Shown here in pieces: positions 1-64,000 of a stretch of 64,000 nucleotides of DNA. The translations under genes were made by a program, and so were the position numbers. Positions within the stretch are counted from its first letter, which is position 1. Every line of letters starts with the position of its first letter. The stretch spans positions 27,156,001-27,220,000 of the forward strand of contig NC_134479.1 of NCBI RefSeq assembly GCF_964194025.1, read 5' to 3'. The DNA is from Convolutriloba macropyga (taxonomy: Eukaryota). Under the pieces are notes generated by a model. That model ran no database searches. It was given only the letters and a program-made list of their open reading frames with translations, and was not told where the DNA came from.

Positions 1-710
1 GGTTTGCTTTGCGAGTTGATATCCTGGGGTTCTGAAGCCATATCGAGAAACTCGTTGGTTTTTCTATTTGTGTTTGAATTTGATTGCTCTGCAAGTTGAT
101 TAGTTCTTGATTATTATTTTCCAAATTTTTAATTTTCACCTCAATTGAGCGTTCTGTTGGTACCTGATGATCGCGTACTCAAGTTTGAAACTTGATCCAT
201 GGGTAATGTTTGCGATGAAATTATAGTGTTTGGGTTACTTTCTACCGCATTTTGGTTAAGGATAATTTGTTTGAAATGTCCTGTCATTTGTATTGCGCGC
301 TCTGGTGAAACTGTCGTCTTTTTGGTGTTCTCGTCCAAAATCGCAGTTCCTCGTGTTAGAATTAAATTCATCTGCATTTAATTCTTAATTTATTTCTTGT
401 CTAGTTTACAGTTTTCTGCAAGTTTTCTGCAAATAAAACCAATTAAATCGTTAATTGACTCGCCTTTTTCTTGTTTGCGGCGTTGCGAATTGGTCAACTG
501 TAAGGATTTTTTGTCTGATAAATCTTCCTTTCATCAGGTTCCAGCGATCCGTTATTTTTTGTTTTCAATGGTCTCATATTGGTCCTGTCTGTGCAGTTGT
601 TTGCGGCTTTCTTTTTGATGCTGAGAATTAGTAGTGAACATGCATTTCAATCTGCATCATTCCCAGACTTTTCCCCACACATTACCACCATTTTTATTGT
701 TCTCTGACAT
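1..710 (-). pseudogene. Decayed Ty3/gypsy-like retrotransposon gag fragment
   Basis: Minus-strand translation near 400-490 gives RRKQEKGESINDLIGFICRKLAENCKLDK, resembling the R-x-Q-x-x-GES...LR-x-LA-x-x-C motif of gypsy Gag. Stops and frameshifts are present; the fragment runs off the window edge. Confidence 0.55.
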
Positions 711-837
711 CTGTTTTCTCAATTTGTTCTTTGTGCTTGCTTCGAGTTTAAATGTTGTAGTAATGGTTCTAGTAATGGTTTTTCGAAAATTGGCACGTTT
801 GGAAGTACCACTTCTTTAGGTGCTAGGTCCAGAAGTA

Positions 838-1325
838 TGTCGAGGTCAATGTTTTTTTGCTAATAACGCGACACTCGTATTCGAACGCCGTTTTTCCCAA
901 AAGATTGGAGGTTTGGTTCCTGAGATTGTCCTTCAAAGAATGGGTTAAAGCGCAGCGCTGTTCTTGTGCTTTCGTTCGCTGACAGCGCCCTGTCATAAAG
1001 TAAAATACAGGTACTCGGTGAGTGTGTTCATCTACGTGCAATTTATTACAGACAGGAAGAAAAGAGCAAAATTTACACTAAGTTAATCTCCACCGTTTTA
1101 TTTGAGAACTTAAAAGAGACTGAACAAAGTTCAGACATTAGAATGCCTAGACAGACAACCGGCAATCGGTTCGTAGCAAGGTTTTACGTTCATAGCAAGA
1201 GATTAGAGGTCAACGTACACTGAAAGATCGTTAGTATAAACCCGATAGGTTGGAACAAAGGAAAAACCATTTGATGACGCGATTGTCGGATACTCAACGT
1301 TACCGATATGATTCGGTGCACAACA
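838..1325 (-). mobile_element. Putative 5' LTR of the gypsy-like element
   Basis: On the minus strand it begins TGTTG and ends CGACA (imperfect TG...CA inverted termini), has an internal AATAAA near 1096, and lies just upstream of the gag-like frame. A TGG-starting PBS candidate follows but could not be matched to a tRNA. Confidence 0.4.
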
Positions 1326-4300
1326 GAAGGCTAGGAGAAAGTTCGCTTAATCGCCTCCCTTCCCCGTTTAAAAGTGATGAAATTTTGCAAGATAATCGCT
1401 GAATATTTGAAAAAAGTCTATAGAAGATGTGAAGATTTGGCGCTGATTGAATCTTGTTGAAGCGCAAAATTTATTCAAAAAATGCGCTTCCAATAAAAAA
1501 TCTTACATCATTATCCATCTATGTGTTAATAAGTGTAGACTTTTTGTAAGAAATGTGCTAGAAAATCAATATATTTTCAATCAATATACTCCAGCAAAGG
1601 TCTCCGCGGACGATTGAGAAAACACTTACAAAGTTTTGCGTTATGTGGCGGTGCCTATTCATGCAAACGTATGTAATCATATGTAATACAAAATTCTCTC
1701 AGGTTGCAATGCAAAACACTCAGGTTTTTTCATTAGTCGCCACACGATTATGTCACGAATTGAAGGCTGTAGTTGAGAAATAAACTTTTGAAAAGACTAA
1801 GGACGAACGGTATTGACTATGAAAAGACTGCGGGTCGATGGATGACAAGACTTTGGGTCGAAGTAATTCGTGGTCTTGACGTTGTTATTTGTCCCAGGAG
1901 AAATTCCCCCCCCAACATCAGTTTATGAGTAGTATCTTTGTGTGGTCGGACTTCGGAACGGAGGGGAAGGGAGGGGATAGAGGGGAGGGAACGGGAGGCA
2001 GCGGGGCGGGCACTAGAGGGAACCCAAATTGGGCTCGAAGAATAAAAAGCAGCTGATTAATATCTCTAAACAATTGGAATCTCAAAAATCATTTCCAACC
2101 TATAGGATCTGATGCGAGATCGGCTTGGAGATAGAACCAGTTGAGACTTTTGTAGTATTGATTCGCCAGCTCCCACATGGTGAAGTAGTCCGAAGGCTAG
2201 AGACCCGGATCATTCAATATTCGCCAAAAGCCAGATATTTGAGTAATTCCGCAAAAATTTTGTAATTTGTGACCAGAAAAATTATCCAGTAAGACTCCAT
2301 CAAAACTTGGCAAAACTGCAGACAAAAAAAAGGGGAAACTCAAATTTGGTATCAATTTTGATGAAAAGTTACAAACTACTACCTCACGCCCAAAAAAAGG
2401 AAAAAGTGATTGCTTCTGGTGCAACTCTCATCACGTTTTTGAGCAATGAGGTTTTTGTAATCGCTTCAAGTGACTACCTACCCAATAATACGTTCTGACA
2501 TAAACTTAATTTTTTGCAAATTTGAACGCTTGTGATATTAAAGGTACCTCAAAATGGCATTGAGGTATTTGTTGCTTTAAACTCCAATTTTTAAGTTAAC
2601 AATTTGATACAATTCTTTAGTCATCAAAAACTAAAAAATCGTAGCAGGGCAAGTCCTGAAATACAATTCACAATTCGAAGAATTGAAAGAAAAATTGAGA
2701 AATTAGAACAATCAAACAAACTAAACAAAAGTATAATCAATGCAGAAACTCTTGAAATTTTGACCCCTAAGGCAAAATTTGATCCCTTTAAATACACCTG
2801 TTTCAAAAATACGTTCAAAACCAATTTTGGTCTCTGAAATTGATCCAGTATAATTTCTGCAAGATCTGAAAAAAATTCATTGACCCTTGATTCATTCCGA
2901 TTAACTCGAAAATGACAGAAAAAAATTTTAAAAAATGAATTCAATTGCAACTTTTAATGAAATGATGCTGAAAATCGTGATTAAAATATCTTGAGAATCA
3001 TTTCTGTGTCTTTAGAGGTTATACGGTAACCCAATTCTAAGCCTTAAAAACTTTATTCGCTCACAGATCGATAGGAAATTATTTATAAAAAAAATTCAAA
3101 ATTCAAAAAGTGGAAGTTTTTTCTATTAAAAAGTTGAAATCAATCAAATCGCCATCTAGCATCTATTTGATGACATACTATCAAATCCTAAAAGAGGTAA
3201 CCTTGCTACTGAGGCAAAAAAAAACTGAATAAAAGACAAATGCTTTGAAAAAACTTGAAAATATTGTTTATCTAAAAGTTTTTAAAATTCGAAATGTTAA
3301 ATTGTTGAAAACAAATCGATTGACACTAACAACCAATCCGTAATTATTTTTACCGTGGAATACGTTTTATGTCACTTGAAAATGGACAAATATCAGAACG
3401 GACAAAAGTTTTAGAAAACCTTAAAAAAATTGCAGATTTTATCAAAAAAAAAGCTAAATTTCGAGTCATTAAAAATTTGAAAACCGTTCCATTGTTACTA
3501 GAAATAATGCAGTGTCCTACTATCAGACTTTACAAGAGATTCCTTGGCCACTGAAGCTGGAAAAACTCAAAAAATGACAAAAATTTCAAAGATTGCAAAA
3601 ATTAGTATAATTTTGCGTGTTTGTGTTTGTGGTACCCAAACATATAGATCATAAATTGGTCATAAAAAATAATTTTGTCTCGCACAAAGCCTTCATCAAT
3701 TTTTTAAAACTTCAACCTAAGACTAATCAAACAAAAAACTCAATTTTTAAAAAAAAAACATGAAAATTGCACCAATTTGAGCCCAAAATCTCCTAAAAAT
3801 TACCTTTTAACCTTAAATTAAGTCCATCCCAGTAGCTTAACCACTCTAAGCACTTGAAGAACTACTAAAGCCCTCTTTGGGCCTCTGATGGAACTTCCTT
3901 CCCGCTGGCCATTACCTGTTTATCCCGTTTTGAAAGATCAAAGTCATGGAAAATGTGTGAGCACATCTTAAAAAATAACAGCGCACCAATACAATTCAAA
4001 TTCTTTGAACTGTAAAAAAGACATAAATTTTTGCTAACTTCAAGAGTCAACGCCATTTTTTACTCCTTGTGCAAAAAAAACGAACGCCTGTGTTTCTGCT
4101 TCTTTTCAAAGATGCAGGATACTTCGCATTTTTCTAAACGATACAAAAAACGTAAAGAAAATTTCACTACACTCTTTTTTTTGTGGAAATCAATAAGATG
4201 TCTGCAATTTGTGGGACAAAGACATTTGATGAGCTAACAGTATTTGCAAGTTTATCCTAAATTATTTTCTTATATCAGTTTTTTCACCGAAACCAATTGT

Positions 4301-4839
4301 TCACTACAAAAGTATTAACCTTCGAAATTCAAAATTTGTAATCTATCTTTTGGTCCCTAGAATCATTCGATTAAACAATTGTCGTTTTTGCGTTAAAAAC
4401 AATTATCAGATCTCAGAGTGCAACACAAATTCAAAGCAAGTGTTCTTTTCTTCAAAAACAACATTGGATCTATGATTACATCAACATGATAATATAAATT
4501 TTCACAGAAGAAAAAAAATGCCTTCAAATTCTCTTCGACAGAAGCTGAAAACTAAAATCGTTTTGAGATGAAACCTCTTTCCAATACTACATTTCACTCA
4601 ATGAACTGGAACTTGGTACACCTTGATAAGATAAGCACGATGTTGACACTTTTTGAAAAACTTGAAACACTCTAAAATTTTATTGTACTGAAAAAATTAT
4701 TCTCAATTGTTGTTTAATAAACTAGCGGGAGCTGAATTGTCCGACAATTCTTGATAATTTTTGATAATTTTTTACAATTCGTGGTTAAACATATGCATTC
4801 GTGGTAAAACTTGTTTAAAGATGCGTTTTAATTTTCACA

Positions 4840-5047
4840 ACTTTGTATATCTTGACGATGCTATGGTTATTCTTTGTTGCATATTTTGTCAAGATCTTGT
4901 TTTTCGCCACCGACTGCCATGCAAAGATCTTGCAAGAGTGTACTACTCTTGATATTTTCAAGTTAAGTACCATGTCAAGATCATGATAAGGTTTAGCGAG
5001 ATTTTGTATGTTTCCTGTCAGAGTTTACCAGGATTCAGTTCACTGGG
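4840..5047. mobile_element. Right-end fragment of a CCC/GGG-terminus MITE (caagatcttg/ccatg repeats)
   Basis: Clustered caagatcttg/caagatcatg motifs ending in cagttcactggg; left terminus not identified. Confidence 0.4.
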
Positions 5048-5138
5048 ACACCTTTATTGGAAATAATTACGAAAAAACCATAACATTATAACCCTTTTAA
5101 ACCTTTGATTTCGAATAAAAAGAAATGTTTTTCATTCA

Positions 5139-5867
5139 AAACTTATAATTTTGATCTCTTTCTACATTGAATCACCTTGGCAGTGTGATTGTCATCAGAT
5201 CTACTTATTAAAGCAACAGAGAAGCAAAGCCTATTCCTCATAACATTTTCATCATAGAAAGAGGTCAATGTTTTGTTTCTCTAAACAAATCTCTAACAAT
5301 TTAAGCGCACTTATGTCTCTAAGTGGAGGAGCATACACAAGAAAATTAACTAAGTTTAGTGCTCAGACAGTTTTTTTTTGTTCTGCGGAGAAAATAGTTT
5401 GTTTTTACGTCGTGTTAGCATAACACTCAAATTAAAATTATTCATTTCATTGTACGCAATTAAGGTAACATATGCTACAGGTTAAAACAACTTCAGGTAA
5501 CTAACCTGCGGCATATGTTACCTTAATTGCGGACAATGAAAGGAAAAATTTTTATTTGAGTTTTTTAACACTTGACGTAAAAACAAACTATTTTCTCCTG
5601 AAAACAAAAAAAAACAGTCTGAGCACTTAACTTAGTTAAGCTTCCAGTGTTTGCTCTTCTACTAAGAAACATAAGTGCGCATAAATTGTTAGAGATTTGC
5701 AACAACATTCTCCTTACTTGGAGAAGAAACAAAACATTGACCTCTTTCTATGAACGAAAATGTTACGAGGAATCGGGTTTGCTTCTCTGTTGCTTTCATG
5801 AGTAGATCTGATGACAATCATACTGCCAAGGTGAATCAATGTAGAAAAAGATCAAATTTATAAGTTT
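5139..5867. repeat. Long imperfect palindrome (foldback), about 350-bp arms, about 17-bp spacer
   Basis: gcaattaaggtaacatatgctacaggtta (about 5456-5484) pairs with taacctgcggcatatgttaccttaattgc (5502-5530); pairing continues out to aaacttataa (5139) / ttataagttt (5867). Confidence 0.95.
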
Positions 5868-7264
5868 CAGTAATTTCCTCATTGAATAGGAGATGCAAGT
5901 ACTGGAATCACGAATTAGTCAGATCTGAGATCAATTGGTCGTTTACAGATAATTTGAGGAAAGAAATACGAAAACGGACAATCCATTGCGAATGATTTGA
6001 ATGAAAGGTATCGGAATTTTGACGCAGAAGTTCTCGAAAATTCGAATGAAAACAATACAAATCACCCGCTAGATGCTTAAAAAGCGAAAAGTAATTACTA
6101 GAACTCCAACCATTTCTGCATACAATTGAATTTAAGATCATGATGTGCACAGAGGAGTTTCAATAAGTCTTTCTCGAAATGAAAAATTAACAGTCATATT
6201 TTAACCATCATATTGTGCCAATTTCAATATTTTTTAACATTTGCTGCAAAATTTATTAAAAGGCTTCTTCTCAGAATGACCCGGGATGTTCTGTTCTTCT
6301 GGCGCTCTCCACTCCAATAAGAAAGACAGTAGTAGTTGCTAAAACGCACATACTACGAATGACCCTATTGAACCAATAAATTGATTGGATTTGTAATTAT
6401 GTCTGATTTAGCTCTCCTTTCTCATGTCCGGCATAAAATAATTTTTTGTAAAATTGTCTAGTTGAAAATACGCTTTCTAAACGCACGACAAATTTTTCTC
6501 ACGTTTTTCTGTTACTTTACCCACAAGTCTCTTCAACCATGAACTGTCTTTGTTTCAACTTCTGATAACAAAAGCGTGGGCTTGTGAAAAAAGTTTGTCC
6601 TTTTTTAGAGGTTTTAGTGGTAGAATAAAGCTCTCGGCTCGTGTTGGTAGAATAATTGTCTCGTGTCAAAAATCTTTTGATTGTATTTAACAAAGTTGCA
6701 ATACATTAACAAATTGAATGAGAAAATCAGATTTGACAGGAATTAGATGAGATAGTCTTTTGGGCACGTTTGTGCTCTTTTTGAATGTTTTTTGTACTTC
6801 TAGTGCTTCTCTCGGTTTTTTCCAACAAATTAACTTATTCTAAAAAATATCACTTGATTGAGCCAGGTTTTAAAAAAACAATTGTTGTTAGACCTGGTGA
6901 AAATCTAGAAGATGGAAATTGGGCTTGCGAGACTTTTTCAAGAATCTGTCAAAATTGAGCAAAATTAAGTTTTTAACTTGTTTTTGACTTGGATTTAATT
7001 TCTAATTCCACTGAAAGTAAATAAGTATGATCGTAATTTGTGTTAGGAATATTCAATGGAACAGTGAAAAAATTTACTTATTTAACCGTAAGTAAGTGGT
7101 TTTTCAAACTCAAACTTTTTTGAAATTTTCTCCTAAAATAGACGCAATTGTAACGCGGACATAACTAGCGAAAAAGGACCGTTTAAAATGGCCAGCCCTA
7201 ATTAATTCAATTTTGATCAACTTGTCAGACTTAGTCCATTTTAGATCGTGAAACATGTACTGAT

Positions 7265-10200
7265 ATTTGCTTACTTCGATTTACTATAGAATACATCAGA
7301 AATGTAAAATTGAACTTAAAAATGTTGAACGATGTGAATTCAAGTAAGATCTACATGGAATTGGAACTAGAAACCTCAATTGTCAAAATGTATACCATCT
7401 TGTGAATTTTGCGGGATATAAGCCAATCTTAACTTAAAGAGAAAAATAAATGTAAAGCAAATAAAATTCTCTTCAACAAACTTTTTTGCACGTATCATAG
7501 TAGCTTTGTAAGAAACGTCGGGTCTTCTTGTTTCCTAAATTATGTTTTTTTGTCATGCGAAAAGCTGCAACCATTAACAAACTTATCTTTCCATCAGAAA
7601 GATACATAGTTTTAAAGGGAATTGTTTCGAGGGTTGTTTTTTTAGTTTTCAATGCAAACTGAGGCAAGTGGGAAGGAAAGGGAAAAGAATATTTCCGATT
7701 CAGAGTCGATGCATTTTTCATGATTTGTTTCGGAATTAGTTTTAATATCGCCAAACTAAACTAGCACAATCTTTCACAAATACCGAAACAGCAACCGAAT
7801 TGAACGGAAGGACTGAATCAGTACTGATTCAGTGAGATTGCATGTCTTGGATCAGTGCTGTGTCAGAGGTATCATGCATCCGTATGGGTGCTCTATATTG
7901 CCATTAATCAGATGTTGCACGTCTTGATTCAATTCTTATGTTTTGACCAAATTACGGCCAACATTTGACAGGTCATCACCGGGATTGGCCAAAAACTAAA
8001 CAAGTCTTCAGTAACTCTTGACCAAGGATTAACAAGTCTTGGCTCAAGTCTCGATCAAGACTTGACACTACTTAAGCCGATTCATGGGTACAAAGCTAAG
8101 TGTTGTTTTTCTTTTGTTTCGTAACAAAGAACAGTACAGTAGGTTTTGCTTAATTCGAATTACTCTAGACTACTTCAGAAAAATAAAATTGAACTTAGAA
8201 AGGTTGAAGAAAGTGAATCCAAGTAATATCAAGGTGGAATTGGAACTAGAAACCTCCATTGTCAAATTTTTTATCATCTTGTGAATTTTGCGGGATATAA
8301 GCCAAACTTAACTTAAAGAGAAAAATAAATGTAAAGCAAATCAAATTCTCCTCATTAAACTTTTTGCACGTATCATAGTAGATTTGTAAGAAATGTCGTG
8401 TCTTCGTGTTTCCTAAATTATGTTTTTTGTCATGCGAAATGATGCACTCAATAACACCCTTATCTTTCAATCAGAATGATACATAGTTTTAAAGCGAATT
8501 GTTTCGTGGGTTGTTTTTTTTTATTTTTAATGCAAACTGAGGCGAGTGGGAGGTAAAGGGAAAAGAATATTTCCGATTCATAGTCGATGCATTTTTCATG
8601 ATTTTTTTCGGAAATAGTTGTAATATCGCCAAATTAAATTAGCACATTTTTTCATAAATACCGAAAAGACAACCGAATTGAACGGAAGGAATCAATCAGT
8701 ACTGATTCAAAAAAATTGCATGTCTTGGATCAGTGCGGTGTCAGAGGTATCATGCATCCGTATGGGTGCTGTATATTGCCATTAATCAGATCTTGCACGT
8801 CTTGATTCAATTCTTATGTTTTGACCAAATTACGGCCTACATTTGACAGGTCATCACCGGGATTGGCTAAAGACTAAACAAGTCTTCAGTAACTTTTGAG
8901 CAAGGATTAACAAGTCTTATCTCAAGTCTCGATCAAGACTTGACACTTCTTGAGCCGATTCATTGGTACAAAGCTAAGTTTTGTTTTTCTTTCGTTTCGT
9001 AACAAAGAAGAGTACAGTGGGTTTTGCTTAATTCAAACTACTCTAGACTACTTCAGAAAAGTAAAATTGATCTTAGAAAGGTTGAAAAAATTGAATTCAA
9101 GAAAAAACGAGGTGGAATTTGAACTAGAAACTTCAATTGTCAAACTTTTTATCATCTTTTGAGTTTTGCGGGATTTAAGACAGCCTTAACTTAAAGATAA
9201 AAATAAATGTAATTCAAATAAAATTCTCCTCATTGAATTTTTTCACGTATCGTAGTAGATTTGGAGGAAATTTTGTGTCTTCGTGGTTCCTAAATTATGT
9301 TTTTTGTCATGCGAAATGATGCACTCAATAACACCCTTATGTTTCCATCAGAAAGATACATAGTTTTAAGGGGGAATTGTTTCGAGGGTTGTTTTTTAAT
9401 TTTTAATGCAAACTAAGGCGAGTGGGAAGTAAAGGGAAAAGAATATTTCCGATTCATAGCCGATGCGTTTTTCATGATTTGTTTCGGAAATAGTTGTAAT
9501 ATCGCCAAACTAATTTAGCACAATTTTTCATAAATACCGAAACGACAACCGAATTGAACGGAAGGAATCAATCAGTACTGATTCAAAACAATTGCATGTC
9601 TTGGATCAGTGCTGTGTCAGAGTTATCATGCATCCGTATGGGTGCTGTATATTGCCATTAATCAGATCTTGCACGTCTTGATTCAATTCTTATGTTTTGA
9701 CCAAATTACGGCCAACATTTGACAGGTCATCACCGGGATTGGCCAAAAACTAAACAAGTCTTCAGTAACTCTTGACCAAGGATTAACAAGTTTTGACTCA
9801 AGTCTCGATCAAGACTTGACACTTCTTGAGCCGATTCATGGGTAGAAAGCTAAGTGTTGTTTTTCTTTCGTTTCCTAACAAAGAACAGTACAGTGGGTTT
9901 TGCTTAATTTAAATTACTCTAGACTACTTCAGAAAAGTTAAACTGAACTAAGAAAGGTTGAAAAAAGTGAATCCAATTAAAATCGAGGTGGAATTGGAAC
10001 TAGAAACCTCAATTTTCAAACTTTTTATCATCTTGTGAATTTTGCGGGATATAAGCCAACCTTTACTTAAAGAGAAAAATAAATGTAATGCAAATAAAAT
10101 TCTCTTCAACAAACTTTTTGCACGTATCATAGTAGCTTTGTTAGAAACGTCGGGTCTTCTTGTTTCCTAAATTATGTTTTTTTGTCATGCGAAAAGCTGC

Positions 10201-12508
10201 AACCATTAACAACCTTATCTTTCCATCAGAAAGATACATAGTTTTAAAGGGAATTGTTTCGAGGGTTGTTTTTTTAGTTTTCAATGCAAACTGAGGCAAG
10301 TGGGAAGGAAAGGGAAACGAACATTTCCGATTCGGAGTCGATGCATTTTTCATGATTTGTTTCGGAATTAGTTTTAATATCGCCAAACTAAATTAGCACA
10401 ATCTTTCACAAATACCGAAACAGCAACCGAATTGAACGGAAGGACTGAATCAGTACTGATTCAGTGAGATTGCATGTCTGGGCTCAATGCTGTGTCAGAG
10501 GTATCATGCATCCGTTTGGGTGCTCTATTTTGCCATTAATCAGATGTTGCACGTCATGATTCAATTCTTATGTTTTGACCAAATTACGGCCAACCTTTGA
10601 CAGGCCATCACCAATATTGGCTAAATACTAAACAAGCCTTCAGTAACTCTTGACCAAGGATTAACAAGTCTTGACTCAAGTCTCGATCAAGATTTGGCAC
10701 TACTTAAGCCGATTCATGGGTACAAAGCTATGTGTCGTTTTTCTTTTGTTTCGTAACAAAGAACCGTACAGTGGGTTTTGCTTATTTCAAATTACTCTAG
10801 ACTACTTCAGAAAAGTAAAATTGAACTTAGAAAGGTTGAAAAAAGTGAATCCAAGTAAAATCGAGGTGGAATTGGAATTAGAAACCTCAATTGTCAGACT
10901 TTTTATCATCTTGTGAATTTTGCGGGATATAAGCCAAACTTAACTTAAAGAGAAAAATAAATGTAATGCAAATAAAATTCTCCTCATTAAACTTTTTGCA
11001 CGTATCATAGTAGATCTGTAAGAAATGTCGTGTCTTCGTGTTTCCTAAATTATGTTTTTTGTCATGCGAAATGATGCACTCAATAACACCCTTATCTTTC
11101 CATCAGAATTATACATAGTTTCAAAGGGAATTGTTTCGAGGGTTGTTTTTTTTTAATTTTTAATGCAAACTGAGGCGAGTGGGAGGTAAAGGGAAAAGAA
11201 TATTTCCGATTCATAGTCGATGCATTTTTCATGATTTGTTTCGGAAATAGTTGTAATATCGCCAAACTAAATTAGCACAATTTTTCATAAATCCCGAAAC
11301 GACAACCGAATTGAACGGAAGGAATCAATCAGTACTGATTCAAAACAATTGCATGTCTTGGATCAGTGCTGTGTCAGAGGTATCATGCATCCGTATGGGT
11401 GCTGTTTTTTTGCCATTAATCAGATATTGCTCGTCTTGATTCAATTCTTATGTTTTGACCAAATTACGGCCTACATTTGACAGGTCATCACCGGGATTGG
11501 CTAAAGACTAAACAAGTCTTCAGTAACTCTTGAGCAGGGATTAACAAGTCTTATCTCAAGTCTCGATCAAGACTTGACACTTCTTGAGCCGGTTCATGGG
11601 TACAAAGCTAAGTGTTGTTTTTCTTTCGTTTCGTAACAAAGAACAGTAGAGTGGGTTTTGCTTAATTCAAATTACTCTAGATTACTTCAGAAAATTAAAA
11701 CTGAACTTAGAAAGGTTGAAAAAAGTGAATCCCATTAAAATCGAGTTGAAATTGGAAATAGAAACCTCAATTGTCAAACTTTTTATCATCGTGTGAAATT
11801 TGCGGGATATAATCCAACCTTAACTTTAAGAGAAAAATAAATAAAATGCAAATAAAATTTTCCTCATTAAAATTTTTGCACGTATAGTAATAGATTTGTA
11901 AGAAATGTCGTGTCTTCGTGTTATGTTTTTTGTCATGCGAAATGATGCACTCAATAACACTCTTATCTTTCCATCAGAAAGATACATAGTTTTAAAGGGA
12001 ATTGTTTCGAGGGATTTATTTTTAAATTTTAATGCAAACTGAGCCGAGTGGGAAGGAAAGGAAAATGAATATTTCCGATTCATTGTCGATGCAATTTTCA
12101 TGATTTGTTTCGGAATTAGTTTTAATATTGCCAAACTAAACTAGCACAATTTTTCATAAATTCCGAAACAACAACCGAATTGAACGGAGGGAATCAATCA
12201 GTACTGATTCAAAACAATTGCATGTCTTGGATCAGTGCTGTGTCGGAGGTATGATGCATCCGTATGGGTGTTGTATATTGCCCTTAATCAGATGTTGCAC
12301 GTCTTGATTCAAATCTTATGTTTTGAGCAAAAAACTGTCAACACTTGACAACTCATCGCAGGGAATGTCTAAAGACTAAACACGTCTTCAGTAACTGTTG
12401 ACCAAGGCTTAACAAGTCTTGTGTCAAGTCTGGATTAAGACTTGACACTTCTTGAGCCGATTCATGGGTACAAAGTTAAGTGTTATTTTTATTTCGCTTC
12501 GTAACAAA
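7265..12508. repeat. Tandem array of about 877-bp units, about 6 copies
   Basis: Anchor aaattgaacttagaaaggttga recurs at about 7308, 8186, 9064, 9941, 10818, 11698; near-identical spurious ORFs recur with the same period. Confidence 0.95.
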
Positions 12509-12692
12509 AGAATAATTCCGCCATGTGAAACGACGTGCTTTCAGAAAATGAAAATAGAAGCACAAGAAGAGCGAGCACATTTTTACAAATTTCACTTTGC
12601 AAAAATTGTAAAACTTTCTGCTATTGTCTATGTATAACAGCCACGGCAACTTCATTTTGCCAATGGTGAAAATATAGGACATTTTGGGCTCT

Positions 12693-13639
12693 CCCTAGTG
12701 GAGACCAAATGGCTATCTTGCAAGAATCTGCGAGATTCTGATAGATAGATGGTTATCTTCCAGAATCTGGCAGAATAATGATTATCTTACAAGACTCTTC
12801 CAGAAAAACGGTTTATCTGAAAGAGTATGCCCTAAAAATCTGGCAGAATCTGGCAAGAATCCGACAGATATGGTTATCGTTATCTTGCAGGCTTCTGTTT
12901 AGCATGTAAGAGTTCATTCCGGTTCAGCTGCATTTTAATTGGTTAATAATAAAGAATCTGTCTTGTCGATCTTATAAAAAAACACAAAAAATTTTGAAAA
13001 TGTTTTTAACAAAGATTGATAAAAAATAATAGATATGATAGTTTACTGAGTTAAATTTCCAAAATTTTCATTTGTTTGTTTTTCTCGTAGAGTACATGAC
13101 ATATATTTTGTGCTTCAATGAAATACTAAATAAATTCAACAAATGCATTTTCTTATTGAATCTGTTTTTCAAAAATTTTGATTATTTATTGCGAGAATAC
13201 ATTACAAGCTCAATTAGCGTTATATTGTTGCACAGTTAACTTACTTAAAAGAATTCCCAGAGAAGAATCAGAGTTTAAGGTATTCCCAGATTACAGGATT
13301 CCCACATTTGAAGGTTTTTATATTACAGTTTTTTTACGAGAAAAAAATCGTTATCTTTTGTTTATCTGACAGAAAATAGTTATCTTGCAAGACCCATGCG
13401 CAAAAATGGGTATCCTTGTAGGAATCTGGCAGAAAAAATTTATCTTGTAGGAACCTGGCAGAAACATGGTTATTTTTTAGGAATCTGGCAGAAAAATTGT
13501 TAACTTTTAGGAATCTGGTAGAAAAATGGGTATCTTGTAGGAATCTGCCAGAAATCTCTGACAGAAGATGCATCGTCTTGTCAGAATCTGCCCTTATCTG
13601 GCAGATTCCTACAAGATAACCATCTGTTCTCAACTAGGG
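12693..13639. mobile_element. Non-autonomous CMC/CACTA-like DNA transposon (CCCTAGT family, gttatcttg/gaatctggcag subterminal repeats)
   Basis: Termini ccctagtggaga / tctcaactaggg, 2-bp TSD CT, arrays of about 30-bp subterminal repeats at both ends, AT-rich core. Confidence 0.85.
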
Positions 13640-13871
13640 CTGCCAGATGATCATTTCAGCGATATCTCTGTCAGAATATCAAATGCTATTGAAAATTCTG
13701 ACCAGATTTAGGTAATTTTGAGATGCACACATCAGAAACAATGCTTTTCACAACTTTACTTTGCTGATTAACTGAGCAAAAATATATCATTGGCCAACAC
13801 TTTAACTCAAGAATTTTCGAGTCTTAGCCAACACTTGACTAAATTGACGATTTTTGAGCAAAACTTGCCAT

Positions 13872-14461
13872 CCCGTGTTGAAGATAACGACGAAAAAACA
13901 ACTGTATTTTGTAAGAGGTCGTAGTTTTGTTGTTTTTGTCGTTTTGTCGCCGTTTTCTTTGTTTCATTAGTTTCCGTCTTCTAAGTAGTCTTTTAAGTGT
14001 AAGAAATGATCATTTCTTTGTCGTTTTTGTCATTTCTTAGGTCGTTTTTTTTTTCAAATGAAATCGTCGTTTTTTGATCGTTTTTCGTTTTTTTATATCG
14101 TTTCTTACGTCGTTTTTTTTTCAAAAGAAATAGTCATTTTTCGATTGTTTTTTTTGTCGTTTAATTGCTCTTGAACAAGTTTTTTTCTATTAGATCGTTT
14201 TGGCATATCTGTATTAAGCCCTGAAAGCGCAGTGGCAAGTGCATCAGGTAGTGAACCTGGAATTCAATAATTCGAAACCCAGTGGGGAGCACGTTTTTTT
14301 TGTCGTTTTTTGAAAAAACGATCATTTCTTACGCAATAAAAAGACGAAATAACGAACAAAACGACGATTCTAACGTAAGGGCTTTGATCGCTTTTGTCTA
14401 ATGAAAACAATTAAAAAACGACGATTTCTTACAAGTGAAAAACAAAATTCGTCAAGACGGG
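13872..14461. mobile_element. Non-autonomous CMC-like DNA transposon (CCCGT family, gtcgtttt repeats) with internal tRNA-like segment
   Basis: Termini cccgtgttgaag / cgtcaagacggg, TSD AT, gtcgtttt repeats on the left and aaaacgac on the right. Confidence 0.8.
14218..14301 (+). other. tRNA-derived (pseudo-tRNA) segment inside a MITE
   Basis: A-box-like aagcgcagtgg, stem-loop cagg-tagtgaa-cctg, degenerate B box ttcgaaaccc, then T8. The acceptor and T stems do not pair cleanly. Confidence 0.5.
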
Positions 14462-14565
14462 ATGTTTTCACCAAGTCTTAAGACTTGTAAAAAGACTTGA
14501 TCAGTACTGATTTTTCTATTCATGACGTGCATTTCTCTGGAATCGTGCATTGATCAAGACTTCCG

Positions 14566-14626
14566 TGCACTTAAAGGGAAAAATCTAAACTGACACGTGA
14601 TAATTTAGATTTTTTCCTTTAAGTAC
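14566..14626. repeat. Short hairpin / inverted repeat
   Basis: cacttaaagggaaaaatctaaa ... tttagattttttcctttaagta around a central cacgtg; a partial third copy follows at 14644-14676. Confidence 0.75.
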
Positions 14627-16811
14627 GGGAACACTCAATGGTTTTTAGATTTTGCCCCTAATTGTACGGGAACACTTGTTAATTGCAAATTATAAAGCCT
14701 GGAAAATGAATTAGATAAATCCTGAGACTAAAACCGTTAAAATGATTAAAACGGTAATCTGCGGTAAAAAGGTTAAATTTTTATGGGCTCATGTATAAAT
14801 TAATGTGGAAAATTTGAAAGATCTGAAATGATCTACCAGTAAACATTCACAAAACGGGCATTCAGATTACTTTGTTCAGATGTTAAATGCGTCATTAACT
14901 GAGCTAAAACCGATTTATCGAAACTACGAGTCGCGAAAACCAAAACCAGATAGAACTTCTTTTGAGTATGAATAGCTTGTGAGAAATCTAATTTTTTTAA
15001 GATTTGCTTGTCGGTGTATGAGCTAGAACTATTGTTTAAGATACTTTACAAAAATTTGCTTGAAATCTTTACTGAATTTGGGGTATCCAAGGGTCAGGGG
15101 ATCTAAAAGTGATATGCCCACTAAGCTGGGGGGGGGGGGGGGGGGAGGTCCATGTTAGGAACGAATTCCATTATCTTTTAATGTTAGCTCGACTATGTTT
15201 TTGAAGTTTGAAAGGTATAAGATCACGCGGACTAATTAATTATCTGGTTTACATTTTGCATTCGTAAGACTGATTCAAATCCATTTTCTAACACGTTTTG
15301 ACACCAGTTCCTTGACATGTATTAAATTTAAGATCGCGAGCTGATTGTTTACATGGTAGTTTTTAAAAGCATAAATTCAAACCTGTGTTGTAAACATTCA
15401 TGGGACATCAAATCATTGTTCCCTGCAAGCTGATAAAACCATGATGCTTTGTAAGAAGGGGTCACAAATGTGCAACACGTCTCAAGTATCACTAAAACCG
15501 AAGGGTTACCTAGTTTTTATTTGTCAAAACAAGAATGCCCTACTTCCAAAAATTGTCTTTTTTAAAACGTATAAACGTAAGAAAATCTTCAGTGTGTTCG
15601 ATTTTAGACAAAAACGACGAAAACCCCTAGTTATTTGTTGCCGTTATAATCAGTTTCAAACGTAAATAATAACTCTTTTGTTCAGCGTTTTCACTGTCGG
15701 AAATTTCTGGTATGTGGGGTTTAAAACAATAACGAGAAAACATCTAAAATCAGTGAATGGGAATCAATCAAGCGAGTGAACATCAATGGTCATCAAGAAT
15801 TTTAGATTTTTTGAACACCGAATAAGAAATTTATATTTGCCAATTATATAGTCTATGCTCAACGAGCTAAAGAATAATTTCCAAAAAAATTTCTTAAAAA
15901 ATTTGCTCCAAGTAATTTTGAAAATTCTGCAGAAAGAGCGCTATTATATCGCTTGATGACTTTATAAACAAAAAAAAAATCAACTGTTTCAAAAAAACTA
16001 ACCAAATAAATATTTTTCCGTTTAAAAGCAAAACATTTTGAGTCTTGCGAAACGTAACAGACTGCTGCTTTCAGGCGCTTCACACCGAACATGCCGGCAT
16101 TTTCTGTTCAAAGTGAAACATGCCAAACAAATGGAGAACACTGACAACTTAACAACTTGACAGAAGTCCATATATACAAAAGCAGAAGCTAAGTTCTACG
16201 CAAGTTTTTAAATGTCAGATCTCTTGTGTCAGATTCCAGAATCCCAGACTGCTAATACCAATTGCGGTTTTCTAAAACTGTCGTTAATTTAAAACTTGCA
16301 AAGTGTGTTACCGAGTAAATTGAAAGGAATAAATTTTATCATTAGATAGAGAATTTTTGTGCGGATATTATATCAAACCTTTGGCTTAGTTTTGCCGTTC
16401 TAAATGCCACATACGTATTGTTTCTGACAAATTCCAAAACCGATTTCCCACTAAGAATAACTTCTAAAATGGCTCAAAACCGGCTTAGCATAATAATTTT
16501 CGGTTTTTTGAACGAATTGAATTGGCGACCGATCTCAGACTAAGACCTGCTAAAAAATCAAACCATATTTGCCGTTGTAAGTTCACGATGCTTTTTGCCT
16601 TGATGATGCTACGAACAGATGCCTTAACGTTGCTTGATGAAATTAAAACGTTATGATATATAACGGAGCTAAGTCAACGCCATGATAAGCAGTTGCTCTT
16701 TTGAGTGAACTTAATTCTCTGCCTGTGCGTTCTTAAATCAAAACTGTATTGCGCTTTTTGTAACGTTTTAACTTAGCCCATTCTTGAATCTTATTGATTT
16801 CTTCAATTATA

Positions 16812-17643
16812 ATGGCCAACCAAAAAGATACCCCTGAACTAAGGCAACTCATACAGAGCATCCCAGACGGGGCAACAAAAGAGGCAGTGCAGGCAGTACT
16901 GGACCGCCTTGAGGACCATGAAAGACAAACAGATGATAGGTTTGCAGACCTGGCCGATTTTACCGCGAGACTGGATTCCAGGTTAAGGGATCAGGAAAGG
17001 TATACACACAACAACTCAGTGATAACATAAAACGCTCCCTTTGATGCGGCCAAGTCAACCGCTGAATGGTTACCAAAGTTGATAGAGTTTTTAAACAAAC
17101 TAAATAAACTTTGTGATGTTACTATAACGGAAAGACGTCTAACTGCTTTTCACATATTACCGGGTCCTGAAAAAAAGCCTGCTGGTATAACTCCATCTGT
17201 GATTGTTAAGTTTGCTTATTTTTGAGACAAAGACGTGGTGTACAAAAATAGAAGGATGCTTAAACACATGTTTAATCCAATTAACGATAGAAAAATTTGG
17301 ATGAATTAGACCTTGCCACCACTAGATGCCTTTGTCGAGAATTTGGCTCGCAGTAAAAAAACTCATTGAAGTTACGAACAAATGTAAAGTTTCAGTGATG
17401 TGTAAGAACAATAAGGGTGAAAATGTCTTTGTGAGGTTTAATAACGCTCTAGATGTTAATAATCTAATAAAAAACCAGTGATTCCTGATGTTCCTAACTT
17501 TTCTGGTGCTAACGCTGTAAAACTCAAAGCTAATCATGTCGTGGGTCAAAAAAGACAGCTTGATACACCGGAAAGGGAATTTGCGGCAATGTCTCCTGAA
17601 GAAAAAAGACAACACAGTTCTCTCATTGATGGTTTTTGAATAG
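16812..17643 (+). pseudogene. LINE ORF1 (coiled-coil plus RRM-like), disrupted
   Basis: MANQKDTPELRQL...LRDQERYTHNNSVIT*...AFHILPG...PSVIVKFAY..DKDVVYKNRRMLK...KIWMN*TLP matches the usual LINE ORF1 pattern; it has in-frame stops and frameshifts. Confidence 0.75.
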
Positions 17644-18247
17644 CTCAAATTTGTTTTGAAGATGTAAACTTTCTGTTATTGACTATCCAAGGCTCTGACA
17701 ATTAACTAAGTCTTGTTTATTTTACTCTATGAAACACAACACTTGAGTTTAACAATATTGTACATAGAGCTAAAGAATAAAGAAGTTACCAAGGGGCGGA
17801 TATTATAGGATAACTCGTACTCGAAATGAAAGAATTTTTTTAAATTTTTTTTAACCAACGTAGACTGATGCGACTTCCGCGACAATCTTCTATAAATTTT
17901 AGTGATGTTCTTTAATCACCTTTTGCTACTTCCGCGAAAGGATATGATCATATGCATGTCTCGTCTTGTAGATTTTTTGTGCAGTATGTTGCGACTTCCG
18001 CGACACTTTCTGCCAGTTTAGGGAATCTATTTTTTCCTCTTGCGACTTCCGCGAGAGGAAATTCTGTAACATTGTTGTTTGAGCATCGAAAACCATAGTA
18101 AAAATTGTTGGGAAAATTACGTACAAATAATGAATCCTTGCTCTTATCACAGCGTTTTCAAGGTTTATTTATCCTTCTGGTTTTACTCGTACAAAAACGC
18201 AGAAAATGTTTAAAAAACAATCAATTTAGAACGTCATTGCATAGAAA

Positions 18248-21067
18248 ATGACGCTCAATATACCTACAGAATATTAGGTCCCTGAGACAAAATTACGATC
18301 AACTTGAAGTATACCTTAATCAATTACCAGATCAACCGCTAGCATTAGTCTTTACGGAAACCAGATGTTCGGATGAAACCAATTTGGAGGGATATAGACT
18401 CCCGAATCTGTCTACCTTGGTAACATGCAACAGAAATAATACAGGTGGGTTGGGGGATTGGGATTTTATTTTCCACTCATACTAAACTACTAAACGTTAT
18501 AAGAAGCAGTGTTAAAAATGTGCAAATTCTCAGTACCATTCTTCAGAGTGGTCCCGAAGTGCTAATAGTAACAGGAGTTTATAAGTCTCCTAATTACCCT
18601 ATGGACGAATTCCTAGCTGTGTTAGGCGATCACATGACAATCCTTATATCAAAAGAAGCTACGAAACATGTAATTTGCGGTGACTTTAATAGAAACGTCT
18701 TCCTAGAGGACCGAAAATTAAGCAAACTGATAGAGATGTTGTCAAATTTTGGATTTCAGCTGAAAAACAACAGAAGAGCTACCAGAGAAACCACATGTAG
18801 CAAAACATGCATTGATCTGCTCTTCTCTAACTTTGAATGTGTGTGCAATGTGGACAAAACCGCTCTTTCTCATCATTATACAGTCTATTTCTCAGCAACT
18901 TTCTTTGCAAACCTAGACACGACCGCGGCTTCGGAGTTTATAAATTCACAATTTAAGAAACTCAAAGAGGTGAATATTTAGAAAGAAACAAATTATCTAG
19001 TCCACCTTGAAATTGAAGAACAGCTTTTAATGATAGATTCTCTTGATTTTGATCAGTCAATTGAGTGGCTTCAACAGACAATTATTTCTTCCAAGGAGTC
19101 AGTTATACCAACCGTTCAACAAACTAAGCCATAATCGACTAAGCAACAATTCGTAACCTCGCAAACAAAAAAAACACTTAAGATAATATCTTAGAGATAA
19201 TACAACCGAATCCAAAAAAAAAACAAATACAAAATTGTCTGTCGTAAAACAAAAGCAGCTTGCAATTTACCAAAGACAAACATTTATGAACAACAGATTG
19301 GCAGTAAAAATGGGTCACAGACTTTATTCAAGATAGTCAAAGATTTAAATGGTGATAAAAATATTGAACAACAGTGTACCGTAGACTGCCATGACACGAA
19401 TTATTTTTTGAATACAATTGGAGAAAAATTAGCTTTGACAAAAAACAAATCAGCTGATTTAACAAATATTCCAATACAAAAACAGACAATGGTTTTTCAG
19501 GAAACAAATGCGGATGAAGTCTTTGAAACAGTCAGACAGTTAAAAATAAAAATTCCTGCGATATGTTTCACATAAGTAGTAGCCTGCTGAATGCCGTTAA
19601 TCAGGCAACATGTGAACTTTTGGCGTCAGTTTTCAACAAATGCGTAGAAGAAACCTAGTTTCCCAAAATTTTAAAAACGGCAAAATTATTACCAATTTTC
19701 AAATCAGGAGAGAAAGGTAGTCCACAGATCTACCGACCTATATCGCTACTCCCAGTAATAGGAAAAGTATTTGAAAAATTAATCTATGCCCAAATAAATT
19801 GTTTCCTGGTTCAAGATAATATATTGAGCGAAATACAGTTTGGATTTAGAAATAAAAGAAGTACAGTTGATGCCATTGCAAAACTTACTGAAAATATTAG
19901 GTTATATCTTGACTCTTTGGATGAAACATGCAGTGTTTTCCTAGATTTGACAAAAGCTTTTGACACTGTTGACCACAATCTTCTTTTATTAAAATGCGAA
20001 AGGTATGGATTGAGAGGTTGTGTTTATCATCTCTTGAAATCGTATCTATCTGATCGTAAACAATTTGTCCAGATTGGCGACAAGCAGTCTGCCGTCTTAG
20101 ATGTTAAATATGGTGTCTCACAGGAGTCCGTCTTAGGACCAATTTTTTTTCTGCTGTACATAAATGATATCGAGAGAGTTTGCCAATCAAGCGAAATCAT
20201 ACTTTTCGCGGACGAAACAACTATTTAATCTTTTACTAAACTTAATAATGATGACTTCCTAAACGATCTTGGCAGGTTGTGCGATTGGTTTGACAGAAAT
20301 AAGTTGACAGTAACTTTCTCAAAGTGTAACATGAATTGTTTTGCAAAAAGGGAGACTGTGAAAAGATTACAATTACAAGGAATAACGTTGTATGACAAAG
20401 AGAGTACAAAAGACCTTGGTGTACACATTGATAAAAAACTAAGCTTTAAAACGCACATAGGAGAAATCAGGAGCAAGCTTAAGAAAACAATCTATTGTTT
20501 CTAACAATACAAAAATAGTTTCAGAAGGGATACTTTGATTAAGTTATACAAATTCTATGTCCAACCAGTTCTTCAGTATGGTGTACTAATTTATGGTTGC
20601 GCAGGCAAATTGGAGCTTAAAAAACTTAACTGGTCACAAAATCACATAATCAGGATAGTATTCGGACTGAAAAAATTCAACAGCGTCCGCGATGTCAGAG
20701 AGAAATATAAATTACTGACACCAATGGAATTGCATGTGTACGAGTTGTTAAAATTGATGAGTGAGAGTTTAAGACCAAGTTCTGACTGTGGCTATGGATC
20801 ACAAATCTTCAGCAATGAAGAAGTCCGCAACATTCAGTCTGATGAGAAAAGACTAAAAACCGTAAAAACCATGAGTTTGACGACGTGCCAACAAAAAGAA
20901 CTCTTATGTACCGAAAAAGAAAATTGTTTAATTTTTTAGTTACTCTAGACAAAAACATTGAAAGAGAAATTTTAGTTGTAAACGAATCTGATCTAGTTAA
21001 TATCCTACATAACTTAAGAGACAATTACATACAGGGAAACGAAGTGCTGACGGGACAGTTCTGGTAA
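18248..21067 (+). pseudogene. LINE ORF2 (APE endonuclease plus reverse transcriptase), disrupted
   Basis: EN motifs NIRSL, FTET, GVYKSP, ICGDFN, TCIDLLF, SHH. RT motifs YRPISLLPVIGKVFEK, QFGFR, FLDLTKAFDTVDH, GVSQESVLGP, LFADET (catalytic DD reads DE). Many stops and frameshifts. Confidence 0.93.
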
Positions 21068-22023
21068 ATTGATCAGTAGCGTAAGGTAACTTCTTTATTC
21101 TGCAAGCTTTATAGATGCACCATCCTATGGACAGGCTCAGGCCTTTTTGGTGACCTCTCGAATGTGTTGTATTTTTATACACTTGTTCGGAAATAAATTA
21201 TTATTATTATTATAGTAAAGATTGCGATAGAGTGTTTTTCATCTATTAAGTGTTTGTTTCCTGCACGGATACGTGACCCTTCGAAAGTTATTTCAAAATT
21301 CAGGCTTAAATGTTGAAACGCTACGCGGTTCTCAAGTATGGTTAGATTTTCTAAGTGACTTCATAAAAAGCACGTAATCATTTGTACATATTTTGAAACT
21401 AAAAAAATTAAAACAGTTATCTTGTAAGACTTAAGAGAGTGATTCAAGATAAAAGTTCATTAACAAAAATCGTGCGACATAACCGTCCTATGTTTAGGGT
21501 GGATGTCTTGTAAAAAAAACTGACTTATTCATTTTGTCATCTTTCATCAATAAGAGCTTTTATTGTCAACATCGAACATACGTCAACGAGAAAAAAATCC
21601 AATCATAATTGGTTTCAACAAGTGTACAAAATATATTCCAAAAAATATCATGAGCGAAGTGAAACATTCAATCAAAGGTCAATTGATTAGTGTATTAGTT
21701 TCATTTGAGTCATTCAAGGTGCGAATCGAAACTTTTAATAATTTCTTACTGTAATTCAAAAGGGTGGTAGACGTTTCTCTGTTTTCAACTCACTTTCTGT
21801 CCTAAAAGTCTTTATCTAATCACCGCAATGAATATAGTACTAAGGATGGCCCATTGAAGAAGATCAAACCGTTTTCAACCTAAAATATGCCTTACATTTA
21901 TGTGTAGTTGTTACCATACAGATGCCACACCTGATTTTTGTAAGACTGTTACTCAAATTTTGAGAGCATTCACTCATCTTTTTGACTAACAATGATCAGC
22001 AACACAAAACGGCATTACAAAAT

Positions 22024-22150
22024 GGGGTCTTTCCCATTATAGCCCCCCAGCTTAGTGGTCAGATAACCTATATCCCCACCCAATCATGGTAAATATACCA
22101 TAATGGGGGAGCTATGATTTCATGGGAGGGGCTGTTATGGGAAAGACCCA
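22024..22150. mobile_element. Miniature inverted-repeat element (GGGTCTTT termini)
   Basis: gggtctttcccattatagccccc ... ggggctgttatgggaaagaccc form about 22-bp TIRs. Confidence 0.75.
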
Positions 22151-22423
22151 TAAAATAGACCTTAAAAAGTCACTCCTGGTTAATTTTGAGGTTCTTTCAG
22201 CACCGTATGCGCAAAACATTACACAGGACTTCATGAACATAATAAATGACACAAAAACAGTTCAACTGATTCATTTGTAGCAGTTCAGTTCAATTCAGAT
22301 ATAGCAAAATAACTTTTAAAATAATTTTTTAGCAAATTCAAAATATTTGCACGTGCGTTGTCTCAAATTATCCCTTTTCTACTTTTTAGTACCATTTTTG
22401 TAAAGAAAAATTCGACAAAAAAA

Positions 22424-23317
22424 TGGGATCTTTTCTGTTTGTCTCCCCAGCTTATTCGGTGCATATTATTTGCAGCCTCAGACGCACGTGCCATATTTTT
22501 GCATAATGGTTTAGTGTGTAATCCCTAGTCAAGATCAGATGGTTATCTTGCAAGATCTTCCAAGATTCTTGCAAAAAATGGTTATCTTGCACGATCTTGC
22601 AAGAAAATGTTTATCTTGCAAGATCTTGCAAGACGATGGCTATCTTGCAAGATCTTGCAAGAAGAATGATTATCTTGCAATATTCTTGCAAGTTCGTTCC
22701 GGTCGAGCTCTGCTATCATTGGCTGTTTTAGACGCATTATCTTTCATTTAGCGCAAACTATTACCAAAATATAGTGGAATGAGTTTTCAGAGATCATTTG
22801 AAACAAAATTTATACCAGATATCTGTATTTTATTACAGCCGTTGGTATTAATACTGGTTACTCTCATTTATTTACTTTAATTCGTGCTTCAAATTTCTTG
22901 TTTTGCTACTATGAAAAACAATTTACTTTCTTTTTCTAAATTGATTCTATTTTTAGTTTGAGCGGAAGAAAACAAACTTGATGCTATTTTGGTTGTAATT
23001 ATGTATCACAATGTAAAAAAAATTGATGGGAAACAATGTTTGCGTCTCATTTTGATCTTGTTCGATCATGTTCCATTTATTTGCATATTTGCAAGATGAA
23101 TGGTTATCTTGCAAGATTCTTGCAAGACAAAGGGTTATCTTGCAAGATCTTGCAAGATTTTGGAAGAAAATCTTGCAAGACGATGTATCGTCTTGCAAGA
23201 TTTTGCCAGAATCATGCAAGATCTTGCAAGATGACCATTCGTTGTCGACTGGGGATGACACGTGCTCTCTAACTGTGGGGATCATAACGCACTGGGGGCA
23301 CAAACGGAAAAGACCCA
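22424..23317. mobile_element. Short GGGTCTTTTCCGTTTG-type MITE interrupted by a CMC-like MITE
   Basis: Termini tgggatcttttctgtttgt / acaaacggaaaagaccca; the two halves join to resemble the uninterrupted copy at 28075-28250. Confidence 0.7.
22523..23254. mobile_element. Non-autonomous CMC-like DNA transposon (atcttgcaag repeats)
   Basis: Termini ccctagtc / gactgggg, TSD AT, dense palindromic atcttgcaagat repeats in about 30-bp units at both ends. Confidence 0.85.
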
Positions 23318-25242
23318 AAAATTGTATTTAAAAAGCAACACAAAAAGGTCCTTGCAGGTTATTTGCCTTTAAATCAGTTTCTTTGTTCTCGGGGGACAAT
23401 TCGTCAAAATTAAAACATTGGCTATGAAAAAGGCTGCAAATGGAACACCAGGAGTTTTCCAAGCTACAAGAAATAAATTATTGTTTCTTAATAGCAAATT
23501 TCATATAACTGTTGCATGGATTAACTAACGTATAGTTTAAAGTTGAAAAAAATGCACACAATCATCTAATGCTTAAAAAACTTTGTTTCAGTCCTCTCAA
23601 GTAAAATAATACAGACGATAGCCAATTGAGAGAAATAATGGACCAAGACAATCATCTCATAACAATCATTTTTCCTCTGGGAAAATGTTCACGCCCTAAA
23701 TGTGTTCTTGTTAACTTCAACTTATATTTTCGATGCAAGTATTTTGAACTGCGAATTCTGGCACTCCTTCTGCCCATTAACGACCTACAACCAACTGTCA
23801 CAATAATGTGTACCTGAAAAGTATCATTAAACAGTTTTACGCCTGTCGTTACAAAATGCATCATCATGAACTTAATGACTTCAAGAAAAAGATAAACGAT
23901 TGATTTTTGCCAGACCGAATCACATGCGTTATGATTGGATAAAAAAATTTTCTCTACAAATTTTTGCTCTCAGATTCTCTCTTGTATCCAAATATAGGTA
24001 ACATCAGTCACAGTCAAATTATTGAGATTTTTTTCAGTAAGATTTTGAAACAGAGCCATTTGCAACAATAACATTTTTTTTTTCAGATATCTGTTTTCGT
24101 CTCTATGTGTAGCTGTTTATTTCACGCCTTGAAAATTCCCTATCTCATGTCTACAAACCTAATACTTGATGTCATTTTTTAAAGATCTGGCTAAAAGTTA
24201 ACCTAGCTGCTTTTAGGATCGTTTTTGCATAATTGTGATTAACAACAACCTGGCTCAAAGGCATCGTTAGTGCATTATTGAAAACAGAATGAGTTCCCAA
24301 TAGAACATCATGACTGAACTGATGATTAAAAAATGTGTTAATTATAAATAATATAAAATAAAATAAATTATAAATATTGTAGCACTTCATTTGAAGCAAA
24401 AAGAATGTGGCATTGGCGTACTTTTCGTTATATGGCCAGTTCAAAAGTCTTGGAAAAGCTCTCTGGACCCGGAATACCCCGTTTCATTTTAAGAATGAGA
24501 ATAAACTATTGAGGATGATATCAAACCAGAGTCAATATCTCTAAGAGTTGTTTTCTATTCTGAAAAAATTCTCCACTTACATTCCTAGTGTTTAATTTCC
24601 TTAATCAGTGATTCCATACCTCAACCGTACATATAAAGTATCCGCGTAGAAAACTAGAAATATCAGCAGCAAGTATTTGTAGCCGTGTTTGTACGCATTA
24701 CTGTCGACAGATGATCACAACAAAAAAAGACACAATAAAAGGTACAAACACTTTATCACATTGCGTTAAATTAACCAAACGCATTCTTTGGGTTCCAACT
24801 CATCAAAACTATACACTTAGCAATAAAAAGATTCAAACGTAACCCCTTAAAAAACTAGATGATACAGAGGAAATCGACTGGCTGATATGTAGTAATTTAT
24901 TACAAGTTAATTTCAGCCAGATATTAAAACTTGATTTTTGCCACTTTCTGCAAATTTAAAACTATTGTCTTTATCTCTTCTCTTTAGGTCGTGTCAGCTT
25001 CTATGTAGATGTTAATTTTCCTATTGATGCCATGTCTCAAGTTTTAAAGCCGACTCCAGAAATGAACCGTAAACACTAAGTAACTTTAGATGCGTTTAGC
25101 ATCTTTTTGGCCTAGTAAAGATCACTATTAATGTTTAATTGGATCCATCTTTACTTTTGAATTAAATTACACTATTATTGACTCATTTTGGGGTGAAATT
25201 TTTTGATTAAGAGGCCGAACGTGGCTAGGACTTTGACAACAT

Positions 25243-25988
25243 CCCGGGTCAACGAAAAATTGGGAAAATATGTAAGATAAGCGGTGACAAGTTGTTTTTT
25301 TCATCGCAAATTTTGTACATAAAATTGCGGTGAAATGAGGTAAAATTATTTATGTTCACCGCTATAGCAAGCGGTGTACTTCCAAAAAACGCATTTCACC
25401 TGCCTTCTTCTTCCACTGCGTCATCTCTCATTAAATTCTAGGATTTTTGTTTTGAATATGAATCAAATGCACTCTACTTTATCTAAAACATGCGCGGTGA
25501 ATTTTTGCGAGATTTGCAATTTTTAGCGGCGAAATTACATATTTTAGCAGTGAAATGTGGTGATTTTTTGTAAGTTCACCGCTTACCTTAGTTGTTAAAT
25601 TACAAAATTACAAAAAATTGTCCAAAAGATTTCATCACATTCAGTGCTGATCTCACACAATTTTAACAATTTTGTCTAAGCGGTGAATTTATGTAAATTC
25701 AACACTAAGATGAGCGGTGAATTTATGTAATTTCAGCGCAATTACCGCTTATCTCACATAATTTGGACACTTTTTTTCAGAACGGTGAATTTATGTAAAT
25801 TCACCGCTAAATTCGGCGGGGAAATTATGTAATTTCACCGCTACCAGGCGATAAAGATTTTTTTCACCGCATTCACCGCCCAATTTATATAATTTCACCG
25901 CATTCACCGCTTATCTTACAAGAAATCCCGCATTCACCGCTTTTCTTAGATAATTTTGCATTGAATGGCGGTGACACCTCGACCCGGG
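25243..25988 (-). mobile_element. CCCGGGTC family MITE (ttcaccgc/gcggtgaa repeats)
   Basis: Termini cccgggtcaa / tcgacccggg, TSD AT; reverse orientation relative to the copies at 39360 and 43486. Confidence 0.9.
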
Positions 25989-26821
25989 ATACGAATGTAG
26001 TTGCGCAATGAATTATCTTATCCCCACATTTTGTAGTTAAATTTGCAATTTTTGACCATAGAGCAATGATAATCAATAGCTTCTAAAGCAGTTAGAAGAC
26101 TCGTGTTTCTGAACCTTAAACCCTTTAAACGAAAACTGTTCAAAGCAAATTTTTTAAGTAAATTTAAATGTTCATTTTAATCAGCAAGTTAGCTACTGAA
26201 GTAAATTACGTCTCCTTTTTAAAAAAAGAATGTTATCTCCTAAGATTTTTTGCTGGATGGTGATTATTTTGATAGAGTATAAAATATCTTGCAAATTTTT
26301 GCAGAAAAGGACAGTTATCTTGAAAGAAATTTTCAAGACTCGAATATGGTTATGTAGTTCTAGCAAGATCTTCCGAAAAGAAAACAGTCGGTTTTGGACT
26401 AGGATTATATCTCGATAATTGCTGCTCGCTTATTCATCAAAGTGGCGCTAGCATTTTTTAAGTAAACATTTCAGAAATAGCTATATTCGTAAGTTGCTTG
26501 GTTTAAGCAAGGTTATACGAGTCAGCAGAAGTTACTTCGAAATTTTGGCTATCAAATTGCTGAATCGTTTTGCGGTTCTCGATAACTGCCAGAAGTTTTC
26601 ATTTAATACAAACATGGCCACATAACATTATTAGTCACAACAATTTAGATTCCCTATCCTATAAGGTCAACGCCCATTTAGCATCATGGAACTAAAGTTT
26701 TTCTATATTTGTTACTTTTGAATTGAGAGATTAAATAAGTTAATCACAATGAATATAAATGAATAATGATTTGTGTTTGCTCGCTTTGAATCTCTCTACC
26801 TATAGATAGAAGGCTTTAAGG

Positions 26822-27340
26822 GCGCTCGAATCCGCCCATGACCAGACTCAAGTGCGCTCGAATCCGCCTATGATCAGACTCAAGTGCGCTCGAATCCGCC
26901 CATGACCAGACTCAAGTGCGCTCGAATCCGCCCATGAGCAGACTCAAGTGCGCTCGAATCCGCCCATGACCAGACTCAAGTGCGCTCGAATCCACCCATG
27001 ACCAGACTCAAGTGCGCTCGAATCCGCCCATGACCAGACTCAAGTGCGCTCGAATCCGCCTATGATCAGACTCAAGTGCGCTCGAATCCGCCTATGATCT
27101 GACTCAAGTGCGCTCGAATCCGCCCATGACCAGACTCAAGTGCGCTCGAATCCGTCTATGATCAGACTCAAGTGCGCTCGAATCCGCCCATGACCAGACT
27201 CAAGTGCGCTCGAATCCGCCCATGACCAGACTCAAGTGCGCTCGAATCCGCCTATGATCAGACTCAAGTGCGCTCGAATCCGCCTATGACCAGACTCAAG
27301 TGCGCTCGAATCCGCCCATGACCAGACTCATGTACGCTCG
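26822..27340. repeat. 32-bp GC-rich minisatellite, about 16 copies
   Basis: Unit gcgctcgaatccgcccatgaccagactcaagt, head-to-tail without spacers; cccatgacc and cctatgatc variants. Confidence 0.97.
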
Positions 27341-28074
27341 TTCCATCGTCCAGAACCTGTAATTTCGAGCGCAAAAGGGTCAGTTGTGAGCTCGAAATGG
27401 TCGGGACCAGGACGATTTTGAGCGCACACATCAACCTGGGTTTTCGTGTGCGATTCGATGAAATACAAATCACAGAAAATTTTTTAATGGATTTTTGCTA
27501 ATGTTTAGTAATAACATACCTGTCAACAAAAGAATAGAAGCTGTCCACATTTTCAACCGCTTTTGACAATCAACAATTTCTCAACCTATATTTACTTCAG
27601 GGATTGCTAAAGTGAACAAAAACAGCATCTTGGTTCATTAAAAGCCTGCAAGGCCACTGAAGGTCAAAATTAATCAACATTGTTTGAAGATATACATGAC
27701 CCTGGTTGTTTATTTGGAACACAAATATCCGAAGAAAATCAAATTTCACTTTGACTGACAAAGACTCCAAATTAAAGTTCATTTTTTCATATTTGCAAAA
27801 ACAAGACTGTTTCCGGCGGCAATGAGCTATCTCATCACGAAGATGGCGACAGATATCAAAGAAAACAAAAACCGCTTCTTTCTTATCTTGCATTCCCTGA
27901 ATTAAAAACCACCACGTTTTAAAGGAAAACTCTTGTCACACTACTTTTTTCGATAACTTAGTTGCTCGCAATAAGAGTTGTCGCAGAAATTGTGAAGGAA
28001 TTTTCAGGTTAGGTGCAAATAATACAAACGCCAGTTGGCAATAAAAAACAGATACTTGAAAGTTTACACTTCGG

Positions 28075-28250
28075 AAATCTTCCGTTTGTTCCCCCCTCCC
28101 CCAGCTTAGAGCGTGCATATTATTTGAACACCCCCAGACGCATGTGACATGTTTTTACATGATGATTTGCTATGTAATGGAGCGTGCTGTGTAATGAGGA
28201 GAGCATAGCATACTGGTGTGGGGGGGGGGGGGGGGTAAACGGAAAAGATT
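28075..28250. mobile_element. Short MITE related to 22424-23317
   Basis: aatcttccgtttgttccccc ... ggggtaaacggaaaagatt; shared internal ccccagctta..gtgcatattatttg..cagacgca. Confidence 0.65.
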
Positions 28251-28282
28251 GAACAATTAATTATAATGGTGCAGTGTTGCTG

Positions 28283-29246
28283 CCTCGGTTGAGGTCCCAG
28301 ACGGAATCAAGTATTTTCACACCGAAGATGAACACACTAGGTGGTGTCGCGCTCTTTCACAATTACATTCTCTGGGAAATCGAAAACGCACAAAATTCTT
28401 AGTATGAACGCACGAAAGTATGGATATGAACGCGACAAATTCCAGACATGAACACACATAAGTCTGGACATGAACGCACTATTTTTTTGAGTCTTGTAGA
28501 AAAAAATATCTATGGAATGACTTATAGCACTCTAACTCGAGAGTAACCAATCAAGTGGTAGCCTTCAACGTTCAAAGCCAAAACTCACTTGGTTCAAAAT
28601 AGAAAGCAAAATGTCGAATGAGAAAAGAATTGCACTCAGACTTTTGCGTTGTATTTATAACTTTTACCTCCTGTGTTATAAAAAGTAGCTGAACCTGAAA
28701 AGAAAACAAGTTCATGCCTTACAACCGATAGCATATCATACTTAGCCAAAAAAGAATTTGCCTTGTCTTTTTTTAAGTTTGAGCAAAGTTTTCCAAAACA
28801 GACCAATTAGATATATTGAGCATCTACATACAAAATGAAAAAATTAGGCTAATTTCAATATATACATTTATAAGTTATTTGTTGCTCAGTTAAATTATCA
28901 GTTTGTCTGACTTTGTATGATTATTTGAAAGGCTGGAAAATAACGCATGACAGATTGAACTTGAAAGCTTGAGAGTCGTTACATGAACGCACAAAGTTTT
29001 GTGAAGGTGCGAGAGTCTTAAAAACGCACGAAAGTCTGGACATAAACGAACAAAATTCTAGGGAACAAACGAAAGTCTAGTGATCGCACGAAACTCAGGT
29101 CATGGACGTACGATAATCGCTGGAGCTCACTAAAGACTGGTCATAAACGCAAGAAACTCTGGTAAACGCAAGAAACTCTGAACATAGACACTTCCCGTCT
29201 AAGACTGTCTGGAAATACAGGTTTCCGTCTTGCACTTCAACCTGGG
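28283..29246 (+). mobile_element. CCCAGGTTGAGG family MITE (gtctggacatgaacgcac repeats), degenerate
   Basis: Left end cctcggttgaggtcccag, right end cttcaacctggg; same subterminal repeats as 38431-38800; TSD not conserved. Confidence 0.75.
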
Positions 29247-30317
29247 TTTGATTATCTATTCATTAAGATTAAATTTACAATTTTTACTTTTATAGAACAA
29301 TAGCTCCTAAAAACCTATCATAACGGAATCAATGCAAGTTAACTGACACTTGTTGTACTCTCTAGCTGATTTTGTTCTTTTTTGGCAAAGTAGACACTCC
29401 ACCATTTGGAGGGGGGTGGGGTTAACTAACGTAAAATTCGCGAAGAAGAGCAACCTTTATTTTTAAGTTTTCTACTCCCGACTATATTATTTTGGTCTAG
29501 TTGACCTTCAACTCTTTTAAATAGTGTTGGCCTAAATTCTAAAACTCGTCTATTAAAAACTTTTGCTGATCGAAATCTTCAAACATTTGCTCAACCCAGA
29601 TATCACAAGTAGTTCCGCAAGATGTAAAAAGATTAAATTCAGCCGCAATAAATTTTCTTTAAAATTAAAATAATTGATAAGACCCATGTATCAAGATTTG
29701 AGTTTAAGTATGCATTGTCAACATGCAGTGATAGTAGGAAAAACTAGCACATCTTTGCTTCACAAAAGAAGAATTCAATAAAGCATATCTACAATGACAA
29801 TTAGGAAAGTAGCGTAAAAGGAAGGGAAAACAATTTGTCAAAAGATCTTGCGCTCAACGTAACCACTATTCACTTCGTCACATTTGACTGCAGTTACGCT
29901 ATCTAGCTTCTCCAGGTTGTTATCGACGTGTGAGATAGACAGAAATGAAAGACAGGCTACTTCTCGATTAATTAAATAAAATATAGCTACGCAAGTTTTA
30001 GTTGCTGATGAAAAAGTTAACTTCCAAATTAACATGTAAAGTGAACGACGAATTTTAGAATATATATAAATAAAAAAATCTTTCCATTGGGCCTAAACAG
30101 AGTTTCAGTTTCAGTTACTCACTGTCATTTTGTGACTGTAGAATACCAAACAAGGAGGCTCGGTAATGTGCGACCGCGCCTGGTGTATGAACGAAATTGG
30201 TGTATGAACGAAAAGAAAGCCTCTAGCGCAAATATCTCAGTGGAGTAAAAAATCATGCATTATATTGATGAGATATGCCAATATTAAGAAAGCGAGTCAA
30301 GACGAACAGCAAAATCT

Positions 30318-30340
30318 AACAACAACAACAACAACAACAA
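30318..30340. repeat. (AAC)n microsatellite
   Basis: About 7 AAC units. Confidence 0.8.
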
Positions 30341-33057
30341 ACATTAATTACACCAAAATTTATATGTCCGTTTTAAAAAAGAGAACTTAATAACAAATTC
30401 AACATACAGTCAAAAAACTGAAATTAAATCCAATAAATCAAAAATCAACAGAAAAAATATGGGACCAGTCCATAAAAAGGTTTGGCAACAAATAGACAAA
30501 AAGAACAAAAACAGTAAAGTTAAAAAACTTGCTTATTTCTTAAACAGTTCACTTCAAAGATATGAAAACCATTAGCAATCAGGTAAAGTATCCCAAAGAA
30601 TTACAATTACCAACGCCTCTGTAGAAAAAAAATAAGACCTAACCATATTCAATTTTTTATGCAGCTAAAAGAACAACAAAAAACAAACAAAACTAACAAA
30701 AATTCAATTAGAACTTGCCAGAAAACGCTGTCGAAGCAGTAAAGCCATACTTCGGCCCTCAAAAATATATCCGATTGTGCCCTCTTCAAGCACCGAGTGT
30801 TTTATGTGGCCTTTTTTAATGAGACTAAGTTACAAGTAGACAAAAAAAGGGGGCCAAAATAAGCAATACTTTTGATTTTTTTCGAAACAAAATTACTTCC
30901 AAAGTTACGAATCTATTATAACAAAATGAAATAATTAAATAGGTTTTCTTATTCGTCCAAAAAGCCCTTGAAACCTGCCTTTAACCAGAATAAGTCTTGC
31001 ATCTACAAAAAAGAACGTTAAATAAAACAAAAACGAAATCAATTTACTGCTTTTTGTGAAAAACGGGTGTCGAAGACAGTAAGGTCATAACAAATTCTTT
31101 AAAAAATATTAGATTTTGTGACAGCAATCCCTTTTGACACCTTCACTTGACACCAATGATGTCATTTTGACCTGTAATTATGGACACTAGGTAACAAAAA
31201 GACAATAAAGGAACAAAATTACGAAGTTAAAAAGTTCTTTTTTTGGAATGCAATTGTTTTCAAAGTCATGAAAGCCATCGGCTATCAGTTATGCACTAAA
31301 ATCAGAGTATCGACGCATCTTTTTTTCATTAGAAAGCATATGAAACCTGTCATAATACAGGAAATTTCATACGACTAAAACGACAAAGTAAAAACGACAG
31401 TTAAAGACAAAATTAAAAAAATCAATTAAATTCTTCAAGAAAATGTCGAAACCTTTAAAACGATAATCTATATCTTTCAAGACTTTAATATGTCCAATTT
31501 TGTCGTATCTTGAACGCCAATATAGTTATAAGTGGTAATGAGAAAAAACTGGAAAACATGAAAAATGGGCAAAAATCTAAAAAAAAATCTGAAATCTAAT
31601 TGTATCAAAGCCAGAAAACAATAAATTTAGGGCCTAAAGCAGGCGATAGAGAATAATTTAAAAATTAGGAGAAGCATTCTTTCTTTCTTTGCTGACACAC
31701 TTGGTGGCAAGTTGACCAAATTAAGGGAAAAAATGAGTGAAATATCATTGGGCAATTATTTATTTAAGAATCAATTACATTTAGAGATCAAAACGATCAT
31801 AATTTTTCAATTAAAAAATTAAATGCAATAGCTTGGAGTTGATTAGGAAGACAATTGGAACTATCACTCTTGAGCTTTGATTTGATAGGATCTGTTCTTT
31901 TATTAATTTAAAAAATATCTCTTTTTTTTAAAAAAAGACCGACTGATTACAATCCGAATTCTTTCTGGATTGTAATAATCCAAAAGTAGCCCATCTAATG
32001 CTTTTTGTCCTTTTGGAAAAACATAATTTTTCGATTCTCATAGATACAGATAATTTGTTAGTTAATAACCCAAAAATATATTCTGCGTTTTGGATAATCA
32101 ACGAGTAAAGTTAGCAAAAAAAGGCAAACTTTTAATTACAGAGCACTCTCAACAGAAGTTGAAGTAGGAATAGCCCACTTTTAAGTCCAAAAAGACTATA
32201 TTAGTATTGTATGGGGTTGTACTTCCGGCAAATTTAATCAAATTGGACTAAAAATCTTATTTCGTGCTGTTTTTGATGGAAAAGGCTGAGTTTGAAATAT
32301 TTAGCCAGAATTTTTGACAACAAAATATATCAAAATAATCAACACTACCTTTCTTTCTTTGAAATTGAAATCAACAACAAAAATAAAAAAATTCAACAAA
32401 TTTTAGCAAAATTAACGAAAATTTAGACCAAAATTCAGGAAAATCTGAATAGAAACAACTGAATTCACTGTACATTTCTCAAAGTTTAAACCTCGATAAC
32501 TCGCTGTAAAAAACGAGAATAAAAATAATTTTCTTTTAATTTCCATGTTCTACGCAGAACGTGCTTTCTAATGATACCAGTCTCAACTCTCTACGATGAA
32601 TATATCGATCGGCGAAAATTGTCTGAACAAAAAAAACCCATTTGAGTATATAGGTCCTCCCCCCTCAAGAGAGGTCAGAAAAAATAGCGGCAGATAGTGC
32701 CAGATGCCAAATTCAACCTGGGTGATTTTTCTTCAAAGCGACTGCAAATTTTTCTTATTTAAGTTGTTGTTCCGGTACTGAAAAACTTTCAAGAAAATGT
32801 TTTCAACAATTGTTTTCAAAGTCATGAAAGCCATCGGCTATCAGCTATCTGCTAATATCAGAATATCGAGGCATTTTTTGTCTTTGATAAGCATATGAAA
32901 CCTGTCGTTATACTGTAAAATAATCAACAATACTTATTTGTCTTTAGAAATAAAATCAACAAGACTATTCTAAAAAAATTTTAACAAAAATTAGCAAAAT
33001 TAACGAAAAATTGGATAAGCCCTGTTGAATAAGCAAACGTATAAAGCCGTCGAACTG

Positions 33058-33813
33058 CCCGGTCAGATGCGAATGGTTAATTTGTTAGAATTTCCAGATG
33101 TCTTACCAGTTATTATGAAGCACTGCATCGACTTACGTTTTTTTCTGCCAGAAACCTACAAGTTCGGTTAAACTTAACATACAATTTACAAGTTCTTACA
33201 AGTTGAGTATCCATTTTAACAGTTCTTACAAGTTAATCACTCTAATTTCGACGATAGAAGACAACTTTTTGACCTACGGGGCTCCTACAAGATAACCATT
33301 CGACTTACAAGGCTCTTTCAAGATAACAATTCAGCTTACAAGGTTCTTAAAAGGTAACCATTTTGAGCGAAAAAAAATCCTACGTCTTAAATACCTCTTC
33401 TTGGATTTAAAACGCTTAAAACGTCGCCATGTTTGAAAGAGATGAAACAGCGGTATCGGTGAGCATAGAATATGACAAAAGAAGCTGATTACAAATGTGA
33501 TGGTTAACCATTTTTTCTGGAACTCCGCTTTTAAGCCAAGAAAAAATATCCTAAGTAATCAACCGTTTATACAAGTTTGAATATCTTGGTTTCAAATTAC
33601 CATAAAATTGACAGTCTTTGTTTGATACTTCCAGTTGTCGTCCCAATTTAATATAATTCTTAATATCAATTCCACCATAGATTTTTAAATGTTTTTAAGC
33701 TTTGACTGAAACTTACAAGTTAACCCTTCAACATGCATGTTCATACAAGTTAACCATATTTTGCAGGAAACTTGCAAGTTCTTGATAAGTTAACCATTCG
33801 GTCTCGAACCGGG
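33058..33813. mobile_element. CMC-like MITE (cttacaagttaaccat repeats) about 150 bp past the transporter stop codon
   Basis: Termini cccggtcagatgcgaatggttaa / ttaaccattcggtctcgaaccggg; flanks TG/TA (imperfect TSD). Confidence 0.75.
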
Positions 33814-33960
33814 TAGTTCAATTAGTAAGAGTTGGATTATCCCAAATTATGCAAGAACGGGTAGAATTTTTAGTTATTAAAAAGTGATTGAATAAATATT
33901 AATACAGTTCAACTAATTGTTTTAATTTGAATATAGTGTCGCAACAGGTTCTTCTTTTTC

Positions 33961-34835
33961 TTAGTTTGCGTAAATTTGAGCTGGCAAAATGATGGACCCG
34001 ATTAGCCCGAGGCCGCTAAAGCCCAAGCATAGTGACGTAACATAGTGAACAGATACTTTGGCCAGAGTCTGAATAGCAAATGGCATCAACGGGAGTGGTA
34101 AGTACATAATAAAGAAACAAATTCCAGACATGGTCGATCTGATATTCGTCGGCAGAAGTCCAGATAAACTTAGCATCAAATTAACAACCAAATTGTAGTT
34201 AAAAATTTGCCCTACTGAGATAATTACAACAGCAACCCATGCGTTTGGGCATAGAAAGAAGAACGAAAACATTACAATACAAATACCATAGCTGATAAGG
34301 CCGAGAATTTTCAAGTTACAATTTAACTTGTTCTGAAAGATCAAAGTTGTGCACGATATTAAATCTGACGTCACTTGACAAGCAAGAAGTAATAAATAAT
34401 CCCGACCATCCAATAAGTATGTTCTCTTTGTCACTCCTTCGCAATATTGGGAGTTAGTTTCGCCATATAGATAAATCAATTCTGTTTTCACAAAATTTAT
34501 GGCACTAAGAAAAAATCTGATGGCGGTTCCAACCAGCACTATTCCAATAAGTGAGCGTCTAATGTGACTATTTGTCCACGCTGTCTTCAATTTAGCAGTA
34601 AATGATAACTCTTCCGAGGAAGTGCTCGCTAACTCTTCGTCCGGAATGAGTGTGAAATTTTCTGGCAGCGATTGACCATTCTTTCGTGCCATATTTTTCA
34701 ACACTTCCAATGCGTCGCTGGTTTTTCCTTTTGATAAAAGGTATCGCGGAGTTTCAGGCATCAAAAGTACCACAAGAAAAACGTGAATAACAATCGGGAT
34801 ACTCATTATTAGCTGGTAATCTCTCCATGCGTTTT
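33961..34835 (-). CDS. MFS transporter exon 4 (terminal)
   Basis: Acceptor gtatttag|AAAACGCATGG; ENAWRDYQL...PETPRYLL...QIYAN*. Confidence 0.9.
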
Positions 34836-37800
34836 CTAAATACAGCAAATTTGTGTTTCTGTCAAATATTCGCCACAAACTAATGAATTATTTTGTCTTA
34901 GTACTGGTCACAATTATTCTCAAATCTGCTTTTTAATCTATTAGTCATTTTGTTGTTTCATTGAAACTATTGAACAATCGAACAACTTTTGAATTTTATG
35001 AATAAACTCAATTTTCATCGAAATATTCTATGATTTTTTGAATGGCGATTTCCTAAGTTATCATTTATTCATCTCGTGAAATCGTGTAGATCGTTGCTCG
35101 AACTGAAGAGATGAGTTTTTAATGAAGAAACAACAATACTTTCTTCCAAATACACGCCAAGATCTATTCATCTAGCGCGATTTATCAAGATTGATTTCCA
35201 GGGTGATTTTTCTTCCAATGATGCAATTTATGTTTCCTTTTTAGCAGGATCTTCTCACTGCTGAATCAAAAGTGAGCTCTATTTAAAATACTTTCGTAAA
35301 GAAAACAAAAAAAACATCAAATTAAACTAAATCTGAACAATCCAAAATTTAGAGCATAACTATCTAACATCGTGCAATCTATTCTCAAAAAGCTCCCGGG
35401 TTGAGGTTTTTGAGTAAATTTTTGTAAGAAATGCGGTGAATGCGGTGAATTTTTGAAAGAAATGCGGTAATTGCGATGAATGCGGAGAAAATAGATAATT
35501 CACCGCATTTCACCGCCTTTCTTACAAAAATTCACCGCAAAATTCACCGCATTTCCTACAAAAGTTTACCGCCTTTGCTCTCCAACGGTTACTCAATCTG
35601 ATTTAAATTCACACGAAATGGTAAAAATGTATTTTACAGTTGGCGCAGTGGAAAAAGCAATAGCTGTCATGCAGGAGGTCAGAGGTTCGAACCCGTATAG
35701 GGAAGGTCCTTTTGTGTAAGAATACTGAGAACGCGGTGAAAATAAATAATTCACCGCGATTCACTGCATTCACCGCAAAGATGTAAAAAATACGCGGTGA
35801 AGTTTTTTTTTCACCGCATTTCTCCGCATCGTACGAAAATTCACCGCCAAACCTTGACCCGGGCTGTTAAGCGGTTGCATCAATAGCCAGCTGAGCATAT
35901 TTGAGGGTGGTATAAAGTAATCAAGTGGCAGCCAAGTGAATTTCATGAGGGAAGCCGAACGGCAAGGTAGAATTTTCCGAGGGGGGGGGGGTTGAGAGCG
36001 CTAGAGAAAAAAGTGAGACGGAATGAGTGGAAAGATTGGTTGAATTCCAAGAACCGCTCTAAACACCCCAAGGTTATGTCCCCTTAACAGTGTCGTTAAA
36101 GTGCATGCTTAAAAATTATTAAGTCTCTAAGAGAACTGCTAAACAATTGAATGCCCTCCTTTTTTTACCTGTTTGATTTATTTTCAAAGAAACTTTTTTA
36201 GAAAATTCTTCAGCTACCCATGAAATTGATTTCAAAAGTTTTCACAGATAGAGGGCTGGAAAAAAATTTAAATAATAATATTTGTTTTGTAATTATAATG
36301 TAAAGTAATTAAATACTAAAATTAAGAGAGACATTCTTTAAAAAAAAAACTCAAATAAAGCGGACGAAAACTGAGCGGACCAGAGAAGAATAAGAAGGAG
36401 AGTATTTTAAGGTCAAAAATTCGGAAGTAATGCATACCGGTGAATCAGTTTTTACTGACTCTCGAGGAATCCAGATTATACGACTATCAGCACCATTTAA
36501 AAATGTTCTCTACTCAACATTCTAATAAAAAGTTAAAAAAATTTAAACTGTGTTCTTAAAAAATTCCGCTGGTAAAATTGTTTCCCTCTCAGTTTCCCCA
36601 AAATACAAATAAGCCCGATAAACTCGATTCCTAAGCATTCGTTGGGCCAATTTTTTGTCAATCATGGAGTTGAGTTCCTTCTGAAAGCTATGATTACTTT
36701 TGTAATTTTTGAAATCTATCACTAAACAATTTCACCGGCTTATTTGCTTATTTTTTTTTTTAAAAAAAACATCATTTCTTGAGCAGACCATATGCAAAAC
36801 TTTCCCATATAATTCGCTGTTTCTCGAGCAACACAGTTGGCTTATGAATCCTTCCCTTTCCCGAGAAGACCAATAGCTTCATACTTTGCTTACTAAGATT
36901 TCTGCTTGATTTTGAATTTTCGTCGAAATCTTAGAATCAGAAGCTTCCTAAACATAACAACACCAGCAGGTTGCTGCCATTTTTTTTAAGAATTCCAATG
37001 AAAAACTTCTTTAATTGGTCAATCTGAGCGAAGAGACTTGAAAAGATGGAAACCAGTGATGATTTTTTTTTCTATATTACATCAGCCAATTAATGCGACG
37101 CAAAAAGCCAATTAGACGTGTTTTTGTCTAAAAGGAGAACTATTCACGACTTGAAAAGGGTCTGGAACTTGGCTCAAGAGCAGGAAAGTCTCGAGATTCT
37201 CATCCCAGCACATTTTGGTATGCGTTGTTTGCAACAGAGAACACTCTAGTCTGTTATGGTCTAATCAAGAGTCACTTTCAGCCCAATAAGTTCTGATTAC
37301 AAGTAAATCAGATTGTAATTTTAAATTCGTATTTGATGAATTAGTGATGTTGACTCAAATAAACGGCTAAAAACATCTCTCATCTGAATCGAGACTGAAT
37401 TCGAGTCAATAGCTCTCGATCACATGCATCAGTTCAAAAGGGTGCAACCACTAACATATGGTTGCTCCCCTTAAACAGTCGGAATAGCAACTTTCGAATT
37501 CGACGCTCCTTCTAAAAAACGGTCTGTGTTCAAATATGGTACCGGCGGACTTTAGCAATGGCATGCAAAGTTTTCAAGTCGTTAATTTTTAAATATTCTT
37601 TTATTATCAAAAACCCCTTGACTTTGAATTGACTTGACTGCAATTTCTGCAAGAGAAGTCAGTTTTTTTAAAAAAAAAAAACAAGAAGAGCCACCTCTAA
37701 AAGTCTCGTCGGTTTTTAACTTTGATTTTGGTCACAACATTTCGAGCACTTCAGTCGGTGGTTTAGAGGTGATTTTGACCGCATACTTTGAGTGCATACA

Positions 37801-40800
37801 AGGTTTTCAGCATACATTAGTCTGGCCAGGGGGTACTTTGGTCTGCGCCAGTCTGATCACAGATCACCACGGTTTGGCACCTGGACCAGGGAAAGCCTCC
37901 TTGCCTCGACTAAAGAACTTACCATGCCAGTGGTCACTAAATATGAAATATGCCACAAGAATCAAAATGGCCCGAGCCATTGCACTCGCCCATTCGTCTC
38001 CAACCACGAAAGCTCCCCAGTGATGCTCAGCTGGAATCAGTTCATACATTGCTTGTCCCATCAGGTTCGTAGCTCCTTAACAGATCAAAAACAGACTCAA
38101 AACGTGACATCGCTATTTCTGTGAGTCAAAAAATTGATTTTAGTACCGATGTTTAAGTGTGTCCGTTTATCATCCGACCCCTCCATCATCCAAAAATTTT
38201 CCGTGGCCATATCAGCAAAGAAAACAAATCGGCGATGACCAAATTTAAGCTATTTGTCGAAACTTGTTTTCAAATTGGAACTACAGCTACAATTACTTCC
38301 AGTGGCCAATTGTAATCGGTTCAATTAAATCAATTTTAAAGTTCTTGGTAATTACAGGAATTCACTGAAAGTATACACTCTTAATCAATCATGCTCTTTA
38401 CACATGCAAGTTACACTCTACAGGGATCTACCCAGGTTGAGGTCCCAGTCCGAACGTCGAAATGTCTAATACGGAAATGAACGCATGAGGGGGCGTAGTG
38501 CGTTCAAAATTACGCAGTCTGGAAACACAGATCAACGCACGATGGTCTGGACATAAACGCGCCAAAACTTTGGTGTTGGAATGCAAGAACTTGATTTGGA
38601 GCGCACGATGATCTGGACAAGAGCGCGCGAAAGTCTCCATATCTACGCTTTTGGTCTGGGATGGTCTAGAGATATTCGACTTCGAACGCACGAAGAACGC
38701 ACTAAAAGTTTGTTTTGAACGCACGATAGTCTGGACATAGGCACCTTCCGTCTGGGACGGTCTGGACATATCGACTTTCGTTCTGGCACCTCAACCTGGG
38801 TAGTCTATGACATTTTTTTTTCAATAACATTATATATAATTCTGACAATATCGTCCACTAATGCCCCCAGCCCCACCCCTACCAGTCCTCATGACCAAGC
38901 ATTACACGATTTTTTTCATCAAGACGTCTGAAAGAAAAAGAATCATTTGTTTAATATTCGACCGTTTTAGCCAACGCAAAGAAACTCTTGCAAACGCACC
39001 CCCGGCTAAAGAGTAGCCAACTCTGCAGATTAAAAGCCAAGTGTAAGAAGGGGCAACAGCGGAAAACAGACTGAAAATTGCAATCCATACAGAAGAGGCA
39101 AGTGCATATGTCTTTCTTCCAAACTTGTCTGAGAACCATCCCCACAGAACGTAGCTGAGAGCAAATCCAAAGTAAGAGGATATACTAAAAGCCGATTCTT
39201 GAGACGGCGTCAAATTCAGGTCCACATATAACCTAAGCAAAAGAAGATAATTTACACTCACGTCATCTAATTATAGAAAACAAATGGTTATATTTAAAAT
39301 TGTGTGAAAACTGTCAAAATTCGAGGAAGCAGTACAAATAATAATTGTAGCTGTGATAACCCGGGTCGAGGTGTCACTGCCATTCAACGCATAATTATGT
39401 AAGATAAGCGGTGAATGCGGAAGATTTTGTAAGATAAACGGTGAATGCGGTGAATTTACATAAATCAGGCGGTGAGTGCGGTGAAAAACCTTTATCGCCT
39501 GGTAGTGGTGAAATTACATAAATTCACCGCTTCAAAAAACGTGTCCTGATTTTGTAAGATAAGCGTTGAATGCGGTGAAATTATATAAATTCATCGCTTA
39601 ACTTAGTGGTGAACATACATAAATTCATCGATTAGAAAAAAGTTAAAATTGTGTGAGAACAGCAGTGAATGCGGTGAACTTAAATAAATTCAACGCTTAA
39701 CTTAGTGGTGAAATAACATAATTTTACCGCTTAGGGAAAAAAGTTACAATTGCATGAGAACAGCAGTGAATGCGGTGATATTACTAAACTTACAAAAAAT
39801 GGTCGCTGAAGTAAGTGGTGAAACTACACAAACTCACCGCTTGGAAAAAAGTGTGAGATCAGCAGTGAAGGCGGTGAAGTTGCATAAACTCACCGCTTAA
39901 CTTAGTGGTGAAATTACATATCTTCACCGCTTAGTAAACGCTCCGAATTGTTTTTTTTTCAACAAAATTAAGATAGAATTATTAAAAGACGAACGGAAAA
40001 TTTACCCAAGAATAATCAAACATCTTTTTGAAATTTTTTTCAAGCGTTGAATTTTTGTAATTTCACCATTAGAGTAAGCGATGAACTTAACAAAAACCAC
40101 CACTTTCACCGCTTAAATCTGTTATTTCAACGCTAATCTTACAAAAGTTCAACGCGTATGTTTGACAAAAGTAGAGTGAGTTTACTTTAAAATCAAAACA
40201 AATTGCAAGCATATAGTGAGAAAAGGGGCAATAGAAGAAGAAGTGGCTGACATTCAGGAGGTGAAGGGTTCAAATGCGTGCAAGGAGGGTAACTTGTAGT
40301 AAGCGGTGAAATGTGGTGCATTTTTGTAAGTTCACAGCTTACTCTAGCAGTGAACTTACATAATTTCACCGCATTTCATCGAAAAATTAAAATGTACGAA
40401 ATTTGCGGTGAAAAAACCAATTTTTCACTGCTTATCTTAAATATATTTCCGATTTTTCTCTCGACCCGGGAAGTACGCATTCAACAACCAAAGGAAATAG
40501 TTCTGCGAATAAGTCTAACATTAGTAATTTGATTTGCTGTTATATTAACAACAATTTAGGTTGGCAAAGGTACAATTCACAGATTTGCTGCAATATTCAT
40601 TCTTGGAAAAATGAAAATGTCAGTGCACTCGGACTTTTAACCTAATGCCAAATCGTCACGGGAAAACCTACCCTAACTGTGTATCTCTTGTTAGTTTTTC
40701 CTAGGTTAAAACAATGAAAACGCAGCAATATTGCATGCGAAAAATAGACACTTTAGCATAATCGGCCGAAATTTAAGGGAATTGCGCAACCCGTGTTTGC

Positions 40801-43264
40801 AAAAGTGTCCAAATTTTAATCATGGAATTAAGACAAAAACTGTATACCTTTTTTTGCGCGCTACGTGCCACACTTCTGTTCGATTCAAGTATATAGTTTT
40901 GGCACTCAGCGTAACTCGACTCCGCGTTGCATGTATTTAATTTTTGCATTAAATGTATCCATTATCCGAGGTTGTGCTTAATTTTTAAAATGACCTAATT
41001 CTTTATTAATTGATTGCAATTAAACTTGACTGATATAGATTTAAAGCTTAATAATATACCACAAAGGTCTAAAATTTGCGACAAACGTTTACTTATTTTC
41101 AATTGTAGATCAATAAAGTCAATAAAGAGGATTGACAACTCAAAAAGATTTGCTCTGTGGGAGTTTTAGGAAAAAAAAATCAATTATGCTGACTAAAATT
41201 TGAAATTACTTCGATACGCTAAGAATATTGTTGTTTTAATTCTGGTTGATTTGTAGGCTGCTCTTGTGATTTGCGTAATTAAAAAAGGAAAGAGAGCAAT
41301 AAACTAAAATCCAGAAGCCTATTTAGAGGAGTCTCAATTTCCTTTTGAGAAATTTCGGCGTCTATGTAAAGCTGCCAATCAATTTCTGCTGAAGACTCCA
41401 TGCATTATGCGTTTTATTTTACAGGTGTCAATCATCTTTTTTTCGAAATTTTCCTCCAATCTGAGTCTTTGTAAAATTGTCAACCAATTTTTGCAAAAAA
41501 ATTCCTGCAATTTTTGTCCTTTTAACGGTGTCCTTCATTTTTTTGAAAATTCTCTCAAGTCTGCGTCTTTCATCATTTTTTTGTGACAAATGCCTCCATT
41601 CTGCGTCTGTCTTCAGTTTTTCATCATTTTTTTCTAAAAAATTCCGACATTTTTTTTTCTATTCACAGCTGTCTGTCAACTTTTTTGCCGAAAACTACCT
41701 GCATTCTGCGTCTTGTACAGTTCTCTATCATTTTTTTCTAAAAAGCCCTCCATTCTGTGTCTGTATCATTATGTGTCTGTCTGATACACAACAAAGAAAT
41801 TATAACTTGTAAAATGGACACAAAACAGCATAAAAAATACAGACCAGGTGTTTTAACAATGGTTCAATTTCTTTGAAACAAATTTAGAAAAGTTAATTTT
41901 GGAGAGCCGCTGAACTTAATTACGATTGTCCTGTAGGTGTCCGGTAATCCTCATCTGGCAGTAAACATGATTATTTTTAGAGGCCTCTAAACCTAATCTC
42001 TACTTTCAGCGATTTTGATTAATCTGGCCAAAATATTCTTTTTCTCTAGCTTTGAGATATCCCTTTTTTAACGGGAAATTCGTCCAATAATTGAGTGCGG
42101 ATGTCATTAGTTCAGATGATTTTGAGGGATATCTGCCTTGACTGACTCAAAATGTTTCCAGCCGTACCAAACGAACAATTTTATTTATAAATCTGTTCAC
42201 AATGGTAAGCAGATTGGTACATTTATCTAAGCCCTATGTGGTATAATAATATAAGGCACCTTCTTATGGTCAAATAATAGAGCTCAAATCAACTTTGCAT
42301 GCTCAAAGTGCGCATTAAATTAGAAACAATCGCGGATTGCTGATACATTTAATGCGAAAAATAGATATGAGAACTGAGCAAAATTGTACTACTACACTTG
42401 TCACCAAATTCCAAAATCGAATTTTTCTCAATTTCACAAAAGTGGTGGGACCACTTTGGCAATATAAAGCTACTAAGCTTTCTCTAAATTTTGCTCGTTT
42501 TGCGTATCTGTTTTTGCGCAATTTATACACGGGCGGAATTTTTGGGGGTATACTTCTGCGTCGTAATGAACGAGTGAAAAGCAAAATTCTACTCTTCTTA
42601 GACAGTGTTTTTAAAATTATGCATCTTTATTGGGACAATTTCTGACTGATAGCTCCAATCTTCTTGATTGTCTCAGGTCAATAAGTTGTTCCTTGTGTTT
42701 CAAATTCAATAGAAGAGTTTTTCTATGTCGAAGGTCTGTTTGTTTCGCAGGAAATATCCGGAAACAAGTAACCTCTAGTAACTTCAATCGTTTTTCTACA
42801 AGATTTTACAAAACACTCTTTCTTTCTACAAAACTTCTATCTGACTTCAACTGATCTCACGCATTGTTTTTTGTCGTTCAAAAATGTTCAGTAAGCTCAG
42901 TAAAAATCCGTTCAACCCTACCTTTTCTAGTTTCTTCTAGTTAGTGTCTTTGACTATGTAATTGAAGTCAATCTTTATTCCCCCCCCCCCAAACTGGAAC
43001 TATTAAGTCCAGACTAGGGCAGGGGGCTTTCATCATTACAAACCTTGTTGATAGAAAAGGTAGCATATGAAGCAGCAAAAACTGACTGAAGAAAGTCGAT
43101 ATGAACACCATTTGTATTCCAATTTGAGTCCACCCGAAACCCATCATTGATATCAACTCGGATGGGGTGAACTCTTTGCTCCTCTTTGACATAGCATCGT
43201 CTCCTTTTTCTCCACTTTCAAATTTCTCTTCCGTCTGCACAGCTCCATAAACTGTTTGTGACAT
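33961..43264 (-). CDS. MFS transporter, SVOP/SV2/SLC22-like; exons 43264-43044, 39232-39000, 38075-37923, 34835-33961 (about 493 aa)
   Basis: Phase-compatible GT..AG junctions give one open frame of 1482 nt. Motifs: MGFGWTQ, WGWFSDKFGRK (MFS motif A), R-VGYSLAGG...YELIP, WR, MPETPRYLL..GK..DA..VL..MARKNG, LLPTNIRST; many hydrophobic helices. Confidence 0.88.
35395..35863 (+). mobile_element. Short CCCGGG family MITE in intron 3, with intact-looking Pol III A/B boxes
   Basis: Termini cccgggttgagg / ccttgacccggg, TSD CT, gcggtgaa/ttcaccgc repeats on both sides. Confidence 0.9.
35641..35713 (+). promoter_or_regulatory. tRNA-derived RNA polymerase III internal promoter (A box, B box, T4)
   Basis: TGGCGCAGTGG (35641-35651), GGTTCGAACCC (35684-35694) at tRNA-like spacing, TTTT at 35710-35713. 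Confidence 0.65.
37923..38075 (-). CDS. MFS transporter exon 3
   Basis: (G)ATNLMGQAMYELIPAEHHW...SDHWH; donor G|GTAAGT; acceptor is a less common AAG. Confidence 0.75.
38431..38800 (+). mobile_element. CCCAGGTTGAGG family MITE in intron 2
   Basis: Perfect 12-bp TIR cccaggttgagg / cctcaacctggg, TSD TA, repeats of aacgcacga..gtctggaca. Confidence 0.9.
39000..39232 (-). CDS. MFS transporter exon 2
   Basis: Acceptor ttttgcttag|G; LYVDLNLT...WFSDKFGRK...SLAG; donor G|GTGCGT. Confidence 0.85.
39360..40470 (+). mobile_element. CCCGGGTC family MITE in intron 1
   Basis: TIR cccgggtcgag / ctcgacccggg, TSD AA, expanded internal gcggtgaa repeat block, degenerate tRNA-like segment near 40225-40280. Confidence 0.92.
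41430..41770. repeat. Degenerate short tandem repeat (about 55-60 bp)
   Basis: Recurrent catttttttt..aaaa..cctccattctgcgtct. Confidence 0.5.
43044..43264 (-). CDS. MFS transporter exon 1
   Basis: MSQTVYG...ELISMMGFGWTQ...LPFLST; donor AG|GTTTGT. Confidence 0.8.
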
Positions 43265-43485
43265 TTTCGAAACCAATATAAATAATTGAAAGTGACCGAT
43301 ATTAAATGGAGCGCCCGAATTTGTCGTCAGCCTTCAAAAAAAGTGAAATAAAAATATATTTCTCATTAAGTGTCTAGCAACCCAGTCCAAAAACCGGGCC
43401 GAGGAATTTACCGAAGAATAACCGGGAAAACAGTGCTAAATAGGAGAAAAGGGTGTAAAGAAATATTTTTACAACGTTAGTGCTA

Positions 43486-45238
43486 CCCGGGTCGAGGTGT
43501 CAACGCCATTCAACGCATAATTATGCAAGATAAGCGGAGAATGCGGAAAATTTTGAAAGATAAGCGGTGAAAGAGGTGAATTTACATATATCAGGCGGTG
43601 AATGCGGCGAAAAAAAATTATCACTTGGCAGCGGTGAAATTACATAATTTCGCCGCTGAAATTTCACCGCTTTGAAAAAAGGTGTCCAAATTAGGTAAGA
43701 CCCCAATGGTTACGGAATTTATATCGTGTAAGATCTAACAAATTTCTGACAAAACCATCTTGCTAATAGCCTGTAAGGGGATGCATCTTCTTATCAGATC
43801 TGATAAGACGTTTATCAGATCTTATACAATAAAAATTCCTCTTATAAGATCTTACATTATAAAAATTCCTCTTATAAAATCTTACACGATAAAAATTCCT
43901 CTTATAAGATCTTACACGATAAAAATTCCGTCTCATCAGATCTTACATGATAAAAACTTCCTCTTATATAAATTCCTGAAGTATGGTATATTTTTCATAT
44001 TGAAGACAACTCAGAGTTGCTCTCAAGCAGTAGTCGAAAAACTGCAGCATTCAACACTTAAGTGTCAGAGCAACAAAGAGAAAAATATCTTATTCTGTCT
44101 TTTATGACTTATAAGATAATGTAGAAAAATTATTTGAGTGGCAGGGGCTTTCTCCGAAGCGGTGATTATCAGCTAGGCTGAAAATGTTTTTCCAAAGACC
44201 AAAACTATCTTGGACTGCTAAGTTTAGCCATAGTACCCAGTTAAGACTCACAAAAAAACTGCCGCCAAGACAGAATCAAAAAACTTTTTTTTTGGTTTCT
44301 TAATTGGTTAGCTGACCGATTATTTTTTTACTTTCATAGGATCTTGACTATGTTATACGGTTATATTGAAATAATTAAAAGATGTCATATCAGACCTTAC
44401 ACGATAAAAATTCCGTCTTATCAGATCTTACACGATAAAAATTCTGATTAAAGGAATGTTTATCTTATAAGATGTCTTATCAGATCTTACACGATAAAAA
44501 TTCCTCTTACCAGAATTTTTATCGTATAAGATCTGATCAGCAGAATTTTTATCGTGTAAGATCTGATTAGATCTTACACGATAAAAACTCTTAGTCAGCA
44601 TCTTATCAGATCTTACACGATAAAGATTCCAGAATCACTGGGGGATAAGCGATGAATGCGATGAAATTAAATAAATTCACCGCTTAACTTAATGGTGAAC
44701 ATACACAAATTCAACGCTTGGAAATGGAAAACGTTTTGATTAGTCTTTTGTTCAACGAGGTTAAGATACAATACGAAAATTTACCTATAAACTGTCATAC
44801 ATCTTTTTGAAACTTTTTTAATAGATGAAATTATGTAATTTCACCACTAGATTAAGCAGTGAAAATACAAAAAATAACCGCACTTCACCGCATTTCATCG
44901 CTAAAATTTGTAATTTCACAGCTAATCTTACAAAAGTTCATCGCGGATGTTTTCCAAAAAGTAGACTGATTTTGATTTAAACTCAAAACAAATACTCAGA
45001 CTTTTAGTGAGAAGTGGTGCAGTGGAAGGAAAAGTAGCTGACATGCAGGAGGTGAGAGGTTCAAATCCATTCAAGGACGGGTACGTATAGTAATCGGTGA
45101 AAATTGGTTAATTTTTTCTCCAGCGGTGAACTTACATGTTTTCACCGCATTCACTGCATTTCATCGCAAATTTAGGCACGAAATTTGCGCTGAAAAAACC
45201 AGCTTATTACCGTTTTTTCCGATTTTTGTTGACCCGGG
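43486..45238 (+). mobile_element. Middle CCCGGGTC family MITE of the nested stack
   Basis: Termini cccgggtcga / ttgacccggg, TSD TA; tRNA-like segment at about 45015-45070. Confidence 0.9.
43701..44643. mobile_element. Inner MITE (CCCCA termini, agatcttacacgataaaaa repeats)
   Basis: Termini ccccaatg / cactgggg, TSD GA splitting the host motif gtaagataagcg. Confidence 0.88.
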
Positions 45239-46039
45239 TACCCTCAAAAAGGGTGGAAAAAGAGGAACTTAAGTGTGTAAAAAAATATCTTTTCAATTAC
45301 ACATTTAGTTTGTATTTACACCCTTTTTTACACTACTAAATCTCTTAATTATACTCTTCCACTCTTTTTTTATAGAGACTCTTGATTTCTACTTTTCCAC
45401 CCGTAATAGGGGGAGCAATAACGGTGTAAAATTTTTTTTAAAATACTTTTTACACTCTTTCCCCATTATTTTTCGGTAAATTTCTCGGCCCGGAAACCGT
45501 CTCGAATGCACGCGGTAGTCTGATTAGAAGTGATATATGATTTTACGTAGCTGAAGAAGTGGCAGAAATTTTTGAAGTTGATTTAAGAATCAGCTTTTGA
45601 GACTTTTCCATTATGGTTTGTTTCTCAACTGGGCTGAGGACCGGCTACGGCGGACTGACAAACAATCAACTATAGGAGACTTATTAGCAGAGCAAAGCAG
45701 AAATACCAGGCTCAAATTCCATCCTCAAAACAACATCAACGCAAGCAATAGAATTGCAACAAATAATTGGCACAAAACTGTCGGAAATCTCAAGCCACGT
45801 TGATAAACCGACTTTGTTGAGGTTTTTCCAGTATGTTTTGATTGTGTTTACCTCCTCAATTTCTAAACCGGGCTGTAGACAGGCTGCAGCGGAGCTAAAG
45901 GAAATCAGCTATGAAGATTTATGAGCAGAAAAAAAGCAGAAACAACATGCTCAAACCCAATCTCCGACGTTACAAAAAAGACAACAATGAAACAGTCCTA
46001 AAAGTGGTATAAAATTTTTTATAGTTTTGGAAAAATCTT

Positions 46040-47560
46040 ATTTCTTTTTCCGAAACAGGGTACTTCAAAACTTTTTAGTCTTGTACACCGCACACATATG
46101 GTTCAGTTCTGGCTATCAGTGGGGTTTGACTTGAATAATTTCTTGTTCCAAATGAAAAACACTTTTAAAAAAGAAGACAAAAGTGAAATTGTCCCAAAAA
46201 CGAATGAAAATCTAACTTTTCTTCCCTAAGCAGGGCATTCCAAATTTCTAGACCCCTCACTCATAGGTGAACTCTGGCTATCAATTGGGTTTGATTTGAA
46301 GAACGGCTTGTTCTGATTGAAAAAAACTGTTTAATAAGAAGACAAAAACGAAATCGTTCTAAGAAAACGTATGAAGGCCTAACTTTTTCCCTACACAAGA
46401 TATTTCAGAATTTCTTGGTCCTGTAGACTTCTCACACAACGATGAACTCTGACTATCGATTTTGTTTGATTTGAATAGCTCCTTCGTCCGATTGAAAAAC
46501 ACTTCTATTAAAAAAGCAGACGAAATTGTCCTAAAAAAAGAAAAAGGGAACAAAAACCCAGCTTTTTTCCTTGACAGGGTACTCCAGAGTTTCCTGGTCT
46601 TGTGTACCCATCACAAATGGGTGAACTTTGACCATCAGTTTGTTTCGATTTGATACAATCTCTCGTCCGGTTGTAAAACAATTTTTTGAAAAAAATGATA
46701 ACATCGAAAGTGTCCTAAAAAAGGTAATAAAAGCTCATTTTTTCCCTAGACAAGGCATTCCAAAGTTTTGCTGTTTTGAAGACCACCAAATGTAGTTGAA
46801 CTCTGACTAGCAGTTTAGTTCCATTCGAAGAACCCTTCATCCGATAAAGTTTGAATTTTTTTGAAAAAAATCATGCTGATTTAGACTCTATGCACACTAG
46901 AGATCTCTCATGCCAGGCTGGGTCGAATTTGAACAGCTTCACGGCACGATAAAAAATCTACTTTTGAAATAAGTTATTTGCAAAAATCGCAAACTTAGGT
47001 TTAAAAATCTAAACTTTTTCCTAGCACAGCTTCAGCAGAAATTCCTTTTGTTCTTCACTCTACGTACACAGGGCATACTCCCTACCGGGTTTGGTTCCAT
47101 TCGATCAGCTACCTGATCCTATAAAATTTCACTATTTTTGAAAATACATTCAGCGAAAAAGAGGAAAGTTTAAGTTGAAATACAATTTTCTGTTCTAGGC
47201 ACGCCATTCTAAAAATTCTTGCTGATTTAGACTCTAAAAACAATGGAAATTTCCCATGCCAAGTTTGGTTGTATTTCAACAACTGCTTGATTTGATAAAG
47301 TTTCACAATTTCTGAAAAACAAGACGCAAGAAAAGTCGATAATTCCAGCTGAATTACGGAATTTTTTCTATGCAACGTCAGGCCAACCACGCTTTTTGTT
47401 TTACAACTTACTGGTATAGTGGGATATCACTTTTGTGCACCTTAAACAACTGCTCGACCCAATAAAATTATTATTCACAATTAATAACAAAAAACATTAA
47501 GCAAAAAAGACGAACTTCTCAGTTGAAAAACGAACTTTTTTCTCATTCGATTAGCAAAAA
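46040..47560. repeat. Highly degenerate tandem repeat of about 170-180 bp
   Basis: Recurrent tttttccct..acagggtattcca...gtgaactctgactatc...ccgattgaaaaa at about 46045, 46220, 46385, 46565, 46740, with weaker copies beyond. Confidence 0.65.
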
Positions 47561-48887
47561 TGAAAACAGGAAGGACAAACGCTTTTAACAATGCAAATCG
47601 TTCGAAAAAATCTTGATATTTTTTACTGATTACTATAACCCATGGATCGGATTCAAAAACTCAGTTTTCGAAAAAAAATTGACAACAAGTATCAAAAATA
47701 AAAACCTATGAAAAACTGAACAGAACTAATCAAGCTCAATGTGTTCTAACACGGTGATAAAATATAATTCACCTAGGAAAGCTAATTTTTAAAGCTTGTT
47801 TTTATTTGCAACTTGTTTAAAGGCCTGGGCATTAGTGTGCATCTAAGGCCAATTCCGTTGACCATAGATCAACTACATTCATACCAACATTTTCGTAAAT
47901 CTGTACTAATCATTGCATCTCCGAATCTGGCTCTTTGAACAGCAAATTGTGGCCGACATTGGTTTCACAATTCTCAGCGATAGCAAACAAACTGTTGGAG
48001 ATCGATCTTGTAAAATTTTGACTATCAAGGTTGAAGCTATCTTCAGAACAATTGGGCTGCGGGAAGTTCTACTGGGGTCTCATGATACAAATTGTTTATT
48101 TCTAAGCATAAATCATCTGTGATACCTGTTCATTTCGTCTTCAGTTTTTCAATGTTAGCGTGTAGATGGTCATAATTCGCTTCGAAGCTTTCGAGTTGTC
48201 GATTCCCTGTATAACGATTAACAATCCAACTGCAGATATTAAGACTCCCCGTCAGAATTTTAATAGGATGATTGTTGGCGTATTTGAAAATCCTAGCAGA
48301 TGTAATCCATAACGGGCCAAACGTACTGCGTTGCCAAGCTAGTTGTCGCAGCAAATGGAAATTGATTGAGTCAAATTTCGTTAGAGATTAACCAAAAAGA
48401 CATGCTACCACTGAAAACCTCTAGAAAATGTCCACATAATTTTGAATTTGAGGTACTCTCGTACATTGATGGTACACAAACCAGTAAATCATATTTTGTA
48501 AGTTTGCATCGTGTTCAGCGGAACTCCAAGAAAAAAAGTTAGGACCAAAAAATAGAACAAGGTCGTTTTTAAAAGAGTTCAATTGAACTGGATGTCCTGA
48601 TTGACCTTTTGAACTTGTTGGAAAGAGTTAGTTGGCTCGTTGCGTTGTCGATTGCGCTTAGTTCAGTCAAACTTAGTTGCTCGGCTCAAAAACTTATAGC
48701 CTCATTGCAAAACACCTAAGGAACTGATGCATCTTTTCTACTGGACAAGTCACAGCGAGATTCGGGACAAAATCGAACAGTTTAGAGTGTCCTTCAATGC
48801 CTAATGTGTCAACTTCTCGGTCTTTCTCTTTATTCGCCTTTCTTTTCTCGACAGGTCCGGTCCCAAACTTTTAGTACAAATTAATAA

Positions 48888-50312
48888 ACTCACCGCTTTG
48901 AAAAAAGTTGTCCAAATTAAGTAAGAAAAGCGGTTAAAGCGATCAAACTGGAATAAATTCACCGCGTAACTTAATTGTGAACATACATGAATTCAGCGCT
49001 TCGAACACGCTTTGGTTAGTCTTTTTTTTTGTTCAACGAGGTTAAGATACAATTATTAAAAGACGCAAGGAAAATTTACCTATAAACTGTCATACATCTT
49101 TTTGAAACTTTTTTAATAGATGAAATTATGTAATTTCACCACTAGATTAAGCAGTGAGAATAAAAAAAATCACCGCACTTCACCGCATTTCATCGCTAAA
49201 ATTTGTAATTTCACAGCTTATCTTACAAAAGTTCACCGCGCATGTTTAACAAAAAGTAGACTGATTTTGATTTAAACCAAAACAAGTATTCGGACTTTTA
49301 GTGAGAAGTGGTGCAGTGGAAGGAAAAGTAGCAGAAATGCAGGAGTTCAGAGGTTCCAATCCGTGGACTGACGGTTACGTGTAGTGAAATGTGGTTAATT
49401 CTTAATCCAGCGTTGAACTTACATGTTTTCACCGCATTCACTTCATTTCATCGCAAAATTATGTACGAATATTGCGGTGAAAAAACCAGCTTTTTACCGC
49501 TTTTTGCCCATTTTTTTTTACCCGAGTACCCTTAAAAAGGGTGGAAAAAGAGGAAATTAAGAGTATAAAAGAGGGGAAATAAAGTATTAACTTCTACGAT
49601 TTTTAGTTTTTTCAATTACACCTTTAACCTGTTTTTACAACCTTTTTTACACCACTAAATCTCTTATTTATACTCTTCCACTCTTTATCTTTTATATAGA
49701 CTCTTGAATTCTACTTTTCCAACCATATTAATGATTTTACGTAGCTGAAGAAGTGGCGGAAATTTTTGAAGTTGATTTAAGAATCAGCTTTTGAGACTTT
49801 TCCATTATGTTTTCTCAACTGGGCTGAGGACCGGCTACGGCGGACTTAAAAACAACCAACTATAGAAGACTTATTAGCAGAGCAAAGCAGAAATACCAGG
49901 CTCAGTTCTACCCCCAAAACAAAATTAACGCCAGCAAAAAAATGGCAACGAACAATTGGCACAAAACTGTCGGAAATCTCAATCCAAATTGAAAAACCGA
50001 CTTTGTTGAGGTTTTTCAAGAATGTTTTGATGGTGTTTCCCTCCTCATTTTCTGAACTGGGCTGTGTACAGGCTGCAGCAGAGCTAAAGGAAAATAACTA
50101 GGAAGATTTATGAGCACAAGAAAAGCAGAAAAAACATACTCAAACCCAATCTCCGAAGTTACAAAAAAGACAACAATGAAACAGTCCTAAAAGTGGTATA
50201 AAAACCTTTATAACTTTGGAAGAAATCGTATATCTTTTTGCAAAACAAGGTATTTCAAAAATTTTTTTACACAGCACACATATGGTTCAATTCTCGCCAT
50301 TAGTGGGGTTTG
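48888..50312 (+). repeat. Local segmental duplicate of 43660-43700 plus 44644-46130
   Basis: Shares the MITE right half, the ccct..aaaagggtggaaaaagagg flank and the atgattttacgtagctgaagaagtggc block. Confidence 0.85.
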
Positions 50313-50720
50313 ACTATCAAGATTGAAGCTATCTACAGAACAATTGGGCTGCGGGAAGTTCTGCTTGGGTCTCTTGATACAAATTGTTTCTTTCAAAGTT
50401 TAAATCATCTGTGATACCTGTTCATTTCGTCCTCAGATTTTCAATGTAAGCGTTTAAATGGTCATGCTATGCTTCGAAGCTTTCGAGTTGTTGGTTCCCT
50501 ATATAACGAGTAACGACCGAACTGCAGATATTATTACTCCCCGTCAGAATTTTAATACGATGGTTGTTGGCAATTTCGAATATCCTAGCCGATGTAGTCC
50601 ACAACGGGCGAAACCTTCTGCGTTGCCAGGCTAGTTGTCGCAGCAAATGAAAGTTGATTGAGTCAAATTTCGTTAGAGGATAACGCAAAGATGTTATAAC
50701 AGAAAACCTCCAGGAGATGT
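50310..50720 (+). repeat. Local duplicate of about 48018-48430
   Basis: Shared ttgactatcaag.ttgaagctatct...ctagttgtcgcagcaaat; similar translated frames in the ORF track. Confidence 0.85.
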
Positions 50721-53700
50721 CCCCACAGGACATCTCCAGGAGATGTCCCCATTGAGAAGGACTTATTGTTCCAATACGAGTGACTTCCTGGATATCCTTG
50801 AAATCTTTGCGTGGTACCAAGACAGCAACCGTAATGACCAGAAAATTTTTCCTTTTCAACACATCGTGTCTGCGCACAAATCTACCACGAGAAAAACTGT
50901 TGTGAAACTGATTTAGATTAATTTTCCGTTCTAATGAATAACTTGCGGTTTTGCAAGATTAGATACGTAGTGTTCAAATATAGGGTCCCAAAAGATTTTT
51001 CTGTTCCGTACCACAAAAAAAGAAGTCCTGTCGAATGCAGATCTCAACTTATACAGAAGATCGGCGAGAACAACCCAAACAGGTTGAGCTGAGCAATTTC
51101 TTGACTTTCGAACTTCAATTCCGTCTAATGTTATACGTCCTTACGTTGATTGTCTGTTCGTTGAAAAGACATGTTAGCTTGACATCCGCTTTGGTTTTTG
51201 AGTTAGCGTAATCTACAACTTCCTTGATTTTTTTCTACGTTCTCCTTCAGTGTTTCTTCAAAGTTGAAGAAAATAACTTTTCCGCTGGCATTTTTGTCTG
51301 TTCCCTTACCGCTTTTACTTTTTAAAATATTTGGGGTTTGCATATCGTCATTTGGATGAATTTTTTTTTGTCATTTCAACAGACCGAGCAAAGCTTCGTC
51401 GGGTAGACAATTTCGGGCAGCAAATGAAAATGAACCCATCGTTGATTTATGATGAGTTATATTCCGGTTACAACTAAACAGATGAAGGTAAATTGGAGAC
51501 TTATTTCTGCAATGCCAATATTGGTACTGTCATCAAGATTATCATCGTTATAATCAAAGGAAGTCACCTCCGGTTTTGCTCCAAGTGGAAGGTTATATTC
51601 ATGAAAAGCTTCAGTTTCAAAGTCATTGTCAGCAGGAATTTGCAAACTGATTTGTTTATTGATCTCCTCAGTTTCAATATCCAAGAACCTAGTAGAATCT
51701 ATCTGGTGTAAAAAGTTTCCGATTTTGCGATTCGAACCATCCTTCTTTTGGCCCGCCTTTTCCCTTGATAACTAAAATTTCTTTATGCTGATAGGTCACT
51801 ATCAATGTGAGTACCCATATTCGACTGACTTGCAGTGGAGTTTGAACCAATTTTTTCAGATTCTAAGCTTGCATTTGTGTTACTCGAACATTTCAGCTGT
51901 GTAGAAACAACAGAGTTTTGGAATCGAGAAGTCGTTGGCTCAAAATTTTCTAGATTTAGCGCTACGTTTTTTTTTCTTCATTTGGGCATTTACATTTGAG
52001 ACCGCAGTCTTTGAAATAATTTGATCCGTAACTCAACTAATTTTTCACCAATCCCAATAAACTCTATTACTTGAAAATACCCGCACTTGTTGTGGGGGGA
52101 AAAGATCTTGTCTATCCAAAGAAAAAATTAAAATTCGCTGAAAAATAGTGATTTGCAAAAGGAATCGAACAGTACTAATTCATCTTGCTGAGACTCATCG
52201 CACATAACAGACAAACCAGACCCTTCATTTTGCAGTTCAAGAGGAACAGCATCAATTGGGCCCACAGGAAAAGCTCTAGGGCGTTTAAGTACATATTTTA
52301 ATACTTTTCACGTATTGTTGAAGAGGCGGTAGCCGCCATTGTTGTCTGGTAAAATCTTAAAACCTGATGCAATACAATGCTCATATGTTTGTTTTAGGGA
52401 CACATAGGCCTTTGAAAGCTGCTTGTCAAATTGCATACGCTTATCAAACGGTTCGATGCTGTTAAGTGGCTGCATCATTTGAGAAGATATTAAAAATGCT
52501 TAAAACTTGACGCACATTTCGTACGTCCATAATCCTTGAATTTTCACATATATTCATAACCTTGAGAACCTAACAGAAATTAGGTTATGGTTGTAATAGT
52601 GACAATTTAAGAGGGCTATTTTAACAAGATCTTTTTCGAAATGGTAACCTTTCTTGGAAAATTGCTTATTACACGCTCAATAGACGAAACAAATTATTAG
52701 CAGTGTCAAAATATCGAAAGTTGAAACAAACAATACAAAGTGGATTTAGGAAAGTTACCTGAGGTTACTTCAAACTCGGGGAAACAAAGTGCACAAAAAT
52801 TAAACATTTTCTCTTGATTATATCAATTCTATAAAACATTAAGCTTTATTAAGCGAAGGAAATTTTCATGCAGATCACACAACTCATTTTCTTCTAAGCT
52901 GGAATGCGAACAAAGGCAATCCTTGTCGTATTGGTGTGCCCGTTTTCACGCTTTCTCAAAAGCGAGACCAGGAGTGTCGGGTACTTCTGCTCCAAAATCA
53001 CTGAAACCAGGAAGGCATTTTCCTATTGAGTTGTTCCTGTTTTGTTTTCTGTGCCATTTAACTCACGTTTTGTACTTGTGGCTTTGCAGTTTGAAAGTCT
53101 TAAAGAAAAAGCACACAGAAAAAGAGATGCCTAAAGTCATGATTGAAAGGTAGGCTCAATGTTTTTTTTCTAACAAACATACTTTCAAACTTCCCGAGAA
53201 TTTCACTGGGAGCTTCGGTTCTACGAACAGCCGCACGCCTTTTGGCACCTGAATAAAATCTACACGTTTATTTTCTGGAAAAAGTTCAATCAACCTGTGA
53301 GTTATGCAAATGACCTTAAGTTTTTATGACGTTTGAGAATTTGAGGCTTTCAATGCTCTCAAGAAAAAACGCTATCAATTAAGTTTCATATCTTACAAAA
53401 AAATAACGAAAATTAAATAAGCGATGGTGTTCTTCAGCGTCAATTCTCGCACTCAGGTTAAACTGTCTTTTATCGTCAGTTTTGTTGAGTTTGTCGAAAG
53501 CTGGCATCCAACCATTTATCTCAAGAACAAGCCTATCAAGGTATTCCTAGAGTAGACGGCAATTCAGACCATAGTCTTCTGCGTTGTACGCATTACTTGG
53601 ATGGGTGTTTTGGGCTGTTGCTCGCAGAAGTAGAATTTTGAGAGACTGTAAGATCAAGATCAGGCTGCTAAAAATGGGCAAAGATAAGCAATTTAAAACA

Positions 53701-55799
53701 GAGCAACCGAAAAAATTTATCTTTTCACCCTTCTACGTTTAACAAGACTGTCATAGTTTTCGACTAATTTTTGTGGTGACTAACAACCTCTGAGCTGCAA
53801 ACTGCAAAAATTCATTAACTGTTACATTTTAGCGTACTGATTGTTTATTTTGTCGCAATGAGTGGTAGAAATGATGTGTATTTCGAGGTTTTTGATTTCT
53901 TCACGCCAGCAGCTTTACCAATAGAGATTTTGGTACTGTTCATCACGGGCGCACGTCCTTGAAAGACAAGTATTACCTCGTCAACAACAACAGTTGCTTT
54001 AGGAGCAGCACGTTCTGTCTGTTGAAGTTCAGACGGCATCTACCGTTATCTGGCTTCTGTTGATAGTTCCTCATAAAGTCCTCAACTTTTTTTGTCGTTT
54101 GTTTCTTCGCCAACAAACGACAAGGCAATTTTAGCTCTTTGATCATCAGATCGAAGCTATAACCTTCTATCAAACTTAGCATTACAAATGGTTTGTCTTG
54201 GGTGGCCATTACAGCTGCTTATAATTTTCAAAATTAGCTCTATTTTTAGTGGTAGAACCACGCCGTGTTATTTGCCAAGAAACTCGCTCAGTTACTGTCT
54301 TCTCTTTCGGCCTCAGAATCATATAGGTGAGTGCCTTTTTGGAATCAGTTCTAATAATTGGTTTTATTTTCGACGATCTAAAGAATTTCATTTATTTTTC
54401 TACGTTCAATTGCATTTGCAAGGGAGCAGAAAACTTTTCGATTAATTTACCAAGTTCGATTGATATTTCCAGGCAACAAGAAAACCAAAACTTTCGAATT
54501 GTTTGAATTCAATGAAAATTTTTCAGTGTAATTTTGCAAGAATTGAAGCATAAATATAACAGTATTACGAATCTAAATAAGGTAGCTATTAGATGAAACA
54601 GTAATGTCCACTGCCGTTAAAATCAACCCAAAAGCAAGAACACAAATCATACTATAACAAATGAAAAATATCAGAAGTCATCTCATTAAAAGGAAGGTTG
54701 TAAAACAGACTTAAGGGCTTTAGTCCAAACATTCGGGATCAGCAGCACTCTTTTCTTCTTGCGTTTCGCTTAAACTTTGATGAACAGCATTTTCATTACG
54801 GCGATTTTTGGCTCTTTGTTGTTTTTCTTGGTATTTGCCTATTCTTTCAATTGTGCACACCAAAAAGGGTCAGCTTTCCTCTTTCTCTACCACACCGCAT
54901 CAATACCTGATCTATTGGCAGGCGAACAGGCGTCGTTGTAGGCCTCGGGCCACAGACTAGTTGGGAAGTTCTTCTTGACAAGCTCTTGGACACCGAGAAA
55001 ACTTTCAGTCCTTCATTTGAGGAAGACCGACAGAACCAACAAATTCTAGTTTTTCATATAATTCCAAAAACGCTAAAAATTCCGTAGCCACTCTTAGCTG
55101 TGATGAGTGCTAAGGGTTTAGAGGAAAGCAACCTGCAAGTTAATTGAGGGAAATACTACTGAAATTTAGAAATCTACGTTACTTGAAAAATAGTACTACC
55201 TTAAAAAAATTAGTTCTTTTCGAAGATTCCGGTTTGCTCGTCTCGCTTCCTTTCGTTGGAGAAATAATTTCTCGCTGTTGACCCCTTTATCTTCAAAGTG
55301 CGTTTCTGAGGTCTCTGCGAAGCTTCGTGGGATGAGGGTACATGAAGATTATCTCTATCAACGTCTTGACAGAAACTTGAGAGATAGAGTAGAGTTAGCA
55401 CTTCAGTGGTCGGTCTCCTCTATCTTGTCCATAGAGTCACAAAATTTGAATTCTTTCTGAAAATCAAATAACTCTACTAAGTGTCGAGAAAATTGTTTTT
55501 AATCCAGAAAACAACGCAAATCGTTAAAACTCCAAATCTCTCGAGCCAAATATTGGAATTGCAAAATTGAGGAAAAAATGTCTCCGAATCCATTGAAAAA
55601 TCAAATACTCAAAATCTCAGTGAAATTTTCCAGCTGGCTTTCCAGTTTATTTATAGCAACCCTGAACTGTTTTCTTTCAGACTCGGAGAAGTTTACTTAA
55701 TTTACGTTTGTCTTCCTTAAGGACTTGCCTAGAATTTTGCTTGGAGCTTCGATTCTAAGAACAGCCGCACGCCTTTTGGCGCCAGAATAAGATCTACAC

Positions 55800-58390
55800 G
55801 TTCAATTTCACGAAATTCACTTATTTCTATGCGCTGACTTCAATAGAAGTGCCCTTTTGCTATCAAAATACATATTAAAGGATTGCAGGGCCAACGAAAA
55901 CTGACCATTTACGACTTTCATGAAGTTAAAAATTTTATCGGAGCTGATTGATATGGCTTTGTAGCAAAATCAATGCCTATATGTCTCAAAGGATAATTTG
56001 TTTTTCAAACTGTTTTTTAAGAAAAAACTGTTTTTTAAGCAACACGTAAGCAGAGCTTTATGAGTTATATAAGAGCTCAATAGGGCCAATGTTTGTATAC
56101 CTATCTTTCATCAAACTGTTTCCAACAATTTTTAGTCTTGCACTAGATAATTTAGGAGGCTTTAACGTACCTAAACAACCAAAACATGGCAAATTTACTC
56201 CTCCCAAAAAACTTTTCATATCGTTTTACCAAAGAAAGTTTTGATAGTAAGTTTTGAAAAACATATTCAAAAATGACTACTATTCAACAAATCATCCGGT
56301 TTTTTAATATGAAATGTTAACATTCAACATTAAAATGCGTGCTAACCTCAGAAAGACTGCCATTTTGCTACAGAAAGACTTTTAGAACTATGGGAATTCT
56401 AAAAAAACTGATCATGTTATGTTATCGCTAATAAAAGTATACGACCAACTTCTCTGCGTCAGTTAGACGTCTGGTGCAGCTCATTTTATTACTGTTACTC
56501 AGTTTATGTGTTAAATGAACTTTTTCTTACGCGAATGGAGTCGGTGAATCGTTTTAATTAATGAGAGAATTGTCGAAGAACGAACAATAAGTAGGAAATC
56601 TCTGGTGGCATGCTTCGAAACCTGCTATAAACAATTGTAGTTGACCGGAGTCAGAGAAATGCTTTAGTCTGAGACGAAAGCTCACAAAATCTACTTAAGT
56701 GACACGCTGGAAGTTTTTGGAGACTTTATTATCACTTTTTTGCTTAACATCCTGGTCAAACTGGATGTAGACCATCTTATGATAAAAACTCTTATTAAAA
56801 CTTTTCTTGAAGAACAGATTTTCAATGGCGTTGTCAGCGTAAAAAAAATGAAACTCTCTATTTAGGGCCGGGAAAAGACTGAAATGAAACAAAAAGTTTT
56901 CACCATTTTTTTATTTATGTCTATGCGTTGACATCAATAGCAGTGCCTTTCTGCTATAAAAAGACGTTTTAAAGGGTTGCGAAGCTAGCAAAACTGACCT
57001 TTAACGACTTTCACAATGAAAAGCTAAAAATCGGGGGATGATGTTACATGAAGATTATCTCTGTCAAAGTCTTGATAGAAACTTGAGAGATAGAGTAGAG
57101 TTAGCACTTCAGTGGTCGGTCTCCTCTATCTCGTCCATAGAGTCACAAAATTTGAATTCTTTCTAAAAATCAAATAACTCTACTAAGTGTCGAGAAAATT
57201 GTTTTTAATCCTGACAACGCCTTTTCAATGGCGTTGTCAGGTTAAAAAAAATATGAAACATTCTATTTAGGCCCGAGAAAAGACTGAAATGTAAAAAATA
57301 GTTTTGACCATTTCTTTATTTATGTCTATGCGTTGACATCAATAGGAGTGCTTTTCTGCTATAAAAAGACATTTTAAAGGGTTGCGAGGCTAGCAAAACT
57401 GACCTTCAACGACTTTCACAATAGAAAGCTAAAAATTCTGCTTATGGAGCTAAATCAAATACTGTATGTCTCAGAGGATAATATGTTTTTCAAAAACTGT
57501 TTTTCCAAGAGCAACATAAGCAGAGCTTTATGAGTTATAGGAACTCTATAGGGTCATTGTTTCTTCACCTGAATTTCATCAAACTGTTTTCTTTCATCAG
57601 TTTTTAGTCTGGCACCAAACACTCTAGGAGGTCTTTACGTAGCTAAACGACCAAAACTTGGCACATTTAATCGTCTCAAATTTTTACATATCCTTTTCCA
57701 AAAAAAACATGATTCGATAGGGGGTTTTAAAAAAGTATTCGGAAAAGTCTACTATTCATCAAGTCGTCATTGATTTTTACGATAAAAAATGTTAACTTTA
57801 AGCTGCGTGCTAGTCTCATAAGGAATGCCATTCTGCTATAGAATGGCTTTTAAAACTGTTGAAAGGCTAACAAACCTGATCACTTGCACCTTTTGCCATT
57901 ATAATTTGTTTCAGTAAGAAACGTTTTGTTATCGCTAAAAACTTTCTTTTATCACATTCTCAACGTTAGTTAGTCGTCTAGTACAGGTCAATTTAATACT
58001 GATGATTAGTCAAAAGAACTCTTTTTTGACTTTATTTGACTGGAACCGGTGAATAGTTTTATTTCTTGAGAGAAATGTCAAAACATTCGAAATAACTGGT
58101 GGCAAGTTTTTGTAACTTGGCAATAATATTTACATATCCTACCATGAGTTTTTAGTGAGTCTTCCAAAAAAGCTTTCAGAAAACCGCTATTGATTTTTTT
58201 GTTTTTGACAATGCGTAACATCAATTTTTCTATATCAATCGATTGTTTGAATACACTCATTTTACTGGCCACAGTTTTTATCCAGCGTTTTTCAACCTTT
58301 ACAATAACTGACCGGAAACAGCGACCGGAATCAGTGAAACGATTTATAGCGAGATGAAAAAAGTATACCATCAAATTAAATATCAAATTG
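55800..58390. repeat. Degenerate precursor copies of the 657-bp satellite with extra sequence
   Basis: caatag.agtgcc.ttt..ctat.aaa and ggcgttgtcagcg motifs at about 55840, 56830-56960, 57230-57370; an extra block is shared by 56340-56600 and 57810-58100. Confidence 0.75.
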
Positions 58391-61300
58391 GAAGTTTTTG
58401 GAGGGCTAATTATGACTTTTTCGTTGTCCATTAACCTTTTCACACTTTTGTAAACAGCATTATTTTAATTTTTTCTTAATCAAATTTCTGGAGACCAGTT
58501 TTTCAAAGGCGTTGTCAGCGGTCCAATAAATAGGAAACTTTCTATTTAAGAGTGAAAGATTGATTACAAGAAAAACTTTTTCGACCTTAGCTTTTGACTT
58601 ATGCCTATCGGCTAACCTCAATAGGAGTGCCTTTCTTCTATCAAAAATATTAAGGGATTGCAAGGCTATTAAAACTGATCATTTAAGACTTTAAAAATGA
58701 GAAGCTGAAATCTTTGATTTTGGAGCAAAATCAAAGTCTACATCTGTTAAAGTATAATGAGTTTTCAAAAACCAATTTTTTAAGCACAACGTAGGCGTAG
58801 CTCAATAATATATATATATAAGAGCTCTACAGAGCAATTGTCGCTACAACTATCATTCATCAAACTAATTTTAACCATTTTTAGTCTTGCATTAGACGCT
58901 CTAGGATAACCTCAAGTATCCAAACCACAAATAGATGGCAAATTTTTAATCCTTCCAGTATCAATATCAAGTTTTGTATATATCAATTCCCCGAAAAAAT
59001 ATTTATTTCGAAAGTGCGTCTTCAGAAAAAAGTATTTTGAAATGGCTACTATTCAACAAGTGGAAGTTTTTGGCGGCCTAATTGTGACTTCTTAGTTGTT
59101 CAACATCCTTGTGACACTTTATGTAGACCGCATTATATTAATTTTTCTTTTGAATCAAGGCTATGGAGACCAGCTTTTTAAAGGCGTTGTCAGCGGTCCA
59201 AACAAAATGAAATTTTCTATTTGAGAGTGGAAAATTGACTGAATGAAAAACGTTTTCGACCATAGTAATTGACTTATGCCCATCGGCTAACCGCAATAGC
59301 AGTGCCTTTCTTCTATCAAAAGACATATTGGGGGTTGCAAGGCTATTAAAACTGACCATTTACGACTTTCAAATTGAGAAGCTGAAATCTTTGATTTTGG
59401 AGCAAAGTCAAAACCTACATCTTTTAAAGGATAGTATGTTTTTAAAAGACAATTTTCTAAGCACAACGTAAGCGTAGCTCAATAATAATTATAAGAGCAT
59501 TTTTAGTCTTGCATTAGACGCTCTATGATACCTTCAACTATCTAAACCACAAAGAGATGGCAAATATAAAATCCTTCCAAAGCTTTGTATATATCGTTTC
59601 CCCGAAAAAAATTTTTTTCGAAAGTGCGTCATCCGAAAAAAGTATTTTGAAATAGCTACTATTCAAAAAGTGGAAGTTTTTGGAGGCCTAATTATGAATT
59701 TTTGATTGTTCGACATCCTTATCACACGTTATGTAGACCGCATTATTTTAATTTTTCTTTTGAATCAAGTTTCTTGAGACCAGTTTCTCAAAGGCGTTGT
59801 CAGCGGTCCAATCAAAATGAAACTTTCTATTTGAGAGTGGAAGATTGATTGAAAGAAAAACTTTTTCGACCATAGTATTTGACTTATGCCTATCGGCTAA
59901 CCTCATTAGGAGTTCCTTTAATTTATCAGAAGACATATTAGGGGTTGCAAGGATATTAAACTGACCATATACGACTTTCAAAATGAGAAGCTGAAATCTT
60001 TGATTTTGGAGCAAAATCAAAGTCTACATCTGTTAAAGGATAATAAGTTTGCAAAAACCAATTTTCTAAGCACAACGTAAGCGTAGCTCAATAATATATA
60101 TCAGATCTCTACAGAGCAATTGTTTAAATAATTACCTTTCAACAAACTAATTTTAACCATTTTAAGTCGTGCAATAGACGCTCTAAGATACCTTCAAGTA
60201 TCTAAACCACAAAGAGATGGCAAATTTTCAATCCTTCCAAAGTTTTCTATATATCGTTTCCCCAAAAAAAAATTATTTCGAAAAAGCGTCTTCCGAAAAA
60301 AGTATTTTGAAATAGCTACTATTCAAAAAGCGGAAGTTTTTGGAGGCCTAATTATGACTTTTTGATTGTTCGACATCCTTATCACACGTTATGTAGACCG
60401 CATTATTTTAATTTTTCTTTTGAATTAAGTTTCTTGAGACCAGTTTCTCAAAGGCGTTGTCAGCGTTCCAATCAAAATGAAACTTTCTATTTGAGAGTGG
60501 AAGATTGATTGAAACAAAAACTTTTTCGACCATAGTAATTGACTTATGCCTATCGGCTAACATCATTAGGAGTGCCTTTCATTTATCGAAAGACATATTA
60601 GGGGTTGCAAGGATATTAAACTGACCATATACGACTTTCAAAATGAGAAGCTGAAATCTTTGATTTTGGAGCAAAATCAAAGTCTAAGTCTGTTAAAGCA
60701 TAATAAGTTTGCAAAAACCAATTTTCTAAGCACAACGTAAGCGTAGCTCAATAATATATATCAGATCTCTACAGAGCAATTGTTTCTATATTTGCCTTTC
60801 ATCAAACTAATTTTAACCATTTTAAGTCTTGCAATAGACGCTCTAAGATACCTTCAAGTATCTAAACTACAAAGAGATGGCAAATTTTTAATCCTTCCAA
60901 AGTTTTCTATATAACGTTTCCCCAAAAAAAATTATTTCGAAAGTGCGTCTTCCGAAAAAAGTTTTTTGAAACAGCTACTATTCAAAAAAGTTTTTGGAGG
61001 CCTAATTATTACTTTTTGATTGTTCAACATCCTTATCACACGTTATGTAGACCGCATTATTTTAATTTTTCTTTTGAATCAAGTTTCTTGAGACCAGTTT
61101 CTCAAAGGCGTTGTCAGCGGTCCAATCAAAATGAAACTTTCTATTTGAGAGTGGAAGATTGATTGAAAGAAAAACGTTTTCGACCATAGTAATTAACTTA
61201 TGCCTATCGGCTAACCTCATTAGGAGTTCCTTTAATTTATCAGAAGACATATTAGGGGTTGCAAGGATATTAAACTGACCATATACGACTTTCAAAATGA

Positions 61301-64000
61301 GAAGCTGAAATCTTTGATTTTGGAGCAAAATCAAAGTCTACATCTGTTAAAGGATAATAAGTTTGCAAAAACCAATTTTCTAAGCACAACGTAAGCGTAG
61401 CTCAATAATATATATCAGATCTCTACAGAGCAATTGTTTAAATAATTACCTTTCAACAAACTAATTTTAACCATTTTAAGTCGTGCAATAGACGCTCTAA
61501 GATACCTTCAAGTATCTAAACCACAAAGAGATGGCAAATTTTCAATCCTTCCAAAGTTTTCTATATATCGTTTCCCCAAAAAAAATTATTTCGAAAAAGC
61601 GTCTTCCGAAAAAAGTATTTTGAAATAGCTACTATTCGACAAGTGGAAGTTTTTGGGGGCCTAACTATGAATTTTTGGTTGTTCAACATCCTTGTCACAC
61701 TTTATGTAGACTGTATTATATTAATTTTTCTTTTGAATTAAGTTTCTTGAGACCAGTTTCTCAAAGGCGTTGTCAGCGTTCCAATCAAAATGAAACTTTC
61801 TATTTGAGAGTGGAAGATTGATTGAAACAAAAACTTTTTCGACCATAGTAATTGACTTATGCCTATCGGCTAACATCATTAGGAGTGCCTTTCATTTATC
61901 GAAAGGCATATTAGGGGTTGCAAGGATATTAAACTGACCATATACGACTTTCAAAATGAGAAGCTGAAATCTTTGATTTTGGAGCAAAATCAAAGTCTAA
62001 GTCTGTTAAAGCATAATAAGTTTGCAAAAACCAATTTTCTAAGCACAACGTAAGCGTAGCTCAATAATATATATCAGATCTCTACAGAGCAATTGTTTCT
62101 ATATTTGCCTTTCATCAAACTAATTTTAACCATTTTAAGTCTTGCAATAGACGCTCTAAGATACCTTCAAGTATCTAAACTACAAAGAGATGGCAAATTT
62201 TTAATCCTTCCAAAGTTTTCTATATAACGTTTCCCCAAAAAAAATTATTTCGAAAGTGCGTCTTCCGAAAAAAGTTTTTTGAAACAGCTACTATTCAAAA
62301 AAGTTTTTGGAGGCCTAATTATTACTTTTTGATTGTTCAACATCCTTATCACACGTTATGTAGACCGCCTTTTGAACCAAGTTTCTGGAGACCAGTTTCT
62401 CAAAGGCGTTGTCAGCGGTCCAATCAAAATGAAACTTTCTATTTGAGAGTGGAAGATTGATTGAAAGAAAAACTTTTTCGACCATAGTAATTGACTTACG
62501 CCTATCGGCTAACCTCATTAGGGGTGCCTTTCATTTATCAAAAGACATATTAGGGGTTGCAAGGATATTAAACTGACCATATACGACTTTCAAAATGAGA
62601 AGCTGAAATCTTTGATTTTGGAGCAAAATCAAAGTCTACATCTGTTAAAGGATAATAAGTTTGCAAAAACCAATTTTCTAAGCACAACGTAAGCGTAGCT
62701 CAATCATATATATCAGATCTCTACAGAGCAATTGTTTCTATAACTGCCTTTCATCAAACTAATTTTAACCATTTTAGGTTTTGCAATAGACGCTCTAAGA
62801 TACCTTCAAGTATCTAAACCACAAAGAGATGGCAAATTTTTAATCCTTCCAAACTTTTCTATATATCGTTTCCCCAAAAAAAATTATTTCGAAAGTGCGT
62901 CTTCCGAAAAAAGTATTTTGAAATAGCTACTATTCAAAAAGCGGAAGTTTTTGGAGGCCTAATTATGACTTTTTGATTGTTCGACATCCTTATCAGACGT
63001 TATGTAGACCGCATTATTTTAATTTTTCTTTTGAATCAAGTTTCTTGAGACCAGTTTCTCAAAGGCGTTGTCAGCGGTCCAATCAAAATGAAACTTTTTA
63101 TTTAAGAGTGGAAGATTGATTGAAAGAAAATCTTTTTCGACCATAGTAATTGACTTATGCCTATCGGCTAACCTCATTAGGAGTGCCTTTCATTTATCAA
63201 AAGACATATTAGGGGTTGCAAGGCTATTAAACTGACCATATACGACTTTCAAAATGAAAAGCTGAAATCTTTGATTTTGGAGCAAAATCAAAGTCTACAT
63301 CTGTTAAAGGATAATAACTTTGCAAAAACCAATTTTCTAAGCACAACGTAAACGTAGCTCAATAATATATATCAGATCTCTACAGAGCAATTGTTTCTAT
63401 AACTACCTTTCATCAGAGTACTTTTAACCATTTTAGGTCTTGCAATAGACGCTCTACGATACCTTCAAGTATCTAAACTACAAAGAGATGGCAAATTTTT
63501 AATCCTTCCAAACTTTTCTATATATCGTTTCCCCAAAAAAAATTATTTCGAAAGTGCGTCTTCCGAAAAAAGTATTTTGAAATAGCTACTACTCAAGAAG
63601 TGAAAGTTTTTGGAGGCCTAATTATGACTTTTTGATTGTTCGACATCCTTATCAGACGTTATGTAGACCGCATTATTTTAATTTTTCTTTTGAATCAAGT
63701 TTCTTGAGACCAGTTTCTCAAAGGCGTTGTCAGCGGTCCAATCAAAATGAAACTTTTTATTTAAGAGTGGAAGATTGATTGAAAGAAAATCTTTTTCGAC
63801 CATAGTAATTGACTTATGCCTATCGGCTAACCTCATTAGGAGTGCCTTTCATTTATCAAAAGACATATTAGGGGTTGCAAGGCTATTAAACTGACCATAT
63901 ACGACTTTCAAAATGAAAAGCTGAAATCTTTGATTTTGGAGCAAAATCAAAGTCTACATCTGTTAAAGGATAATAAGTTTTCAAAAACCAATTTTCTAAG
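58390..64000. repeat. Tandem array of about 657-bp units, at least 8.5 copies, continuing past the window
   Basis: Anchor agtttttggaggcctaatt at about 58393, 59065, 59675, 60335, 60990, 61648, 62302, 62946, 63605. Confidence 0.96.

Follow-up and report, generated by a model that had tools for sequence, protein, structure and literature searches.

The element at positions 35395-35863 of the window (the window being the whole 64,000-nucleotide stretch of DNA analyzed) is an old member of an abundant, non-coding MITE family that moves by cut-and-paste transposition, and the cassette at its center is, on its sequence, a strongly decayed tRNA-gene remnant in which all stems are gone and the A box, the B box and their spacing are kept. 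The cassette has the complete layout of a tRNA-type (type 2) Pol III promoter, with use as a promoter being putative. The remnant lay within the element before the family of this copy (family A) and a sister family (family B) split, and has been passed on by DNA transposition since. The coordinates are collected in Table 1.

Table 1. Features of the family A element and of related elements in the window.
Feature	Position	Strand	Remarks
Family C MITE, CCCG...CGGG ends, TSD AT	13872-14461	+	Other arm motifs; tRNA-like cassette at about 14220-14301
Family B copy, TSD AT	25243-25988	-	Cassette at about 25404-25434, A-box side only, B-box half deleted
Left TSD copy of family A element, CT	35393-35394	.	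2-bp TSD in genomic copies
5' TIR, CCCGGGTTGAGGTTT	35395-35409	+	Family consensus CCCGGGTCGAGGTTT
Left arm, self-complementary GCGGTGAA/TTCACCGC subterminal array	35414-35569	.	Self reverse-complement match
Unique spacer, 5' of cassette	35570-35629	+	Common to sister family B
tRNA-gene-derived cassette, decayed, without cloverleaf	35630-35715	+	Profile match 35633-35713, E 1.4e-21
A box, TGGCGCAGTGG	35641-35651	+	Fits TRGYNNARYGG
B box, GGTTCGAACCC	35684-35694	+	Same as B box of the genome's tRNA-Ala(TGC) genes
T run, T4	35710-35713	+	T6 in consensus; overlaps start of right-arm repeat unit
Right arm, second self-complementary GCGGTGAA/TTCACCGC array	35723-35848	.	
3' TIR, CCCGGGTCAAGGTTT on minus strand	35849-35863	-	
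Right TSD copy, CT	35864-35865	.	
Family B copy, TSD AA	39360-40470	+	Homologous cassette 40213-40298, boxes decayed
Family B copy, TSD TA	43486-45238	+	Unrelated nested insert at about 43700-44640
Cassette of the 43486-45238 copy	45004-45088		A box TGGTGCAGTGG, B box GGTTCAAATCC
5'-truncated family B copy	48870-49526	+	Cassette 49298-49390

The window copy is 469 bp long (family A elements range from 469 to 650 bp), is overlapped by no open reading frame of at least 130 aa and has CCCGGG-type inverted ends. Its 15-nt ends agree at 13 of 15 positions, and the consensus ends of the family are CCCGGGTCGAGG and its reverse complement. The end motif gave 5 to 7 matches, where 0.08-0.14 were expected by chance. 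In 25 of the 26 full-length genomic copies the same dinucleotide flanked the element on both sides, and as these dinucleotides were varied (CT, TT, TA, GT, AT, AA, CA, TG, TC and GA among the 26 copies), the 2-bp TSD was confirmed; it was also present at the family B and family C copies of the window. Thus, the CCC/GGG-ended element with a 2-bp TSD that the preliminary description had proposed is seen both in the window, where CT lies on either side of the ends, and throughout the genome. The arms are inverted arrays of an 8-nt motif. On the left side element positions 20-175 matched their own reverse complement at 78.5%, and Rfam searches of the arms returned weak hairpin-type matches only. 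The GCGGTGAA/TTCACCGC arm motifs are probably transposase-binding sites. The window copy has diverged by about 11% from the family consensus.

A CCC core and a 2-bp TSD form the signature of the animal CACTA-like TRC elements (PMC1636069), and family A has both the CCC core at the start of its TIRs and the 2-bp TSD. Placed by its ends and footprint, the family fits the animal CACTA-like (CMC/TRC) elements with a putative partner transposase, and the same two features lead us to infer that it would be moved in trans by a Transposase_21-type transposase of this genome. The genome contains more than 60 matches over the cut-off to the Transposase_21 (TNP2) domain, with intact frames of up to 1,073 aa. 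Family A resembles animal CMC/TRC elements and their MITEs (SmTRC1, PMC1636069; CMCT clade, PMC12730594) in the CCC start of the TIRs, the 2-bp TSD, the subterminal repeat arrays and the presence of Transposase_21-type transposases in the same genome. It differs from them in that the element is non-coding and carries a tRNA-gene remnant with a Pol III promoter layout, a feature undescribed for that group in the literature searched. ISL2EU (PHIS) elements likewise give a 2-bp target duplication, but theirs is specifically AT and their TIRs begin with GG (PMC4482050), whereas in family A the TSD is not restricted to a particular dinucleotide (4 of 26 copies have AT) and the TIRs begin with CCC. 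Hence, membership in ISL2EU was rejected.

Family A has more than 1,000 copies in the genome. A first look gave 3,070 candidates for the whole element, 2,600 for the right arm and 1,424 for the cassette, and in read contigs of four DNA runs from one study the depth of the family was hundreds to thousands of times that of single-copy flanks. The window copy itself had a depth of about 70x in read contigs, equal to that of its flanks and hence single-copy depth, and no empty-site joint for it was found in the contigs of the four runs. Young copies are about 98% identical among themselves, which we read as pointing to recent activity of the family.

The cassette was found in all 26 full-length copies and in all 10 copies chosen by the right arm alone, and its place within the element was the same each time. 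Conversely, all 30 of the best cassette matches in the genome were located within the MITE, with no free-standing copy among them. Element sequence adjoins the cassette on both sides, and neither a tail nor a LINE-like 3' part nor a separate TSD is present. As all the copies examined have the cassette and these 30 matches are all within the MITE, a secondary SINE insertion does not account for it. The preliminary description, which took the cassette for a part of the element and not for a one-off SINE, is upheld by these counts and by the sister family; absence of the cassette from most copies, or a TSD or tail marking an independent SINE, would have spoken against it, whereas the cassette was present in all copies examined and neither a TSD nor a tail was found. 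A tRNA-derived SINE was also rejected for the element as a whole: the A/B-box region is present, yet marks of retroposition are lacking, and the TSD is 2 bp long and lies outside the TIRs.

The A box is intact in the consensus sequences of the old, middle and young subfamilies. The starts of the A and B boxes are 43 nt apart, the distance also seen in the genome's tRNA-Ala(TGC), and the gap between the boxes is 32 nt (30-60 nt in type 2 promoters). The cassette boxes are within the range shown by the genome's own tRNA genes. A T run begins 15 nt past the B box; it consists of the first bases of the arm repeat unit TTTTTGTAAGAA... and thus provides no independent evidence of a terminator. Hence, of the A box, B box and T4 that had been described between the arms, the two boxes stand, whereas the T4, though present, belongs to the arm repeat.

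Local alignment of the cassette to the genome's own tRNA-Ala gave scores of 44-50, compared with 21 +/- 3 for shuffled sequences. The alignment spans tRNA-Ala positions 3-66, about 60 nt, and is 8-10 standard deviations over the shuffles, in agreement with the tRNA derivation proposed in the preliminary description. Moreover, the B box of family B is identical to that of the genome's tRNA-Thr and tRNA-Cys. The check by tRNA finder and covariance model was negative: ARAGORN detected no tRNA in the cassette, and the Rfam tRNA model gave no match even at E<=10 for the window copy and one young copy. The fold of the cassette relative to shuffles had a z-score of -0.29 and hence no fold signal. With no cloverleaf by any of the three analyses, a tRNA gene was rejected. 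We read these negative results as loss of tRNA structure rather than as absence of tRNA ancestry. Among the nine isotype labels sampled in the genome, Ala was the best for the 5' and middle parts, whereas the 3' part, from the B box to GTGGGGAC, is closer to tRNA-Lys by eye. The earlier remark on a tRNA-Asp/Ala anticodon arm holds as a resemblance but not as an identification of the source isotype.

Family B, which is longer than family A, shares with it a homologous spacer and cassette, and all 40 scored family B matches spanned the cassette. A profile made of family A cassettes alone matched the window at 49299-49376 (E 1.6e-10), 45005-45079 (E 7.7e-10) and 40223-40288 (E 5.5e-5), and on the minus strand at 25432-25404, where a 29-nt piece from the A-box side gave an E of about 1. 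Thus, the homologous cassettes described earlier at about 40225, 45015 and 49308 were recovered, whereas that at about 25400 lacks its B-box half. The element at 48870-49526 and the copy at 43486-45238 have their right flank in common, and the stretches, 4.3 kb apart, are 85% identical, indicating a local segmental duplication; the cassettes at about 45015 and 49308 are therefore homologous without representing separate insertions. The family B copies of the window lack a T run directly 3' of the cassette. The family C cassette was not found by the family A profile. Its pairwise alignment to the family A cassette was 7 standard deviations over shuffles, a value that any two tRNA-derived sequences might reach, and its best alignment was to tRNA-Lys. 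The alignments would be compatible with an origin shared with the family A cassette as well as with independent capture. The window also contains at least one CCC-ended MITE without the cassette (38431-38800), so the cassette is not required for movement of such elements.

In individual copies the boxes decay neutrally after insertion. Singleton changes were found in 1.7% of the cells of the A box and 1.3% of those of the B box, compared with 1.3-1.9% elsewhere, and both boxes were intact in 11 of 40 unbiased copies. The preliminary description had set neutral decay of the boxes, coupled with lack of transcription, against its own reading, and the first half of that pairing is what these copy-level values give. 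The variants that define subfamilies are distributed differently. With a site counted as variable when 6 or more of the 65 copies had a variant there, such sites made up 1/22 of the boxes, 0/6 of the T run, 16/58 of the rest of the cassette, 14/55 of the spacer and 21/155 of the right arm. The frequency of variable sites in the boxes was about one sixth of that in the remaining cassette (Fisher p=0.03), in a post hoc test on a set of which 30 copies had been picked by cassette similarity, and the boxes plus T run compared with the rest of the center gave p=0.009. Conservation of the boxes did not exceed that of the arms (p=0.32). When the young consensus was compared with the old copy at 35395-35863, the boxes were identical at 22 of 22 positions and the rest of the cassette plus upstream sequence at 60 of 80. 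A subfamily with a B-box variant, in which the first base is changed from G to T, has nevertheless spread to at least seven copies. The comparison of boxes with flanks that had been proposed as a check is thus negative in single copies and suggestive among subfamily variants. The distribution of the subfamily variants suggests, but does not prove, that the lineages that went on multiplying kept the promoter boxes.

Family A has traits of tRNA-derived SINEs: the cloverleaf is lost, the A and B boxes are kept at tRNA spacing and followed by a T run, copy number is high, and boxes seem to be kept in proliferating lineages as inserted copies decay. It is unlike them in its DNA movement, inverted ends, fixed 2-bp TSD and lack of a LINE-derived or A-rich tail. 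Moreover, the tRNA module is central rather than 5', and the element ends would be missing from any transcript that stops at the T run. The TRIMp3 elements (Cassandra, Helenus and Ajax) are non-autonomous LTR retrotransposons whose Pol III promoter derives from 5S or tRNA sequence (PMC10886601). These replicate via RNA, so a promoter is of obvious use to them, whereas family A is a class II family with no RNA intermediate.

We give about an even chance to the explanation that the window element is an old MITE copy with an inherited tRNA remnant, that its mobilization is of the CMC type, and that the boxes are kept in multiplying lineages via TFIIIC. A candidate Transposase_21-type enzyme would bind the arm motifs and move the element in trans. 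Binding of TFIIIC, and perhaps recruitment of RNA polymerase III, would be the reason why multiplying lineages retain the boxes; the advantage to the element would most plausibly be a nucleosome-free, unsilenced center that leaves the arms accessible to transposase. The transcript, if there is one, would be about 80 nt long, with its start some 10 nt 5' of the A box and its end at the T run. After insertion there would be no constraint, and neutral decay would leave about a quarter of the copies with both boxes. The stronger claim, that a class II transposon lineage cannot amplify itself without a TFIIIC/Pol III module of the tRNA type, we consider doubtful. If true, the module would be the DNA-transposon counterpart of the SINE promoter, with the role of giving access to chromatin or evading silencing and not of supplying a template for transposition. 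Repeated acquisition of such a module is conceivable, as the family C cassette aligns best to another tRNA (tRNA-Lys).

A realistic possibility, if short of a probable one, is that the cassette is a pure passenger, a tRNA remnant that an ancestral non-autonomous element picked up a single time and that has hitch-hiked since. Capture could have occurred by aberrant transposition or gap repair beside a tRNA gene, and the boxes, which would look well kept only by chance or owing to their shortness, would bring the element no advantage and bind nothing of consequence. To our knowledge a DNA transposon has no need of an RNA copy, which favors a passenger, as do the neutral copy-level decay (singletons at 1.3-1.9% everywhere, both boxes in 11 of 40 copies), the lack of box conservation above that of the arms, the spread of the B-box variant subfamily, the existence of a cassette-free CCC-ended MITE and the fact that the arm repeat accounts for the T run. 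Less readily accommodated is the loss of all the stems when boxes and spacing still conform to the consensus, both in family B and in subfamilies of old, middle and young age, together with the rarity of subfamily variants in the boxes (1/22 versus 16/58 for the remainder of the cassette, p=0.03). Use by the host, in which the copies would be TFIIIC-bound boundary or extra-TFIIIC sites or host-kept small-RNA genes that the element only spreads, seems very unlikely. In its favor, B boxes can bind TFIIIC without transcription (ETC sites), and both boxes are expected in several hundred copies (28% of over 1,000). However, inserted copies have no sign of purifying selection, the singleton rate in the boxes being that found elsewhere, and retention of the boxes in the old window copy is within chance (about 0.01-0.1, estimated from the 10-19% divergence).

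tRNA heads typify SINEs, which would suit an independent SINE in one or a few MITE copies, the family feature then being an artefact. The proposal that TRIMp3 elements with a Pol III promoter arose via SINE insertion (PMC10886601) could be cited in its favor. The one fixed position of the cassette in all copies examined, the location of 30 of 30 best genome matches inside the MITE and the lack of a tail, LINE-like 3' part or flanking duplication of its own refute this explanation for the present family and make it highly improbable; a SINE that entered the founder long ago is conceivable, but this would concern the origin of the element and not what it is now. Chance occurrence of A/B-box-like words in an AT-rich repeat would agree with the negative ARAGORN and Rfam tRNA results and with a fold no better than that of shuffles. 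It is refuted by the two consensus boxes at exact tRNA spacing and by the tRNA alignment of about 60 nt, 8-10 standard deviations over shuffles, and we consider its probability negligible.

A literature search gave no relevant report of a MITE or other DNA transposon linked to A and B boxes, to TFIIIC or to a part derived from a tRNA (PMC6947457, which surfaced in it, concerns CENP-B boxes and is irrelevant), and we found no published description of the family A element. In textbooks and annotation pipelines a Pol III promoter serves as a criterion to separate SINEs from MITEs (e.g., PMC3845634), and a DNA transposon that has about a thousand copies and has inherited a promoter of the tRNA type breaks that rule, such a promoter being odd in an element that moves without an RNA copy. 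The family will mislead tRNA, SINE and repeat annotation of acoel genomes, and its copies scatter several hundred potential TFIIIC/Pol III sites over the chromosomes. If the boxes are not under selection, the family would be a neat case of a captured passenger, and if they are kept by selection on the element, it would point to a new use of the host Pol III machinery by a DNA transposon.

The preliminary description claimed a MITE family with an internal tRNA-derived Pol III promoter, and its observation is real: an A box, a B box and a T run are seen directly in a 469-bp CT-flanked element, an old copy (below, the index copy) of the family that we call family A. The index copy starts with CCCGGGTTGAGGTTT and finishes with the reverse complement of CCCGGGTCAAGGTTT, an end motif that has 5 to 7 matches in the window versus 0.1 expected by chance. 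Inside both ends lie self-complementary arms, in which GCGGTGAA and TTCACCGC motifs are arrayed, and the Rfam matches in the index copy were weak and to generic long hairpins only. The centre between the arms has two parts, a unique spacer and the 85-nt cassette, in which the distance between the A-box and B-box starts equals that in the genome's own tRNA-Ala(TGC) genes. About 500 bp away is a 305-aa open frame on the minus strand (33961-34878) that matches a sugar/MFS transporter domain (E 1e-8); the index copy lies upstream of that piece or in an intron. Broken non-LTR retrotransposon pieces with endonuclease and reverse-transcriptase domain matches lie at 18445-20939.

Features of the three CCC-ended MITE families and a cassette-free MITE (window coordinates)
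Feature	Position	Size or strand	Remarks
Index copy, family A MITE	35395-35863	469 bp	CT on either flank
A box TGGCGCAGTGG	35641-35651		Cassette of index copy
B box GGTTCGAACCC	35684-35694		Begins 43 nt after A-box start
TTTT	35710-35713		3' of B box in cassette
Family B member	25243-25988	(-)	
Family B member	39360-40470		
Family B member	43486-45238		Carries foreign insert
Family B member	ends 49526		Truncated; fourth in window
CCC-ended MITE	38431-38800	370 bp	No tRNA-like cassette; TSD TA; ends CCCAGGTTGAGGT... / ...ACCTCAACCTGGG
Family C MITE	13872-14461		CCCG...CGGG ends; AT duplication; arm motifs quite unlike family A

A search of the organism's own genome (1.18 Gb) with the index copy gave 3,070 first-look candidates, and the 40 full-length matches scored were 82-86% identical to it. 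The flanking 2 bp were duplicated in 25 of 26 full-length family A copies, with a dinucleotide that differs between copies, and family A is a cut-and-paste element family. The consensus of the 26 copies is 476 bp (mean copy identity 94%, index copy 89%). Members of a younger subfamily of ~650 bp, in which one left-arm module is doubled, are ~98% identical to one another; many family A elements are ~620-650 bp rather than 476 bp through this duplicated module, and three copies or part-copies stand head to tail within 1.2 kb at genome C2:53755977-53757115. A search of sequencing records for the stretch and for the organism gave four DNA runs and no RNA run. In contigs of these four DNA runs, arm depth was thousands of times that of single-copy flanks and the index copy itself was at single-copy depth; no joint marking an empty allele of the index copy was found in those contigs (2,001 letters examined). 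TIRs that open with a CCC core, together with a 2-bp duplication, have been published as the hallmark of animal CACTA-like "TRC" elements (PMC1636069), and the wider CMCT clade makes duplications of 2-5 bp (PMC12730594). The one other animal group that makes a 2-bp duplication, ISL2EU, duplicates AT and has ends that start with GG (PMC4482050); it was rejected for family A, as neither property matches. Candidate partners are encoded by the genome's Transposase_21 domains, which are numerous and lie in open frames that reach 1,073 aa.

The cassette is an inherited part of the element. It lies at the identical place in 26/26 family A copies picked by whole-element similarity and in 10/10 picked by the right arm alone, and all of the best 30 genome-wide matches to the cassette alone fell inside the family A MITE. 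Neither the index copy nor the consensus has a tail, a LINE-like part or a flanking duplication around the cassette, and thus it is not an independent SINE, as the preliminary description had held. A longer sister family, family B, has ends that begin CCCGGGTCGAGGTGTCAC... and shares the arm motif with family A. A profile built from family A only found family B cassettes where that description had placed them (E 1.6e-10 to 5.5e-5), although the copy at 25.4 kb retains only the A-box side. In a comparison of the family B right half with the genome, 40/40 scored matches spanned the cassette. As the cassette is inherited in family A copies and homologous in family B, it is older than the split of the two families. 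Two family B copies, at 43.5 kb and at 48.9 kb, have a common right flank and are 85% identical, and they are one local duplication, not two insertions: a unit of element plus right flank (TACCCT.AAAAAGGGTGGAAAAAGAGGAA...) is found at 43486-45270 and again, 4.3 kb away, at 48870-49560 (~85%), the second copy being 5'-truncated. Nested in the former at 43700-44640 is an unrelated repeat-rich insert, probably another non-autonomous element, with many direct and inverted copies of a ~20-nt motif (TCTTACACGATAAAAATTCC / GGAATTTTTATCGTGTAAGA).

ARAGORN and Rfam at gathering thresholds found no tRNA in the window, the Rfam tRNA model gave no match even at E<=10 to the index copy and one young copy, and the fold of the 90-nt cassette RNA was no better than shuffles (z = -0.29). 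Given a reference set of 85 distinct tRNA genes from the genome's own tRNA arrays, the cassette aligned over tRNA positions 3-66 with scores of 44-50 versus 21 +/- 3 for shuffles. The cassette is tRNA-derived and has ceased to be a tRNA, in keeping with the structural claim of the preliminary description. Ala, the best-fitting of the nine isotypes sampled, is at most a candidate source, the 3' part being tRNA-Lys-like by eye. In family A the B box agrees at every letter with that of the native tRNA-Ala genes, and in family B it equals that of tRNA-Thr and tRNA-Cys of this genome. The tRNA genes stand in long tandem arrays of period ~275-430 bp (e.g., genome C13:31.10-31.23 Mb, C7:44.05-44.10 Mb, C1:20.08-20.12 Mb and C15:4.79-4.83 Mb), many members differing in anticodon alone: several array copies have a Cys-type body with GGA in place of GCA, and on Lys-type bodies the anticodon reads TTG or the "stop" triplet TTA.

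The boxes were compared with their flanks at two levels, inserted copies and lineages. Singleton changes affected 1.7% of A-box and 1.3% of B-box cells versus 1.3-1.9% elsewhere, and in a set of 40 copies chosen independently of the cassette the A box was kept in 21, the B box in 18 and both in 11. In inserted copies the promoter layout is not kept by selection. However, when variants common to six or more of 65 copies were counted by site (30 of the 65 having been picked by cassette similarity), such sites numbered 1/22 in the boxes and 0/6 in the T run versus 16/58 in the rest of the cassette, 14/55 in the spacer and 21/155 in the right arm. Shared variants were fewer in the boxes than in the rest of the cassette (Fisher p=0.03) and in boxes plus T run than in the rest of the centre (p=0.009), both tests being post hoc. 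Between the young consensus and the index copy the boxes were identical at 22/22 positions and the rest of the cassette plus upstream region at 60/80; versus a family B copy the values were 19/22 and 48/80. These comparisons suggest a modest signal of box retention in the lineages from which copies arose.

Whether the boxes were kept because they serve the element is close to evenly balanced. The alternative, that the tRNA remnant is a functionless passenger, seems possible but the less probable of the two. The retention signal has its caveats: conservation of the boxes does not exceed that of the arms (p=0.32), a subfamily of at least seven copies multiplied although its B box has an altered first base, the T run is simply where the arm repeat unit (TTTTTGTAAGAAATGCGGTGAA) begins, and in family B no T run directly follows the cassette. 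A further caveat is the CCC-ended MITE at 38431-38800, which has arrays of GAACGCACGA and GTCTGGACA motifs and no tRNA-like cassette.

Our full-text literature search yielded no account of a tRNA-derived Pol III promoter in a MITE or DNA transposon; one paper classed its element as a MITE, and not as a SINE, on the absence of such a promoter (PMC3845634). TRIMp3 comes closest as a precedent: these LTR retrotransposons are non-autonomous and have promoters derived from tRNA or 5S (PMC10886601). TRIMp3 moves through RNA, whereas a family A MITE does not need RNA to move.

Family C, a third MITE family, with at least 40 full-length genomic copies (77-84% identity), also has a central cassette, in which A-box-like and B-box-like parts precede a T run. 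The family A profile gave no match to it in the window; direct alignment of the two cassettes scored 34 versus 15 +/- 2.6. Among tRNAs of this genome the family C cassette fitted tRNA-Lys best, with an alignment that takes in portions of both acceptor strands (score 30 versus 20.6 +/- 2.8), and it may share its origin with the family A cassette or be a second capture. MITEs with the family A cassette may plausibly spread active Pol III or TFIIIC sites, and a second tRNA capture in family C, if true, would make a stronger case for a selected role.
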